Shown piece by piece: positions 1 to 62,339 of a stretch of DNA of 62,339 nucleotides. Numbering within the stretch: the first letter of the stretch is position 1; every line of letters starts with the position of its first letter. A model generated the notes under the pieces. It was not told where the DNA came from, did no database searches, and saw only the letters and a list, made by a program, of their open reading frames with translations. The DNA is from Aliidongia sp. (GTDB taxonomy: Bacteria; Pseudomonadota; Alphaproteobacteria; ATCC43930; CGMCC-115725): positions 1-62,339 of the forward strand of contig JBAVTK010000125.1 of assembly GCA_049696095.1 (NCBI GenBank), given 5' to 3'. A program made the position numbers and the translations under genes.

Positions 1-307
1 GCGTGGCGCTGGTCACCCCCGGCACCTGCCGAAGCGACGCGGCCAGCGCCTCGAAGCCGGTCACGGCCGGCGCCTCGCGCGAGCGGACGGAGAGATCGCC
101 CTCAAAGGCCAGCACCTGCGTCAGAAACTCGGCGCTGAAACCGTTGAACACCGACATGACGACGATCAGCGTGCCAACACCGAGCATGATGCCGAGCAGG
201 GAAAACACCGCGATGACCGAAACAAAGCCTTCCTCGCGCCGCGCCCGCAAATAGCGGAAGGCCACCAGGCGCTCGAACGCACCGAAGAATGCCGTGGGCT
301 CACTCAT
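1..307 (-). CDS. LolC/LolE-family lipoprotein-release ABC permease, second tandem copy (5' part only, continues past window start)
   Basis: ATG at 307 overlaps the TGA (300-302) of the upstream copy (ATGAGTGA). My translation MSEPTAFFGAFERLVAFRYLRARREEGFVSVIAVFSLLGIMLGVGTLIVVMSVFNGF... parallels the N-terminus of the 300..1553 product. Not in the ORF track because it is open at the window edge. Confidence 0.75.
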   Translation of the reverse strand, partial: MSEPTAFFGAFERLVAFRYLRARREEGFVSVIAVFSLLGIMLGVGTLIVVMSVFNGFSAEFLTQVLAFEGDLSVRSREAPAVTGFEALAASLRQVPGVTSAT

Positions 308-1553
308 AACGCAGCGCCTCGACCGGATCGAGCCGGGCAGCCCGCCAAGCCGGATAGAGCGTCGCCAGAAAACTCAGCGTGAAGGCCATTGCGACGATCG
401 CCGCGACCTCAGCAGTATCGATTTTCGCCGGCAGCCGGGTCAGGAAAACGATCTCGGCACGAAACAGCGTGGCGCCACCCAGACGTTCCAGCATTTGGCG
501 GATCGCATCAATGTTCGACGCGAAGGCCAAGCCGGCAGCGAGGCCGAGCACCGTGCCGACCACACCGATGCTGGCGCCGGTCAGGAAGAAAATCCGCAAG
601 ATCATGCCGCGCGTCGCCCCCATGGTGCGCAGGATCGCGATATCGCGCCCTTTGGAGCGCACCAGCATTATCATGCTCGAAATCACATTGAAGGCCGCGA
701 CCAGAATGATCAGGGTCAGGATGAAGAACATCACCATGCGCTCGGTCTTGAGTGCCGTGAGAAAGGCCGAGGGCCGGTCCTGCCAATTGATGATTTGCGC
801 TTGATCGCCCGCTGCCTGCGCGATGGCGGCACCGGAGCGCACCAGATTTTCAGAGTCCTGGACGAAAACCTGGATTGATGTCGCACCATCGGGCATAGCG
901 AAGAAACGCTGGGCCGCCGGCAGGGTGACAAAGGCGTACCCACTGTCGAATTGGTAGAAGCCGGTATCGAAGGTCGCGGCCAACCGATAGGATTTTTGGC
1001 GCGGCAGCACGCCGAACGGCGTCGGCGTGCCGGCCTCCGGCGACACAAGCGTGACCGAATCACCGGCATGCAAACCCAACCGCTGGGCAATCTGGAAGCC
1101 GAGCATCACGGACTCGTCATCCAGATCGTCGAGCGAGCCGTCGATTACATGGCCGGCCAGATCGGGATTGCGCCTCAGATCTTCAATGCGGCTGCCGCGG
1201 AGCTGGACACCCGACCAATTATCGTCGGTTTGCAGCAAGACCTGGCCATCAATGATCGGCGTCGCTTCGAGCACGCCCGGCACGCGGCGAATCGACGCGG
1301 TCAGTGCGTCAAAATCATGCAGCGGCGCCGGTGCTGCACGCGACAGCACCGAAATATCGCCCTGAAAGCCCAAAATCTGCTTGAGGAACTCACCTCGAAA
1401 GCCATTCATCACCGACATCACGACGATGAGCGTCCCGACGCCGAGCATGATGCCGAGCAGCGAGAAGATTGCGATCATTGAGACAAAGCCTTCCTCGCGC
1501 CGCGCCCGCAAATAGCGCAGCGCCACCATCCGCTCGAAGGCACCGAAGATCAT
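300..1553 (-). CDS. lipoprotein-releasing ABC transporter permease, LolC/LolE family
   Basis: 417-aa ORF. N-terminus MIFGAFERMVALRYLRARREEGFVSMIAIFSLLGIMLGVGTLIVVMSVMNGF plus a C-terminal FtsX-type 4-TM region, typical of LolC/E. Confidence 0.85.
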   Translation of the reverse strand: MIFGAFERMVALRYLRARREEGFVSMIAIFSLLGIMLGVGTLIVVMSVMNGFRGEFLKQILGFQGDISVLSRAAPAPLHDFDALTASIRRVPGVLEATPIIDGQVLLQTDDNWSGVQLRGSRIEDLRRNPDLAGHVIDGSLDDLDDESVMLGFQIAQRLGLHAGDSVTLVSPEAGTPTPFGVLPRQKSYRLAATFDTGFYQFDSGYAFVTLPAAQRFFAMPDGATSIQVFVQDSENLVRSGAAIAQAAGDQAQIINWQDRPSAFLTALKTERMVMFFILTLIILVAAFNVISSMIMLVRSKGRDIAILRTMGATRGMILRIFFLTGASIGVVGTVLGLAAGLAFASNIDAIRQMLERLGGATLFRAEIVFLTRLPAKIDTAEVAAIVAMAFTLSFLATLYPAWRAARLDPVEALRYE

Positions 1554-1946
1554 CGCCTTACGCCGCAGTAGCGTCGGGACAGTGGTGGGCCGCAGGGAGC
1601 AGCCTGGATGATTTTGGTGCTGTCATCTGGAACGAGCGGCTTTCTGGTCTGGTCGCGCGGCAAAGCACCCCGATCGGCGCGGACTTTAGGCAAAGCACGA
1701 AACGGTGTCCATGGGGCAGCCTCCGCCAACCCGACGGGCGCCGCCGCCATCGAAAAAAACAATGATACCCCAGAAAAAACTAATGACGCGCGTGCCGATT
1801 GCCCGTAGGTTGTTTGATGTACCGACCTGAGTTTAGGGAGGAATCGCGGGAAACACCGCGATCACACGATAATAAAACCATCCATACCGAGATAAGGGTG
1901 GCGAGAATCGCGAGACCCCGCTATCCAGCGGGTTCTCGCCCCCCTC

Positions 1947-2504
1947 TCATCCGACTGCGACCGGCCGAGCCGCCGCCCAGGGCGGTGCCAGTGCCAAGAC
2001 CTCGCCATAGCGTGGGCAATCCTCGACATGCGCGCCGGGCAGATAGCCGAGACTCATCAGAAACTCGCCGACGATCTCGCCGCCCGTAAAGCGGAAAGTC
2101 CGGCCGAACAGCTTGACCCACTCCACCTTGTCGCGCGGATGGTGAGCATCGAGCCAGGCCGCGAACGAGCCGTGGCTGTCGCGAATCCGCTGGAGCCGGC
2201 GGGCATTCTCGATCGCGGCGTCGATCTTCAAGCGGTTGCGAATGATACCAGCATCGGCCATCAGCCGCGCCACCGCATCGGAGCCATAGCCCGCCACCGT
2301 GTCGATCGCGAACCCGTCATAGGCGGCGAGAAAGGCCGGACGCTTCTTCAAGATCGTCAGCCAGGAGAGGCCGGCCTGATTGATCTCCAGCACCAGCCGC
2401 TCGAACAGCACATGATCGTCGCGCTGCGGAAAGCCGTATTCGGTGTCGTGATACGGCCCGTGCACGGCATGGCCAGGCGCTGCCCGGCAATAGGATTCGC
2501 TCAT
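1947..2504 (-). CDS. tag: DNA-3-methyladenine glycosylase I
   Basis: YHDTEYGFP..DDHVLFERLVLEINQAGLSW..ILKKR..F..FD...IIRNRLKI..AIENAR matches the Tag family. Start placed at the second ATG (2504), directly after the TAG stop of the upstream gene. The track ORF extends to 2543. Confidence 0.85.
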   Translation of the reverse strand: MSESYCRAAPGHAVHGPYHDTEYGFPQRDDHVLFERLVLEINQAGLSWLTILKKRPAFLAAYDGFAIDTVAGYGSDAVARLMADAGIIRNRLKIDAAIENARRLQRIRDSHGSFAAWLDAHHPRDKVEWVKLFGRTFRFTGGEIVGEFLMSLGYLPGAHVEDCPRYGEVLALAPPWAAARPVAVG

Positions 2505-2505
2505 G

Positions 2506-2742
2506 CTAGCTCGGCCTGAAGCTGATCCAGTCGGAAATGACAATCAGATAGATGATTGCGAACAAAGCTGCGGCGATACCGGTCGCCAGCAACACCTTGA
2601 AGCCCAGCCGCGGATTGGCCGGCGCACCGGAATCGTGGCCCAGATGAGATTCGCCGGCCGGTCTGATGCCGAGCGGCAAGACGCAAAACATCGCCAGCCA
2701 CCACAGCACGACATAGACGACGATGCCAGATATCCAGTTCAT
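2506..2742 (-). CDS. DUF1467 family small membrane protein
   Basis: MNWISGIVVYVVLWWLAMFCVLPLGIRP...GAPANPRLGFKVLLATGIAA resembles the DUF1467 pattern and sits next to mce as in other alphaproteobacteria. Internal ATG at 2742 chosen over the 113-aa track ORF. Confidence 0.65.
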   Translation of the reverse strand: MNWISGIVVYVVLWWLAMFCVLPLGIRPAGESHLGHDSGAPANPRLGFKVLLATGIAAALFAIIYLIVISDWISFRPS

Positions 2743-2752
2743 GACGCGGCCC

Positions 2753-3157
2753 TCAGACCTGTTCCAGTTCGACCAGCGTGCCGGCGAAATCCTTCGGATG
2801 CAGGAACAGTACCGGCTTGTCGTGGGCTCCGAATTTCGGTTCGCCATCGCCCAGCACGCGGGCGCCCTGCGCCTTCAAATGATCGCGCGCGGCATAGATG
2901 TCAGCCACCTCGTAGCAGACATGATGCATGCCGCCGGACGGGTTCTTGTCGAGAAAGGCCTTGATCGGTGAATTCTCGCCGAGCGGCTCCAGCAACTCGA
3001 TCTTGGTGTTGGGCAATTCGACGAAGACGACGGTCACGCCATGGGCTGGCTGCGGCTTGGGGGCGGAAACGGTGGCACCCAGCGTTTCGGCATAAAGCCG
3101 CGTCGCCGCTTCCAGATCCGGCACGGCGATTGCCACATGGTTCAGTCTGCCGATCAT
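2753..3157 (-). CDS. mce: methylmalonyl-CoA epimerase (VOC/glyoxalase fold)
   Basis: 134 aa. MIGRLNHVAIAVPDLEAA...ELLEPLGENSPIKAFLDKNPSGGMHHVCYEV.D is the classic epimerase signature. Confidence 0.85.
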   Translation of the reverse strand: MIGRLNHVAIAVPDLEAATRLYAETLGATVSAPKPQPAHGVTVVFVELPNTKIELLEPLGENSPIKAFLDKNPSGGMHHVCYEVADIYAARDHLKAQGARVLGDGEPKFGAHDKPVLFLHPKDFAGTLVELEQV

Positions 3158-3169
3158 TCGGTCGCCTCC

Positions 3170-4861
3170 TCAGATCCTGATGACATGGATATCGATCACC
3201 GGCTTTTTGCCGTGGCTGGCCGAAATCGCCCGGCGGATCGCAACACGGGAGGTCTCGCGCACGATCTCATCCTCCCGCCGCTGTTCCGCCGACAACGCCT
3301 TGACCGCCCGCTCGACCGCCTCGGCCACCGCCCCCATGACCAGATCGGATTCCGCATCCAGCAGGCCATGAATCGTCAATTGCGGTGGCGCCAACAGCCG
3401 ACCGTTTCGGTCGAGCACCACCGTCGCCACTGCGGCGCCACTATAGGTCATGCGCAACCGCGTGCGGAACGAGTCGCTCTCCAGCGGCACCAGATTCTTG
3501 CCGTCGATCCCGAGCCGCCCAGTCTCGACGCGGTCGATCACCTTGACCGAGCCAGGCCCGAGCCGGACCATGTCGCCATTTTCCGCGACGAGGCTCTGCG
3601 GCACCTGGCAATCCTCGGCCAGCTTGGCATGGGCGATCAGATGGCGGGCCTCGCCATGCACCGGGATCGCCACTTTCGGCCGGATGATCTGATACATCCG
3701 GGTCAGTTCGTCGCGCGCCGGATGGCCGGAGACATGGACGAAATGCTCGGCCTCGGTCACCACCTCTATGCCACGGCGCGATAGAAGATTCTGGATCCGG
3801 CCGATCGCACGCTCATTGCCAGGGATCATGCGTGACGAGAAAATCACCGTATCGCCCGGATCGAAGGTGACCTGGGGATGATCGTTCCCGGCGATGCGGG
3901 CGAGCGCGGAGCGCGGCTCACCCTGGCTGCCGGTGCAGATCATCAGGATCTGATCGCGCGACAACTCGCGCACCTGATCCTCGCGCAAAAATGGGCGGAT
4001 GCCGTCGAGATAGCCGTTCTCGCGCGCCGCCTGTTCCATCCGCCAGAGTGAACGGCCGACCAGTGCCACCGAACGGCCATGCGCCTCGCCGGCCAGCGCT
4101 GCCGACTGCAGCCGCGCGACGTTGGAGGCAAAGCAGCCGATCGCGACGCGATTATCGTACCGGCCGACCAGTTCGATCAGCGAGGCGCGGACATCGGCCT
4201 CGGACCCGGCCTCGCCGGCCTTCAACGCATTGGTCGAATCGCCGATGAGGACATCGATCCCTTCATCGCCCAAACGATGCAGGGCCGCCATATCGGCGGT
4301 GCGGCCGATCAGCGGTTCCGGATCGAACTTCCAGTCGCCGGTATGGAGCACCGTCGCGGCCGGCGTGCGCAGCACCACGGCATTGGGTTCCGGGATCGAA
4401 TGGGTCAGCGTGACCAGTTCGAGCGCGAACGGGCCGAGGGTAAAGTTGCCCGACAGCGGCACCTCGATAATCTTGGCCTCGTTCAGCAGCCCGGCCTCGC
4501 CCAGTTTCAGGCGCAGTACCGAGGCGGTGAAGGGCGTCGCATAGATCGGACAGCGCAGGCGAGGCCAGAGATGCGGGATGGCACCGATATGGTCTTCATG
4601 CGCGTGCGTGATCAGCAATCCGACCAACTTGTCGCGGCGCTCGACGATGAAGCTTGGATCGGCCATGAAAATTTCGACGCCCGGCATAGTGTCGTCGCCG
4701 AACGAAATACCGAGATCGATCATCAGCCAGGAATCGTTATAGCCGTACAGGCTCAGATTCATACCGATTTCGCCGACCCCGCCCAGGGCCAGGAAAACCA
4801 GTTCGTCGGCTTGGTTCAAAGTCGGTCGCAGACGCGTCGGCCCAAATGAAGTTGCTGTCAT
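3170..4861 (-). CDS. rnj: ribonuclease J (metallo-beta-lactamase / beta-CASP)
   Basis: 563 aa. Contains the HxHxDH motif (LITHAHEDHIGAIPHLW) and beta-CASP architecture, in the conserved position next to mce and birA. Confidence 0.85.
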   Translation of the reverse strand: MTATSFGPTRLRPTLNQADELVFLALGGVGEIGMNLSLYGYNDSWLMIDLGISFGDDTMPGVEIFMADPSFIVERRDKLVGLLITHAHEDHIGAIPHLWPRLRCPIYATPFTASVLRLKLGEAGLLNEAKIIEVPLSGNFTLGPFALELVTLTHSIPEPNAVVLRTPAATVLHTGDWKFDPEPLIGRTADMAALHRLGDEGIDVLIGDSTNALKAGEAGSEADVRASLIELVGRYDNRVAIGCFASNVARLQSAALAGEAHGRSVALVGRSLWRMEQAARENGYLDGIRPFLREDQVRELSRDQILMICTGSQGEPRSALARIAGNDHPQVTFDPGDTVIFSSRMIPGNERAIGRIQNLLSRRGIEVVTEAEHFVHVSGHPARDELTRMYQIIRPKVAIPVHGEARHLIAHAKLAEDCQVPQSLVAENGDMVRLGPGSVKVIDRVETGRLGIDGKNLVPLESDSFRTRLRMTYSGAAVATVVLDRNGRLLAPPQLTIHGLLDAESDLVMGAVAEAVERAVKALSAEQRREDEIVRETSRVAIRRAISASHGKKPVIDIHVIRI

Positions 4862-5074
4862 TACCCGTTATTTCTCAAATAGATCAGTCGTAAGCCGTTC
4901 AGCGTCAGCTCGGTATCGCTCCGATCGGTCCCCAGAACCTGCCTCGTGCATCATACGCGTCACAAATGCGCGCCACGAGTCTCTCGATCAACCATCCCCG
5001 TTTCGCGGCCATCTTGAACAATGTCTGATGCGACAGATCGATGCCGGCACAGTGGCTGGCGGCATCGCGATGTC

Positions 5075-5845
5075 TCAAACCGGGGGGAAATGAACATCAC
5101 CGGCGGTGACCCGCCGCACCCCCGCAGACGTCTCAAGAATGAGCGCGCCGTCGAGATCGAGGTCGAGAAAGCGGCCGATCAGCGGTTCGCCGCCTTGGCG
5201 AACCTCCAGTCGGTCGCCGAGGCCCTGAGCCCGGTCGAGCCAAGCCACCCGGATCGGAGCGAAACCGCGCCGGCTCCAGCAATCGAGCCAGGACGTTAAA
5301 GCCTGGGCAAGCCGCTCCAGCACCGCATCGACCGGCGGGAAGGTCCCCGCCAACCCGCCCAGACAAACCGCCGGATAAGCGATATCGGTCGGTGCCGCCG
5401 CGATATTGATGCCGATGCCAAGTACCACCCAATCGACCGCGCCGGCCGGGCCGGAACGGGTTTCGAGCAGGATGCCCGCGAGCTTGGCGTTATCGACGAG
5501 CACATCGTTCGGCCATTTCAGCGTAGCCTTGGTCGCGGTAGGCAGGAAGCTTTCGACCGCATCGGCCACTGCCAGCGCGGCCACAAAGCTAAGTTCGGCC
5601 GCCTGAGCGGGCATCGCCTCCGGCCGCAAGATGACCGAAGCGAAGAGGTTACCGCGCGGCGAAATCCACTGTCGATCGAGCCGCCCGCGCCCTGCGGTCT
5701 GTTCTTGCGCCCAGACCAGCGTCCCGTGAGCCGCGCCGGCCGCGGCGAGCCGCTTGGCTTCGTCGCTGGTCGAACCCAGCCGGTCGTAAGCCACCAGCGA
5801 AAAAGGCGGCGGCAGGCTCGGAATGGCCTCGTCCGCCGGCGCCAT
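5075..5845 (-). CDS. birA: biotin--[acetyl-CoA-carboxylase] ligase
   Basis: C-terminal 256 aa of track ORF 5075..6493: ...GSTSDEAKRL...QTAGRGRLDRQWISPRGNLFASVIL...KWPNDVLVDNAKLAGILLE. ATG at 5845 overlaps the nuoN TGA (ATGA). The upstream part of the track ORF is an out-of-frame read-through of nuoN. Confidence 0.85.
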   Translation of the reverse strand: MAPADEAIPSLPPPFSLVAYDRLGSTSDEAKRLAAAGAAHGTLVWAQEQTAGRGRLDRQWISPRGNLFASVILRPEAMPAQAAELSFVAALAVADAVESFLPTATKATLKWPNDVLVDNAKLAGILLETRSGPAGAVDWVVLGIGINIAAAPTDIAYPAVCLGGLAGTFPPVDAVLERLAQALTSWLDCWSRRGFAPIRVAWLDRAQGLGDRLEVRQGGEPLIGRFLDLDLDGALILETSAGVRRVTAGDVHFPPV

Positions 5846-7305
5846 CAAAGGATGAGCGACTTGGCCGCCACATCGGCGGCCTGGAACAACCAATCGCCCG
5901 ACAGAATGAACAGCACAATCGTCGCCATCGCGACCGCAACCACCAGCTTGACCGCCCGGCCGCCTGATCGTGCGTCGAAATGGTCCTTGGGTTGATCGAA
6001 ATACATCACCTTGACGATGCGAATATAATAATAGCAGCCGATCACGCTGGTCAGCACGCCGATGATCGCAAGCGAGGTCATCATGCCGGTGCCAACCTGG
6101 ATCGCCGCCTTGAACACGGCGATCTTGGAGAAGAATCCAGCCAGCGGCGGAATCCCGGCCATCGAGAACATGAAGATCGCCAGCGCCAGTGCCAGGACCG
6201 GCCGACTGCGCGACAGGCCGGTGAGATCGTCGATCGCCTCGACCATCTGGCCATTGCGTTCCATGCACAAGATCACGCCGAAGGTGCCCAGCGTCATCAC
6301 CACATAGATCGCCAGATAGACCAGCACGCCGACCACGCCTTGATGCGTGCCGGCGGCAAGACCGATCAGCGCATAGCCGACATTGCCGATCGAGCTGTAC
6401 GCCATCAGCCGCTTGATATTGCTCTGGCTGATCGCCGCATAGGCGCCGAGCACCATCGACAGCAGCGAAATCGCCCAGATGATCTGGGTCCATTGCAGGG
6501 CAAGGTGGCCGAACGGCCCGAGCATGACCCGCAGGAAAAGCGATAGGGCCGCGATCTTGGGCGCCGAGGCGAAGAAGGCGGTGACCGGAGTCGGCGCCCC
6601 CTCATAGACATCCGGCGTCCACATATGGAACGGCACGGCCGAACATTTGAAGGCGATCCCGACCGATAGAAAAACCACGCCAATAATCAGCCCGATCGAA
6701 TGGTCCGGCGCCATCCCGCCCAGTCCGAAGGCCAATTGATCAAAATTGGTCGTGCCGGCAAAGCCATAAATGAAGGATGCGCCGAACAGCAGCATGCCGG
6801 AGCTGAGCGCACCCAGCACGAAATACTTCAACCCCGCCTCGGTGCTGCGCACGGTATCGCGCTGAAACGCCGCCATGACATAGAGCGCCAAGCTTTGCAG
6901 CTCCAGCCCGACATAAAGCGAAATCAGATCGTTCGCCGACACCATGGCCATCATGCCGACCGTGGCGAGCAGCATCAGAATCGGAAATTCGAAGCGGTTG
7001 ATATGGTGGCTGACATTGTAGCGCATCGCCAGCAGGATCGAACCGGCCGCACCGAGCAGAATCAGCGTCTTCACGAAGCGGGCGAAATCGTCGGTGACGA
7101 ACAACCCGTTAAACGTAATGACCCGGCCGCTCGGCCGTTCGAGCACCAGAAACACTGTGACGGCGATCACCGCGACAGCCAGCAGCGACACGGCGCGCGC
7201 GCCGGTATTGTTGCCGCGCAACACGCCGAGCAGCAGCAGCGCCATCGCCGCAACCGCCAGGAAAATTTCCGGCACGGCCGGGGTGAAATTCGGAACCGGG
7301 ATCAT
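5845..7305 (-). CDS. nuoN: NADH-quinone oxidoreductase subunit N
   Basis: Polytopic antiporter-like protein starting [30 protein letters not shown] at 7305 overlaps the nuoM stop (ATGA). Last gene of the nuo operon. Confidence 0.9.
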   Translation of the reverse strand: MIPVPNFTPAVPEIFLAVAAMALLLLGVLRGNNTGARAVSLLAVAVIAVTVFLVLERPSGRVITFNGLFVTDDFARFVKTLILLGAAGSILLAMRYNVSHHINRFEFPILMLLATVGMMAMVSANDLISLYVGLELQSLALYVMAAFQRDTVRSTEAGLKYFVLGALSSGMLLFGASFIYGFAGTTNFDQLAFGLGGMAPDHSIGLIIGVVFLSVGIAFKCSAVPFHMWTPDVYEGAPTPVTAFFASAPKIAALSLFLRVMLGPFGHLALQWTQIIWAISLLSMVLGAYAAISQSNIKRLMAYSSIGNVGYALIGLAAGTHQGVVGVLVYLAIYVVMTLGTFGVILCMERNGQMVEAIDDLTGLSRSRPVLALALAIFMFSMAGIPPLAGFFSKIAVFKAAIQVGTGMMTSLAIIGVLTSVIGCYYYIRIVKVMYFDQPKDHFDARSGGRAVKLVVAVAMATIVLFILSGDWLFQAADVAAKSLIL

Positions 7306-8831
7306 CACTGCACCACAGCTTCTGCGGCCTGCACCGGGCGCGGTGCTGCCTGGGCGGCGACGTGGCCGCGCTCGATCATCGCCGAGATCGCGGGCTTCAT
7401 CGGATCGAGGAAGGAGGACGGATAGATACCCATCCAGAACACCAAAGCGATCAACGGCGCGAAGATCAGCTTCTCGCGCCAGCTCAGATCGAGCATCGCC
7501 TTGACATCCTCGCGCGTGATCGTGCCGAAAATCACCCGGCGATAGAGATAGAGCATATAGCAGGGCCCGAGGATCAGGCCGGTCGTCGCCAGGAACGCCA
7601 CCCAACTATTGACCTCGAACGCCCCCATCAGCACGAGGAATTCGCCGATGAATCCGGACGTGCCGGGCAGACCGACCGAGGCCAGCATGAAGATCATGAA
7701 GACCAAGGCATATTTCGGCATGTTGCCGGCCAGCCCGCCATAGCGCGCAATCTCGCGGGTGTGCAGCCGGTCATAGACGACGCCGACGCACAGGAACAAG
7801 GCGGCCGAGACGATGCCGTGGCTCAGCATCTGGAACATCGCGCCCTGCACACCCTGCTGCGTCAGGGTGAAGATGCCGATCGTGACGAAGCCCATATGGG
7901 CGATCGAGGAATAGGCGATCAGCTTCTTCATATCCTCCTGAGCCAAGGCGACCAGCGAGGTATAGATCACCGCGACGACCGAGAGCGTATAGACCAGCGG
8001 CGTCAGCACGACCGTCGCATCCGGAAAGAGCGGGATCGAAAACCGCAAGAACCCGTAACCGCCCATCTTCAGCAGCACGCCGGCCAGGATGACCGAGCCC
8101 GCGGTCGGCGCCTCGACATGCGCATCCGGCAGCCAGGTATGGACCGGCCACATCGGCACCTTGACCGCGAAGGAGGCGAAGAAGGCGAGCCACAGCCAAT
8201 ATTGCATCGCCTTGGGCAGATCGGCATGGATCGCCGTCTGCACATCGGTCGTGCCAAGCTGCCAGTAGATCGCGAGGATCGCCAGCAGCATCAATACCGA
8301 ACCGAGCAGTGTGTAGAGGAAAAATTTGAACGCGGCATAGACCCGGCGCTGCCCGCCCCACACCCCGATGATCAGATACATCGGGATCAGCACAGCCTCG
8401 AAGAAGACATAGAACAGCACGAGGTCAAGCGCGCAGAACATGCCGACCATCATCGTTTCCAGCACGAGGAAGGCCAGCATGTATTCCTTGACCCGCTGAT
8501 GGATCGCCTCCCACGAGGAGATGATGCAGATCGGCGTCAGCAGCGTCGAGAGCAGCACGAAGAACAGCGAAATCCCGTCGATCCCCATGGTGTAATTGAT
8601 GTGGAGCGAGGGGAACCAAGCCTGCTTTTCGACGAATTGGAAATCGGCGGAATTGGCATCGAAGCCGGTCCAGAGCAGGATCGACAGGCCGAAGGTGATG
8701 AGCGAGGTCAGAAGAGCCGCCCATTTGGCATTGCGCGCAACGGCGGCCTCATCGCCGCGCATCAGTACGATGAAGGCCGCGCCGACCAGCGGCAGGAAGG
8801 TGACGAGCGAAAGAAGCGGCAAGTTGCTCAT
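7305..8831 (-). CDS. nuoM: NADH-quinone oxidoreductase subunit M
   Basis: Starts [23 protein letters not shown]. Contains [28 protein letters not shown], typical of NuoM/ND4. Operon position supports the call. Confidence 0.9.
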
Positions 8832-8839
8832 AAATTCCC

Positions 8840-10768
8840 TCACCGCGCCTGATAGAGATAATAGGTGACCATCGCGGCCACACCGATCAGCATCGCGAAT
8901 GCATAGTGATAGACGTAGCCGGTCTGCATCCGGCTCGCCTGCCGTGACAGGCCGCGCGTGACGGTGGCAATCCCATCCGGCCCGAGCCCGTCGATCAGCA
9001 ACCCGTCGCCACCCTTCCACAGCGCCCAGCCGCCGAACATCAAGGGGCGGACGAAAAGTCGGTCGTAAAGCTCGTCGAAATACCATTTATTGAGCAGGAA
9101 GAGATAAACTGGCCGAAAGGCCTTGGCGATCCGGCCGGGAATGCTCGGCACGCCGAGATAGGCAACCCAGGCGGTCGCAATCCCAGCCAAGCCGACCAGC
9201 AGCGGCAGATATTCGATCAACGCCGGCACGTCTTCGGCCCCGGCCAGCGCGTGATGGATCGGCAGGATCTTGATCGATTCGCCCCAAAATTCCGCCTGAT
9301 CCTCGCCAATGAAATATTTTGCGCCGAGCACGCCCGCAAATAGCGCACCGACCGCCAGCACATAGAGCGGCCACAGCATTACCGGCGGTGATTCATGGGC
9401 GTGATCAAAGGTGTGATGATCGGCCCTGCTCTTGCCATTGAAGGTCAGGAAGATCAGGCGCCAGGAATAAAATGCCGTGAGAAAGGCCGCGAGAATGCCG
9501 AGGGTGAAGGCGTAATGCCCGACCGCGGTCCCCGACGCCCAGGCCGCGTTCAAGATCATGTCCTTGGAATAATAGCCCGAGAAAAACGGAATGCCGGCCA
9601 ACGACAGGCTGCCGATCCACATCAGCAGGGCGGTGATTTTGATCTTGCGCCACAGCCCGCCCATCTTGCGCATATCCTGCTCGCCCGACATGGCGTGGAT
9701 GACCGAGCCTGCACCGAGAAACAGCAACGCCTTGAAGAAGGCGTGGGTACCGAGATGGAACATCGCCGCCGGATAGGCCGAGACGCCAGCCGCAAAGAAC
9801 ATGTAGCCAAGCTGGCTGCAGGTCGAATAGGCGATGACCCGCTTGATATCGTTCTGCGCCATGCCGATCGAGGCCGCAAAGATCGCGGTCGTGCCGCCGA
9901 CCACCACGACGACATCAAGCGCCATCTGGGAATATTCGAACATCGGCGACAGGCGGCAAACCATGAAGACGCCAGCGGTCACCATGGTCGCAGCATGGAT
10001 CAACGCCGAAACCGGCGTCGGGCCTTCCATCGCGTCGGGCAGCCAGGTGTGCAAGCCCAATTGCGCGGATTTACCCATGGCACCAATAAACAGCAGAATG
10101 CAGGTGACGGTCAGCGCATTCACATCCCAGTTGAGGAAATGCATCGTCCGGGTGGCGATCTGCGGGGCGGCCTGAAAGACCGGGTCAAAGCTGACCGTGC
10201 CGAACAGTTTGAACACGGCGAAGATGCCGAGCGCAAAACCGAAATCGCCGACCCGATTGACGACGAACGCCTTGATCGCCGCCGCATTGGCGCTCGGTCG
10301 GTCGTACCAGAAACCGATCAGCAGATAAGAAGCGGTACCGACCCCTTCCCAGCCGAAGAACATCTGAACGAAATTATCGGCCGTCACCAGCGCCAGCATG
10401 GCGAAGGTGAAGAACGACAGATAGGCCATGAAGCGCGGGATCGAATGATCATGCGACATATAGCCGATCGAATAGACATGGACCATCGACGAGACAATGG
10501 TCACGACGCACAGCATCACCGCCGACAGCGTATCGAGCCGGATCGCCCAATCGACGCTGAGCGGACCGGTATCGATCCAGCGCAGCAGATCGATCGTCGC
10601 CGGATGATGGTCGAGTGCCACATTCTTGAAGACCAGGATCGACAGGATAGCGGCGATCAGCACGCCGCCGCTGGTGATCAGTTGCGCAGCACGATCGCCC
10701 AACGCGCGGCCGAACAGGCCGACGATGATGGCCGTGATCAGCGGCAAAAAAACAATGGCAGTAGCCAT
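8840..10768 (-). CDS. nuoL: NADH-quinone oxidoreductase subunit L
   Basis: 642 aa. Contains [29 protein letters not shown], the ND5/NuoL signature. Confidence 0.9.
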
Positions 10769-10774
10769 TTCCGC

Positions 10775-11086
10775 TCAGCCCCTCATCAGATTGATGTCCT
10801 CGACCGCGATCGAGCCGCGGTTTCGGAAATAGACGACCAGGATAGCGAGCCCGATCGCCGCCTCGGCGGCGGCGACGGTCAGCACGAACATGGCGAAGAC
10901 CTGACCGGTCAGATCGTGGATGAAGCTCGAAAACGCCACGAAATTGATGTTGACCGCCAGCAGCATCAGTTCGATCGACATCAGAATGATGATGACGTTC
11001 CGGCGATTGAGGAAAATCCCGAAAATCCCGAGCGTGAACAGGATGGCGGCCACCACCAGATAATGCGTGAGACCGATCTCGAACAT
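10775..11086 (-). CDS. nuoK: NADH-quinone oxidoreductase subunit K
   Basis: 103-aa product [50 protein letters not shown]..., ND4L-like. Internal ATG chosen over the 141-aa track ORF. Confidence 0.9.
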
Positions 11087-11108
11087 GGTACTTCTCCCCC
11101 CGTTCCGC

Positions 11109-11714
11109 TCAGACGCCGCTGCCGGTGGTGACTTTGACGATCTCGATCGATTGACTGCGCAGTCGCCCGACCTGGGTGCCGATATTCTGACGCCGGACAT
11201 CGCTGCGCCCGCGCAAGGTCAGCACGATCGCCCCGATCATCGCAACCAACAGAATCAGCCCGGACAACTGGAAGGCATAGAGGTATTTGGTATAGAGCAG
11301 CAGCCCGAGCGCCTGGGTATTGTCGGACCAGGCCGCCGCCGGATTGCCCAGCGCCACCTTGTGACCGAGGCCGCGGCTGTTCAGCACGACGATGACCAAC
11401 TCGCTCAGCAGCACCAGCCCGACCGCCAATCCGAGCGCCAGATTGCGATGGATATTTCGGCGCAGTACGGCGAAATCGATATCGAGCATCATGACGACGA
11501 ACAGGAACAGCACCGCCACCGCGCCGACATAGACGACGACCAGGATCATCGCCAGGAACTCGGCCCCGAGCAGCAGGAACAGCCCGGCCGCATTGAAGAA
11601 TGCCAAGATCAGGAACAGCACCGAATGGACCGGATTGCGTGCGGTGATGACCATCACGCCCGACAAAATCGCGATGGTGGAGAAGAGATAGAAGATCAAA
11701 GCGGGGAAAATCAT
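11109..11714 (-). CDS. nuoJ: NADH-quinone oxidoreductase subunit J
   Basis: 201-aa hydrophobic ND6-like protein lying between nuoK and nuoI. Confidence 0.85.
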
Positions 11715-11731
11715 GTTTGGCTAATCTCCGC

Positions 11732-12220
11732 TCACCGGTAGGGCGCGTCGGCAAGAAGGTTCGCCGCGATCTCGGCTTCCCAACGATCGCCATTCGCCAA
11801 CAATTTTTCCTTGTTGTAGAACAGCTCCTCGCGGGTCTCGGTCGCGAATTCGAAGTTCGGGCCTTCGACGATGGCATCGACCGGGCAGGCCTCCTGACAC
11901 AGACCGCAATAGATGCATTTCGTCATATCGATATCGTAACGAGTCGTGCGCCGGCTGCCATCTTCGCGCGGCTCGGCCTCGATCGTGATGGCGAGCGCCG
12001 GACAGACCGCCTCGCACAATTTGCAGGCGATGCAACGCTCTTCGCCGTTGGGATACCGGCGCAGCACATGCTCGCCCCGAAAGCGCGGGCTGAGCGGCCC
12101 TTTTTCGAACGGGTAATTCACCGTCACTGGCTTCTTGAACATATAGCCGAGCGTCAGCTTCATGCCGCTAAGCAACTCCCACAGCAGGAATCGGCCGACG
12201 GTGCGATCGAGGAACGCCAT
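11732..12220 (-). CDS. nuoI: NADH-quinone oxidoreductase subunit I (2x[4Fe-4S] ferredoxin-type)
   Basis: 162 aa with two CxxCxxCxxxCP motifs ([12 protein letters not shown] and [12 protein letters not shown]). Confidence 0.92.
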
Positions 12221-12283
12221 GCTGAACTCCCTTCCCTAGAGGCTGCGGCGCGACGGCGAGGCGCGGAAAACGAAATACATGGC

Positions 12284-13327
12284 TCAGGCCTTCGGTAACC
12301 AGCCGGTGTAGACCAGCACACCAGCCACCAGGATGAGATAGAACAGCGACAGCGGCAGGAAGATCTTCCAGCCGAGCCGCATCAATTGGTCATAGCGAAA
12401 GCGCGGGAAGGTGCCGCGCACCCAAAGGAACAGGAACAGCACGAAGCAAATTTTCAAGATGAACCAGATGCCGCCCGGCACGATCGCGGTGATGGCACCC
12501 AGCACCGGCACACCAGCGAACGGTGCGAGCCAGCCGCCCAGGAACATGATGGCGGTCATGGCACTCATCAGGATCATGTTCATATATTCGCCGAGATAGA
12601 ACAGGGCGAACGCCATCGAGGAATATTCGACGAAGAAGCCGCCGACCAGTTCCGACTCGCCTTCCGGCAGATCGAACGGTGAGCGGTTGGTTTCGGCCAG
12701 ACCGGACACGAAGAACACCACGGCCATCGGCAGCAGCGGAATGACGAACCAGACATGCTGCTGCGCGAGCACGATCTTGGTCAAATTGAGCGAGCCGGCG
12801 CAGAGCAGGACGGTGACGATGACGAAGCCGATCGAGACCTCGTAGGACACCATCTGGGCGGCCGAGCGCAAGCCGCCGAGAAACGCGTATTTCGAATTCG
12901 ACGCCCAGCCGGCCATGATGATGCCATAGACGCCGAGCGAACTGATCGCAAAGAGGTAGAGCACGCCGACATTGATGTCGGCGACGACCCAGCCCTCGCT
13001 GAACGGAATCACCGCCCAGGCGACCAGCGCCAGCACGAAGGTGATCAGCGGCGCGATCATGAACACGGTCGAATTGGCACCGGTCGGGATCACGGTTTCC
13101 TTGAGCAGCAGCTTCAGCCCGTCGGCCATTGGCTGCAACAGGCCGAATGGGCCGACGACATTCGGCCCCATCCGGCGCTGAATCAGCGCAAGCACTTTGC
13201 GTTCGGCATAGGTCAGATAGGCCATCGAGCCGAGCAGCCCGGCGACGACGACGCCGATGCCGACCAGAATGCGCAGAATGGCGTAGTCGTGCCAGATGCC
13301 GGTGGCAAGATTCCAGATATCAGCCAT
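12284..13327 (-). CDS. nuoH: NADH-quinone oxidoreductase subunit H
   Basis: Starts [15 protein letters not shown]...[27 protein letters not shown] (ND1 signature). ATG at 13327 overlaps the nuoG stop by 8 nt. The longer track ORF is an N-terminal extension into nuoG. Confidence 0.9.
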
Positions 13328-15383
13328 GGGTGCCGGTCTTCGGGCTGGTGTTGGCGCGGTAGGATTCGGTGCAGGCCGCCATGGTCGGCGAGGCCCGGCT
13401 GATCGTATCGGTTTGGTAATAATTCGCGATCGGGTAGGTGAATGCCTCACCCGCGCCCTTGCCGACCGTGCCGAAGTCACCCCAGGCCGACGGTGCCACC
13501 TCATCGATATGGGCGAACACCGGATTGACCGCGATCAGTCGTTGGCGAAGCTGGCCCAGCGAGTCATAAGGCAGCTTGTGACCGAGCGGATCGGACAGGG
13601 CGCGCAAGATCTTCCAATCCTCGCGCGCATCGCCCGGCGGAAACACCGCCTTGCGGCCGAGCTGAACGCGTCCCTCGGTATTGACGTAAGTCCCGTCCTT
13701 TTCGGTATAGGCTGAACCCGGCAGCACGACATCGGCCCGCGCCGCGCCGGCATCGCCATGATGGCCCTGATAGATCACGAAGGCGGAACCGAGTTTCGCC
13801 ATGTCGATCTCGTCGGCACCGAGCAGATAAACCACCTCGATCGCACCGCTTGCCGCCCCATCGAGAATGCCGGCGACATCGCGGCCGCCCTCGCCCGGCA
13901 CGAAGCCCAGATCCAGGCCGCCGACCCGCGCTGCCGCCAGATGCAGGACGTTGAAGCCGTTCCAATCCTCGCGCACCAGCCCGGCCTCGTCGGCCAGTTG
14001 CCGCGCCAGCCCGAGAATCTCAGCACCATCCGGCCGCGCGAGCGCGCCCTGGCCGATGATCAGCATCGGGCTTTTTGCCTGCTTCAGCGTCGGAACCCAA
14101 GAATGATTGCCGTCAGCCAGATCGGTCAGCACCTCCGGCCCGAGGCCGAGTTGCGTCACCGGGAAGGTCAGATCGAGCTTCGGTCCGATATTGAAGACCT
14201 TGAAGCCGCCCTGGAGATAGCGCTTGCGCAGTCGCGCATTGATCAAAGGCGCTTCCCAGCGCGGGTTGGTGCCGATCAACAGGCAGACATCGGCCTGCTC
14301 GATCCCGGCGATCGTCGTGTTGAAGACATAACCGGAACGCTCACCGGTCGGCAGCTTGGCACCGTCCTGGCGGCAATCGAGATGCGGGCTGCCGAGCGCC
14401 GTCATCAGATCCTTGAGCGCCAGCATCGCCTCGGCATCGCACAGATCGCCAGCGATGGCGGCGATCCGGTCGCCCGCAACGCCCTTTAGCCGGGCCGCAA
14501 TCGCGGCGAATGCCTCGCCCCAGCCGGCTTCCTGCAATTTGCCGTTCCGCCGGACATAGGGCCGATCGAGCCGGCGCTTCATCAACCCATCGACCGCGAA
14601 ACGGCCACGATCGCCCAGCCACTCCTCGTTCACATCCTCGTTCAGCCGCGGCAGGATGCGCAGCACCTGTGGCCCACGCGAATCGACCCTGATATTGGCG
14701 CCGACCGCATCCAGCACATCGATCGACTCGGTCTTGCGCAACTCCCACGGCCGCGTGACAAAGGCATAGGGCTTCGAAGTGAGCGCCCCGACCGGACACA
14801 GATCAATGATGTTGCCGCTCAATTCCGAGGTCAGCGCATGCTCGATATAGGTGCCGACCTCCATATCCTCGCCGCGCCCGGTGGCACCCAATTCGGGGGC
14901 GCCGGCGATCTCGGTCGCAAAGCGGATGCAGCGGGTGCAATGGATGCAGCGATTCATGCTGGTCTTGACCAGCGGCCCCAGATTCTTGTCCTTGACCGCG
15001 CGCTTGTTCTCCTGAAAGCGGCCGCGATCGAAGCCATAGGCCACAGCTTCATCCTGAAGATCGCATTCGCCACCCTGATCGCAGATCGGGCAATCGAGCG
15101 GATGATTGATCAACAAGAACTCCATGACGCCCTTGCGCGCCTTCTTGGCCTTCTCGCTGTTGGTATGGATCACCATGCCCTCGCCCACCGGCATCGCGCA
15201 GGATGCGATCGGCTTTGGCGATTTTTCCATTTCGACCAGGCACATGCGGCAATTGCCGGCAATTGCCAGCCGCTCATGATAGCAGAAATGCGGCACTTCC
15301 ACGCCCGCCGCCTGGCAGGCCTGGAGCACGGTCACACCGGCCGGGACTTCGACTTCGCTGCCGTTGATCGTCAGCTTCGGCAT
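13320..15383 (-). CDS. nuoG: NADH-quinone oxidoreductase subunit G (75-kDa Fe-S subunit)
   Basis: 687 aa. [14 protein letters not shown]...[21 protein letters not shown] is the 2Fe-2S/4Fe-4S N-terminal domain. Confidence 0.92.
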
Positions 15384-15394
15384 CGATTCCTCCG

Positions 15395-16684
15395 TCAGGC
15401 CGCGACGCGGCGCTGGGCCGCATCACGGTAATTCTTGATGCGCGCTTCCATCTCGGGCCGGAAATGCCGGATCAGCCCTTGCACCGGCCAGGCCGCCGCA
15501 TCGCCCAGCGCGCAGATCGTGTGGCCTTCGATCTCGTAGGTGACTTCAAGCAGCATATCGATTTCCTCGACCGAGGCATTGCCCTTGACCATGCGCTCCA
15601 TCACCCGCCACAGCCAGCCGGTGCCTTCGCGGCACGGCGTACATTGACCACAGCTTTCATGCTTGTAGAAGCGTGACAGGCGCGCGATCGCCTTGATGAT
15701 GTCGGTCGATTTATCCATGACGATGACCGCCGCCGTGCCGAGGCCGGATTTGACGTCACGCAACGAATCGAAATCCATCAGCACCGTGTCGCAGATCGAT
15801 TTTGGCAGCACCGGCACCGAGGAGCCACCGGGGATCACTGCCAGCAGATTGTCCCAGCCGCCCCGCACGCCGCCGCAATAGCGCTCGATCAACTCCTTCA
15901 GCGGAATGCCCAGCTCTTCCTCGACATTGCACGGCTTGTTCACATGGCCGGAAATGCAGAAGAGCTTGGTGCCGGTATTCTTCGGCCGGCCGAGTCCGGC
16001 AAACCAACCCGAGCCACGGCGCAGAATCGTCGGCACCACAGCGATGCTCTCGACATTGTTGACGATGGTCGGGCAGCCATAGAGCCCGACCGCGGCCGGA
16101 AAGGGCGGCTTCAGCCGCGGCTGGCCCTTCTTGCCTTCGAGGCTTTCCAGGAGTGCCGTTTCTTCGCCGCAGATATAGGCGCCGGCACCGCGATGGAGAT
16201 AGAGGTCGAAATCATAGCCCGAGCCGCAGGCGTTCTTGCCGATCAGCCCGGCGGCATAAGCCTCATCGATCGCCTGCTGAAGCGCCACGCTCTCGTTATA
16301 AAACTCGCCGCGGATATAGATATAGGCGACATGCGCATCAATCGCGACCGAGGCCAAAAGCGCGCCTTCGATCAACTTGTGCGGATCATGACGCAATATG
16401 TCGCGGTCCTTGCAGGTGCCCGGCTCAGATTCGTCGGCATTGATCGTCAGATAGGCCGGACGACCATCCGGCTTGGCGATGAAAGACCATTTCATGCCGG
16501 TCGGAAAACCCGCGCCGCCGCGGCCACGCAGGCCTGAATCCTTGACTTCCTCGACGAGCCATTGCCGACCCTTGAGGATCAGATCCTTGGTGCCACTCCA
16601 ATCGCCGCGCTGTTTGGCGCCAGCCAGTCCGGCATCGTGGATGCCGTAGAGATTGGTGAAGATCCGGTCTTCGTCACGCAGCAT
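15395..16684 (-). CDS. nuoF: NADH-quinone oxidoreductase subunit F (FMN/NADH-binding)
   Basis: 429 aa. Contains [16 protein letters not shown] and [12 protein letters not shown] motifs. Confidence 0.92.
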
Positions 16685-17306
16685 CGCCGTCTCCCTCGAA
16701 GCGGAGGCTGGTCAGCGTCTCCGGCCCGCCGATCGGCGCCGAGGTTTGCCGTCCGGTCATCGAGCCGACCGGCGGCACCTCGTCCCGCGCCAGCGCGTCG
16801 AGCAGCTTTTCGGTCAGGGCCGCGTCCATATCCTCGTAAAAATCGTCATTGACCTGGAGTATCGGCGCATTGACGCAGGCGCCGAGGCATTCGACCTCGA
16901 TCAGGCTGAATTTGCCATCCGGCGTCGTGCCGCCGATGCCGATGCCGAGCTTCTTGCGGCAGGTCTCGACCACCTCGTCGGAGCCGCGCAGCCAGCACGG
17001 CGTGGTCGTGCAAGCTTGGAGCAGGTATTTGCCGACCGGCTTCAGATGGAACATCGTATAAAATGTGGCGACTTCGTAAACCCGGATCGCCGGCATGCCG
17101 AGCATCTCGGCGATATAATCCATCGCCGCACGCGGCACCCAATTCTGATGCTGGCGCTGGGCGACATAGAGCAACGGCAACACCGCGCTCGCCTGCCGGC
17201 CCGGCGGGTATTTGGCGATAAGGCGCTTGGCCTCTTCGAGATTTTCCGGCGTGAATTCGAAGCTCGCCGGCTGGTCGACGACTGTGTCGTCCTGCGCTTC
17301 ACTCAT
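16674..17306 (-). CDS. nuoE: NADH-quinone oxidoreductase subunit E (24-kDa 2Fe-2S)
   Basis: 210 aa. Contains [11 protein letters not shown]....CLGACVNAP, the thioredoxin-like 2Fe-2S motif. Confidence 0.9.
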
Positions 17307-18511
17307 CGATCAATCTCGCCAAACACAATATCCATGGAGCCGATGATCGCGACGACATCGGCCAGCATGTGGCCCTTGCCCATGAAATCCGTCGCTTGCA
17401 GGAAGGCATAGCTCGGTGCGCGAATCTTGCAGCGATAAGGCTTGTTGGAGCCGTCGGAGACCAGATAGACGCCGAACTCGCCCTTGGGCGCCTCGACCGC
17501 GGTATAGGTCTCGCCGGCCGGAACGTGATAGCCCTCGGTATAAAGCTTGAAGTGATGGATCAGCGCTTCCATCGATTGCTTCATCTCGGCACGCGGCGGC
17601 GGCGCCACCTTGCGGTCATTCACCTTGACCGGGCCAGACGGCATCTTGTCGAGCGCCTGTTTTATGATCCGCACGCTCTGGCGCATCTCCTCGATGCGCA
17701 CGAGGAAACGATTCCAGCAATCTCCGTGTTTGCCGATCGGAATGTCGAAATCCATCTCGGCATAGACGTCGTAAGGCTGCGATTTCCGCAGATCCCACGG
17801 CACGCCCGAGGCGCGCAGCATTGGGCCAGTGAAGCCCCAATCGATCGCATCGGCGGCACTGATAATGCCGATATCGACCGTGCGCTGCTTGAAGATCCGG
17901 TTCTCGGTCAGCAGATGATCAAGATCGTCGAGCCGCTTGGGGAATTCCTCGCAAAATCCATAGATTTCGTCCGCAAGCCCGGCCGGCAGATCCTGATTGA
18001 CTCCGCCCGGCCGGAAGTAATTGGCATGAAGCCGAGCGCCCGAGACCCGCTCATAGAACTCCATCAACCGCTCGCGATCCTCAAAGCCCCATAGCACCGG
18101 CGTAATCGCGCCGACATCGATGGCGAAGGTCGTGATGTTAAGCAAATGATTGGCGATGCGCGAAATTTCGGCGAAGAGTACGCGGATATATTGCGCGCGC
18201 GGCGGTGCCGTGATGCCCAGCAGCTTTTCGGTCGCCAACGCAAAAGCATGCTCTTGCGACATCGGCGCCACATAATCGAGCCGGTCGAAATACGGCAGTG
18301 CCTGGAGATAGGTCTTGTATTCGATCAGCTTTTCGGTGCCGCGATGCAGCAACCCTATATGCGGGTCACACCGCTCGACCGTCTCGCCATCCATCTCCAG
18401 CACCAGGCGCAGCACGCCATGGGCGGCCGGGTGCTGTGGCCCGAAATTGATGTTGTAGTTCTTGATATCGGCGCCAGCGGGCGCGGCGATTTGAGGCGCG
18501 GGGCTCGGCAT
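17303..18511 (-). CDS. nuoD: NADH-quinone oxidoreductase subunit D (49-kDa)
   Basis: 402 aa. Contains [22 protein letters not shown] and a C-terminal [10 protein letters not shown]. Confidence 0.92.
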
Positions 18512-18512
18512 C

Positions 18513-19115
18513 TTACTTCTCCGCCTTCTCGTCGCCGGGCAGGATGCTGTTCATGCCTTCCCAGGGCGACACGAAATCGAAATTGCGAAATTCCTGCCGG
18601 AGCTTGATCGGCTCATAGACCACCCGCTTTTCGGCATCGTCGTAGCGCAGTTCGACATAGCCGGTCAGCGGAAAATCTTTGCGCAGCGGATGCCCTTCGA
18701 AACCGTAATCGGTGAGAATCCGACGCAGATCGGGATTGTCCGTGAAAAACACGCCGAACATGTCCCAGACTTCACGCTCGAACCAACCGGCCGTGCTGTA
18801 GACCGGTACGACAGACGCCACCGGCGTATCCTCGTCGGTCGTGCATTTGACCCGCACCCGGCGATTGAGCCTGAGACTTACCAGATTATAGACGATCTCG
18901 AACCGCTCCGGCCGGGCTGGATAATCGACCGCGGTGAGATCGACCAGCATATCGAACAGGCAGCGCGGATCGTCGCGCAGGAAAATCAGCGCCGGCACGA
19001 TCGCGGCGCGCGGCACCCACAAAATCAGCTCGCCATGGATCATCTCCATCCGGGTGACGTTCTGGGCGAGGGCTTGCGAGACGGTTGAGCCGAACTCGGT
19101 GAGCGCTTGGGACAT
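18513..19115 (-). CDS. nuoC: NADH-quinone oxidoreductase subunit C (30-kDa)
   Basis: 200 aa. Contains [38 protein letters not shown]. Confidence 0.9.
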
Positions 19116-19141
19116 GATGCCTCGGCTGGATTCAGGCAGGT

Positions 19142-19684
19142 TCAGCGCGCGAAGACGCTAGAGCGGCGGATCTTCTTTTGCAGCTGCAAAATGCCGTAGA
19201 CCAACGCTTCGGCCGTGGGCGGACAGCCCGGCACATAGACATCGACCGGTACGATGCGGTCACAACCGCGCACGACGCTATAGCTATAGTGATAGTAGCC
19301 GCCGCCATTGGCGCAGGACCCCATCGAAATGACCCAGCGCGGTTCGGCCATCTGATCGTAGACCTTGCGCAGGGCCGGCGCCATCTTGTTGGTCAGCGTG
19401 CCGGCCACGATCATCACATCGGATTGCCGGGGACTCGGCCGCGGAAACACGCCGAACCGGTCGAGATCATAGCGCGCCGCATAAGCATGCATCATTTCTA
19501 CAGCGCAACAAGCGAGCCCGAAGGTCATCGGCCACATCGACCCGGTGCGCGCCCAATTGACCAGCTTATCGACCGAGGCGACAACGAATCCCTTGTCCTG
19601 GATTTCGTCTGCGACCGTCTGCAACAGCGTATCTTGCGTGGCGCCCGGCGGAATCGGTGCCAGGGTCGATCCGGTCATTCCCAT
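19142..19684 (-). CDS. nuoB: NADH-quinone oxidoreductase subunit B (20-kDa, N2 cluster)
   Basis: Contains [10 protein letters not shown]...[10 protein letters not shown]...VPGCPP. Three in-frame ATGs (19705, 19684, 19678). 19684 is preceded by AGGGAG with a 7-nt spacer, and 19678 would give an ATGA overlap with nuoA. The start is uncertain within 27 nt. Confidence 0.88.
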
Positions 19685-20046
19685 TCGAGCGCTCCCTTCT
19701 TCCATTCGTAGATGAAGCCGACGGTCAGCACGCCGAGGAACGCGACCATCGACCAGAAGCCCAACAGGCCGATCTCACCCAGCGTCACCGCCCAGGGAAA
19801 CAGGAACGCGACTTCAAGATCAAAGATGATGAACAGGATCGCGACGAGATAGAAACGCACGTCGAATTTGCGGCGGGCATCGTCGAACGGTTCGAAACCG
19901 CATTCATAGGGCGACAGCTTCTCGGCATCCGGCCGCTGCTCTGCCAGCAGGAACGGCAAGCCGACCGCGGCGATGCCGACGAAAAGCGCGATCCCCAGGA
20001 AAATCAGGATCGGCAGGTAGTCATTCAACAAGCTGGGCAATGTCAT
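19675..20046 (-). CDS. nuoA: NADH-quinone oxidoreductase subunit A
   Basis: 123 aa. Contains [39 protein letters not shown] (ND3 signature). First gene of the operon. Confidence 0.9.
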
Positions 20047-20245
20047 GTCAGCTTCTCGGTCCTGACTGAAAAACTCAGCGAAAGGCGATGCGCCAAACGG
20101 CGCGACCGGCTAGCCCTTGGGATCGCCACCGGACCTGCGCCGCCGTTCGGCAGATATAGAGAGACATCGGGGGAAAATCCCGAAAATACCGCTGATCAGA
20201 TATGCTCCCAGAGGAAACCTGATCCTTTACGGCCTCGATACGGAA

Positions 20246-20322
<77 letters not shown>

Positions 20323-20529
20323 ATCCCGCAGCGAGGTGGCTTTGCTACGCCCTCACCGTCACCCAAGTCAAGCACAGTGCGAACGCCCGAGCCGAATTTT
20401 GACGCATTGCAGATTTGCGAGCGGGATCTGATCATTGCGCAGCAGAGAGCCGCCCGGCAAACCGGCTGCGCCGTTCCGATTGTCATTCACACAAACTGAT
20501 TTCGGGCGGGGTCGCCCGCAGTCGGCGCG

Positions 20530-20862
20530 CTAGCGACGCGGCCGAATCAGAGCCAAAACGGCGGCGTTTTGCTTGGCCGACGCAGAAAGACCTTGCAAAC
20601 TGATCTGCTGCCGAAGATCGGTAGCGGTAGTCTGTGCCTCCTCGTCGGTCAGAGGGGTTGCCGCCGCTTGGTCGCCGGCTAAGGCCTGCGCGGTGGCGCT
20701 GAGCGTCACAGAATCGGTAATCGGTGCCGGTCCCGTCGAGACAGTAGGAGATGCCGTCGACGCCGTGGTGCTTTGGCCACGGTTTTGCGCCGCATTGTCA
20801 TCACTGATCGCGGGCTTCAACCGCAGCGTGGTGGAAATTTGAGTCGGGGTAATATCACTCAT
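20530..20862 (-). CDS. hypothetical small Thr/Ser/Ala/Gln-rich (probably disordered) protein
   Basis: 110-aa ORF with AAGGAAAG about 10 nt upstream of the ATG. No recognisable fold. The DSVTLSATAQAL segment recalls the FlgM N-region, but only weakly. Confidence 0.4.
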   Translation of the reverse strand: MSDITPTQISTTLRLKPAISDDNAAQNRGQSTTASTASPTVSTGPAPITDSVTLSATAQALAGDQAAATPLTDEEAQTTATDLRQQISLQGLSASAKQNAAVLALIRPRR

Positions 20863-20995
20863 GGGCCATTCGCTTTCCTTAAAGGCGTAGCTTTAAGCTC
20901 TCCATAGCATAGCACGAGTCGATGGGCTGTGCCCATATTAGGCCATTTTCCAAGAATTAACCGAGCGTAAAGCTCCCCAACGAAGCCGATGGCAA

Positions 20996-21070
20996 TGGTG
21001 GGCGATGACGGATTCGAACCGCCGACCCTCTCGGTGTAAACGAGACGCTCTACCGCTGAGCTAATCGCCC
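20996..21070 (-). tRNA. tRNA-Val (anticodon TAC)
   Basis: Reverse complement GGGCGATTAGCTCAGCGGTAGAGCGTCTCGTTTACACCGAGAGGGTCGGCGGTTCGAATCCGTCATCGCCCACCA. Full cloverleaf with anticodon loop TTTACAC and encoded CCA. Confidence 0.9.
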
Positions 21071-21208
21071 GATCCGGTGGCCGCAATATGCCGGCCGGGC
21101 CAATGGCCGGACTCGACGCAAGCGACCATGATCGCCAAAACAGCAGTATCGCCGCATCCGCGTTGCGGAAGCGGCGCCAAGGCTGCGGCCGCTCCGGCCC
21201 GGCCCCTT

Positions 21209-21481
21209 TTAGTTAAGCGCATCCTTCAAGGTTTTACCAGCCTTGAACTTGGCCTGCTTTGAGGCCGCAATCTGAATCTTTTCACCGGTGCGCGGGTTCC
21301 GCCCTTCGCTTGCTTCGCGGTCCTGCACACTGAACGTGCCGAAGCCGACGAGACGAACCTCATCACCCTTCTTCAGCGCCGAGCCGATCGCTTCGAATAC
21401 CGAATCCACGGCCTTAGTCGCTTCGGCTTTCTTTAGCTCGGTCGCGGTCGCCACCGCGTCGACCAGTTCGTTTTTGTTCAC
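21209..21481 (-). CDS. hup: HU-family nucleoid-associated DNA-binding protein
   Basis: (GTG)NKNELVDAVA...RLVGFGTFSVQDREASEGRNPRTGEKIQIAASKQAKFKAGKTLKDALN is canonical HU. GTG start at 21481 is preceded by GGAGGGGG. The track ORF start at 21514 was rejected. Confidence 0.9.
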   Translation of the reverse strand: MNKNELVDAVATATELKKAEATKAVDSVFEAIGSALKKGDEVRLVGFGTFSVQDREASEGRNPRTGEKIQIAASKQAKFKAGKTLKDALN

Positions 21482-21682
21482 GTGCCCCCTCCGATTCGAT
21501 ACAAATATTGCCACCGCGGATGTTCATCGGCTGAATTCCGCAGCAAGCTTAGATCGCCTTCCGATTCCGCGTCAATCACGGAACATTGGAAAAGCCTGGC
21601 ATTTTAGGGGAATAAACGGGGGCTTGCGCGAATTGTTCCGACCCGAATAGGTCCGGATTCCCGCGCAGCGCCCCTTTCTAGA

Positions 21683-24103
21683 TCAGTGCGTGACGACTCC
21701 CCCCCGATCGCCTTCAGCTTCCGGTACCCCGGCCGGCTTGGCTGGGGCGGCGATGGCATCGTCATCTTCCCATTCGACCGGTGTCAGCGGCCGGATCAGG
21801 GCATGCATCAGCACCTCATCGACATGGGCGACCGGGATGAGCGTCATACCGCGCTTCACATTGTCCGGGATCTCGGCCAGATCCTTTTCATTATCCTTGG
21901 GGATAAGAACGGTCTTGATCCCGCCGCGCAACGCGGCCAGCAGCTTTTCCTTCAGGCCGCCGATCGGAAACACCCGTCCGCGCAACGTGATCTCGCCGGT
22001 CATGGCGACATCGCGTCTGATCGGAATGCCGGTCAGCACTGACACGATGGTCGTGACCATCGCCACGCCGGCCGACGGCCCGTCCTTCGGGGTCGCCCCT
22101 TCGGGCACATGGACGTGAATGTCCTTTTTCTCCAGGACCGAACGCTTGATGCCGAACGCCCCGGCACGCGATTTCACATAGCTTTCGGCCGCCTGGACCG
22201 ATTCCTTCATAACGTCACCAAGCTTGCCGGTGGCGGTGACCTTACCCTTGCCGGGGACGACGACCGCTTCGATCGTCAACAACTCGCCGCCCACCTCGGT
22301 CCAGGCGAGACCGGTGACGACACCGACCATATCCTCACTCTCAAGCTCGCCGAAGCGGAACTTGCGGACGCCGGCGTATTTTTCCAGATTCCGCCTCGTC
22401 ACCGTGACCTTGGTCACATCCTTGGCCGACAGAATCTCCTTGATCGCCTTGCGCGTCAGATTGGCCAGCTCGCGCTCCAAATTCCGGACGCCGGCCTCGC
22501 GCGTATAGAAGCGAATAACGTCGCGCAAGCCTTCCTCGGAAATCGACCATTCGGTCTTTTTCAGGCCATGCGCCTCGATCTGCTTGGGGATCAAATGCCG
22601 CTTGGCGATTTCGACCTTCTCATCCTCGGTATAGCCAGGAATGCGGATGATCTCCATACGGTCCAGCAAGGGCTGCGGCATCCGCAGACTGTTGGCCGTG
22701 GTGACGAACATCACATCGGATAGATCGTAATCGACCTCAAGATAATGATCGCTGAAGGACGAATTCTGCTCCGGATCGAGCACCTCGAGCAGGGCCGACG
22801 ACGGGTCGCCGCGCCAATCCGAGCCAAGTTTGTCGACCTCGTCGAGCAAAAACAACGGATTGGACGATTTCGCCTTCTTCATACCCTGAATGATCTTGCC
22901 GGGCATCGAACCGATATAAGTGCGGCGGTGGCCGCGCACCTCGGCCTCGTCGCGTACGCCGCCCAGCGACATGCGGACGAAATTGCGCCCCGTCGCCTTG
23001 GCGATCGACTTGCCGAGCGAGGTCTTGCCGACGCCCGGCGGGCCGACCAGGCAGAGAATCGGTCCCTTGACCTTCTTCATCCGCTGCTGGACCGCGAGAT
23101 ATTCCAGGATGCGTTCCTTGATCTTCTCCAGCCCGTAATGATCCTGATGAAGGACTTTTTCGGCGATCTTGATGTCGCGCTTGACCTTGGTGCGCTGTTG
23201 CCACGGAATGCTCAGCAGCCAGTCGAGATAGTTGCGCACCACCGTCGCCTCGGCGGACATCGGGCTCATCGAGCGAAGTTTTTTCGCCTCCGCCATCGCC
23301 TTGTCGTGCGCTTCCTTGGTCAGCTTGGTCTTGACGATGCGCTCTTCCAGTTCGGCCAATTCGTCCTTGCCGTCCTCACCCTCGCCCAGCTCCTTCTGGA
23401 TCGCCTTCATTTGCTCGTTCAGATAGTATTCGCGTTGCGTTTTCTCCATCTGCCGCTTGACGCGATTGCGGATGCGCTTTTCGACCTGGAGCACGCCGAT
23501 CTCGCCTTCCATGAAGGCAAAGACCTTTTCCAGCCGTTCGCTAACCGTCTCGGTTTCCAGCAGCTCCTGCTTCTCGGGGATTTTCAGTGCGAGGTTCGAC
23601 GCGATCGTGTCGGCCAGCTTGGAGGCGTCGTCGATCTGATTGATCGACACCAACACCTCGGGCGGAATTTTCTTGTTGAGCTTGATATATTGCTCGAACT
23701 GCGCGACGGCGGTTCGGGCCAGCGCCTCCAACTCGGGCTGCTCGCCCAGATTTTCCGGAATCGGCTCGGCATAGGCCTGAAAGAAGCTTTCATTGTCGCG
23801 AAATTTGGTGATGTGGGCGCGCTGACCGCCCTCAACCAGCACCTTGACCGTGCCATCAGGCAATTTCAGCAATTGGAGCACCGTGCCGATCGTGCCGACG
23901 GTGAAGATATCGGCGGTGCTCGGTTCGTCCTGCTGCGCATTCTTCTGCGTCACCAACAGAATCTGCTTGTCTTCGCGCATGACGTCTTCGAGTGCGCGAA
24001 CGGATTTCTCACGGCCGACGAAAAGCGGAACGATCATGTGGGGAAACACCACAATGTCGCGGAGCGGGAGAACGGGATAGAGGGTACCGCGCGGATTTTC
24101 CAA
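21683..24103 (-). CDS. lon: ATP-dependent Lon protease
   Basis: 806 aa. Contains [26 protein letters not shown], Walker [10 protein letters not shown], and the protease motif DGPSAGVAM. The start is TTG (caa at 24101-24103) with GAGG 7 nt upstream. Confidence 0.93.
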
Positions 24104-24255
24104 GATGATGCCTCTTCTGCCTACTGGCTGTCCCCCGTCAGGCGGCAGGACGCGCCTTGCAAAGCTTATCAGGGTATTTTGGCCGGGGGGAAGCGTCGTT
24201 CAAGGGCGCGCCCGACCGGCATCTTCGGTCTTCCCCGCATTCCTGATGCGAGCAG

Positions 24256-24274
24256 TGAGGGGTTGAACCCCTCA
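24256..24274 (-). terminator. hairpin overlapping the clpX stop codon (TGAGGGG-TTCAA-CCCCTCA)
   Basis: Perfect 7-bp stem with a 5-nt loop that includes the TGA of clpX. No U-tract follows, so terminator function is uncertain. Confidence 0.3.
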
Positions 24275-25534
24275 GCTGCCCGTGCCGACATCGCTCAATC
24301 GATCCGAATGGATGTAGAGCGGTTTCGCCCGCCCCTCGACAACCTCGCGGTTGATGACGATCTCCTCGACCGAATCCAGGCCGGGCAGTTCGAACATCGA
24401 ATCGAGCAGAATGGCCTCCATGATCGAGCGCAGGCCGCGTGCGCCGGTCTTGCGCTGAATCGCCTTCTTGGAAATGCCCTTCAACGCTTCCTCATTGAAG
24501 GAAAGGCGGACCTCTTCCATCTCGAACAGGCGTTGATATTGCTTGACCAGCGCATTCTTCGGCTTGGTCAGGATATCGACCAGGGCTTTTTCATCGAGAT
24601 CGTCAAGCGTCGCCACGACCGGCAGGCGGCCGACGAATTCCGGGATGAGTCCGAATTTCAGCAGGTCCTCGGGCTCGATATCGCGCAGGATTTCACCGGT
24701 CGTGCGATCATCCGGGCCCTTCACATCAGCACCGAAGCCAATCGAGCTGCCTTGCCGGCGCTGCGCGATGATCTTTTCCAGTCCGGAAAACGCGCCGCCG
24801 CAGATGAACAGAATGTTCGTGGTATCGACCTGGAGAAATTCCTGCTGCGGATGCTTGCGCCCGCCCTGCGGCGGCACTGAGGCGATGGTGCCTTCCATGA
24901 TCTTCAGCAGCGCCTGCTGCACGCCTTCGCCGGACACGTCGCGGGTGATCGACGGATTGTCCGATTTGCGGCTGATCTTATCGACTTCGTCGATATAGAC
25001 GATGCCGCGCTGCGCGCGCTCGACATTGTAATCGGCCGATTGCAGCAGCTTGAGGATGATATTCTCGACATCCTCGCCGACATAGCCCGCCTCGGTCAGC
25101 GTCGTCGCATCGGCCATGGTGAAGGGCACGTCGATGATGCGTGCCAGCGTCTGGGCCAGCAAGGTTTTGCCGCAACCGGTCGGCCCGACCAGCAGGATGT
25201 TCGATTTCGCCAGCTCGACATCGTTGTTTTTGGCGCCATGCGCCAGCCGCTTGTAGTGGTTATGCACCGCGACCGACAGCACGCGCTTGGCATGAAATTG
25301 GCCGATCACGTAATCATCCAGCACCGCGCAGATGTCGCGCGGACCGGGCACACCGTCACGCGACTTGACGAGGGTGGTCTTATGCTCTTCACGGATGATA
25401 TCCATGCAAAGCTCGACGCACTCGTCGCAGATGAACACCGTGGGGCCGGCGATCAGTTTGCGGACTTCGTGCTGGCTCTTGCCGCAGAATGAACAATAAA
25501 GCGTGTTCTTCGCGTCGCCGGTGGGTTTGGTCAT
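24272..25534 (-). CDS. clpX: ATP-dependent Clp protease ATP-binding subunit ClpX
   Basis: Zinc finger [27 protein letters not shown], Walker A GPTGCGKT, and IGF-type loop region. ATG at 25534 (GGAG 6 nt upstream) preferred over the track GTG at 25540. Confidence 0.93.
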
Positions 25535-25717
25535 AGGCACTCCGTCAGCCCCCGAGGCTCATCCTCGGTCATGTTAACTGCCCGCGGGATCATCATACCC
25601 GCAAAAGCCCCACGACGGCCTATTCATACCGACCTCGCGGGGCCGGATCCCGAGCGGATCCGAGCCCACTCTCGTCAAAACGTAACAATGGCTCCTCAAC
25701 ATCCCCTTAACAAGGGC

Positions 25718-26359
25718 TCATCTCTTGCTTCCCTCGCCGCCGGCCACCGGCGCGCGCGCCGCGATGACATCGTCAACCAAGCCGAACTCCTTGGCCTCGA
25801 CCGGCGACATGAAATAGTCCCGCTCGACCGCCGCGGAGACCCGCTCCATCGGCTGGCCCGTATGCTTGACATAAATCTCGTTCAGACGAAGCCGAAGCGC
25901 AAGGATTTCGCGCGCCTGAATCTCGATATCCGACGCTTGTCCCTGTGCGCCGCCCGAAGGCTGGTGGATCATAATCCGGGAATTGGGCAGCGCAAAGCGC
26001 TTGCCGGGAGCTCCCGCGGTCAACAGCAACGAGCCCATCGAGGCCGCTTGCCCGATACACAGCGTCGAGACATCGGGGCGGATATATTGCATGGTGTCGT
26101 AGATCGCCAGGCCGGAGGTCACGATACCGCCCGGCGAATTGATATACAGGCTAATATCCTTAGTCGGGTTTTCCGATTCCAGAAACAGCAGCTGTGCGCA
26201 AATCAAGCTCGCCACGGCATCATTCACCGGACCGACCAGGAAGATCAGCCGTTCCTTGAGCAGACGGGAATAGATGTCATAGGCGCGCTCGCCCCGATTG
26301 GTCTGTTCGACCACCATGGGCACGAGGGTGTTCATATAGACTTCGAATGGGTCCGCCAT
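25718..26359 (-). CDS. clpP: ATP-dependent Clp protease proteolytic subunit
   Basis: [45 protein letters not shown]...[11 protein letters not shown] (catalytic Ser). ATG at 26359 chosen by comparison with typical ClpP N-termini. Confidence 0.92.
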
Positions 26360-26415
26360 GGTATTCCTGATTCCCTTGCTATCCCGCAAGCGGGGACTCC
26401 CCTCTGCCCGGCCGC

Positions 26416-26459
26416 TTAGAGCGCGATGGCTTCGGAACGAAACCTGAATCGCGCTCTAA
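26416..26459 (-). terminator. long hairpin between tig and clpP (12-bp perfect arms TTAGAGCGCGAT / ATCGCGCTCTAA)
   Basis: Arms at 26416-26427 and 26448-26459. The 20-nt spacer can itself pair partially (GGCTTCG/CGAAACC). Lies 55 nt downstream of the tig stop. Confidence 0.4.
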
Positions 26460-26513
26460 CCTATTGAAGTAGAACAGGATGGTTTGGGTAACGTCACCCA
26501 AAATCATCTGGTT

Positions 26514-27872
26514 CTAGGCGGCCGCCTCGTCATCCGCGTCTTCCAGGCCGGCGAGAGCCGCCAAATCCTTGGCCGCCACCGGCTTGTCGGTCACTTTAGC
26601 CATGCCGAAGATGAAATCGACGACTTTATCCTCGTAGATCGGTGCGTGGAGCGCACTGACCGCTTCGGCATTTGCCCGGTAATAATCGATCACCGCCTTT
26701 TCCTGGCCAGGATAACGGCGTGCCTCGGCCATGATCGCCCGGCTCACCTCCTCCTGAGTGACCTGAATGTTGTTGCTCTTGCCGATTTCCGCAAGCAGCA
26801 GCCCCAACCGGACCCGGCGAACCGAGATGTCGCGATATTCGGCCTTATAGTCGTCGTCGGTCTTGCCCTCTTCCGGCTCGAAGGTTCCGGCGTCCTGCTG
26901 GCGCTTGCGCTCCGCCTCAAACTGCTCCCAGATCGACGAGAACTCAATCTCGACCATACCGGGCGGCACCTCGAAATCATAGCTCCCGGACAGTTTGTCC
27001 AGCAGATCGCGCTTCATTTTAAGGCGGGCGACCTTGCTGTGATTGCCAAGAAGCTGCTCGCGCACCGCCGTGCGAAGCGCTTCGAGATTTTCCATCCCGA
27101 CCGTCTCGGCCAGGTTCTCATCGATCGCCGCTGGCAACTTCCGCTTTACCCCATTGACGGTACAGGCAAAGCTTGCAGTCTTTCCAGCCAGATGCGCGGC
27201 GGCATAATCGGCCGGGAAATCGACCGTCACGCTCACTTGATCGCCAGTCTTGGCACCGACCAGTTGGTCCTCGAAGCCGGGAATGAAGCTGCCTGAGCCG
27301 AGTTCCAGCTCATGATTCGTGCCGGAACCGCCGGGAAATTCGGTCCCGTCGATCGAGCCGACGAAATCGATGACCACGCTGTCACCCGATGCCGCCGGAA
27401 CGTCTTCGGCCAGAGTTTCGGATTTGCGGTAGCGCTCGGCCAATTGCGTCAGCGCCTCATCGATCTCCTCATCGGTGATCTCGGGCACCAGCCGCTCCAG
27501 CTCAACCACGGTAACATCGGGCGCTGTGACCTCCGGCAGGATCTCGACCTTGACCACGTAGACCAGATCGTGTCCCGGCTCGAAGCTGATGATCTCGATC
27601 TGAGGCCGCAACGCTGGACGCAGCTGCTGTTCCTCAAGGGCGGCACCGGAGGTTTGTTTGACGGCGTCCTCGACGACCTCGCCCATGACCGCTTGGCCAT
27701 AGCGCTGCTTCAGGACGGCCGTCGGCACCTTGCCTGGACGGAAGCCGGGCAGTGAAACGGTCTTGGCGATCTCGGCAAGTCGGGCCAGCAGGCGATTTTC
27801 CATCTCGTCGGCCGGAATGACGACGTTGAGTTCGCGCGTGAGGCCTTCGGTGCTGGTTACAGTGATCTGCAT
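26514..27872 (-). CDS. tig: trigger factor
   Basis: Starts MQITVTSTEGLTRELNVVIP...LPGFRPGKVP, followed by an FKBP-type PPIase domain. Internal ATG at 27872 chosen. The upstream part of the track ORF reads into the tRNA-Leu flank. Confidence 0.9.
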   Translation of the reverse strand: MQITVTSTEGLTRELNVVIPADEMENRLLARLAEIAKTVSLPGFRPGKVPTAVLKQRYGQAVMGEVVEDAVKQTSGAALEEQQLRPALRPQIEIISFEPGHDLVYVVKVEILPEVTAPDVTVVELERLVPEITDEEIDEALTQLAERYRKSETLAEDVPAASGDSVVIDFVGSIDGTEFPGGSGTNHELELGSGSFIPGFEDQLVGAKTGDQVSVTVDFPADYAAAHLAGKTASFACTVNGVKRKLPAAIDENLAETVGMENLEALRTAVREQLLGNHSKVARLKMKRDLLDKLSGSYDFEVPPGMVEIEFSSIWEQFEAERKRQQDAGTFEPEEGKTDDDYKAEYRDISVRRVRLGLLLAEIGKSNNIQVTQEEVSRAIMAEARRYPGQEKAVIDYYRANAEAVSALHAPIYEDKVVDFIFGMAKVTDKPVAAKDLAALAGLEDADDEAAA

Positions 27873-27947
27873 GAGAGGGAACCGCCTGTGACGATATGCG
27901 GCGACGCGTCCCGCGGCGCCGCTGAAAAAAGGTTTCGGATCGGATCG

Positions 27948-28032
27948 TGGTGCGGGCGAAGGGACTCGAACCCCCACGACTCGCGTCGCTGGAACCTAAA
28001 TCCAGTGCGTCTACCAATTCCGCCACGCCCGC
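27948..28032 (-). tRNA. tRNA-Leu (anticodon TAG)
   Basis: Reverse complement GCGGGCGTGGCGGAATTGGTAGACGCACTGGATTTAGGTTCCAGCGACGCGAGTCGTGGGGGTTCGAGTCCCTTCGCCCGCACCA. Class II tRNA with a long variable arm, anticodon loop TTTAGGT and encoded CCA. Confidence 0.9.
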
Positions 28033-28121
28033 ACGAGCGATCCGTCAAGGGGCGTTCACATAGCACAGGAGCTTTGGCACCACACAAAAAATGTGCTGCC
28101 ATCCTCTGCCACAAACGCAGG

Positions 28122-30476
28122 TCAGCCGAAGCGGCCGAGACAGGCGCGCGCCGCAGCGTCCAAAATCGCGTCGCGATCCAGCCCATAGGTGCGGTAAAGA
28201 TCCGGAATATCGCCCGACTGTCCGAAGCGCTCGACACCGAGCGGCTCGACCTGCACCCGGCCCGCGGCACCCAACCAGCTGAGTGCTGCGGGGTGGCCGT
28301 CGAGAATCGTGACCAGTGCAGCGTCCGGGCCAAGCGGCGCCAGCAATCTCTCGATCAGGCTGCCGCCACCCCCGGTGCGACGATGAGCCAGCCAATCGGC
28401 ATGGAGTCGATCCGGCGAGGTCACGGCGAGCAGCCCGGCACCTGGCACATCCTCAATCAGTGCGGCATGGGCGGCCAGCGCCTCCTCGACCACGGCGCCG
28501 CAATAAGCGATCGCGAGCTCTGTGCCCGGTGACGGCGGCACCGCCCAATAGGCGCCACCGACGATGCCCGCGCGTAATGTCGCACTCATGCTGCGCACCG
28601 GCTGGGCCAGCGCACGCGTCGACAGCCGCAGATAGATCGAGCCACCTTCCTCAGCTTGCATATGCTCGAAACCCCAACCCATCAGCACGGCCAATTCATC
28701 GACATAAGCCGGCTCGAACGATGCGAGCCCGGCCTGGCCGATGCCGATCAGCGGCGTGTTGATCGATTGGTGCGCACCGCCTTCCGGCGCCAGGGTCAAG
28801 CCCGAGGGGGTCGCCACGACCATGAAGCGCGCATCCTGGTAACAGCCATAATTCAGCGCATCGAGGCCGCGGTTGATGAACGGATCATAGAGCGTGCCGA
28901 TCGGCAACAGGCGCGTGCCAAAGAGCGGGGCGGCAAGGCCGAGCGCCGCCAGCATGAGGAACAGATTATGCTCGGCGATACCCAGTTCGATATGCTGCCC
29001 GGCCGGCGCCATAGCCCAGCGCTGGGCCGAGACGATCTTCTGGTCGCGAAACACATCGGCCGATTCGGTGTGGTGGAAAATCCCGCGGCGATTGACCCAG
29101 CCGCCGAGATTGGTCGAGACCGTGACATCGGGCGAGGTCGTGACGATCCGCGCCGCGAGGTCGCTCGACCCGCCGGCCAGATCATTCAGGATCTTGCCGA
29201 AGCCCTCCTGCGTCGACATCGATGCCCCGGCCGGCACCGGCAATTCCGGAATCGAAACGAAATCCGCGCGGCGGTTACGATCAGTCTCGGCGGCAAACGG
29301 TACGTCCGCCAGGAAACCCTCCAGAATATCGGCATCGAGATCGAGGCCGGCGAACCGGTCCCATTCCGCCCCGTCGGGAATCCGCATCCGCGCCTTGAAC
29401 TGCGCCATTTGATCGAGATTCATCAGGCCGGCGTGATTGTCTTTGTGACCGGCGAACGGCAATCCGTAACCCTTGACGGTATAGGCGATGAAGCAGGTCG
29501 GTCGGTCGTCATCGACCGCATGAAACGCCGCCAGCACCGCCGCCATGTCGTGGCCAGCCAGATTGGTCATGAGATCGTGCAGTTCGGCGTCGTCATGTTC
29601 GTCGAGAATCCGGCGGATGCCGGGATAGCGATTCAGATCGCGCTGCAAATGCTCGCGCCAGCCGGCACCGCCCTTATAGACCAGCGCCGAATAGAGCGAA
29701 TTCGGGCAGGCATCGATCCAGTCGCGCAGATGGCTGCCATCGGGGCGCGCGAAGGCCGCTTCCAGCTTGGTGCCGTATTTCAGCACGACGACGCGCCAGC
29801 CCATCATTTCGAACAGCGTATCGATGCGGTTGAACAGCCGGTCATTGACGATGCTGTCGAGGCTCTGGCGGTTGTAATCGATCACCCACCACAGATTCTT
29901 GACATCGTGCTTCCAGCCTTCGAGCAGCGCCTCGAAGACATTGCCTTCGTCGAGTTCGGCGTCGCCGACCAGCGCCACCATCCGCCCGGCCGGCCGCTGG
30001 TCGGGCGCCAGCCCCTTCAGCCGGACGAAATCCTGGGCGATCGAAGCGAACAGCGTGATCGCGACACCGAGCCCGACCGAGCCGGTCGAGAAATCGACAT
30101 CGTCGGTATCCTTGGTGCGCGACGGATAGGATTGCGCGCCGCCCAGCGCCCGGAAGCGTTCAAGCTTGTCGCGGCTCTGCTTGCCCAGCAAATATTGGAT
30201 GGCGTGAAAGACCGGCGAGGCATGCGGCTTGACCGCGACCCGATCCTCCGGCCGCAGCACATCGAAATAGAGTGCGGTCATCAACGTGACCAGCGAGGCC
30301 GACGACGCCTGATGCCCGCCGACCTTGAGTCCATCGCGACTCGGGCGCAGGTGGTTGGCGTTGTGAATGGTCCAGGACGACAGCCACAGCACCTTCTCTG
30401 CCAGCGTTTCCAGCAGTCGGATATGCGATGATGCCGCGGCGGCGGGCGCAGATACTGTGTGCGAAGCGATAGCCAA
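28122..30476 (-). CDS. AceE-like (homodimeric-type) 2-oxoacid dehydrogenase E1 / transketolase-superfamily ThDP enzyme
   Basis: Colinear with E. coli AceE from memory: GGHQASSASL..., ThDP motif GDAELDEGN....IDYNRQSLD (AceE has GDGEMDEPE...NCNLQRLDG), HTVKGYG-like YTVKGYGLP, and a C-terminal transketolase-like domain. Start uncertain. TTG at 30476 with AAGGGGA upstream is proposed, because the track ORF would overlap the upstream MFS gene. Confidence 0.7.
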   Translation of the reverse strand: MAIASHTVSAPAAAASSHIRLLETLAEKVLWLSSWTIHNANHLRPSRDGLKVGGHQASSASLVTLMTALYFDVLRPEDRVAVKPHASPVFHAIQYLLGKQSRDKLERFRALGGAQSYPSRTKDTDDVDFSTGSVGLGVAITLFASIAQDFVRLKGLAPDQRPAGRMVALVGDAELDEGNVFEALLEGWKHDVKNLWWVIDYNRQSLDSIVNDRLFNRIDTLFEMMGWRVVVLKYGTKLEAAFARPDGSHLRDWIDACPNSLYSALVYKGGAGWREHLQRDLNRYPGIRRILDEHDDAELHDLMTNLAGHDMAAVLAAFHAVDDDRPTCFIAYTVKGYGLPFAGHKDNHAGLMNLDQMAQFKARMRIPDGAEWDRFAGLDLDADILEGFLADVPFAAETDRNRRADFVSIPELPVPAGASMSTQEGFGKILNDLAGGSSDLAARIVTTSPDVTVSTNLGGWVNRRGIFHHTESADVFRDQKIVSAQRWAMAPAGQHIELGIAEHNLFLMLAALGLAAPLFGTRLLPIGTLYDPFINRGLDALNYGCYQDARFMVVATPSGLTLAPEGGAHQSINTPLIGIGQAGLASFEPAYVDELAVLMGWGFEHMQAEEGGSIYLRLSTRALAQPVRSMSATLRAGIVGGAYWAVPPSPGTELAIAYCGAVVEEALAAHAALIEDVPGAGLLAVTSPDRLHADWLAHRRTGGGGSLIERLLAPLGPDAALVTILDGHPAALSWLGAAGRVQVEPLGVERFGQSGDIPDLYRTYGLDRDAILDAAARACLGRFG

Positions 30477-30589
30477 ACCAGTTCCCCTTATGCTGCCCGG
30501 TGGGTGATACAGGACCGGACGTGCGGATTCCAGCGGGGATGAGGGAGTCGCCCCGGCGCCGACAAATGTTCTGCCAGACGCCGGAGCGC

Positions 30590-31912
30590 TCAGATCGCCC
30601 GGTCCATTTTCGAATGGGTCTTGGTGTCCGGGATGCCGATATAGAACAGCAGCGAGATGAAGATGCAGCCGGTCGCATACCAATAAAAGCCGGTCTCGTT
30701 GCCGGAACTCTTGAACCACAAGGCCACGGTGTCGACCGACCCGCCGAAGATCGCGGCGGTGAGCGCGTAAGGGATGCCGACGCCCATCGCGCGAACCGCG
30801 GTCGGAAACATTTCCGCTTTCACGATCGCGGTCTGCGCCGTATAGCCGCTGACGATCGCCCAGGCGACACAGATCAGCAGGAAGGCCACGAACGGACTCT
30901 TGGTCGCCTGAAGAGCGGTCAGCAAAGGATATGTCCCGAGCGTCCCCAGCACACCGAACGCGATCAGCAAGGGCTTGCGCCCAATCTTGTCGGAGAGCGC
31001 GCCATAGAGCGGCTGGAGAATGATCGCGACGAGCAGTGACCCGGCCGTGACCATCGTCGTTTGATCGTCGGTCAGACCAACCGACAATTTCAGAAATTTC
31101 TGCATATAAGTTGTATAGGTGTAGAAGGCCGAGGTGCCGCCGATCGTGATGCCGACGACCAGCACCATGGATTTCCAGTTCCGGCCGAGCGCCCGAAACA
31201 GGCTCTCGGACTGCACGATTTTGCCGGCTTCCTTGAACAGCGCGGTCTCATGCATGTCGCGGCGCATGTAATAGGCGTAGATCGAAATCAGCGCACCAAT
31301 GACAAAGGGAATGCGCCAGCCCCAGTCCTTGAGCTGTTCCGGGGTCAGAAAGATTTTCTGGAGAACCAGGAGGACCAGAATGGCGACAAGCTGGCCGCCG
31401 ATCAGCGTCGTGTACCAGATTCCCGAATAAAAGCCGCGACGGTTGGGATGCGCGACTTCACTGAGATAGGTGGCGCTGGTGCCATATTCACCACCTTGGC
31501 TCAGCCCTTGCAAAATGCGGGCAATCGCCAGCGCGACCGGCGCCCAGACGCCGATGGTCGCATAGGTCGGGGTCACGGCAATCAGCAGCGACCCGAAGCA
31601 CATGAGCAGGACGGCAACCGTAAGCGATGTGCGCCTTCCGTAGCGATCGGCGAAATAGCCAAACAAGACGCTGCCGATCGGCCGGACGAGAAACGCCACC
31701 GCGAACAACGACGCCGCCGCCAGCTGCTGCGCCGCCGGATCGCCTTGCGGAAAAAACGAGCCGGCGAAATAAAGCGCGAAGGCCGCGTAGGCATAGACAT
31801 CATACCACTCGATCAGATTGCCGATCGAGCCGACCAGAATCGCCCTGACCCGTTTGCGCGTATCCGCGGCGTCGTACCCATCAGTCGTGACGGCAAGGTC
31901 GGTTGTATTCAT
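30590..31912 (-). CDS. MFS transporter, metabolite:H+ symporter (MHS) family, KgtP/ProP-like
   Basis: Contains GNLIEWYDVYAYAAFALYF...RPIGSVLFGYFADRYGRRTSL...LQGLSQGGEYG, typical of KgtP/ShiA/ProP-type transporters. ATG at 31912 (AGGGAG 5 nt upstream) preferred to the track GTG at 31918. Confidence 0.8.
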   Translation of the reverse strand: MNTTDLAVTTDGYDAADTRKRVRAILVGSIGNLIEWYDVYAYAAFALYFAGSFFPQGDPAAQQLAAASLFAVAFLVRPIGSVLFGYFADRYGRRTSLTVAVLLMCFGSLLIAVTPTYATIGVWAPVALAIARILQGLSQGGEYGTSATYLSEVAHPNRRGFYSGIWYTTLIGGQLVAILVLLVLQKIFLTPEQLKDWGWRIPFVIGALISIYAYYMRRDMHETALFKEAGKIVQSESLFRALGRNWKSMVLVVGITIGGTSAFYTYTTYMQKFLKLSVGLTDDQTTMVTAGSLLVAIILQPLYGALSDKIGRKPLLIAFGVLGTLGTYPLLTALQATKSPFVAFLLICVAWAIVSGYTAQTAIVKAEMFPTAVRAMGVGIPYALTAAIFGGSVDTVALWFKSSGNETGFYWYATGCIFISLLFYIGIPDTKTHSKMDRAI

Positions 31913-32048
31913 GCCCACTCCCTAAACCCATTGGCTTTTCTGCTATTGATCAGTGGCCCATGACCATGCCGGGGTCAAGAACTTCGGCGGCGAATGAGGT
32001 GTTTTCGGCGCGGCCTCGCGCGGGCCTCAATCCCCCGTCTACTCTCGG

Positions 32049-33056
32049 TTATTGTTCCACCGCGTCTTTCGGCTTTTTTATGAAATCGGCCATTCCGGCG
32101 CAGGGATCGTCGTCGTTAGCCCGCGGCGTAAACCACACCGCATCAAACGGCAGCCGGGGGCCGCCCCATGACTCGCCATAGCTCGCCGGGTCGTCTTGAC
32201 CGTCCGCGACCTCGATAAAAGCCAGGGAAAACACCGGCCGATTCGGCGCCATCGCGCCAAGCTGCGCCGGTACCCCGCGGTCGGTACGAACATGGCCGGC
32301 GCCGGCGATCAGCACGGCCGCCGCCGACGCATCGCCGGTCATGGCCCGTGCCATGGCCGCGTCGCGGGCCCGCTGCACATCGACCATTCCCGGCACCATC
32401 TGTTCGGGAAGTTGGCCGCAATGCGCATCGCGGATTTCGTCGGCCATAGCGGCGGCGGCGGCCCCGTCGAGCGGTTGGTCGAGACGGTACATGGCGACCG
32501 CGGCCGGGGGTAAAGCTTGTTGGCGCGCGATCGTACGGACATCGGCAAGCGACAGATTGGCCGATCGAACCTCCATGCCGGCGGCGAGCGCTGCGGCAAA
32601 GAGCGGGCGATAGTTGGGCCAATCCGGCCAATGGTTGTTGGGCCAATCGAGCGCGCTATCCAACCCGTCAATTTGGCCGGGATGCTCGGCCAGATGGCGG
32701 CGCATGGCCGGTTCCTGCTCGGGAGAAACCATCTCAAACGCCAAGGCAGGCCGGCGACCCGGCGCGATGATCTGCTCCAGCGCCCAGGCCTGTAGGCGAT
32801 GATGGTCGGTATTATCGTGTTTTTCGCCCAGCAAGACAAAATCAGCGGCACGTAACCGCCCGGCCAACTCCGCTGGTTCGACGAAGCGGTCCTCGGCCGG
32901 CAGCCAGATGCGACCGGCGAGAACATGATCCCGCGACAATGGCGATTGCCAGGGCGGCACCGGAACGCCGGTGACACCGGCCTGGGCGGCTATCGATCGA
33001 TGTTCCGCGCCAATGGCCGCGGCAATCAGGAACAGCAGAGCCGGAAGGATACGCAT
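32049..33056 (-). CDS. ChaN-family (haem-binding uptake, Tiki-superfamily) lipoprotein/periplasmic protein
   Basis: Signal peptide MRILPALLFLIAAAIGA, then DFVLLGEKHDNTDHHRLQAWALEQI, characteristic of PF04187-type proteins. Confidence 0.65.
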   Translation of the reverse strand: MRILPALLFLIAAAIGAEHRSIAAQAGVTGVPVPPWQSPLSRDHVLAGRIWLPAEDRFVEPAELAGRLRAADFVLLGEKHDNTDHHRLQAWALEQIIAPGRRPALAFEMVSPEQEPAMRRHLAEHPGQIDGLDSALDWPNNHWPDWPNYRPLFAAALAAGMEVRSANLSLADVRTIARQQALPPAAVAMYRLDQPLDGAAAAAMADEIRDAHCGQLPEQMVPGMVDVQRARDAAMARAMTGDASAAAVLIAGAGHVRTDRGVPAQLGAMAPNRPVFSLAFIEVADGQDDPASYGESWGGPRLPFDAVWFTPRANDDDPCAGMADFIKKPKDAVEQ

Positions 33057-33135
33057 GGAACCTCGAACAACGATGACAAAGTGGTTCTGGTATAACCCCA
33101 ATGCCGCCGCGGCCCAAGGACACAGGCTGGGACCT

Positions 33136-33160
33136 CGATAACTGAGCCGGATCGGGCACG
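33136..33160 (-). terminator. kdpC-distal stem-loop (GCCGGATCGG-5 nt-CCGATCCGGC)
   Basis: Perfect 10-bp GC-rich stem located 17 nt after the kdpC stop on the minus strand, followed by TCAGTTATCG. Confidence 0.5.
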
Positions 33161-33176
33161 CCGATCCGGCAACAAA

Positions 33177-33776
33177 TCACTTGCCCGCCGCATCCAGCGC
33201 CAAATTCAGCTTCAGCACATTGACTCGCGGTTCGCCGAGCACGCCGAAGGTGCGCGCCTCGATATTCTGCGCGACGATCTGCCGGATCGCGTCGGCCGGC
33301 AAGCCGCGTGCCTTGGCGACACGGCCGATCTGGAATTCGGCCGCTGCCGGGGTGATGTCGGGATCAAGGCCGCTGGCCGAACTCGTCACCAGATCGACCG
33401 GCACCAGAGCGTGGTTTTCGGCCTGAAGCGTAGCGGTATCGGCCTTGACCCGATCGATCAGCGCTTGCGAGGTCGGCCCCAGATTGGAGCCGTTCGAGGC
33501 GTCGGCCTTGTAGGGCACCGGGATGGTCTTGGTGGCGTCATTGGGATCGGTATCGGTCGTCGCCGACGGGCGGCCGTGGAAATATTGCGGCTGGGTGAAG
33601 TTCTGGCCGATCAGTTCGGACCCGATCACCTTGCCATCCTTCACGATCAAACTGCCTTCGGCCTGATGCGGGAAGAAGAGCCGGGCAAGCCCGGTGATGG
33701 CCAGCGGATAGGCCAGGCCGGTCAGGATCGTGAAAGCCACGAGCAGGGTGATCGCGGGACGGAGTTGCTTCAACAT
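33177..33776 (-). CDS. kdpC: potassium-transporting ATPase subunit C
   Basis: Contains [31 protein letters not shown]...FHGRPSA...ASGLDP. Internal ATG at 33776 chosen, which avoids overlap with kdpB. Confidence 0.9.
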
Positions 33777-33786
33777 GGCAGTTTCC

Positions 33787-35880
33787 TCAAGCCAGACCCA
33801 GAACTGTGACCAGAATATCGATCGCCTTGATGCCGACGAACGGCACCAGAATCCCGCCGAAGCCATAGATCAGCAGGTTGCGGCCGAGCAGCCGGCTGGC
33901 CGATTGCGGGCGATAGCGCACACCACGCAGCGCCAGCGGAATAAGTGCGATGATGATCAGCGCGTTGAAGATGATTGCCGACAGGACGGCGCTTTGCGGC
34001 GTCGAGAGCCGCATGACGTTGAGCGCCTGAAGCTGCGGGTAAAACGCCAGGAACATCGCCGGGATGATGGCGAAATATTTCGCGACGTCATTGGCGATCG
34101 AAAAGGTCGTAAGCGCGCCGCGCGTCATGAGCAATTGCTTGCCGATGCCGACGATCTCGATGAGCTTGGTCGGATCGGAGTCGAGATCGACCATGTTGCC
34201 GGCCTCGCGCGCCGCCACCGTGCCGGTCTGCATGGCGACGCCGACATCGGCCTGAGCCAAGGCCGGCGCGTCGTTGGTACCGTCGCCGCACATCGCGACC
34301 AGCTTGCCCTTGGCCTGCTCGTCGCGGATCAGCTTGAGCTTGGCCTCCGGCGTTGCCTGCGCCAGAAAATCATCCACCCCGGATTCGGCGGCGATCGCCG
34401 CCGCGGTCAGCGGGTTGTCGCCGGTGATCATCACGGTGCGGATGCCCATTTCGCGCAGTTCGGCAAAGCGCTCGCGGATGCCGCCCTTGACGATGTCCTT
34501 TAGATGGATGACGCCCAGCATCCTTCCATCCTTGGCCACGGCGAGCGGCGTACCGCCGGTCTTGGCGATGCGTTCGATCGCCTGATCCAACTCGCGCGGA
34601 AAGGCCAGATTCGGGTTGCGGTTGACCTCGCGCACCCAGGCGATGACCGCGTCGGTCGCACCCTTGCGGATCGAACTGCCTTCAACATCGATACCGCTCA
34701 TCCGCGTTATTGCCGAGAACGGGATGAACTGCGCCTTGAGCGGCCCCATCTCGCGGGCGCGAATGCCATATTTCTCCTTGGCGAGCACGACCACCGAACG
34801 GCCTTCCGGCGTTTCGTCCGACAGGCTGGAGAGTTGGGCCGCATCGGCCAGATCCTGCGGCGACACGCCGGGCAGTACGACAAATTCGGTGGCGACCCGA
34901 TTGCCCAGCGTGATCGTGCCGGTCTTGTCGAGCAGCAGCGTATCGACATCGCCCGCCGCCTCGACCGCGCGGCCCGACATGGCCAAGACGTTGAATTTGA
35001 CCAGCCGATCCATGCCGGCAATGCCGATCGCCGACAGCAGGGCGCCGATCGTGGTTGGAATCAGCGTCACGAACAGCGCGACCAGCACCACGACCGAAAC
35101 CGACCCGCCGCCATAGGCCGCGAAGCTAGGGATGGTCACCGTCGCCAGCACGAAGATCAGCGTCATGCCGATCAGCAGAATATTGAGCGCAATCTCGTTC
35201 GGGGTCTTCTGGCGTGAAGCACCTTCGACCAGTGAAATCATCCGGTCGAGAAAGGTCGAACCGGCGCTGGCGGTGATGCGGACCTTGATCCAGTCCGACA
35301 GCACGCGCGTGCCGCCGGTCACGGCCGACCGGTCGCCGCCGCTTTCGCGGATCACCGGGGCCGACTCGCCGGTGATCGCCGATTCATCGACCGAGGCCAC
35401 GCCCTCGATCACTTCGCCGTCGGATGGGATGATATCGCCGACCTCGACGAACACCAGATCGCCGGCCTTGAGCGACAATCCTGGCACCGAGGTGAAGCGT
35501 TTGTCGGCGGCATTGGCGAGCTTCTTCGCCAGCGTTTCGGTGCGGGTCTTGCGCAGCGCTTCGGCCTGCGCCTTGCCGCGGCCCTCGGCGACTGCTTCGG
35601 CGAAATTGGCGAAGACCACGGTGAACCAAAGCCAGATCGAAATTTGGGTTTCGAACAGAATGTTGCCCTGCCCGGTGATAAGATCACGGAACAGGATGAT
35701 GGTGGTCAGCGCCGCCACCACCTCGACCACGAACATCACCGGATTGGAAAACAGGGTTCTGGGGTCGAGTTTCTTGAACGACGCACCGATCGCCGGAACG
35801 ACGATCTTGGGATCGAGCACCGAACTTGAGCGCCGATCGTTGCGGATCGGCTCGTCGGTAGTCAGAGCGGTTTGGGTCAT
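33787..35880 (-). CDS. kdpB: potassium-transporting ATPase subunit B (P-type ATPase)
   Basis: 697 aa. Phosphorylation motif [14 protein letters not shown], plus [14 protein letters not shown] and [18 protein letters not shown]. Confidence 0.93.
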
Positions 35881-35898
35881 GACACTTGCGCTCCGGAT

Positions 35899-37623
35899 TC
35901 AGTACAGGCGGCCGGCATGCATCGCCAGATGCTCGACCACCGGGCCGAGCGCCAATGCCGGAAAGAAGGTGAGGCCGCCGATGATCAGGATCACCGCGAT
36001 CAGCAGGCCGACGAACAGGCCGTTATCGGTCGGAAATGTCCCGGCTGACGGCGGCACGATCTTTTTGGCAGCCAGCGAACCCGCCACCGCCAGCATCGGC
36101 ACGATGAACAGAAAGCGGCCCATGAACATCGCGATCGCCAGGGTAACGTTATAGAAGCTGTTGGCGGTCAAACCGGCAAACGCGCTGCCATTGTTCCCTG
36201 TCGCCGAGGTGAAGGCATAAAGAATCTCGCTGAAACCGTGCGGTCCGGCATTGGCAAGCGCGCTCAACCCGTCCGGCAGCACCGCAGCCAGCGCGGTAAA
36301 GCCCAAAATCGAGAGCGGCAGGATGAGAATCGCCAGGATGCTCATCTTGACCTCGCGGCTTTCCAGCTTCTTGCCGACATATTCCGGCGTCCGCCCGACC
36401 ATCAGGCCGGCGACGAACATCGCAACGACCGCGAACATCAGCATGCCGTAAAGGCCTGAGCCGACGCCGCCGAAGATGATCTCACCCAGTTGGATATTGA
36501 TCAGCGGGATCATGCCGGCGAGCGGCAGCAGGCTGTCATGCATGGTGTTGACGGCACCGCACGAGGCATCGGTCGTCACCGTGGTGAAGAGCGCCGATCG
36601 GGCGATGCCGAACCGCACCTCCTTGCCTTCCATATTGCCGCCGCTCTGCATCGGACCGGCCGCCTGATCGATACCAAGCGCGGCAAATTGCGGATTACCG
36701 CCCGCCTCCACCGGATAGACCACGAAGACACCGGCCAGAAACAACAGACCCATGGCGCCGAACAGTGCCCAGCCCTGCATCACATTGCCGACCATCCGGC
36801 CGAACACGTTGGTCAGCGCGGCAGCGATCGCGAAGATCAGAATGACCTGAAAAAAATCCGTGACTGCGGTCGGATTTTCGAACGGATGGGCCGAATTGGC
36901 ATTGAAAAACCCGCCGCCATTGGTCCCGAACATCTTGATGATTTCTTGCGAGGCGACCGGCCCGACCGCGATCATCTGCTTGCCGCCCTCGACCGTGTTC
37001 GCCTCGACATAGGCGCCGAGGGTCTGCGGCACGCCTTGCCAGACCATGAACAAGGCGCCGACGATCGCGACCGGCAGCAGCACATAAAGCGTGCCGCGCG
37101 TGAGATCGACCCAGAAATTGCCAATCGTCTTCGACGAACGTCGGGCAAAGCCGCGGATCAGCGCCAAAGCCAGCGCGATACCGGTCGCGGCCGACACGAA
37201 ATTATGGACGGTGAGCCCCGCCATCTGTGAGAAATAACTCATCGTGCTTTCGCCCGAATACGATTGCCAGTTCGTATTGGTCGTGAAGCTGATGGCGGTA
37301 TCGAGTGCCAGATCGGGCGCGAGCGCGCTCAGATCCTGCGGATTGAACGGTAGAAGGTTCTGGAGACGCAAGATGGTATAGAGCGAAACCGCGCAAACGA
37401 GATTGAAGATCAGCATGGCTGCGCCATAGATCAACCAATCCTGCTCGGCCGTCTCATCGACACCGGCCAGCGCGTACAATCCGCGCTCGATCGGCCGCAA
37501 GATCGGCGACAGGAACGTCCGCCCGCCATTGAAGACACTGGTCATATACAGCCCAAACGGCCGGACCAGCAGAACGATCAAAACGCAGAACAGCGCGATC
37601 TGGACAATTCCGTTGAAAGTCAT
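35899..37623 (-). CDS. kdpA: potassium-transporting ATPase subunit A
   Basis: 574 aa polytopic protein. Contains [26 protein letters not shown] and [11 protein letters not shown], which are selectivity-filter-like repeats. Confidence 0.92.
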
Positions 37624-37633
37624 GGGTTTAGTC

Positions 37634-37723
37634 CTAGAAGCGCTCGGGATGGATCAGCGCATAGATCAGATAGACCATCAGGCCGACCGATACGCCGCCG
37701 CCGAGAATATAGTCGAAGACCAT
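37634..37723 (-). CDS. kdpF: potassium-transporting ATPase subunit F
   Basis: 29-aa product [29 protein letters not shown], the final third of track ORF 37634..37834. It ends 11 nt before kdpA and has GGGGG upstream. Confidence 0.8.
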
Positions 37724-37734
37724 TCGAGCCCCCA

Positions 37735-37818
37735 TCAAACGCGGTCGCAGGCGACCAGGTAAGCGAGGCCAACGCCAAAGAGCCCCAGGATCAGGGCGAG
37801 CCAGATTGCATCGAACAT
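37735..37818 (-). CDS. possible second KdpF-like single-TM micropeptide (27 aa)
   Basis: My translation: ATG TTC GAT ... GTT TGA gives MFDAIWLALILGLFGVGLAYLVACDRV. Codons end mostly in G/C, as in local genes. The ORF stops 11 nt before the kdpF ATG. No clear SD. Below the ORF-track length cut-off. Confidence 0.35.
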   Translation of the reverse strand: MFDAIWLALILGLFGVGLAYLVACDRV

Positions 37819-37895
37819 CAATTGGACACCGCAAATGAGTCAGCCTAGCCTACCGCGTAGCCGGGCGCAATTCGTCTCACGCTAATACGGGTTCG

Positions 37896-38002
37896 GATAA
37901 AAAATCCACCCATATCCAGCTCGATTGAGATAAAAATGCATGAAATAATTTGCCATTCCGATAAAAATTTTGAATTACTCTACAGTATTGCTCGCGATAA
38001 AA
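37896..38002. promoter_or_regulatory. four phased GATAAAA(A/T) boxes in the kdpF / porin divergent intergenic region
   Basis: GATAAAA at 37896, 37929, 37960 and 37996 (spacings 33, 31 and 36 nt) within a visibly AT-rich stretch. Either a regulator array or phased A-tract bends. Confidence 0.35.
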
Positions 38003-38237
38003 CCTTATCATGCCAATTATATGCGTTGCCATGACGGTTAGTATGGAATTTTTATACCTTCGTTTTGTAAGATATCACGGATTTCAAACTGCAAAACCAC
38101 CGTTGAGTTTTCTAGAATTGTTGAAACCCCCTATGGCTGCTTATCGTTCTTACTGCCGCCAATTCGGCTACTCCGGCGACATGCGAGACCAGGCATCGGA
38201 AGGTGACTTGTCGAGTCCCGGAGAGAGGAGACAAAAG

Positions 38238-39908
38238 ATGCGTTCTAAAAGTCTGGCCGCGCTTTCGTTCGGCGTCAGCGTTCTTGCCCTTCTGGCCAGC
38301 CCCGGCCGGGCCGCCGCGGGGGATTCCTGTACGGGAGCAGATGGCAAGCCCGTCTCGCCCTATACCAATTACAGCTGCCTGGATAATTATCTGGGCAGCG
38401 ATGTCGCCACGCGCTTTCTGAACTACTACAAGTTGGAATGGGGTCAAGGGGCTGCGCCGAACGACCCGAGCGCGCTGCCCTCACGCCGCGACAACTGGCC
38501 GGCCACGCCGGAAACCACACCACCCATGCCGTTTACCGAATGGCCCTATGGCGGCGTGACACCAGTCGGCGTCACCCGCCCCGGTTCGGTCGACAGCCCG
38601 TTCATGAATGCCATCGCCAATACTGGTCCCGGCCAGTGGCTGACCAACAACAATTTCCAGATTTACGGCTGGGTCGATGCCGGCTTCAACGTCAGCAGCA
38701 ACACGGTCAGGCCGGGCGGCAATGCCCCGATTTCCTATTCCTATACGCCGAACACCGTTCAGCTCGATCAAGCCGTGGTCTATTTCGAACGCCTGCCCGA
38801 CACGGTGCAGACCGATCACATCGATTGGGGCCTTCGGCTATCCGCGATCTATGGCGAAAACTATCGCTACACCTTCTCCTACTCGCCCTTCAGCACCGCT
38901 GAGTTCCTCAAGGACAACAACGTCAACGGCTATGATTTCCCGCAGCTCTATGGCGACATCTGGATTCCGCAAGTCGCCGAAGGCTTATCGATCCGCATCG
39001 GGCGCTATATTTCTTTGCCCGATATCGAAGCGCAATTGGCGCCGAACAACTATATGTATTCACACTCCTTCAGCTACTCCTTCGACAACTACACGAATGA
39101 AGGCATTCAAGGGACGCTGAACATCACACCCCAGCTCATGGTGCAACTGGGTGTCAGCGTCGGTACCGAAGCCTATATCGGGCATCTGGACGATAAGATC
39201 AAAAATCTGGACCCGAGCCCGCTCTTTCCTGGCGCTACTTTTCAGAAAGATCCAGGTGCCGTCCCCTCACTTACCGCTTGCATCCGCTATACATGGAATG
39301 ACGGCAACGACAATTTCTATCCTTGCGCGGATGCGATCAATGGCGCCGAATGGGGCTTCAATAATCTTCAGTGGTATGGCACGACTTATTACCATAAATT
39401 CGACGATCAATGGCACCTTTCCACTGAGTTCTATGTCTTGAAGGAACACGGCGTTCCGAACCTGAACAATGTCAACAATGTTCCAGGCGTTCCGGGCGGT
39501 GTCCCGGCGATCATCGCCGCCGGTGGTACGCCATTCTCGCCGCAATACGTGCCGTTCAATGCGCCGAATGCGGCCCGATGCCAAAGTTTGACGACGCTGA
39601 CCTGCACGGCGACGGCGATCGGCACGGTGGCCTATCTCAACTACTCGCCCGACCCGTTGAACAATTTCTCTTTCCGTCCCGAGTTCTACGACGACGAACA
39701 GGGGCAGCGGACCGGAACGAAGGCGGTATATTACGAGTTCTCACTGGGCTGGCAGCACTGGCTCTCACCGCAGATCGAATTCCGTCCGGAAATCGGCTAT
39801 TATCGGTCGGTCGATGCGAAAGCTTTCAATGGCGATGCCAATGCGGGGATCGCGCCGGACAAGAACTATACCGCGATCGGCATGGCGGACGTCATTCTTC
39901 ACTTTTAG
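38238..39908 (+). CDS. outer-membrane beta-barrel porin (OmpL-like / BBP2-type)
   Basis: ATG at 38238 preceded by GAGAGGAG. Signal peptide MRSKSLAALSFGVSVLALLASPGRAAA. Alternating aromatic/polar beta-strand pattern with many YxF/GxY strands and a C-terminal ...ADVILHF. The track start at 38010 was rejected. Confidence 0.6.
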   Translation: MRSKSLAALSFGVSVLALLASPGRAAAGDSCTGADGKPVSPYTNYSCLDNYLGSDVATRFLNYYKLEWGQGAAPNDPSALPSRRDNWPATPETTPPMPFTEWPYGGVTPVGVTRPGSVDSPFMNAIANTGPGQWLTNNNFQIYGWVDAGFNVSSNTVRPGGNAPISYSYTPNTVQLDQAVVYFERLPDTVQTDHIDWGLRLSAIYGENYRYTFSYSPFSTAEFLKDNNVNGYDFPQLYGDIWIPQVAEGLSIRIGRYISLPDIEAQLAPNNYMYSHSFSYSFDNYTNEGIQGTLNITPQLMVQLGVSVGTEAYIGHLDDKIKNLDPSPLFPGATFQKDPGAVPSLTACIRYTWNDGNDNFYPCADAINGAEWGFNNLQWYGTTYYHKFDDQWHLSTEFYVLKEHGVPNLNNVNNVPGVPGGVPAIIAAGGTPFSPQYVPFNAPNAARCQSLTTLTCTATAIGTVAYLNYSPDPLNNFSFRPEFYDDEQGQRTGTKAVYYEFSLGWQHWLSPQIEFRPEIGYYRSVDAKAFNGDANAGIAPDKNYTAIGMADVILHF

Positions 39909-39924
39909 CCCCGTACCTTCAAGC

Positions 39925-39949
39925 GACCGGCCGCCTCGCGCGGCCGGTC
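39925..39949. terminator. bidirectional stem-loop between convergent porin and histidine-kinase genes
   Basis: GACCGGCCGC-CTCGC-GCGGCCGGTC: perfect 10-bp stem lying 17 nt after the porin stop and 21 nt after the kinase stop. Confidence 0.5.
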
Positions 39950-39969
39950 TCACTTACTCCGCCGCCTGT

Positions 39970-41328
39970 TCAGGCGGGCATCAGACGAAGCGAGAAGACA
40001 GCCCCACCGTCTTCTCGGTCGTCCAGCGTAATCGTACCGCCATGCGCCTCGACAATACGGGCAACAATGGCGAGGCCGAGCCCCCCACCGCCCGGCCGGC
40101 GCCGATCAGCCCGCCAGAACCGCCGAAAAATATGCTGGCGTGCCGCAACCGGTATGCCTGGGCCTCGATCCAGTATCTCAACCGACCCCGGCACCGATAG
40201 ACGCAGTTCGACCATCGTGCCGGGCGCAGTATAGGCGATGGCGTTTTCGGTCAGATTTCGCAGCGCCTGAAACAAGGTCTCGCCATCACCCCTGACCCAG
40301 ATTTCACTCTCGGGACCGATCACCGCGACCTGTTTGCCCTGGGCGAGCGCCAGCGGCGCCAGAAACCCGGCGACTTCGACACAGAGCGCACGTAGATCGG
40401 TACGCTGTTCGGGTGCGACGACTAGGGTTTCCAGCTCGGCAATTTCCAGCAATTGATTGATGATCCGGCTCATGCCGGCGATGTCGTTGCGCAGCGCGCG
40501 CGTCACGGAATCATCGGCCAGAGTATCGATATGGGTGCGCAAAATGGTCAGTGGCGTGCGCAGCTCATGCGCGGCGTCGGCGGTGAAGTCGCGCTGCGCC
40601 CGGATACCCTGTTCCAGCCGGTCGAACGCAGCATTAACAGCCTGAACCAACGGCACGATCTCGCTCGGCATACCGCCGGTCGGCAGGCGCACATCGGTCC
40701 GCGCCGGCCCGATATTGGCGGCGAGCGCCGACGCCTGAACGACCGGCCGCAAGGCCCGCCAGAAAATGCCGATATCGATGATCAACAGCAGGACCAAAAC
40801 CGGAATCGGGACCCACCCGACATCGACGAGAAAATCGGCGACGATATCGTCGATCAATACGTCGCGATGCTGAAGATCTTCCGACACTTGCACCCAGATA
40901 CGCCGCTCCCCGATCATTTCCGGAATATCCGCGCCATAGAGCGTCTTGGCACCGCGCCGGTATTCGAAGAAATGCGGTTCCGCCGACAGCTTGGCGGGGG
41001 TGGGCGACGATGCCGTATCCGTCAGAGACGAGACGATCACCCGGCCGGCCGCATCAAGCACCGAAAACTCGTAGCGGCCATAGCTCTCGGCGTACAGCTC
41101 GCGCACCGGCGGCGGCAGGTCCAGCACCCAAAAATCATTCGGGTCGGCGTGAAGATAGTGCGCAATCTCGTCCGCCTGCTCGCGTAGCGCCCGGTGATGG
41201 AGATCCTCGGCCGCGTCGCGCAGGACCATATAGAGCGCTAACGGCATGAAAATCGAAGCGACCAAGATCGCCGCAATATGAAGATAGACGATGCGCGAGA
41301 CGATCGAGCCGAAGGCCATACCGCTCAC
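39970..41328 (-). CDS. two-component sensor histidine kinase (2 TM, HAMP, HisKA, HATPase_c)
   Basis: 452 aa. H-box AAHELRTPLTIL, N-box-like NLTENAIAY, and G-boxes DRGPGIP and GGGLGLAIV. Its ATG overlaps the regulator stop (ATGA). Confidence 0.88.
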   Translation of the reverse strand: MSGMAFGSIVSRIVYLHIAAILVASIFMPLALYMVLRDAAEDLHHRALREQADEIAHYLHADPNDFWVLDLPPPVRELYAESYGRYEFSVLDAAGRVIVSSLTDTASSPTPAKLSAEPHFFEYRRGAKTLYGADIPEMIGERRIWVQVSEDLQHRDVLIDDIVADFLVDVGWVPIPVLVLLLIIDIGIFWRALRPVVQASALAANIGPARTDVRLPTGGMPSEIVPLVQAVNAAFDRLEQGIRAQRDFTADAAHELRTPLTILRTHIDTLADDSVTRALRNDIAGMSRIINQLLEIAELETLVVAPEQRTDLRALCVEVAGFLAPLALAQGKQVAVIGPESEIWVRGDGETLFQALRNLTENAIAYTAPGTMVELRLSVPGSVEILDRGPGIPVAARQHIFRRFWRADRRRPGGGGLGLAIVARIVEAHGGTITLDDREDGGAVFSLRLMPA

Positions 41329-41999
41329 CGCCCAGCGGAGATCATATAACCGACCCCCCGAATCGTATCGATCCGCGCCGCAGCACCGGCCTCGGTCAGA
41401 TGTTTGCGGATGCGGTGAACATAGACTTCGACCGCGTTCGAGCCGACTTCGCCCGCCAGACCGAACAACTGATCCTCGACCAGTTTTTTGGCGACGACCT
41501 TGCCGGCCCGGCGCATCAGAATTTCAAGCACGGCGATTTCGCGTATCGAGAGCGTTGCCGCCCGGCCGGCGATTTCGATCTGGCGCGTTTCGGTGTCGAG
41601 CGTCACGTCGCCGACCGTCAGTGCCAGGCCGAGCAACTGCCCCGGCCGCCGCAGCAGCGCCTGGACGCGCGCGACCAATTCTTCGAGCGCGAATGGTTTG
41701 CCGAGATAATCGTCGGCACCGGCGGTCAGCCCACGGACCCGGTCCTGAATGCCGCCGCGGGCCGTCAGGATCAGCACCGGGATCGCGTCACCGCGTCGCC
41801 GCAGCGCCCGCAAAAAATCCATCCCATCGGCATCGGGTAGACCAAGATCGAGTACCATTGCCGGATATCGGCTCGTCACCAGCGCCGCTTCGGCATCGGC
41901 GACGCTCGTGACAATATCCAGTTCGAAACCGGCACGGCCGAGGCCAGTGGTCAGCAACGCCGACAGGCGATCATTATCTTCGACCAGCAAGATTCTCAT
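41325..41999 (-). CDS. OmpR/PhoB-family response regulator
   Basis: 224 aa. Receiver domain MRILLVEDNDRL...MVLDLGLPDADG...LILTA...DDYLGKPF, plus a winged-helix C-terminus ...SNAVEVYVHRIRKHL...IDTIRGVGY. Confidence 0.9.
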   Translation of the reverse strand: MRILLVEDNDRLSALLTTGLGRAGFELDIVTSVADAEAALVTSRYPAMVLDLGLPDADGMDFLRALRRRGDAIPVLILTARGGIQDRVRGLTAGADDYLGKPFALEELVARVQALLRRPGQLLGLALTVGDVTLDTETRQIEIAGRAATLSIREIAVLEILMRRAGKVVAKKLVEDQLFGLAGEVGSNAVEVYVHRIRKHLTEAGAAARIDTIRGVGYMISAGR

Positions 42000-42294
42000 A
42001 ACGGTTCCATCACCTCCGCCGCCCTGACCTTAGCGCCAATTTGAAGATGTACCGATGGAAATCCCGCTCTCGTGATTTTCCGGGCCACGGGTCCTCGGCA
42101 TACCCCTTCGCCCGATTTGGTCGGGATTGCTCGGGCATCAACCCATTTGAAACAATAGTTGCAATAGCCGACAGCGTTTGACCGCACTGCGATGCGTGCC
42201 ACCCCTCACCCATCCGGGAGTCATCAGGATAGACGGCGATGAAGATCGATCGATATAACAGCGCCCCCCATCAATTCTTTCATCTTTTCCGAGG

Positions 42295-42347
42295 TTCAGC
42301 TGTTTGTAAGGTTATTCGATTATAGATGACCGTGGCATTCAGCTGAA
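42295..42347. promoter_or_regulatory. pair of TTCAGCTG(AA) palindromic boxes in the long regulator / RND intergenic region
   Basis: TTCAGCTG at 42295-42302 and the perfect 10-bp palindrome TTCAGCTGAA at 42338-42347, 43 nt apart start to start, within a 622-nt non-coding AT-rich spacer. Confidence 0.25.
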
Positions 42348-42621
42348 ACGAGCCGTATCCGAGGCCCATGCTGGTCGGTTTGGTTCGCGGTTCATGCTGC
42401 CTTGCTGATGTCGTATCTGCCGGTTTTACGAGAATTTCATAATTCCGGCTCTTTTCTTGTCTCGTATCTTTATGTTGCAGATGCTAACTATTTGTAGAAT
42501 AGAGTTGCCGGAAGTTTCGCCATGAGGGGTCGCGAGCACACGCCGGCCGGCCCCGCCCTGCCTTCAACCTTTGAACATCGGGGAGCATTGCGCTCTCCGC
42601 ACGACCCCGCTGGAGCCGACC

Positions 42622-43887
42622 ATGCATGACACGCCGCCCCCAGGCACGCCGATCTCGCATCGGAGCTCCGCGCTGCCGCGGCCGGTCCAGTGGTCGATCG
42701 TCGGCGCGGCGGCAGTAGCGGCCGTTTTGGCGCTGGTCCTGCTGCCGGCCTTGTCCGGCTTGGCATCGTCCAAACCGACAGCGCCACCCGCCGCTGCCGA
42801 ACCGCCTGGAACGTTCCGGCCGACCAAGGATCAACTGGCCGGCTTCAAGACTGCGCCCGTCGCATCGCAGTTATTTCGTACGGAACAAGTGACCGACGGC
42901 AATATCGCGATCGACGACGATCGAACCACCCCGGTCTTCTCACCCTATTCCGGCCGGGTCACGAAACTGATCGCCAAGCCCGGCGATGTCGTGAAGCAGG
43001 GGCAACCGCTCTTCGCCATCGAAGCGTCGGAATTCGTCCAGGCGCAGAATGATCTGATCGCCGCGGCCGCCGCCGTGAGCACGGCCAAGGCACAGTCGCA
43101 ACTGACTTCGGCGGCCGAAAAGCGCCAGCACGCTTTGTTCGATTCTCAGGCTGCGGCGCGCAAGGATTGGGAGCAGAGCCAGGCCGATCTGGCCGCAGCG
43201 CAAGCCGGATTACGCTCGGCCGAAATCGCCCTGGCCGCGGTGCATAACCGCTTGCGTATCCTCGGCAAGTCCGACAAGGAAATCGCGGCACTCGAAGCGG
43301 CCGGCAACGTCAATGCCGAATCGGTCGTCGTCTCGCCGATCGCCGGCACGGTCATCGCGCGCAAGGTCGGGCTCGGCCAATATATCCAGACCGGTGCCTC
43401 GGACCCAGTCTACTCGATCGGCGATCTCTCCACCGTCTGGCTGATCGCCAATGTGCGCGAAGCCGATGTGGCACTAGTCAAAACCGGCGAGCCAGTGGCG
43501 GTCCATGTGCTGGCCTATCCAGACAAGATTTTTCGCGCCAAACTGAGCTGGGTGGCACCCTCGGTCGATCCGAATACCCGCCGGATCCCGGTCCGCGCCG
43601 AGGTCGAGAATGAGGGCGGCGTTCTCATTCCTGAGATGTTCGCGACCTTCAGCATTAAGACCGGCGAGGATGTGACGGCACCGGGGATACCGCAATCCGC
43701 CATCATCTATGAAGGCGACAAAGCCCATGTCTGGGTGCTGCGCGACGACGCATTGATGGCGCTGCGCGAGATCCAGGCCGGGCGCGTCCAGGACGGGATC
43801 GTCGAGGTCAAAAGTGGGCTTGAACCCGGCGAGAAGATCGTCACCAGCGGCTCGCTGTTCATCGATCGGGCCGCCGACGGCAGCTGA
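42622..43887 (+). CDS. efflux RND transporter periplasmic adaptor (MFP, HlyD/CzcB-like)
   Basis: ATG at 42622 (GGAG 7 nt upstream). One N-terminal TM, a coiled-coil hairpin region and beta-barrel segments (VVSPIAGTVIARKV, GEPVAVHV). Lies immediately upstream of the RND pump. Confidence 0.85.
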   Translation: MHDTPPPGTPISHRSSALPRPVQWSIVGAAAVAAVLALVLLPALSGLASSKPTAPPAAAEPPGTFRPTKDQLAGFKTAPVASQLFRTEQVTDGNIAIDDDRTTPVFSPYSGRVTKLIAKPGDVVKQGQPLFAIEASEFVQAQNDLIAAAAAVSTAKAQSQLTSAAEKRQHALFDSQAAARKDWEQSQADLAAAQAGLRSAEIALAAVHNRLRILGKSDKEIAALEAAGNVNAESVVVSPIAGTVIARKVGLGQYIQTGASDPVYSIGDLSTVWLIANVREADVALVKTGEPVAVHVLAYPDKIFRAKLSWVAPSVDPNTRRIPVRAEVENEGGVLIPEMFATFSIKTGEDVTAPGIPQSAIIYEGDKAHVWVLRDDALMALREIQAGRVQDGIVEVKSGLEPGEKIVTSGSLFIDRAADGS

Positions 43888-43936
43888 GCGGCCCCCACGC
43901 CCCCTCTTTTTTTGAAGTCCTTGGAGAGTTGCCAAT

Positions 43937-46900
43937 ATGAACGGCATCGTCGCATTCGCCCTGAGGCAGCGTGTCCTCATGGTCATCCTGATGCTGTTCC
44001 TGTTTGGCGCGGGCCTGATCGGGTTCAGCAGGCTCAATATCGAGGCCTATCCCGACCCGGTGCCGCCACTGGTCGATATCGTGACGCAGAGCACCGGCCA
44101 ATCGGCCGAAGAGATCGAGCGCTACATCACGATCCCGATCGAAATTCAGATGGCCGGCATTCCGCATGTGACCAGCGTGCGGACCATCTCGCTATTCGGC
44201 TTGTCGGATGTGAAGGTGCAGTTCACTTACGATTTCACCTATGACGAGGCCGAACAGCGCGTAATCAACCGTTTATCGGAATTGCCGCCGCTGCCCAATG
44301 GCGCCCAGCCGCAAATCTCGCCGGAAAGCCCGATCGGTGAAATCTTCCGCTATCGCGTTGTCGGTCCGCCCGGCTATTCAGTCACCGACCTAAAGACCAT
44401 CGAAGACTGGATTCTGGAGCGGCGCTTCAAGGCGGTGCCCGGTGTGGTCGATGTCAATGGTTGGGGCGGTAAGACCAAGACCTATGACGTCACCATCGAT
44501 CTGGCCAAGCTCACCAGCTATGGGCTGACCCTGCCCCAGATCATCCAGGTGCTGAACAACAGCAACGTTAATGTCGGCGGGCAGACGGTGAATTTCGGGC
44601 CACAGGCGGCAGTCGTACGCGGCATCGGCCTGATCCATTCTATGGATGATATCCGCAACACCATGTTGACCTCGGCCAGCGGCTCGCCGGTGCTGGTGAG
44701 CGACGTCGCCACGATCAGCGTCGGCAACGCGCCGCGCCTCGGCATTGCCGGCCAGGATGGTGATGACGACATCGTCCAGGGCATCGTGCTGATGCGGCGC
44801 GGCGCCGAAAGCAAGCCGACCTTGCTCGGCGTCGAAGCCGAAATGGCGAGGATCAACCAAGAAGGCATCCTGCCGCCCGGCGTGCGCGTCGAGAAAATCT
44901 ATGACCGGACCGACCTGATCAACGTCACCACCGGTACGGTGCTGCACAATATGATCGTCGGCATCATCCTGATCTTCGCGGTGCAATGGCTGTTCCTGGG
45001 CAATCTCAGAAGTGCCCTCATCGTCGCCACGACCATTCCGTTCGCCCTATTCTTTGCGATTCTGATCCTGCTGATCCGCGGAGATTCGGCGAATCTGCTC
45101 TCCGTCGGCGCCATCGATTTCGGCCTCATCGTCGATGCCACGGTGATCATGGTGGAAAACATTTTCCGCCATCTGGTCGAGGCCGAGGCACATCGCTCCT
45201 CGGTCAATCCGCTTCAGTACCAGAAAATTCCACGCCGCCTTCAGCGCGTCTTCGCGCCCATCCTGAATGCCGCGACCGAGGTCAACCAGGCGATCTTCTT
45301 TTCGGCCGCGATCATCATCGCGGGCTTCCTGCCGCTGTTCACGTTGACCGGCGTCGAAGGCCATATTTTCGGCCCGATGGCCAAGACCTATGCCTATGCC
45401 ATCGCCGGCGGGCTGCTCGCGACTTTCACCGTGTCGCCGGCCTTGAGCGCCATCCTACTGCCCGACCGGGTGAGCGAGGTCGAAACCTTCCTTGTTCGGG
45501 GTTTGCGCGCAGCCTATGCGCCGGCGATCCGCTTTGCGCTGGAAAACCGGATCGTGACGCTGGGCATGGCCGGGGTGATCGGCATCGTCGCGATTTTCTT
45601 CGCCAGCACGCTCGGGCTCGAATTCCTGCCCAAGCTGGAGGAGGGCAATTTCTGGATCCGTGCGACCCTGCCGCCCTCGATTTCGCTGGAAGAAGGCAAT
45701 CGCTATGTCAATCGGATGCGCGAAGTGATCAAGCGCTACCCCGAGGTCATCACGGTCATCTCTCAGAATGGCCGGCCCGATGACGGCACCGATGCCACCG
45801 GCTTCTTCAACGCCGAATTCTATGTGCCGCTGAAGCCCTTCGGCGCGTGGCCCGTGGGCATCGACAAGGAAAGCCTGACTAAATCGGTCAATGATGCGCT
45901 GGAGGGCGAATTTCCCGGCGTCGAATTCAATTTCTCCCAGACGATCGAAGATAATGTCGAAGAAGCCGCTTCCGGTGTGAAGGGCGAGAACTCCATCAAG
46001 CTCTTTGGCAACAGCCTGGAAACGCTGGAAATGACCGCCGCCCGGATCAAAGAGGTGATGAGCAGCGTCCCCGGCATCGAGGATCTGGCCGTGCTCAACT
46101 CACTGGGGCAGCCAACCGTCCGGATCGATATCGATCGCGCGCGGGCGGCCCGCTATGGGCTGGCGCCGGGCGATATAAATGCCACGATCCAGGCCGCAAT
46201 CGGCGGCCAAGCCGCCGGCAATCTCTATGAAGACGGCAGCGATCGCAATTTTCCGATGATGGTGCGCCTGGCCCCGGAATATCGCCAGAGCCTGGACGCG
46301 ATCAACCGGATCGCCATCGGTGCCACCAACCCGGACGGCACCGGGATCGTGCCGATCCCGCTCGGCGATGTCGCCACGGTCAAATTTGTCTCGGGTGCCG
46401 CCTTCATCTATCGCGAACAGCAGGAACGCTATATCCCGATCAAATTCAGCGTGCGCGGTCGCGATCTCGGTGGCGCCGTGCAAGAAGCACAACAGAAAAT
46501 CGCCGAAAAAATCCAGATTCCCTCCGGTTACCGGCTCGAATGGGTCGGCGAATTCGGCCAGCTGCAAGGCGCGATCGAGCGGCTGGAGGTCGTCGTGCCG
46601 ATCAGCCTGATCCTGATCTGCGTGCTGCTTTATGTGAATTTTTCCTCGCTGACTGACATGCTGCTGGTGGCCAGCGTCATGCCGATGGCGCTGATCGGCG
46701 GCATTTTCGCGCTGTGCCTGACCGGCACGCCGTTCAGCGTCTCGGCCGCGATCGGTTTCATCGCGCTGTTCGGCATCGCGGCGATGGACGGCATCATCGT
46801 GCTCTCTTACTACAACAAGCTGATCCTCGAAGGTTGCGACCGCGCAAGTGCTATTCTGCAAGCCTGCGAAGTCCAGATGCGGCCGGTGGCGATGACCTGC

Positions 46901-47107
46901 ATCGCGGCTTGTGTCGGGCTGCTGCCGGCCGCGGTCTCGACCGGGATCGGCTCGCAGGTGCAAAAGCCGCTGGCTTTGGTCGTGGTCGGCGGCATCACCC
47001 TGGCCCCCGTGCTGATCCTCATCGTCTTTCCGGTGCTGATCGACCTGTTCTCGCGGCGCGGACGTGATGCCGAACTCTATGCTGCCGAACCCGAATTGGC
47101 TGAGTAA
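43937..47107 (+). CDS. RND efflux permease, CzcA/CusA (HME)-like
   Basis: 1056 aa with 12-TM RND architecture. N-terminus ...LNIEAYPDPVPPLVDIVTQSTGQSAEEIERYITIPIE. TM4 motif AIDFGLIVDATVIMVEN resembles the HME signature DFG..DGA..VEN. Confidence 0.85.
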   Translation: MNGIVAFALRQRVLMVILMLFLFGAGLIGFSRLNIEAYPDPVPPLVDIVTQSTGQSAEEIERYITIPIEIQMAGIPHVTSVRTISLFGLSDVKVQFTYDFTYDEAEQRVINRLSELPPLPNGAQPQISPESPIGEIFRYRVVGPPGYSVTDLKTIEDWILERRFKAVPGVVDVNGWGGKTKTYDVTIDLAKLTSYGLTLPQIIQVLNNSNVNVGGQTVNFGPQAAVVRGIGLIHSMDDIRNTMLTSASGSPVLVSDVATISVGNAPRLGIAGQDGDDDIVQGIVLMRRGAESKPTLLGVEAEMARINQEGILPPGVRVEKIYDRTDLINVTTGTVLHNMIVGIILIFAVQWLFLGNLRSALIVATTIPFALFFAILILLIRGDSANLLSVGAIDFGLIVDATVIMVENIFRHLVEAEAHRSSVNPLQYQKIPRRLQRVFAPILNAATEVNQAIFFSAAIIIAGFLPLFTLTGVEGHIFGPMAKTYAYAIAGGLLATFTVSPALSAILLPDRVSEVETFLVRGLRAAYAPAIRFALENRIVTLGMAGVIGIVAIFFASTLGLEFLPKLEEGNFWIRATLPPSISLEEGNRYVNRMREVIKRYPEVITVISQNGRPDDGTDATGFFNAEFYVPLKPFGAWPVGIDKESLTKSVNDALEGEFPGVEFNFSQTIEDNVEEAASGVKGENSIKLFGNSLETLEMTAARIKEVMSSVPGIEDLAVLNSLGQPTVRIDIDRARAARYGLAPGDINATIQAAIGGQAAGNLYEDGSDRNFPMMVRLAPEYRQSLDAINRIAIGATNPDGTGIVPIPLGDVATVKFVSGAAFIYREQQERYIPIKFSVRGRDLGGAVQEAQQKIAEKIQIPSGYRLEWVGEFGQLQGAIERLEVVVPISLILICVLLYVNFSSLTDMLLVASVMPMALIGGIFALCLTGTPFSVSAAIGFIALFGIAAMDGIIVLSYYNKLILEGCDRASAILQACEVQMRPVAMTCIAACVGLLPAAVSTGIGSQVQKPLALVVVGGITLAPVLILIVFPVLIDLFSRRGRDAELYAAEPELAE

Positions 47108-47110
47108 GCA

Positions 47111-48604
47111 ATGATGATGCCTCCGATGCCCCGCCCCGCCTTGGCTCTGCCCCTCGCCGCCCTGCTGGCGGCTTGCGCGGTCGGTCCGGATTTCGCGCCC
47201 CCGAAACCACCCGCAATCACCGGCTATACGGCGGAAAATCTGGCGCCCGAGACCGCCGCAGCCGCGACTCAAGGCGGCGATGCCCAGCATTTTGTCGAGG
47301 ACATGGACGTACCGGGTCAATGGTGGACCCTGTTCCATTCGGAACCGCTGAACGCGCTGATCGAACAATCGCTCAAAGCCAATCCTGAGATCAAGGGGGC
47401 GCAGGCGACCTTGCGGGGCGCGATCGAGAATCTCCGCGCCGAGCAAGGCGCGCTCTTTCCGCAGATTCAGGCATCGTTTACACCGCAACGCTTCAAAGAT
47501 GCCGGTCAAACCTCGCCGACATTGAACGTGCCGCAAAGCTACTTCAATCTTTACACCGCTCAGCTCAGCGTATCCTATCCGCTCGATATCTGGGGCGGCA
47601 CACGCCGCGCCGTCGAATCGGCGCGCGCCCAGGGCGAATCTCAGCGCTATCAACTCGAAGCCACCTACCTGACCTTAACCTCGAACGTCGTCGCCGCCGC
47701 GCTGCAAGAAGCCTCGCTGAAGGACCAGATCGCTGCCACCGAAAAAATAATTCAGATCGAGACCGAAGCGCTGACCTTGTTCAAGAAGCAATTGGCGCTT
47801 GGGCAAGTTGCCGGTGGCGACGTCGCGGCCCAGGAGGCAGCACTAGCCCAAGCCCAAACCGCTTTGCCGCCGCTGCGCAAGCAACTGGCCCAGCAGCGCG
47901 ACCTGCTGGCCGCCCTCGCCGGCCGTTTCCCGAGCGACCAGCCCGAACAGAGTTTCGATCTGGCGACCTTGGCCTTGACGACCGAATTGCCCGTGACACT
48001 TCCGGCGACACTGATCCGCAATCGGCCCGATATCCGCATTGCCGAAGAGGATCTCCACGCCGCCTCGGCACAAATCGGCGTTGCCATCGCGAATATGCTG
48101 CCCAATCTGACGCTGTCGGCGACAAACGGCACGACGGCGACCCAGCTTGGCCAATTATTCATGCCCGGCAATGGCTTCTGGACGCTTGGATCGAGCCTGA
48201 CCCAGACGGTCTTCGACGGTGGAACCTTGCTGGCACGCAAGCGCGCCGCCGATGCGGCGCTCGATCAAGCGATGGCGCAATATGAAAGCACGGTCTTGAC
48301 TGCCTTTCAGAATGTCGCGGACACGCTGCGCGCGCTGCAAGCCGATGCCGATGCGATGAAAGCCAGCCTCGCCGCCGAACAGGCCGCCGGCCGGAGTCTC
48401 GACATCGCCCGACGCCAATTGGCCTTGGGCTCGATCAGCTCTCTCGGTTTGCTGAATGCCGAACAGACCTATCAGCAAGCCGTCATCACCCTGATTCAGG
48501 CGCGCGCCGGTCGCTATGCCGACACAGCCGCCTTGTTTCAGGCCCTCGGCGGCGGTTGGTGGAACCGCCAGGATGATGCGCCCGACCTGCGAAAGGCGAC
48601 TTGA
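47111..48604 (+). CDS. RND efflux outer-membrane lipoprotein, NodT family
   Basis: 497 aa. Lipobox LLAAC, then AVGPDF, followed by two TolC-like repeat halves. Starts 4 nt after the RND gene. Confidence 0.88.
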   Translation: MMMPPMPRPALALPLAALLAACAVGPDFAPPKPPAITGYTAENLAPETAAAATQGGDAQHFVEDMDVPGQWWTLFHSEPLNALIEQSLKANPEIKGAQATLRGAIENLRAEQGALFPQIQASFTPQRFKDAGQTSPTLNVPQSYFNLYTAQLSVSYPLDIWGGTRRAVESARAQGESQRYQLEATYLTLTSNVVAAALQEASLKDQIAATEKIIQIETEALTLFKKQLALGQVAGGDVAAQEAALAQAQTALPPLRKQLAQQRDLLAALAGRFPSDQPEQSFDLATLALTTELPVTLPATLIRNRPDIRIAEEDLHAASAQIGVAIANMLPNLTLSATNGTTATQLGQLFMPGNGFWTLGSSLTQTVFDGGTLLARKRAADAALDQAMAQYESTVLTAFQNVADTLRALQADADAMKASLAAEQAAGRSLDIARRQLALGSISSLGLLNAEQTYQQAVITLIQARAGRYADTAALFQALGGGWWNRQDDAPDLRKAT

Positions 48605-48673
48605 TTCATCGCAGGCCCCCCGTTCGGGGCTTGGCTTTCGCGCCATGGGGCGCGTGCTCGCCTTGCTCGCGAT

Positions 48674-48710
48674 ACCAAATCTCGATGAGCCGCTCTCATC
48701 GAGATTTGGT
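48674..48710. terminator. perfect 16-bp inverted repeat between convergent genes (ACCAAATCTCGATGAG-5 nt-CTCATCGAGATTTGGT)
   Basis: Arms at 48674-48689 and 48695-48710. The structure ends 1 nt before the stop of the minus-strand gene. A smaller GCCCC/GGGGC hairpin lies at ~48612-48632, just after the OMF stop. Confidence 0.5.
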
Positions 48711-48711
48711 G

Positions 48712-49449
48712 TCAGCAACTATTCGGGGTCGGACAAGCTTGGCGCAGGCCAATGACCAACGCCCCCAGCCCGGATTGTGCCGAACGGGTCAGCGCCGCCA
48801 TCGCATCAGTGTTCTGCGCCGGGTTGTCCGTTGGCGCAGCCGCCGGCGTCGCCTGAGCGGCGGCCGGATTGCCGCCATTGGTCGTCGCGAGTTGGGTCAG
48901 CGCCCGGACCACGGTCGATGGCCGCTGTGCCCAGGCCGGTGGGCGCGATCGCTGCACTACCTCGTCGGCCTTGACCGGCGCGGCCAATGTCGGAGGATTG
49001 GCCGCGACGACCCGGTTGTTGGGTCGCAGCACGGCCGGAGTCGGCGTGGCGGTTTCTGGCTGGGGATGAAACAGACCGGTAATCAGCAGCGTCTTCGGCT
49101 GCCGCGCCGCACCCGGACTCGCCTCGGGCTTGAGCAGCACGATATAGCTATAGCCCTTGAGCAGCGTGTCCAGCATGGCCTCTGGGCCGCGATCCTCGGC
49201 CGGCCACGACGGCGCCTCGGTGCCCAGACGGTTCGCCCCGATCACCGCGAAATCGAAATGCTGCGCGACGAGTCCGACCGCATCCCGCAAATTCAGCGCT
49301 GCGGGGTCCGGGCTGGTGCTCGCGACGATCGCCGCCGGCGACACATCGTCCGCCGCCAAGGCAGGCACGCCGACCGTCAGCATGCCGCCGAGCAGGAAAC
49401 CTAAGACCCGTACGAGACCGCTCTGCCGTTTCATGATCGAGTCATCCAT
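48712..49449 (-). CDS. secreted hypothetical protein, Pro/Ala-rich C-terminal half
   Basis: Signal peptide (MDDSI)MKRQSGLVRVLGFLLGGMLTVGVPALA-AD. No family recognised. Start is either 49449 or 49434. Confidence 0.5.
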   Translation of the reverse strand: MDDSIMKRQSGLVRVLGFLLGGMLTVGVPALAADDVSPAAIVASTSPDPAALNLRDAVGLVAQHFDFAVIGANRLGTEAPSWPAEDRGPEAMLDTLLKGYSYIVLLKPEASPGAARQPKTLLITGLFHPQPETATPTPAVLRPNNRVVAANPPTLAAPVKADEVVQRSRPPAWAQRPSTVVRALTQLATTNGGNPAAAQATPAAAPTDNPAQNTDAMAALTRSAQSGLGALVIGLRQACPTPNSC

Positions 49450-49506
49450 CGTTACCGCCGCACGACGATGCCGGACGGCCCGTGATGGAGTCTACGCCTC
49501 TCGCCG

Positions 49507-50619
49507 GTGATTAGCTATCGCCCTCGCGGATACGGCACGTTTGCGCTATCAAAGGCCGCCGCGATTTTCCGCGGCTGCGTAACCGAGGTCGATGGCGTGG
49601 CGCAGATTTTCGCAAAGTTTCGATCGGACCTGATAAAGGGCATCCGCGCGGTCCATGATCGCCTGTCCTGGCATGCGGCCGCATTGCGTTCGCGCACGCC
49701 GCGCATCCGGCGGCGCTGGATCGGCGAACGCAATCTGGCGGACGCAAGAAAAGTCGCCGTGCTTGTGCATTATTCGCGGCGTGGCGGGTTTCTGCGCTAT
49801 TTCCGTTATCTGGTCGAGCAACTCGACCGTTGCGGTTTCACCGTCATCATCGTTTCGAACTCGCCGAAACTGGACCCCGACGGGATCACTTCCGTGCTAC
49901 CGCATTGCGCCTTGGTGCTGCATCGCCGCAATGTGGGTTACGACTTCGGAGCGTGGCGCGATGGGATCATGCAAATTCCCGATCTTGCCGCGCTCGATCA
50001 ATTGCTGATCACCAATGATAGCGTATTTGGCCCGCTCCAAGATCTAAATCAGATTCTAGTGCGGTGCGATCCCGATCAGGCCGATGTCTGGGGCATTACC
50101 GAAAGTTATGATACAAGATTTCACTTACAGAGCTATTTTATGTTATTTAACAATCCAGTTTTATGTTCGAAGAAATTCCAGAAATTCTGGAATACTATGC
50201 GTTATATTGAAAATAAGCGAGTCGTAATATTTCAATACGAAATCGGCCTCAGCCAATTGCTGGTCAAGCAAGGCTTCCGGGTGCGCGCCCTGCATCCCTA
50301 TCGACAATTGGTCGAAGCGGTTCTCGCCCACTCGATTTCGGCGACCGCGTCGGCTGGCCATCCTTTGCGCGATGGCTTTCTGGCCAATCTGCTTCAGAAC
50401 GTCAATGCCGGGAACCCGCTCAACCCGACGCATTATTTCTGGGAGTATCTGGTCACCAACCTCGAATGCCCTTTTATCAAGCGCGATCTGCTGGAAAAGA
50501 ACCCGGTCGGCATACCCTTCCTGGGCAATTGGCGCAACGCAATCGCCGGTGCCAGCAACTATCCGATAGAATTCATTGAGGAGTATTTACAGGAAGCCTC
50601 ACGAAACCGGGTGTTTTAA
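49507..50619 (+). CDS. RgpF-like (rhamnan synthesis protein F family) glycosyltransferase
   Basis: Contains VAVLVHYSRRGGFLRYFRYLVEQL...NVGYDFGAWRDG...ITNDSVFGP...HLQSYFMLF...CPFIKRDLL, matching my recollection of PF05045 motifs. The track start is GTG at 49507. An alternative GTG at 49597 has GAGG 8 nt upstream. Confidence 0.65.
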   Translation: MISYRPRGYGTFALSKAAAIFRGCVTEVDGVAQIFAKFRSDLIKGIRAVHDRLSWHAAALRSRTPRIRRRWIGERNLADARKVAVLVHYSRRGGFLRYFRYLVEQLDRCGFTVIIVSNSPKLDPDGITSVLPHCALVLHRRNVGYDFGAWRDGIMQIPDLAALDQLLITNDSVFGPLQDLNQILVRCDPDQADVWGITESYDTRFHLQSYFMLFNNPVLCSKKFQKFWNTMRYIENKRVVIFQYEIGLSQLLVKQGFRVRALHPYRQLVEAVLAHSISATASAGHPLRDGFLANLLQNVNAGNPLNPTHYFWEYLVTNLECPFIKRDLLEKNPVGIPFLGNWRNAIAGASNYPIEFIEEYLQEASRNRVF

Positions 50620-50708
50620 GCCCTGTCGCGTGAGGCTTTCGTATCGCGGTGGAGTAAAGCCCAACCGGTCGGCCGATGCGGTAATACACCGCTCGCGAGC
50701 CAGGACGG

Positions 50709-50906
50709 TTACAGCATGACGGTCAGCATCGCGCGGCTCTCCGGCGTCCATTGCCGGCGAATACGGGCCGCGACCTCGTCACGGTGGGACGGTTTAGGTG
50801 AGGGCGCGGGATCGGCGTGGAATGTCTTAACAAGATGCTCGATAACCGCTTGGTCCTCAGCCACCTGCCGAACGGGCGCGTCGACCAACCATGTTTGCTC
50901 GCTCAT
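50709..50906 (-). CDS. hypothetical 65-aa protein
   Basis: ATG at 50906 preceded by GGAGGAG with a 3-nt spacer (5 nt if the SD core is read as GGAGG). Product MSEQTWLVDAPVRQVAEDQAVIEHLVKTFH.... No family recognised. Adjacent to AT-rich DNA. Confidence 0.4.
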   Translation of the reverse strand: MSEQTWLVDAPVRQVAEDQAVIEHLVKTFHADPAPSPKPSHRDEVAARIRRQWTPESRAMLTVML

Positions 50907-51231
50907 CGTCTCCTCCGCAACACGAAGATTGACATCGGTGGTGACTGTAGCGCCAGCGGCCGACGATGCCAAGACTCAATCGCGACGCGGTTGTCTCCCA
51001 GAAATTCGTCAAATTATTATAATTACAAGAGCTTAATAGACATTTATATAACCCTAACGAACGAATCGTCGTATATTTGTCACAATAACATTCAGGAATT
51101 TCCGATCCCTACGCCAATATCGGTCTCGCCGACCCTATCGCCAGAAGCAAGACGTTCCATTGTGACTTGCAGTTGATCTGGGGCAAATCGCCGCATACAC
51201 CTGTTCCGCCATCGCCGGGCGGCGGGTTCGG

Positions 51232-51794
51232 CCTGCCTCGCGGGTCAAGAGCCGAATATCTCCAGCATTCCGGATCGACGCTGGTGGCGACGGTATGGCA
51301 GGGTCAGCGGAACCGCATTGCGGTTTTGCAACTGCCGCTCAAAGCGCATTGTAATGCCCGAAGCAGGCAGTGGCCGTGGCGTGGGCCCGGATCATGATCG
51401 TCCACCAGGCGGCGTTGGCGCCGAACCGCTTGAAGCGCGCCTTATCGGCGAATTCCGCGGTGGGAAACGGCAATTGCTCGCGATCACCCAGATCGAGCGG
51501 GCGCAAGGGCTCGCGGATCGCCAGAAAGCGGCAATCCGCCAGCTTCTTGCTGCGCCCGGCCCAATACGGCACGAAGCAGATTTCGGCAAACGCCTGATCG
51601 GTCTGGTATCTCTCACCCTCGACCGTGCGGTAGAGTGGCTGCCACTGGGCCTCGGCGGTCCCCCGCACGGCGTCAGCAAACGGCGCGCGGCACGGGACAA
51701 ATGCCCGTGCTCGATCCCCTTCATAACCTCGACAAATCCAGAACCCCGTTCCAGCCGCCACCCCGTTGGTGTAGATTTTGTTTTCGAAAAACAC
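51232..51794 (-). pseudogene. DDE transposase remnant (IS1380 / DDE_Tnp_1_4-like), truncated and frameshifted
   Basis: 151-aa ORF with ...EICFVPYWAGRSKKLADCRFLAIREPLRPLDL...QLPFPTAEFADKARFKRFGANAAWWTIMIRAH. From memory this resembles the middle and C-terminal parts of IS1380-family transposases, with an internal segment missing. A +1-frame continuation (RFERQLQNRNAVPLTLPYRRHQRR) runs to ~51232. No catalytic N-terminal region is present. Confidence 0.4.
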
Positions 51795-52000
51795 GGTCCA
51801 ACTCTTTGATTTATCGTTGATATGGGGGAACTTCGTTTATTTAGATCCAAAATTTTGGGAGGATCGTGTGGTAAGGCTGTTTCCCGCGCGATGCGAATCG
51901 ATGGAGAAGCACCTGCGTGTGTGCTATGTCGGATTGATCATGGCAACCGCCGTCGCGCTCTTCACCCCCCTGTTGTGTCCATTCGCCGGATGCCGGCTTG

Positions 52001-54415
52001 ATGGCTGAAGCGTCCCATCATGACGCCGAATTGGTCGAAGGCTGGGTCGATGGCTGCAGCCAGGGCATTGTGCGCGGCTGGGCACGGCAGCCCGGTGCCC
52101 CGCGCACACCGGTCACCGTCGAAATTCTGGTCGAGGATATCGTGGTCGGCCGGGGCGTGGCGCGGCTGAGGCGCGCTGATCTGGAATCAGCCGGCAAGGG
52201 CGATTGCGGCTTCGAGATCGCCATCGAGTTCGGCCGGCTTGCACAGCCCAGGGTCACCGCGATCGTGCGCGCACAGGACGGCACGACCTTGACCGGCAGC
52301 CCGGCGGCAATCGATCTAACCGAATTGGCCGCCCGGCATGCGGCCCTCGGCGATCGGCCGCTCGCCACGCTGCCGGTAGCCCTCACCGGCCCGGTCGGCG
52401 GCTATCTCGACGCGTTCGGCCCCGGCGGAATCGCCGGCTGGATTTATGATCCGGTGGCCCCCTCACCGCCTGTCATTTTCGAGATTTGGGAAGCCGGACG
52501 ACGGCTTTCGACCGTCACGGCCGATCGCTGGCGTGTCGATCTGGAAGAGATGCGCCAGGGCGACGGGCGCTGGGGCTTCGACGCCGCACTGCCACCGGGG
52601 CTGTTCGACGGTCGCCCCCACGAAATCGATCTCCGCCTTGCCGCGACCGGCCGTTCGGTCCTGGCCGAACCGCTGCTGTTACATCTGCCGAAATCCGACG
52701 GGCCGGTGCCATTGTCACCGACCCAACCGAAACGCGATGTCGAAGCCGCCGCCAGCACCTGGACCCGCCCGCTCGATCGGCCGGTGGCGACCGTGCCGCT
52801 GTTCACCATCATCGTCAATTTCTATAATATGCAGCGCGAGGCGGCGCGCACCCTGACCTCTCTGTCGCGGGCCTATCAGCGTGGCATCGGCGCGCTCGGC
52901 TATGAGGTTTTGTGCATCGACAATGGCTCCGACCCACCGCTCGAGCCGGATTGGATTGCCGGGTTCGGCCCGGAATTCCGCCTGATCCGGCCACAGCACG
53001 TCCGGCCTTCGCCGTGCGCGGCGATCAATGAGGCGGCACGCGCGGCCAAAGGCCGCTATGTGGCGGTCATGATCGATGGTGCCTATGTCCTGACCCCCGG
53101 CGTGCTGCGCGCGGCGTGGGACGCGATCGACGAGCGGCCGGGCTCGATCGTCGCCTTGCGGCAATGGTTCGTCGGCGGCGATCAGCGCTGGCTCGCCCAG
53201 ATCGGCTATGGCGGGCGGCAGGAAGACATGCTGTTCGACAAGATCGCCTGGCCGAGCGAGGGCTATGATCTGTTCAAGATCGGCTCGCCGGTGCGCGAAA
53301 GCCCGAACAACTGGTTCGACGGCATGATCGAGACCAATTGCCTGTTCCTGCCGGCCGAGCTTTACCGGGCGATCGGCGGGATGCATGAAGGCTTTGCCGT
53401 GGCCGGTGCCGGCTATGGCAATCTCGACCTGTTCAAGCGCGCGGCCGAGGCGGTCGGCGAACCGGTCGTGGCATTGCTGGGCGAAGCGTCGTTCCACCAG
53501 TTCCATGGCGGCACCACGACGAACGTGCCGGACGATGAAATGGCGCGCCGGGTGCGCGGCTATGATCAGGATTATTTCCAGATCGCCGGCAAACCGTTCG
53601 AGGGCGTGCCGCTGACCGATCTGCATCTGCGCGGACAGTTCCGCACCCTGCGCGGCACGGGCAGCCGGCAGCGACCGCTCTCCCCGGCCCGGCTCGGCCT
53701 GACCGAGCGTGTGCGTTCCGGTTCCCTGCCGCTGCATTTCGACGAAGCGGCGGCCGATTATCTGCAATCGGTCTATGTCGAATGCAGCCTGCACCGCACG
53801 ACCCGATGGCAGGGTCACAGCCTGTCGATCGCGCCGGCTGACGTGCTGAATATTCAGGACATTATTCACGGCACACGGCCCGGCCGCATCATCGCGGTCA
53901 ATGCCGAACACGGTCTGCTCATGCTGCTGGAGTCACTGCTGCGTCTGTTGCACCTCGATGGCGCGCGCATCGTCAGTATCGGCGACGCGGCGGCGGACCT
54001 GCCGCCCGGCAGCGAGCGGATCGCGGGCGATCCGCTCGCCTCCGAGGTGCTGGCCGCGACCGAGGCGGCACTCGGTACCGAGGAACGGGTTCTCGTGCTC
54101 TATACGCCGCGCGCGGGCGAGCATTTTCCGATCGAGACGCTCAGGGCCTATGCCAATTTCGTCTCGTGCCGGTCCTATCTGATTTTCATCGGGTCGGTCT
54201 TCGGGCAACCCTGGCTCGGCTATTCCCGGAACTGGTTTCAAAAGGCGATCCGCATTCTGGTGAGCGAGGCGCCGTTCGCCATCGATTTCAGCCGCGAGCA
54301 GCAATTGATCACGACCTGCCCGCAGGGCTATCTGCAACGGATCGGCGGCTTCGTCGCCCCGGCCGAGGATGACGATCTGACCTGGGCCGAAACCGGCAGC
54401 GAGGAGCCGCGATGA
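52001..54415 (+). CDS. multidomain protein: tandem N-terminal repeat domain + GT2 glycosyltransferase + CmcI-like (rhamnosyl O-methyltransferase family) C-terminal domain
   Basis: Two ~70-aa repeats (aa ~11-80 and ~132-205, G[WY].D...GI.GW...P.AP..PV..EI...A.R.R.DLE...GD..GF). GT2 core PLFTIIVNFYNMQREAARTLTSL...EVLCIDNGSDP...RYVAVMIDGAYVL. C-terminus WQGHSLSIAPADVLNIQDIIHGTRPGRIIAVNAEHG...LYTPRAGEHF resembles CmcI-family proteins. ATG at 52001 lies 1 codon inside the track TTG. Confidence 0.65.
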   Translation: MAEASHHDAELVEGWVDGCSQGIVRGWARQPGAPRTPVTVEILVEDIVVGRGVARLRRADLESAGKGDCGFEIAIEFGRLAQPRVTAIVRAQDGTTLTGSPAAIDLTELAARHAALGDRPLATLPVALTGPVGGYLDAFGPGGIAGWIYDPVAPSPPVIFEIWEAGRRLSTVTADRWRVDLEEMRQGDGRWGFDAALPPGLFDGRPHEIDLRLAATGRSVLAEPLLLHLPKSDGPVPLSPTQPKRDVEAAASTWTRPLDRPVATVPLFTIIVNFYNMQREAARTLTSLSRAYQRGIGALGYEVLCIDNGSDPPLEPDWIAGFGPEFRLIRPQHVRPSPCAAINEAARAAKGRYVAVMIDGAYVLTPGVLRAAWDAIDERPGSIVALRQWFVGGDQRWLAQIGYGGRQEDMLFDKIAWPSEGYDLFKIGSPVRESPNNWFDGMIETNCLFLPAELYRAIGGMHEGFAVAGAGYGNLDLFKRAAEAVGEPVVALLGEASFHQFHGGTTTNVPDDEMARRVRGYDQDYFQIAGKPFEGVPLTDLHLRGQFRTLRGTGSRQRPLSPARLGLTERVRSGSLPLHFDEAAADYLQSVYVECSLHRTTRWQGHSLSIAPADVLNIQDIIHGTRPGRIIAVNAEHGLLMLLESLLRLLHLDGARIVSIGDAAADLPPGSERIAGDPLASEVLAATEAALGTEERVLVLYTPRAGEHFPIETLRAYANFVSCRSYLIFIGSVFGQPWLGYSRNWFQKAIRILVSEAPFAIDFSREQQLITTCPQGYLQRIGGFVAPAEDDDLTWAETGSEEPR

Positions 54416-55278
54416 ACCGTTTCTGGACCCGCTTCGTCAAACCGATCGTCGAGACCGCCGCCCCCCGCCGAATGATGGAGATCGGCGCCGATTCCGGCTG
54501 GAATACCCAGCGTCTACTGGATTATTGCCGCGAGACCGGCTGCCATCTCGACATCATCGACCCGGCCCCCCGCCCCGCCTTGCACGAGGTGCTGGCCCGT
54601 TTCGAAACCGAATACACCTGGCACCCGCTGAAAAGCTTGGAGGCGATTCCGCTGATCGATCCGGTCGATCTGGCGCTGATCGATGGCGACCATAATTGGC
54701 ACACCGTCTATGGCGAGCTGCAAGCGATCTTCCGCCGGGCGCGCGAGACCGGCACGCCGCCGCCGATCGTACTGTTTCACGATGTCGCCTGGCCCTATGC
54801 CCGGCGCGACATGTATTACACGCCCGCCGATCTGGCGCCCGGCGAGCGCCACCCCTACGCCTATCGCGGCATGATCCAGGGCCAATCCGAGCTGAGCGAG
54901 GACGGCTTCAACGGCATCCTGGCCAATGCGCTGCATGAAGGCGGCCCGCGCAACGGCGTCTTGACCGCGATCGAGGATTTCCAGGCCGGCCTCGGCACCG
55001 AAATGTCGTTCCACCGCCTGCCCTTCTATAGTGGATTGGGCATTCTGGTGCCGGCCGAGCGCTCGACACCGGCGCTGCGGATCTTGATCGAGAGCTTCTT
55101 TTCGGCCGAATCGCTGCTGGAGACCTGCATCGCGCTGGAGGAAGACGGCATGCGCGCACGAACCGATCTCGCCACCCACCAGATCCGCCTGACCCAGCGG
55201 ACCGAGGCGCTGCGGCGCGCGAAGACCATCATCGACGCGCTGCGTGACGAGGTGAAATCGCTGAAAGCCGCCCGCTGA
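54412..55278 (+). CDS. class I SAM-dependent methyltransferase (Methyltransf_24-like) with C-terminal coiled coil
   Basis: Motif I MMEIGADSGWNT, then LALIDGDHNWHTVYGEL and VLFHDV. ATG overlaps the upstream stop (ATGA), with GAGGAG 5 nt upstream. Confidence 0.65.
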   Translation: MNRFWTRFVKPIVETAAPRRMMEIGADSGWNTQRLLDYCRETGCHLDIIDPAPRPALHEVLARFETEYTWHPLKSLEAIPLIDPVDLALIDGDHNWHTVYGELQAIFRRARETGTPPPIVLFHDVAWPYARRDMYYTPADLAPGERHPYAYRGMIQGQSELSEDGFNGILANALHEGGPRNGVLTAIEDFQAGLGTEMSFHRLPFYSGLGILVPAERSTPALRILIESFFSAESLLETCIALEEDGMRARTDLATHQIRLTQRTEALRRAKTIIDALRDEVKSLKAAR

Positions 55279-55281
55279 CCG

Positions 55282-56349
55282 ATGAGCGAGCGCGGCCGCC
55301 CGCGGATCTATCTGCATATCGGCCGCAACAAGGCCGGCTCGACCAGCTTGCAGGATTTCTTCCTGGAGCGCCGCGCGGTACTGGCCCAGGCCGGCTTGCG
55401 CTATTGCCTGTTCGGTCATCTCAAGGATTCCGTGCCGGGCGTGCCCGGTTTCGCCACCGCGCCCGAACTGACCGCCTACGCCCGCACCGAGGCGGCACCG
55501 GCCTATCTGGTGTCGAACGAGTTCCTGTTCGGCTGGCCGCGCGACTACACCGACAGCATGGTCGCCGGCCTCTCCGGCTGCGATGTCCGGGTCATCGCCT
55601 ATCTGCGGCCCTATGGCGAATGGGTCCAGTCCGCCTATGCCGAGGAAGTGCGGCGCGGCCTGACATGCCTCGATTTCGACCGCTATCTCGACGAGCTGCA
55701 CCCGCAGATTTCCGCCTGGCCCTATCTCGAAGGCTGGGCCGAGGCGCTCGGCTGGGAGCGCATCCGGGTCCGCTCGACCGACCCGCGCGATCTGGCCGGC
55801 GGCGATCTGATCGGCGATTGCCTGACCGCCCTTGGCCTCGATCCTGCACTGGCCGGCGCGGCGCGGCGCAGCAACCGGGCCCCGCCCTGGCCGGTGCTGG
55901 AGATGCTAAGGCGCCTGCGCGAACTGACGGACGAGGCCACGTTCCACCGCGTGGCGCCATCGTTGCAGCTATTGTTGGAAGAAGGCCTGTCCGAGACGAC
56001 GCTGCCGCCGGCTGAGTACCTGACCTCGGAGCAGGCGCATCGGCTGGCCGACCTCTACAACAGCGACCTGCTCCGGCTGGCCGAGCGAACCGGCGTGGCG
56101 CTTCAGCCGGAACGACCGAACGAGCAAATCGGCGCGATGCGGCCGGGCTTCGACCGGATGCCGCCAGCCCTGCTGCGCCAATGGGCCGTGCGCGCCAAGC
56201 TACCCGATTTCCGTCGCTCCCATCCCGAGGCAGCGGCAACGGCCGAGAAGCTTATGGCGAACTGCCGTGCTGCCTTCGGTGCAATTATGCAGAGAATTGG
56301 GCCTGAACCTCCACGGGAAGGCGATGAGATCACGCCACGGGCCAGTTAA
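55282..56349 (+). CDS. sulfotransferase-fold (P-loop) family protein, putative
   Basis: N-terminal IYLHIGRNKAGSTSLQ resembles the PAPS 5'-phosphosulfate-binding loop (PKxGTT). VIAYLRPYGEWVQSAY resembles the 3'-phosphate-binding R....S motif. Starts 3 nt after the previous gene. Confidence 0.45.
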   Translation: MSERGRPRIYLHIGRNKAGSTSLQDFFLERRAVLAQAGLRYCLFGHLKDSVPGVPGFATAPELTAYARTEAAPAYLVSNEFLFGWPRDYTDSMVAGLSGCDVRVIAYLRPYGEWVQSAYAEEVRRGLTCLDFDRYLDELHPQISAWPYLEGWAEALGWERIRVRSTDPRDLAGGDLIGDCLTALGLDPALAGAARRSNRAPPWPVLEMLRRLRELTDEATFHRVAPSLQLLLEEGLSETTLPPAEYLTSEQAHRLADLYNSDLLRLAERTGVALQPERPNEQIGAMRPGFDRMPPALLRQWAVRAKLPDFRRSHPEAAATAEKLMANCRAAFGAIMQRIGPEPPREGDEITPRAS

Positions 56350-56356
56350 ACACCGC

Positions 56357-57424
56357 TCACAACGCAATCGGCATTTGCGGCATCGGAAAGGTCGAGCCGG
56401 CAAAGAACCACGACTCAATCGCCAGCCGCTCGCGCGTCAGGCCCGATCGGGCGCCGGTACGGTGCAGGAACAATTGATCGAACAGCAGCGCGTCCCCGGC
56501 CTTGAAGCGCGGGCTGACGATCGGCGTGGACTGCGCCAGATCCGCGACCACGCCGTCGCCGACGGTCCACCAGGTCGGGGCACCGCGCGTGCCCATTTCG
56601 ACCAATTCGTTGCAGCGCCTGGGATAAAGATCCAGGCCCGGCGCGTCATCACCGCAATCCGACAGCGCCAACCAGCAATTCACCGTGCGGATTTCCGGGC
56701 CGAGGAACGCGCCATCCTGATGCCACGCGGTGCCGGTGGTCGGGGGCACGCGCCGCAAGGTCGATTTCCCGAGCGAGAGATAGGCCCGTTCGCCCAGATA
56801 CTCCTCGATGACGCCGATCACACCATGCGTCTTCAGAAACGCGATGAAATCGGCCAGCGCACGGGGTGAATCCGCCGTCCAGACCGCCCCACAGGCCGCA
56901 CCGAATGCGCGCCCGCCTTCGCTCATTCCGTCGCCTGGCTCCAGCGGATAGGGCGCATACCACGGCGAATTCGGCACCTGCGTTTCATCCTTGCGCGCGG
57001 CTTCGGCCGTGTCGATCGCCTTGTTTACCACCGCGACCAGTTCGGCGGTCTGCGTCGCATCGATCAGGCCGCGCACCAGCAGGCAGCCATGATGCTGGAT
57101 CGCACCGCCCAGGATGCCGGCGGTCAGAGCCGCGGGACCCTGGATTTCCGGGGGGTTTGGCCGGCCGGGGAACGGGTCCGCCGGCCGCGGCGGCCACTCA
57201 GCCAGCCCCGCTTGCGGATCGAACGCGGCATTGCGCCATCGCACCAGGTCGCACAGCGTCGCCAGATCGAGATCGTCCAGATTTTCCGAAGACAGCAGAT
57301 CGATCGCCTCTCGGTATCGCTCAGCCTCCGCCAAGCGCCGCGCCCGAACCGCCACGGGTTCGATCGCCGCCGGTACGCCCGCCAGAAGTCGGCCGACCGG
57401 ATTCAAGAAATTTCTTAGCCCCAT
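56357..57424 (-). CDS. PhyH-family Fe(II)/2-oxoglutarate-dependent dioxygenase
   Basis: 355 aa. HxD in TAWHQDGAF, distal His in LLFDQLFLHRTG, Arg in RLAIESW. Has a ~110-aa N-terminal extension. Confidence 0.6.
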   Translation of the reverse strand: MGLRNFLNPVGRLLAGVPAAIEPVAVRARRLAEAERYREAIDLLSSENLDDLDLATLCDLVRWRNAAFDPQAGLAEWPPRPADPFPGRPNPPEIQGPAALTAGILGGAIQHHGCLLVRGLIDATQTAELVAVVNKAIDTAEAARKDETQVPNSPWYAPYPLEPGDGMSEGGRAFGAACGAVWTADSPRALADFIAFLKTHGVIGVIEEYLGERAYLSLGKSTLRRVPPTTGTAWHQDGAFLGPEIRTVNCWLALSDCGDDAPGLDLYPRRCNELVEMGTRGAPTWWTVGDGVVADLAQSTPIVSPRFKAGDALLFDQLFLHRTGARSGLTRERLAIESWFFAGSTFPMPQMPIAL

Positions 57425-57500
57425 CGCAGCGGTGCCTCACATCGTTCCGGATACGCGCTGTGCTCTCATAGCACGACAATGGCAGGTAGTCCCACCGCCT

Positions 57501-58565
57501 TCAAACAGTCGGATCGAGACGCGCTTCGTCACACAGGATTTCGACCGCCCGCCTCGCTTGTTCGAGAAACGCATCATCGGCCGGGGCGGTCTTGCCGGCC
57601 GCAGCGCAAATGCCCGGTTCGACGAGGTGGTCGAAAAACAACCGCATGACATGATCGACCCCGGCCGGTGTGACCGAGCGCAGATCGTCCGCGAAATAGG
57701 CACCCCGCGCAGCCGGCGCGGTGACGACCTCGTAGGCCGGGAAATAGACCACGCCCGGCCGCCGGGCAATCTCCTCGGCCGCGACCCGCAATACCGCCTT
57801 GGAGAGGGTGGTGGCGGTCCAGACATGGCGCGGCTCGGCCGTCGCCGCGAGCGGCACCGGCGAGACGGTCAGGACGAGGCGAACCTTCGGATTGACTGCG
57901 CGCAACTCGGCGAGGAAGGCGTCGAGATCCGCGATATTATCCTGCACCCCCAGATTCAGCAGGACATGCCGCCCGGCATCGAAGTGCCCGGCGGCGACAC
58001 CGGGGCAGAGCGGGTAGACGGCACCATCCGCCCGGTCGCTCCAGCATTCGGTCAGGCCGAGGGTGAAGACGAAGACATCGATCTGCTCGAACAGGGCGCG
58101 GATCGCGGCCAGATGGCGCTGGCGATCTAGCTCGAATTCCCGGCTTGTGGCGAAGCCCGCGGGCTGGATGGTCGGGCGGAACGGATCGAAGCACCTTCCT
58201 TGCTCGTCGATCCAGACATCGTCCAGCGGCGTGAAGCGCCCATAAGCGCGGCGGAACAATTGCAAGAGCTGGCGCGCGGTATAGATTGAGCCGTAGCGCG
58301 CGCTGAACAGACCATAGCCGAAAGCCGCCGCGGTTTCTGCCGATAGCGTCGGGTGGGCCGGCTCGGTATCGAGATGGCGGAGGCCGGCGGCGCGCAGGCG
58401 CCGCACCAGATGCTGCGCAAAGCAACTGCCGGCGGTGGCGATGACATCGCCCGCGCCAATCCGCCAGGGTGCCTCGACCATCGGATCGATCGCTTCAAGT
58501 GGCGGCTCGACCATCGCCGTGCGCCAGCGCCGATGAGGCGGCGCGTCACGGTAAGGATGGGTCAT
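57501..58565 (-). CDS. GSCFA-domain family protein
   Basis: The eponymous motif is present (IATAGSCFAQHL), followed by TLGLTECW and a C-terminal D..H-type ending (AGVDHVMR). Confidence 0.65.
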   Translation of the reverse strand: MTHPYRDAPPHRRWRTAMVEPPLEAIDPMVEAPWRIGAGDVIATAGSCFAQHLVRRLRAAGLRHLDTEPAHPTLSAETAAAFGYGLFSARYGSIYTARQLLQLFRRAYGRFTPLDDVWIDEQGRCFDPFRPTIQPAGFATSREFELDRQRHLAAIRALFEQIDVFVFTLGLTECWSDRADGAVYPLCPGVAAGHFDAGRHVLLNLGVQDNIADLDAFLAELRAVNPKVRLVLTVSPVPLAATAEPRHVWTATTLSKAVLRVAAEEIARRPGVVYFPAYEVVTAPAARGAYFADDLRSVTPAGVDHVMRLFFDHLVEPGICAAAGKTAPADDAFLEQARRAVEILCDEARLDPTV

Positions 58566-59263
58566 GCCGTACCCCGCAAGGTTTCGAGCACGAGCGCGCC
58601 ATAGGCGGCATTGGCATGCGCGCCATCCTGGTCATAGCAGGCATCGAGAAAGCCTTCGGCGTCCTTGGCCTGCGCCGGTACCGGCCGATAACCAATGCCG
58701 TACGCGGCACAAGCCGCGGCGATCACTTCGCTGTGCAGCCGCCATAATTTGTAGCGCAGCCATTTCGGCGCGATCACCCGCGGCTGGCCGGGAAAAAAGG
58801 CCCACGGGACATGCGGCGCGATCCGCTCGGCATCGGCGACCGGCGGCGGCGGTTCGAGCTGGACCACCGGCGCGGTCGCGACATCGAGGATGCAGGGCAG
58901 ATTCGCCAGATAGGGCAAGGCCATTTCGGCCAGCGTCGCCCGCACCGCCTCGGCCGGGACGAGTTCGCGCCGCTCATCGACCGGCAGATCCGGTTCGGAC
59001 GGCAGCACGAAATCGAACGGGCGCGGATGCTCGACCATGCCCAGCACGGTGTGCGCCGAACCGCCGATCAGCGACAGCACGAGACGCGCCGGCCGGAGCC
59101 GCGCGGCCAGGTCCGGGCGCAGCGCGATCGTCGCGGCGTCGCGCACCCAAGGCTCGCCAGTCTCCCAGAAATTGATCGCATCGAGCGGCACGCCGTCACG
59201 CTCGGCGCCGCGCGCGAGCGCGAAGGCGTGGCTATGGCCGATGCAAACCCACATCTCAATCAC
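58562..59263 (-). CDS. hypothetical protein, SGNH/GDSL-hydrolase-like
   Basis: Block-I-like VCIGHSHA and block-V-like DQDGAHANAAYGALV (DxxH). Its stop overlaps the GSCFA ATG (ATGA). Start is GTG at 59263 (GAGGA 6 nt upstream) or ATG at 59254. Confidence 0.4.
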   Translation of the reverse strand: MIEMWVCIGHSHAFALARGAERDGVPLDAINFWETGEPWVRDAATIALRPDLAARLRPARLVLSLIGGSAHTVLGMVEHPRPFDFVLPSEPDLPVDERRELVPAEAVRATLAEMALPYLANLPCILDVATAPVVQLEPPPPVADAERIAPHVPWAFFPGQPRVIAPKWLRYKLWRLHSEVIAAACAAYGIGYRPVPAQAKDAEGFLDACYDQDGAHANAAYGALVLETLRGTA

Positions 59264-59404
59264 CAGCGGTCCTCATTGTAACAGTCTGCCCGCGTTTCTC
59301 CTCTCCGCCCGATTGGGGCAGAGAGGTCGGGAGAGATGGAGAACACTCTGAAATCACAGGAGAAATCCAGACCTATACCGAGCACGACTTCGACAGCCCC
59401 CGCC

Positions 59405-60166
59405 TCACCCCTCGGCAAACTCGCGATACATCCGTACCAAATCCGGCACTGCCGCCTCGAAGATCTGCTGGCCCTTATCCGGCGAGGCCAGCCCCGGATT
59501 GGAGCCGATGCGGCCATCGGGAAAGCGGCGGCGGAAATCGGCCGGGCCTTGGAAGCGGCCGCTCGGCGCCTTGGGCGGATCGAGCGTCACGCGCTTTATC
59601 GTCTCGGGAAAGGCATACTGCGTCAGCGCCACTTCCGACGCGGTGGCGTGGCTGCCTTCCTGGTCGCCGAACAATTCGTGGGAGACCCGCGCCGCACCGG
59701 GCGATTCCCACCAGCTGACCAGCTTGCAGACGATCTCGCCATGCCCGGCCGGGGCCGTGCCGAGTGCCCCTTCGCAGGCGGCATGGATCTCGTAGAACGC
59801 CGCCTGGATCGTCGCGATGTTGCCGCCATGACCATTCAGGAAGAAAAATCGACGGAAGCCATGCCGGGCGAGCGACATGACGTAATCATGGATCACCTGG
59901 ATCAGCGTCGAGGGCTTGAGCGTCATTGAGCCGGCAAAGCCCATATGATGCACCGCCATGCCGACCGCGATGGTCGGTGCGACCAGCGCCCCGGCCGCTT
60001 CGCCGACCGCCTTGCCCAGGAACTCGGCGCAGATCGCATCGGTCCCAATCAGCCCGTTCGGCCCATGTTGTTCGGTCGAGCCGATCGGCATCAGGATAGC
60101 GGTCGAGCGAGTGAGGTACTCCTCGACCTCGGGCCAGGCGGCGTGGTGCAACAGCATCGGGGGCAT
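59405..60166 (-). CDS. creatininase (creatinine amidohydrolase) family protein
   Basis: C-terminal 253 aa of track ORF 59405..60904: [20 protein letters not shown]...[10 protein letters not shown]...GSHATASE. Start is ATG at 60166 or 60157. The remainder of the track ORF is antisense to acs. Confidence 0.8.
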
Positions 60167-60322
60167 CTCCACAAAAAGTTGCCGGGGAACGCGGACGATC
60201 GGGCCATGCGGTCGTTGACGGCTTGTATCCGCGGCAGAATCTCCCGATATTGCCGCAAACGCAAGAGGTCGATCTCTCGGCCGATCCGGGGGTTGCTGCC
60301 CCCAGCCTCGGAGTTCATCACC

Positions 60323-62260
<1,938 letters not shown>

Positions 62261-62339
62261 GGCGTGTCGTCAGTTGCGCCATGCCGGTCTGCAAATGGCG
62301 GTTTCCTGCGCTTCCGCTGCTCACGTACCAAATGTACGC

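Follow-up and report, generated by a model that had tools for sequence, protein, structure and literature searches.

The closest described counterparts of the locus analysed here are ABC-transporter-dependent O-polysaccharide loci that have methyltransferase terminators and a module for O-acetylation. [quoted passage not shown] A CPA locus is also known from P. aeruginosa (pa5447-pa5459; PMC3560663), and the ABC-dependent O-polysaccharide of E. coli O9a has a methyltransferase terminator, WbdD (PMC3482155). [quoted passage not shown] The PipG gene directly follows that for PipF, an SGNH protein of ~235 amino acids (aa) with a Ser/Asp/His triad.

Here, we analyse a 62-kb window (the whole stretch, 62,339 nt, of an Aliidongia contig) that contains a conserved unit of six genes, encoding a GT2+CmcI fusion, a Methyltransf_24 protein, a sulfotransferase-like protein, a PhyH dioxygenase, a GSCFA protein, and a small SGNH protein. 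The ORFs, coordinates, and gene overlaps given in the preliminary description hold, as do its family calls; those for RgpF, GT2, CmcI, Methyltransf_24, PhyH, and GSCFA are confirmed by Pfam, and the two others by structure prediction. The features are as follows.

49507-50619, plus strand: RgpF-like glycosyltransferase gene (Pfam RgpF, E = 2.3e-30), a neighbour outside the conserved cassette
51339-51794, minus strand: IS1380-type (DDE_Tnp_1_4) transposase fragment, immediately to the left of the block
51920-59265, no strand assigned: six-gene block, the exact span of DNA homology to orthologous loci
51998-54415, plus strand: GT2+CmcI fusion, 805 aa (Pfam domains)
54412-55278, plus strand: Methyltransf_24 SAM-dependent methyltransferase, 288 aa (Pfam, E = 3.8e-11)
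55282-56349, plus strand: sulfotransferase-fold protein, 355 aa (structure prediction; small family without a Pfam model)
56357-57424, minus strand: PhyH-family Fe(II)/2-oxoglutarate dioxygenase, 355 aa (Pfam, E = 1.3e-10)
57501-58565, minus strand: GSCFA-family protein, 354 aa, PipG homolog (Pfam, E = 6.8e-49)
58562-59263, minus strand: small SGNH-fold protein, 233 aa, PipF-like (structure prediction; coupled to the GSCFA gene)

The nearest relatives of the block are loci L002 and L065 (84-86% identity). The window aligns with positions 9919-17314 of L065, the nearest of the relatives that have a long contig, at 85.7% identity over 7402 nt (blastn). This homology begins at 51920 and breaks off at 59265, exactly at the block edges. 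Homology to L002 (86.3% identity) also starts at 51920, while the Aliidongia locus L009 matches 52032 to 59267 at ~73% identity (both blastn). The conserved unit is thus only ~7.3 kb long, not the ~10 kb first proposed, and the RgpF-like gene lies outside it. Its two gene sets are convergent and translationally coupled, as previously described. On the plus strand, an ATGA overlap (54412-54415) joins the fusion stop to the methyltransferase start, and TGA-ccg-ATG (55276-55284) leaves a 3-nt gap before the sulfotransferase-like gene; on the minus strand, an ATGA overlap (58562-58565) combines the SGNH-like stop with the GSCFA start. The convergent stops (56349 and 56357) are 7 nt apart, and L065 has identical gene junctions. 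All six open reading frames (ORFs) are full length and free of frameshifts, with dN/dS values of 0.10-0.34 relative to L065 that mostly reflect selection before the rearrangement discussed below. Block GC (0.65-0.685) and GC3 (about 0.79) both match the flanking chromosomal genes.

Sequence homology indicates that the cassette is conserved across many Proteobacteria. In 29 species loci with flanks of 8 kb or more to either side of the fusion gene, the block genes recur together, as the preliminary description had proposed to check. The Methyltransf_24 gene adjoins the fusion gene in all 29, and PhyH is present in 27; 21 loci carry the GSCFA gene with its SGNH partner, and 11 the sulfotransferase-like gene. 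A multi-domain glycosyltransferase lies within 10 kb in 22/29 loci and Wzm/Wzt in 16/29. The remaining 13 have no Wzm/Wzt within that distance; thus, association with ABC export is common, although not obligatory. Overall, the commonest cassette neighbours are glycosyltransferases, Wzm/Wzt (many with a glycan-binding Wzt_C domain), RmlA/B, and TylF-type sugar methyltransferases. In L065, a divergent GT2-GT4 gene (727 aa) stands directly at the left of the block, with Wzm and Wzt directly at the right. The left-hand neighbour in L002 is likewise an immediately adjoining GT2-GT4 gene (731 aa), the contig ending short of the other side, and L009 has GT2-GT4 at the left and Wzm and Wzt at the right. 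In Rhodanobacter, two wzm-wzt(Wzt_C) sets flank the block, which is accompanied by a GT2-GT2 enzyme and a longer (~500-540 aa) Methyltransf_24 protein with a C-terminus that appears coiled-coil by inspection.

The surroundings differ in the window, where the block sits between RND/OMF genes on the left and creatininase/acs on the right, both flanks as originally reported. The IS1380-type fragment replaces the left-hand GT2-GT4 gene, and creatininase/acs occupy the position where wzm-wzt would stand. In L065, the minus-strand operon shares its upstream region with wzm; in the window, this native region has given way to the 3' end of the creatininase gene. Upstream of the fusion gene, 78 nt of native sequence are kept. 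The reported absence of exporter, polymerase, initiating-enzyme, and sugar-nucleotide genes extends to the whole window: tblastn (E < 1) detects no Wzm, Wzt, RmlA/B, TylF, AT3, or multi-domain glycosyltransferase anywhere in it, and the remainder consists of housekeeping genes. The function of the cassette in this genome is therefore unproven.

The L065, L009, and Rhodanobacter L062 blocks resemble the described ABC loci in accompanying wzm-wzt, SAM methyltransferases, and a bifunctional glycosyltransferase, in having exclusively cytoplasmic enzymes, and in forming an exchangeable unit that recurs across unrelated lineages. In contrast to those loci, wzm, wzt, and a polymerase are missing from the window copy, and the Wzt of L065 has no Wzt_C domain. 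Furthermore, PhyH, the GSCFA/SGNH pair, the divergent sulfotransferase, and a fusion of GT2 to CmcI preceded by N-terminal repeats are not described in them. Literature searches found no pathway that combines these families, in line with the preliminary description.

The fusion begins with two repeats of no recognised fold (residues ~13-105 and 133-230), followed by a GT2 glycosyltransferase domain (residues 270-403; Pfam, E = 2.3e-10) and a CmcI-like methyltransferase domain (residues 600-782). It has 327 relatives at E ≤ 1e-5; the 120 listed are almost all full length, at 44-85% identity. The C-terminal domain covers the whole profile of the CmcI/rhamnosyl O-methyltransferase family (PF04989, 5-206 of 206) and exceeds the gathering score, although only weakly (RMNT_CmcI, 31.3 bits; cut-off 23.2). 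Unlike PF04989 members, it is fused to GT2 and the two repeats. A family profile retrieved no CmcI structure from the PDB. By inspection, the glycine-rich SAM loop of the CmcI-like domain looks non-canonical (AVNAEHG), and this domain may be inactive. In the adjoining Methyltransf_24 protein, the C-terminal ~45 residues look coiled-coil-like, again by eye.

Neither Pfam, NCBIfam, nor PDB sequence searches match the sulfotransferase-fold protein, and all 77 of its homologs are annotated "hypothetical". The original call nevertheless holds at the level of predicted structure. The AlphaFold2 model (pLDDT 93.8) has sulfotransferases as its top Foldseek matches (3rnl, E = 3.4e-5; 1nst; 1t8t; SULT2A1), with TM-scores of only 0.4-0.56. 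The fold is common to PAPS-dependent carbohydrate sulfotransferases, including heparan sulfate NDST and 3-OST and bacterial 3rnl. Within the family, G19, S20, E80, and R109 are invariant, and K17, T21, and S117 are at least 90% conserved. We take K17/G19/S20/T21 to be a 5'-PSB-like loop and R109 with S117 a 3'-PB-like pair; the K-x-G-S-T loop, the R...S pair at 5'-PSB/3'-PB spacing, and the invariant Glu would, on our reading, be shared with PAPS sulfotransferases. The putative sulfotransferase of the window differs from these in ~150 additional C-terminal helical residues and in its small family (~77 sequences).

The SGNH-like protein, too, has no match in HMM searches, yet its model (pLDDT 96) shows an SGNH fold, as had been suggested, and Foldseek retrieves SGNH acyltransferases/esterases (8zbc, E = 4.6e-7; 2q0q; PatB; 6se1). 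Its residues G9, S11, H12, and H216 are invariant, and D213-x-x-H216 can be read from the sequence. The protein aligns with PipF over its full length (hhalign probability 94.3%, E = 1e-7), including the catalytic Ser and DxxH. Its partner is 45% identical to P. entomophila PipG over 317 aa (E = 5e-76), and the GSCFAQH motif places C48 and H52 opposite PipG C47 and H51. In the related locus L053, the two are fused (637 aa). The pair is thus homologous, by sequence comparison, to PipF/PipG, and its link to an O-acetylation module described in 2025 is a new point. Gene order matches that of the Pip system, and both systems associate the pair with an Fe(II)/2OG dioxygenase. However, no PipD homolog was found for the cassette, its dioxygenase is PhyH-type whereas PipE is TauD/TfdA-type, and its context is glycosyltransferases and Wzm/Wzt rather than NRPS/PKS.

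The PhyH protein has a poorly conserved N-terminal extension of ~110 aa and a conserved iron-binding triad: H235-x-D237, H321, and R333 do not vary among 21 homologs and show at least 95% conservation in 34. Related loci encode fusions of PhyH with the sulfotransferase-like protein (L039, 710 aa) or with SGNH (L037 and L040, 703 and 704 aa), which suggests that hydroxylation precedes O-acylation or O-sulfation. As hydroxyl groups are already present on sugars, the occurrence of a hydroxylase counts against the glycan-locus reading given below.

Given the GT2-GT4 and wzm-wzt neighbours in relatives and the homology ending at the block edges, we consider it probable that the block represents the core for tailoring or termination in a polysaccharide locus of the Wzm/Wzt (ABC-transporter-dependent, O-antigen-like) type, separated here from polymerase and exporter. 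In the ancestral arrangement, still seen in the nearest relatives, the bifunctional GT2-GT4 would assemble a polymer, attached to a lipid carrier, on the cytoplasmic side of the membrane, the six soluble block enzymes would add and decorate residues, and Wzm/Wzt would export the finished chain. None of the six proteins has a transmembrane segment or signal peptide, in agreement with completion of the glycan in the cytoplasm. From the observed homology, synteny, folds, catalytic residues, co-occurrence, and fusions, we infer each chemical step and the acceptor. The GT2 domain would add a sugar, the CmcI-like domain and the coupled Methyltransf_24 protein would O-methylate, PhyH would hydroxylate a C-H position, the PipF-like and PipG-like proteins together would O-acylate, probably O-acetylate, and the sulfotransferase-fold protein would O-sulfate from PAPS. 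A rearrangement in this genome would have split the block from polymerase and exporter, its left edge marked by the transposase fragment; no empty site or flanking repeat that would reconstruct it was found. The block might now function in trans alongside glycan genes at other genomic sites, or be a recently orphaned module.

The second of these fates, in which the block contributes to no product and is intact only for want of decay time, appears rather unlikely. The loss of both native neighbours, the abutting IS fragment, the creatininase 3' end upstream of the minus-strand operon, and the lack of other glycan genes in the window would fit such a relic. However, the six ORFs are intact, the fusion gene retains its 78 nt of native upstream DNA, and an independent sequencing run contains a second copy, 99.99% identical (a Logan contig ending at 51729, within the transposase fragment). 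In addition, the 13 species loci without an adjacent exporter indicate that separation is compatible with function. These 13 loci could also mean that export by Wzm/Wzt is incidental and that the cassette tailors a non-polysaccharide, such as a secondary metabolite, glycolipid, or intracellular polymethylated polysaccharide. The cytoplasmic location of all six enzymes would suit this, as would the only experimentally studied PipF/PipG pair, which acts on a peptide-polyketide. We regard it as improbable: none of the gene maps inspected contains NRPS/PKS genes, the commonest neighbours are the glycan genes listed above, and the core protein itself has a GT2 domain.

Slightly less probable still is a self-contained, horizontally acquired island of ~10 kb, including the RgpF-like gene, that evolved for the modification of an acceptor synthesised elsewhere. 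The lack of exporter, polymerase, and rml genes, the exporter's absence from some related loci, and the IS fragment and low-GC DNA speak for it, but the block matches the flanking chromosome in composition, and neither flanking repeats nor a tRNA site were found at the island. Its nearest relatives hold the block within a polymerase/exporter locus, so that for this lineage it largely reads as a fragment of a standard locus, an outcome that the preliminary description had itself named as contrary to its view. It is not always so placed, since 13/29 loci have no adjacent exporter. A purpose-built tailoring island is thus not supported, while the associated idea that the block decorates a glycan made elsewhere survives as possible, unproven action in trans. 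The RgpF-like gene, formerly counted as an island member, occurs in 0/29 well-flanked loci and 0/60 related loci; its Pfam match spans only profile positions 1-167 of 503, and its composition (GC 0.538, GC3 0.63) is foreign relative to the block (about 0.66 and 0.79). The neighbouring ORF, correctly recognised as a transposase remnant, has no HMM match itself, but it has 196 relatives, of which the full-length ones (~500 aa) match PF13701 DDE transposases, and it corresponds only to their residues ~280-375. Low-GC DNA is present at this edge but does not fill 50.0-51.9 kb as first described: it spans ~49.75-50.5 kb, a part of the RgpF-like gene, and ~50.98-51.12 kb, while 51.25-51.75 kb is 63.6% GC.

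The six genes of the block at window 51920-59265, also called the cassette here, are all intact. They form a plus-strand and a minus-strand set that converge, with 7 nt between the stop codons of the two sets:

51998-54415, plus strand: fusion gene, 805 aa, GT2 and RMNT_CmcI domains (Pfam)
54412-55278, plus strand: Methyltransf_24 gene, 288 aa (Pfam)
55282-56349, plus strand: sulfotransferase-like gene, 355 aa (fold from predicted structure)
57424-56357, minus strand: PhyH gene, 355 aa (Pfam)
58565-57501, minus strand: GSCFA gene, 354 aa (Pfam)
59263-58562, minus strand: SGNH-like gene, 233 aa (fold from predicted structure)

The fusion and Methyltransf_24 genes share an ATGA overlap (54412-54415), and a 3-nt gap (55279-55281) separates the latter from the sulfotransferase-like gene. 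The SGNH-like and GSCFA genes are likewise coupled by an ATGA overlap (58562-58565). ORF coordinates, overlaps, and gap all match the map drawn by eye in the preliminary description of this region. Pfam backs its family calls for GT2, RMNT_CmcI, Methyltransf_24, PhyH, GSCFA, and (partially) RgpF, and predicted structures back the two calls that have no HMM match, the sulfotransferase fold and the SGNH-like protein. NCBIfam gave no match for any island protein. Transmembrane segments and signal peptides are absent from all six block proteins, which fits a glycan completed in the cytoplasm.

We find that the cassette is widely distributed. When each GTDB species was represented by one genome, 60 loci with the fusion gene were recovered, in Aliidongia, Acetobacteraceae, Caulobacteraceae, Parvibaculaceae, Hyphomicrobiales, Methylobacterium, Sphingomonadaceae, Rhodanobacter, Dyella, Luteimonas, and other taxa; the nearest organisms belong to Aliidongia (Dongiaceae, Rhodospirillales). 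Among the 29 well-flanked loci (at least 8 kb either side of the fusion gene), Methyltransf_24 is present in all and PhyH in 27; GSCFA and its SGNH partner each occur in 21, the sulfotransferase-like gene occurs in 11, and no locus has the RgpF-like gene. Thus, the six genes are a real recurrent cassette, and the RgpF-like gene lies outside it. Wzm or Wzt lies within 10 kb in 16 of these 29 loci, and a multi-domain glycosyltransferase in 22; an adjacent exporter is missing in 13. Across all loci, the commonest neighbor families are Wzt (21), GT2-GT4 (20), Wzm (17), and GT2-GT2 (16), followed by a ~500-aa Methyltransf_24 protein (14), RmlB (9), TylF (7), AT3 (6), and RmlA (5).

Related loci show what surrounds the cassette elsewhere. 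L065 is a JGI contig of 25 kb; it has the same six genes with the same overlaps, and its fusion protein shares 85% identity with that of the window. It aligns with the window by blastn in a single 7402-nt alignment (85.7% identity, window 51920-59265) and nowhere beyond; between the two copies, dN/dS of the six genes is 0.10-0.34 and dS 0.31-0.46. Left of its block lie a divergent gene for a 727-aa GT2-GT4 glycosyltransferase, directly upstream of the fusion gene, and a small methyltransferase gene, and right of it Wzm (ABC2_membrane) and Wzt (247 aa, ABC_tran, no Wzt_C). A more distant Aliidongia locus (L009, ~73% DNA identity) likewise has GT2-GT4 on the left, again directly upstream of the fusion gene, and Wzm and Wzt on the right. 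In L002, an Aliidongia MAG (84% protein identity), a 731-aa GT2-GT4 gene lies directly upstream, and the contig stops short of the right side. In the Rhodanobacter ginsengiterrae locus (L062 1-22421), the cassette is bracketed by two distinct wzm-wzt(Wzt_C) pairs, and a GT2-GT2 enzyme and a Methyltransf_24 protein of 538 aa are also encoded there; the two pairs point to two neighboring ABC-dependent glycan systems. In 13 loci, a Cys/Met-metabolism PLP enzyme is encoded just ahead of the fusion gene, those examined being from Rhodanobacter and Dyella.

In the window, an insertion sequence (IS) fragment and the foreign RgpF-like gene occupy the place of the native left neighbor, and creatininase/acs stands where the relatives' right neighbors would be. 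We found no match anywhere in the window for Wzm or Wzt (tblastn E<1; Pfam survey), for a multi-domain polymerizing glycosyltransferase (tblastn E<1), or for RmlA/B, TylF, and AT3 queries (tblastn E<1). The window block does hold Methyltransf_24 and CmcI-like domains, which are cytoplasmic modifying or terminating enzyme types of Wzm/Wzt O-polysaccharide loci. The block is probably the tailoring/termination core of an ABC-transporter-dependent glycan locus, here separated from polymerase and exporter; it may still function in trans or be a recent relic. The preliminary description had read a ~10 kb glycan-tailoring island, RgpF-like gene included, that probably decorates an acceptor made elsewhere. 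That interpretation stands insofar as the six genes co-occur elsewhere and the window has neither polymerase nor exporter; it fails for the RgpF-like gene and because the block of the relatives is inside a larger locus. For this window, the main value of our results is to correct that interpretation: on the present reading, what was called an “island” is a displaced part of a larger locus of recognizable type.

The region as a whole lies between an MFP-RND-OMF efflux operon to its left and creatininase/acs to its right, and the window otherwise carries housekeeping genes (nuo operon, three tRNAs, lon, clpXP, tig, kdpABC, a porin, and a two-component system). Block GC is 0.65-0.685 and GC3 0.78-0.83, similar to the flanking chromosomal genes; window GC is 0.618. 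The RgpF-like gene (49507-50619, plus strand) is atypical against both block and flanks (GC 0.538, GC3 0.63), and its core (50040-50260) is far more AT-rich than the gene average. Its ORF is intact, and its product matches Pfam RgpF (PF05045, E 2.3e-30) over profile positions 1-167 of 503 only. The idea that this gene stands in for the lost polymerase was rejected as unsupported, since none of the related loci surveyed pairs it with the block and its base composition is foreign. It probably represents a lone glycosyltransferase gene that was acquired separately. The AT-rich DNA previously noted at 50.0-51.9 kb is found mainly at 49.75-50.5 kb (GC ~0.48, within the RgpF-like gene) and in a short stretch at ~51.0-51.1 kb, and is not continuous to 51.9 kb.

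The transposase remnant of the preliminary description (51339-51794, minus strand) was correctly recognized. Its ORF has 196 relatives, of which the full-length ones (~500 aa) are PF13701 (IS1380-type DDE) transposases, and it matches only residues ~280-375 of these; judged by this alignment, it is a degraded internal transposase fragment. The fragment itself has no Pfam/NCBIfam match, and tblastn against plasmids returned nothing. An independent Logan contig is 99.99% identical to the window over 51729-59125, with one end inside the IS fragment. No direct or inverted repeats bracket the block, all pairs looking like chance, and no tRNA is adjacent to it. A search for an empty site, with the creatininase protein against metagenome contigs, recovered relatives that keep creatininase-acs, none with the RND operon alongside; insertion and rearrangement are therefore indistinguishable. 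Because neither an empty site nor flanking repeats were found, the rearrangement cannot be reconstructed.

Relatives of the fusion protein number 327 at E ≤ 1e-5, and nearly all of those listed (120) are full length. Its CmcI-like domain scores 31.3 bits against PF04989 (gathering score 23.2) over profile positions 5-206 of 206, and two N-terminal repeats, for which a carbohydrate-binding fold is conceivable, are also present. The position of the glycine-rich loop (632-639) reads AVNAEHG, where G639 alone is conserved (at least 90%); by inspection, this looks non-canonical for a CmcI SAM loop, and the domain may not bind SAM. PDB sequence searches, run with single sequences and profiles, were uninformative for the RgpF-like, fusion, Methyltransf_24, SGNH-like, and PhyH proteins; the sole weak matches were PtmB for the SGNH-like protein (E 0.025) and PrhA for PhyH (E ~0.07-0.9).

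The SGNH-like and GSCFA proteins resemble a pair recently characterized in Pseudomonas entomophila. GSCFA (PF08885) was listed in a 2022 review as an SGNH-clan family without known function (PMC9487903). In 2025, the P. entomophila GSCFA protein PipG, the ~240-aa SGNH-like protein PipF (Ser18/Asp208/His211), and a third component, PipD, were all reported to be required for the final O-acetylation of a hydroxyl made by the dioxygenase PipE, and pipF and pipG to be adjacent in every case (PMC12828459). When the Pip sequences from the supplement of that paper are compared with the window, PipG and the window GSCFA protein share 45% identity over 317 aa (E 5e-76), with the GSCFAQH motif aligned and window C48 and H52 corresponding to PipG C47 and H51. 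In hhalign, the profile of the 233-aa SGNH-like family aligns with PipF along its full length (94.3% probability, E 1e-7), and window S11 and D213-x-x-H216 align with PipF S18 and D208-x-x-H211. This SGNH-like protein has 212 homologs, none of them named. Its model (pLDDT 96) has a clear SGNH fold, with acyltransferase 8zbc, an M. smegmatis aryl esterase/acyltransferase, PatB, and the OafB SGNH domain as top matches. Both S11 and H216 are invariant, and D213 precedes H216 by three residues.

Unlike the Pip system, neither the window nor the related loci have a PipD counterpart: PipD gave no tblastn match in the window or in the 60 loci. The possibility that PipD is hidden as the N-terminal domain of PhyH fails, as hhalign of PipD against the PhyH family gave a probability of 0.2%. 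That O-acetyl groups would here, too, be placed on a hydroxyl made by a dioxygenase has indirect support from the adjacent PhyH gene and from the SGNH+PhyH fusions of L037 and L040. These results tie the GSCFA family to glycan loci. In a Parvibaculaceae locus (L008 4810-6293, minus strand), a tandem pair of PipF-like SGNH genes adjoins a single GSCFA gene.

The PhyH protein matches PF05721 with 42.4 bits (E 1.3e-10, cut-off 22). Its family has invariant H235-x-D237, H321, and R333 (the 2OG-binding Arg), and for this reason we expect the dioxygenase to be active. Four uninterrupted ORFs in related loci join block proteins into single polypeptides:

L039 12983-15115, minus strand: sulfotransferase-like + PhyH fusion, 710 aa, complete Acetobacteraceae chromosome
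L040 13122-15236, minus strand: PipF-like SGNH + PhyH fusion, 704 aa
L037 13078-15189, minus strand: PipF-like SGNH + PhyH fusion, 703 aa
L053 15330-17243, minus strand: PipF-like SGNH + GSCFA fusion, 637 aa

The halves of the two SGNH+PhyH fusions are connected by a Pro/Ala/Ser-rich linker. These natural fusions argue that PhyH acts together with both the SGNH+GSCFA acyl-transfer pair and the sulfotransferase-like protein. An apparent GSCFA fusion in another locus (L041) was rejected as an over-extended ORF, blastp recovering the GSCFA part only.

The sulfotransferase-like family comprises only ~77 sequences, every one annotated “hypothetical.” The protein has no Pfam/NCBIfam match at E 0.01, and PDB sequence searches, with the single sequence and a profile, gave no sulfotransferase match. 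Its AlphaFold2 model (43 homologs, pLDDT 93.8) finds sulfotransferases as its best PDB matches in Foldseek (probability 1.0, TM-score 0.4-0.56), namely 3rnl (E 3.4e-5), 1nst, 1t8t, and SULT2A1; the NDST1 sulfotransferase domain and 3-OST-3 are among them. G19, S20, E80, and R109 are invariant in the family, and K17, T21, and S117 are at least 90% conserved. By inspection, we presume that these residues fit the PAPS-binding motifs (5'-PSB loop and 3'-PB motif) and the catalytic base. The results define a new small protein family with a sulfotransferase fold.

We propose the following scheme for the ancestral locus. The GT2-GT4 enzyme would polymerize a lipid-linked glycan at the cytoplasmic membrane face, as its family and context suggest, and the GT2 domain of the fusion protein would add a residue. 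The CmcI-like domain and the coupled Methyltransf_24 enzyme would O-methylate, and PhyH would hydroxylate a C-H position. O-acylation would fall to the SGNH and GSCFA proteins and O-sulfation to the sulfotransferase-fold protein, and either modification may target the hydroxyl made by PhyH, as the PipE/PipDFG analogy and the fusions suggest. The context of the locus suggests Wzm/Wzt as exporter of the chain.

In ABC-transporter-dependent O-antigen synthesis, polymerization, methyl/phosphate capping, and export are well understood. To our knowledge, that picture includes neither oxidative tailoring nor cytoplasmic O-acylation by GSCFA/SGNH pairs. The cassette carries enzyme types undescribed in characterized ABC-dependent glycan systems, and literature searches, like the preliminary description, found no described pathway with this combination of families. 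A speculative reading, to which we give only a small chance, is that PhyH, the PipF/PipG-like pair, and the sulfotransferase family constitute an unrecognized oxidative tailoring route for bacterial surface polysaccharides, in which C-H hydroxylation (of a deoxy or O-methyl sugar, for example) precedes O-acylation or O-sulfation of the new hydroxyl. If true, this route would be the first carbohydrate function for the GSCFA family, and natural-product and glycan pathways would share one hydroxylate-then-acylate module. The exporter-less window copy could then mark a version acting in trans or on an intracellular glycan. Dozens of soil and peat species among the Alpha- and Gammaproteobacteria carry the cassette (Aliidongia, Acetobacteraceae, Caulobacter, Rhodanobacter, Dyella, and Luteimonas), and several of them are culturable, so the predictions are testable.

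Several minor features accompany the block. The mechanical ORFs of creatininase (59405-60904, minus strand) and acs (59945-62260, plus strand) are over-extended and overlap. The creatininase domain covers only residues 254-492 of its ORF, so the likely start is near 60166, and the Acs N-terminal domain begins at residue 150; the divergent pair is kept in metagenome relatives (L066-L086). The intergenic DNA that separates the RgpF-like gene from the transposase fragment includes a short and very AT-rich stretch (50980-51120), which has the region's only two sigma-70-like promoter matches, a number at the level of shuffled sequence. The promoter/terminator scan as a whole gave counts no higher than shuffled sequence and was uninformative. 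Between the efflux operon and the RgpF-like gene, 48712-49449 (minus strand) encodes a 245-aa Ala/Pro-rich protein that has no Pfam or NCBIfam family and whose N-terminal hydrophobic segment may be a signal peptide. Between this gene (end at 48712) and the OMF gene convergent with it (end at 48604), a 19-nt inverted repeat at 48671-48713 (95% complementary, 5-nt loop) probably acts as a terminator in both directions.
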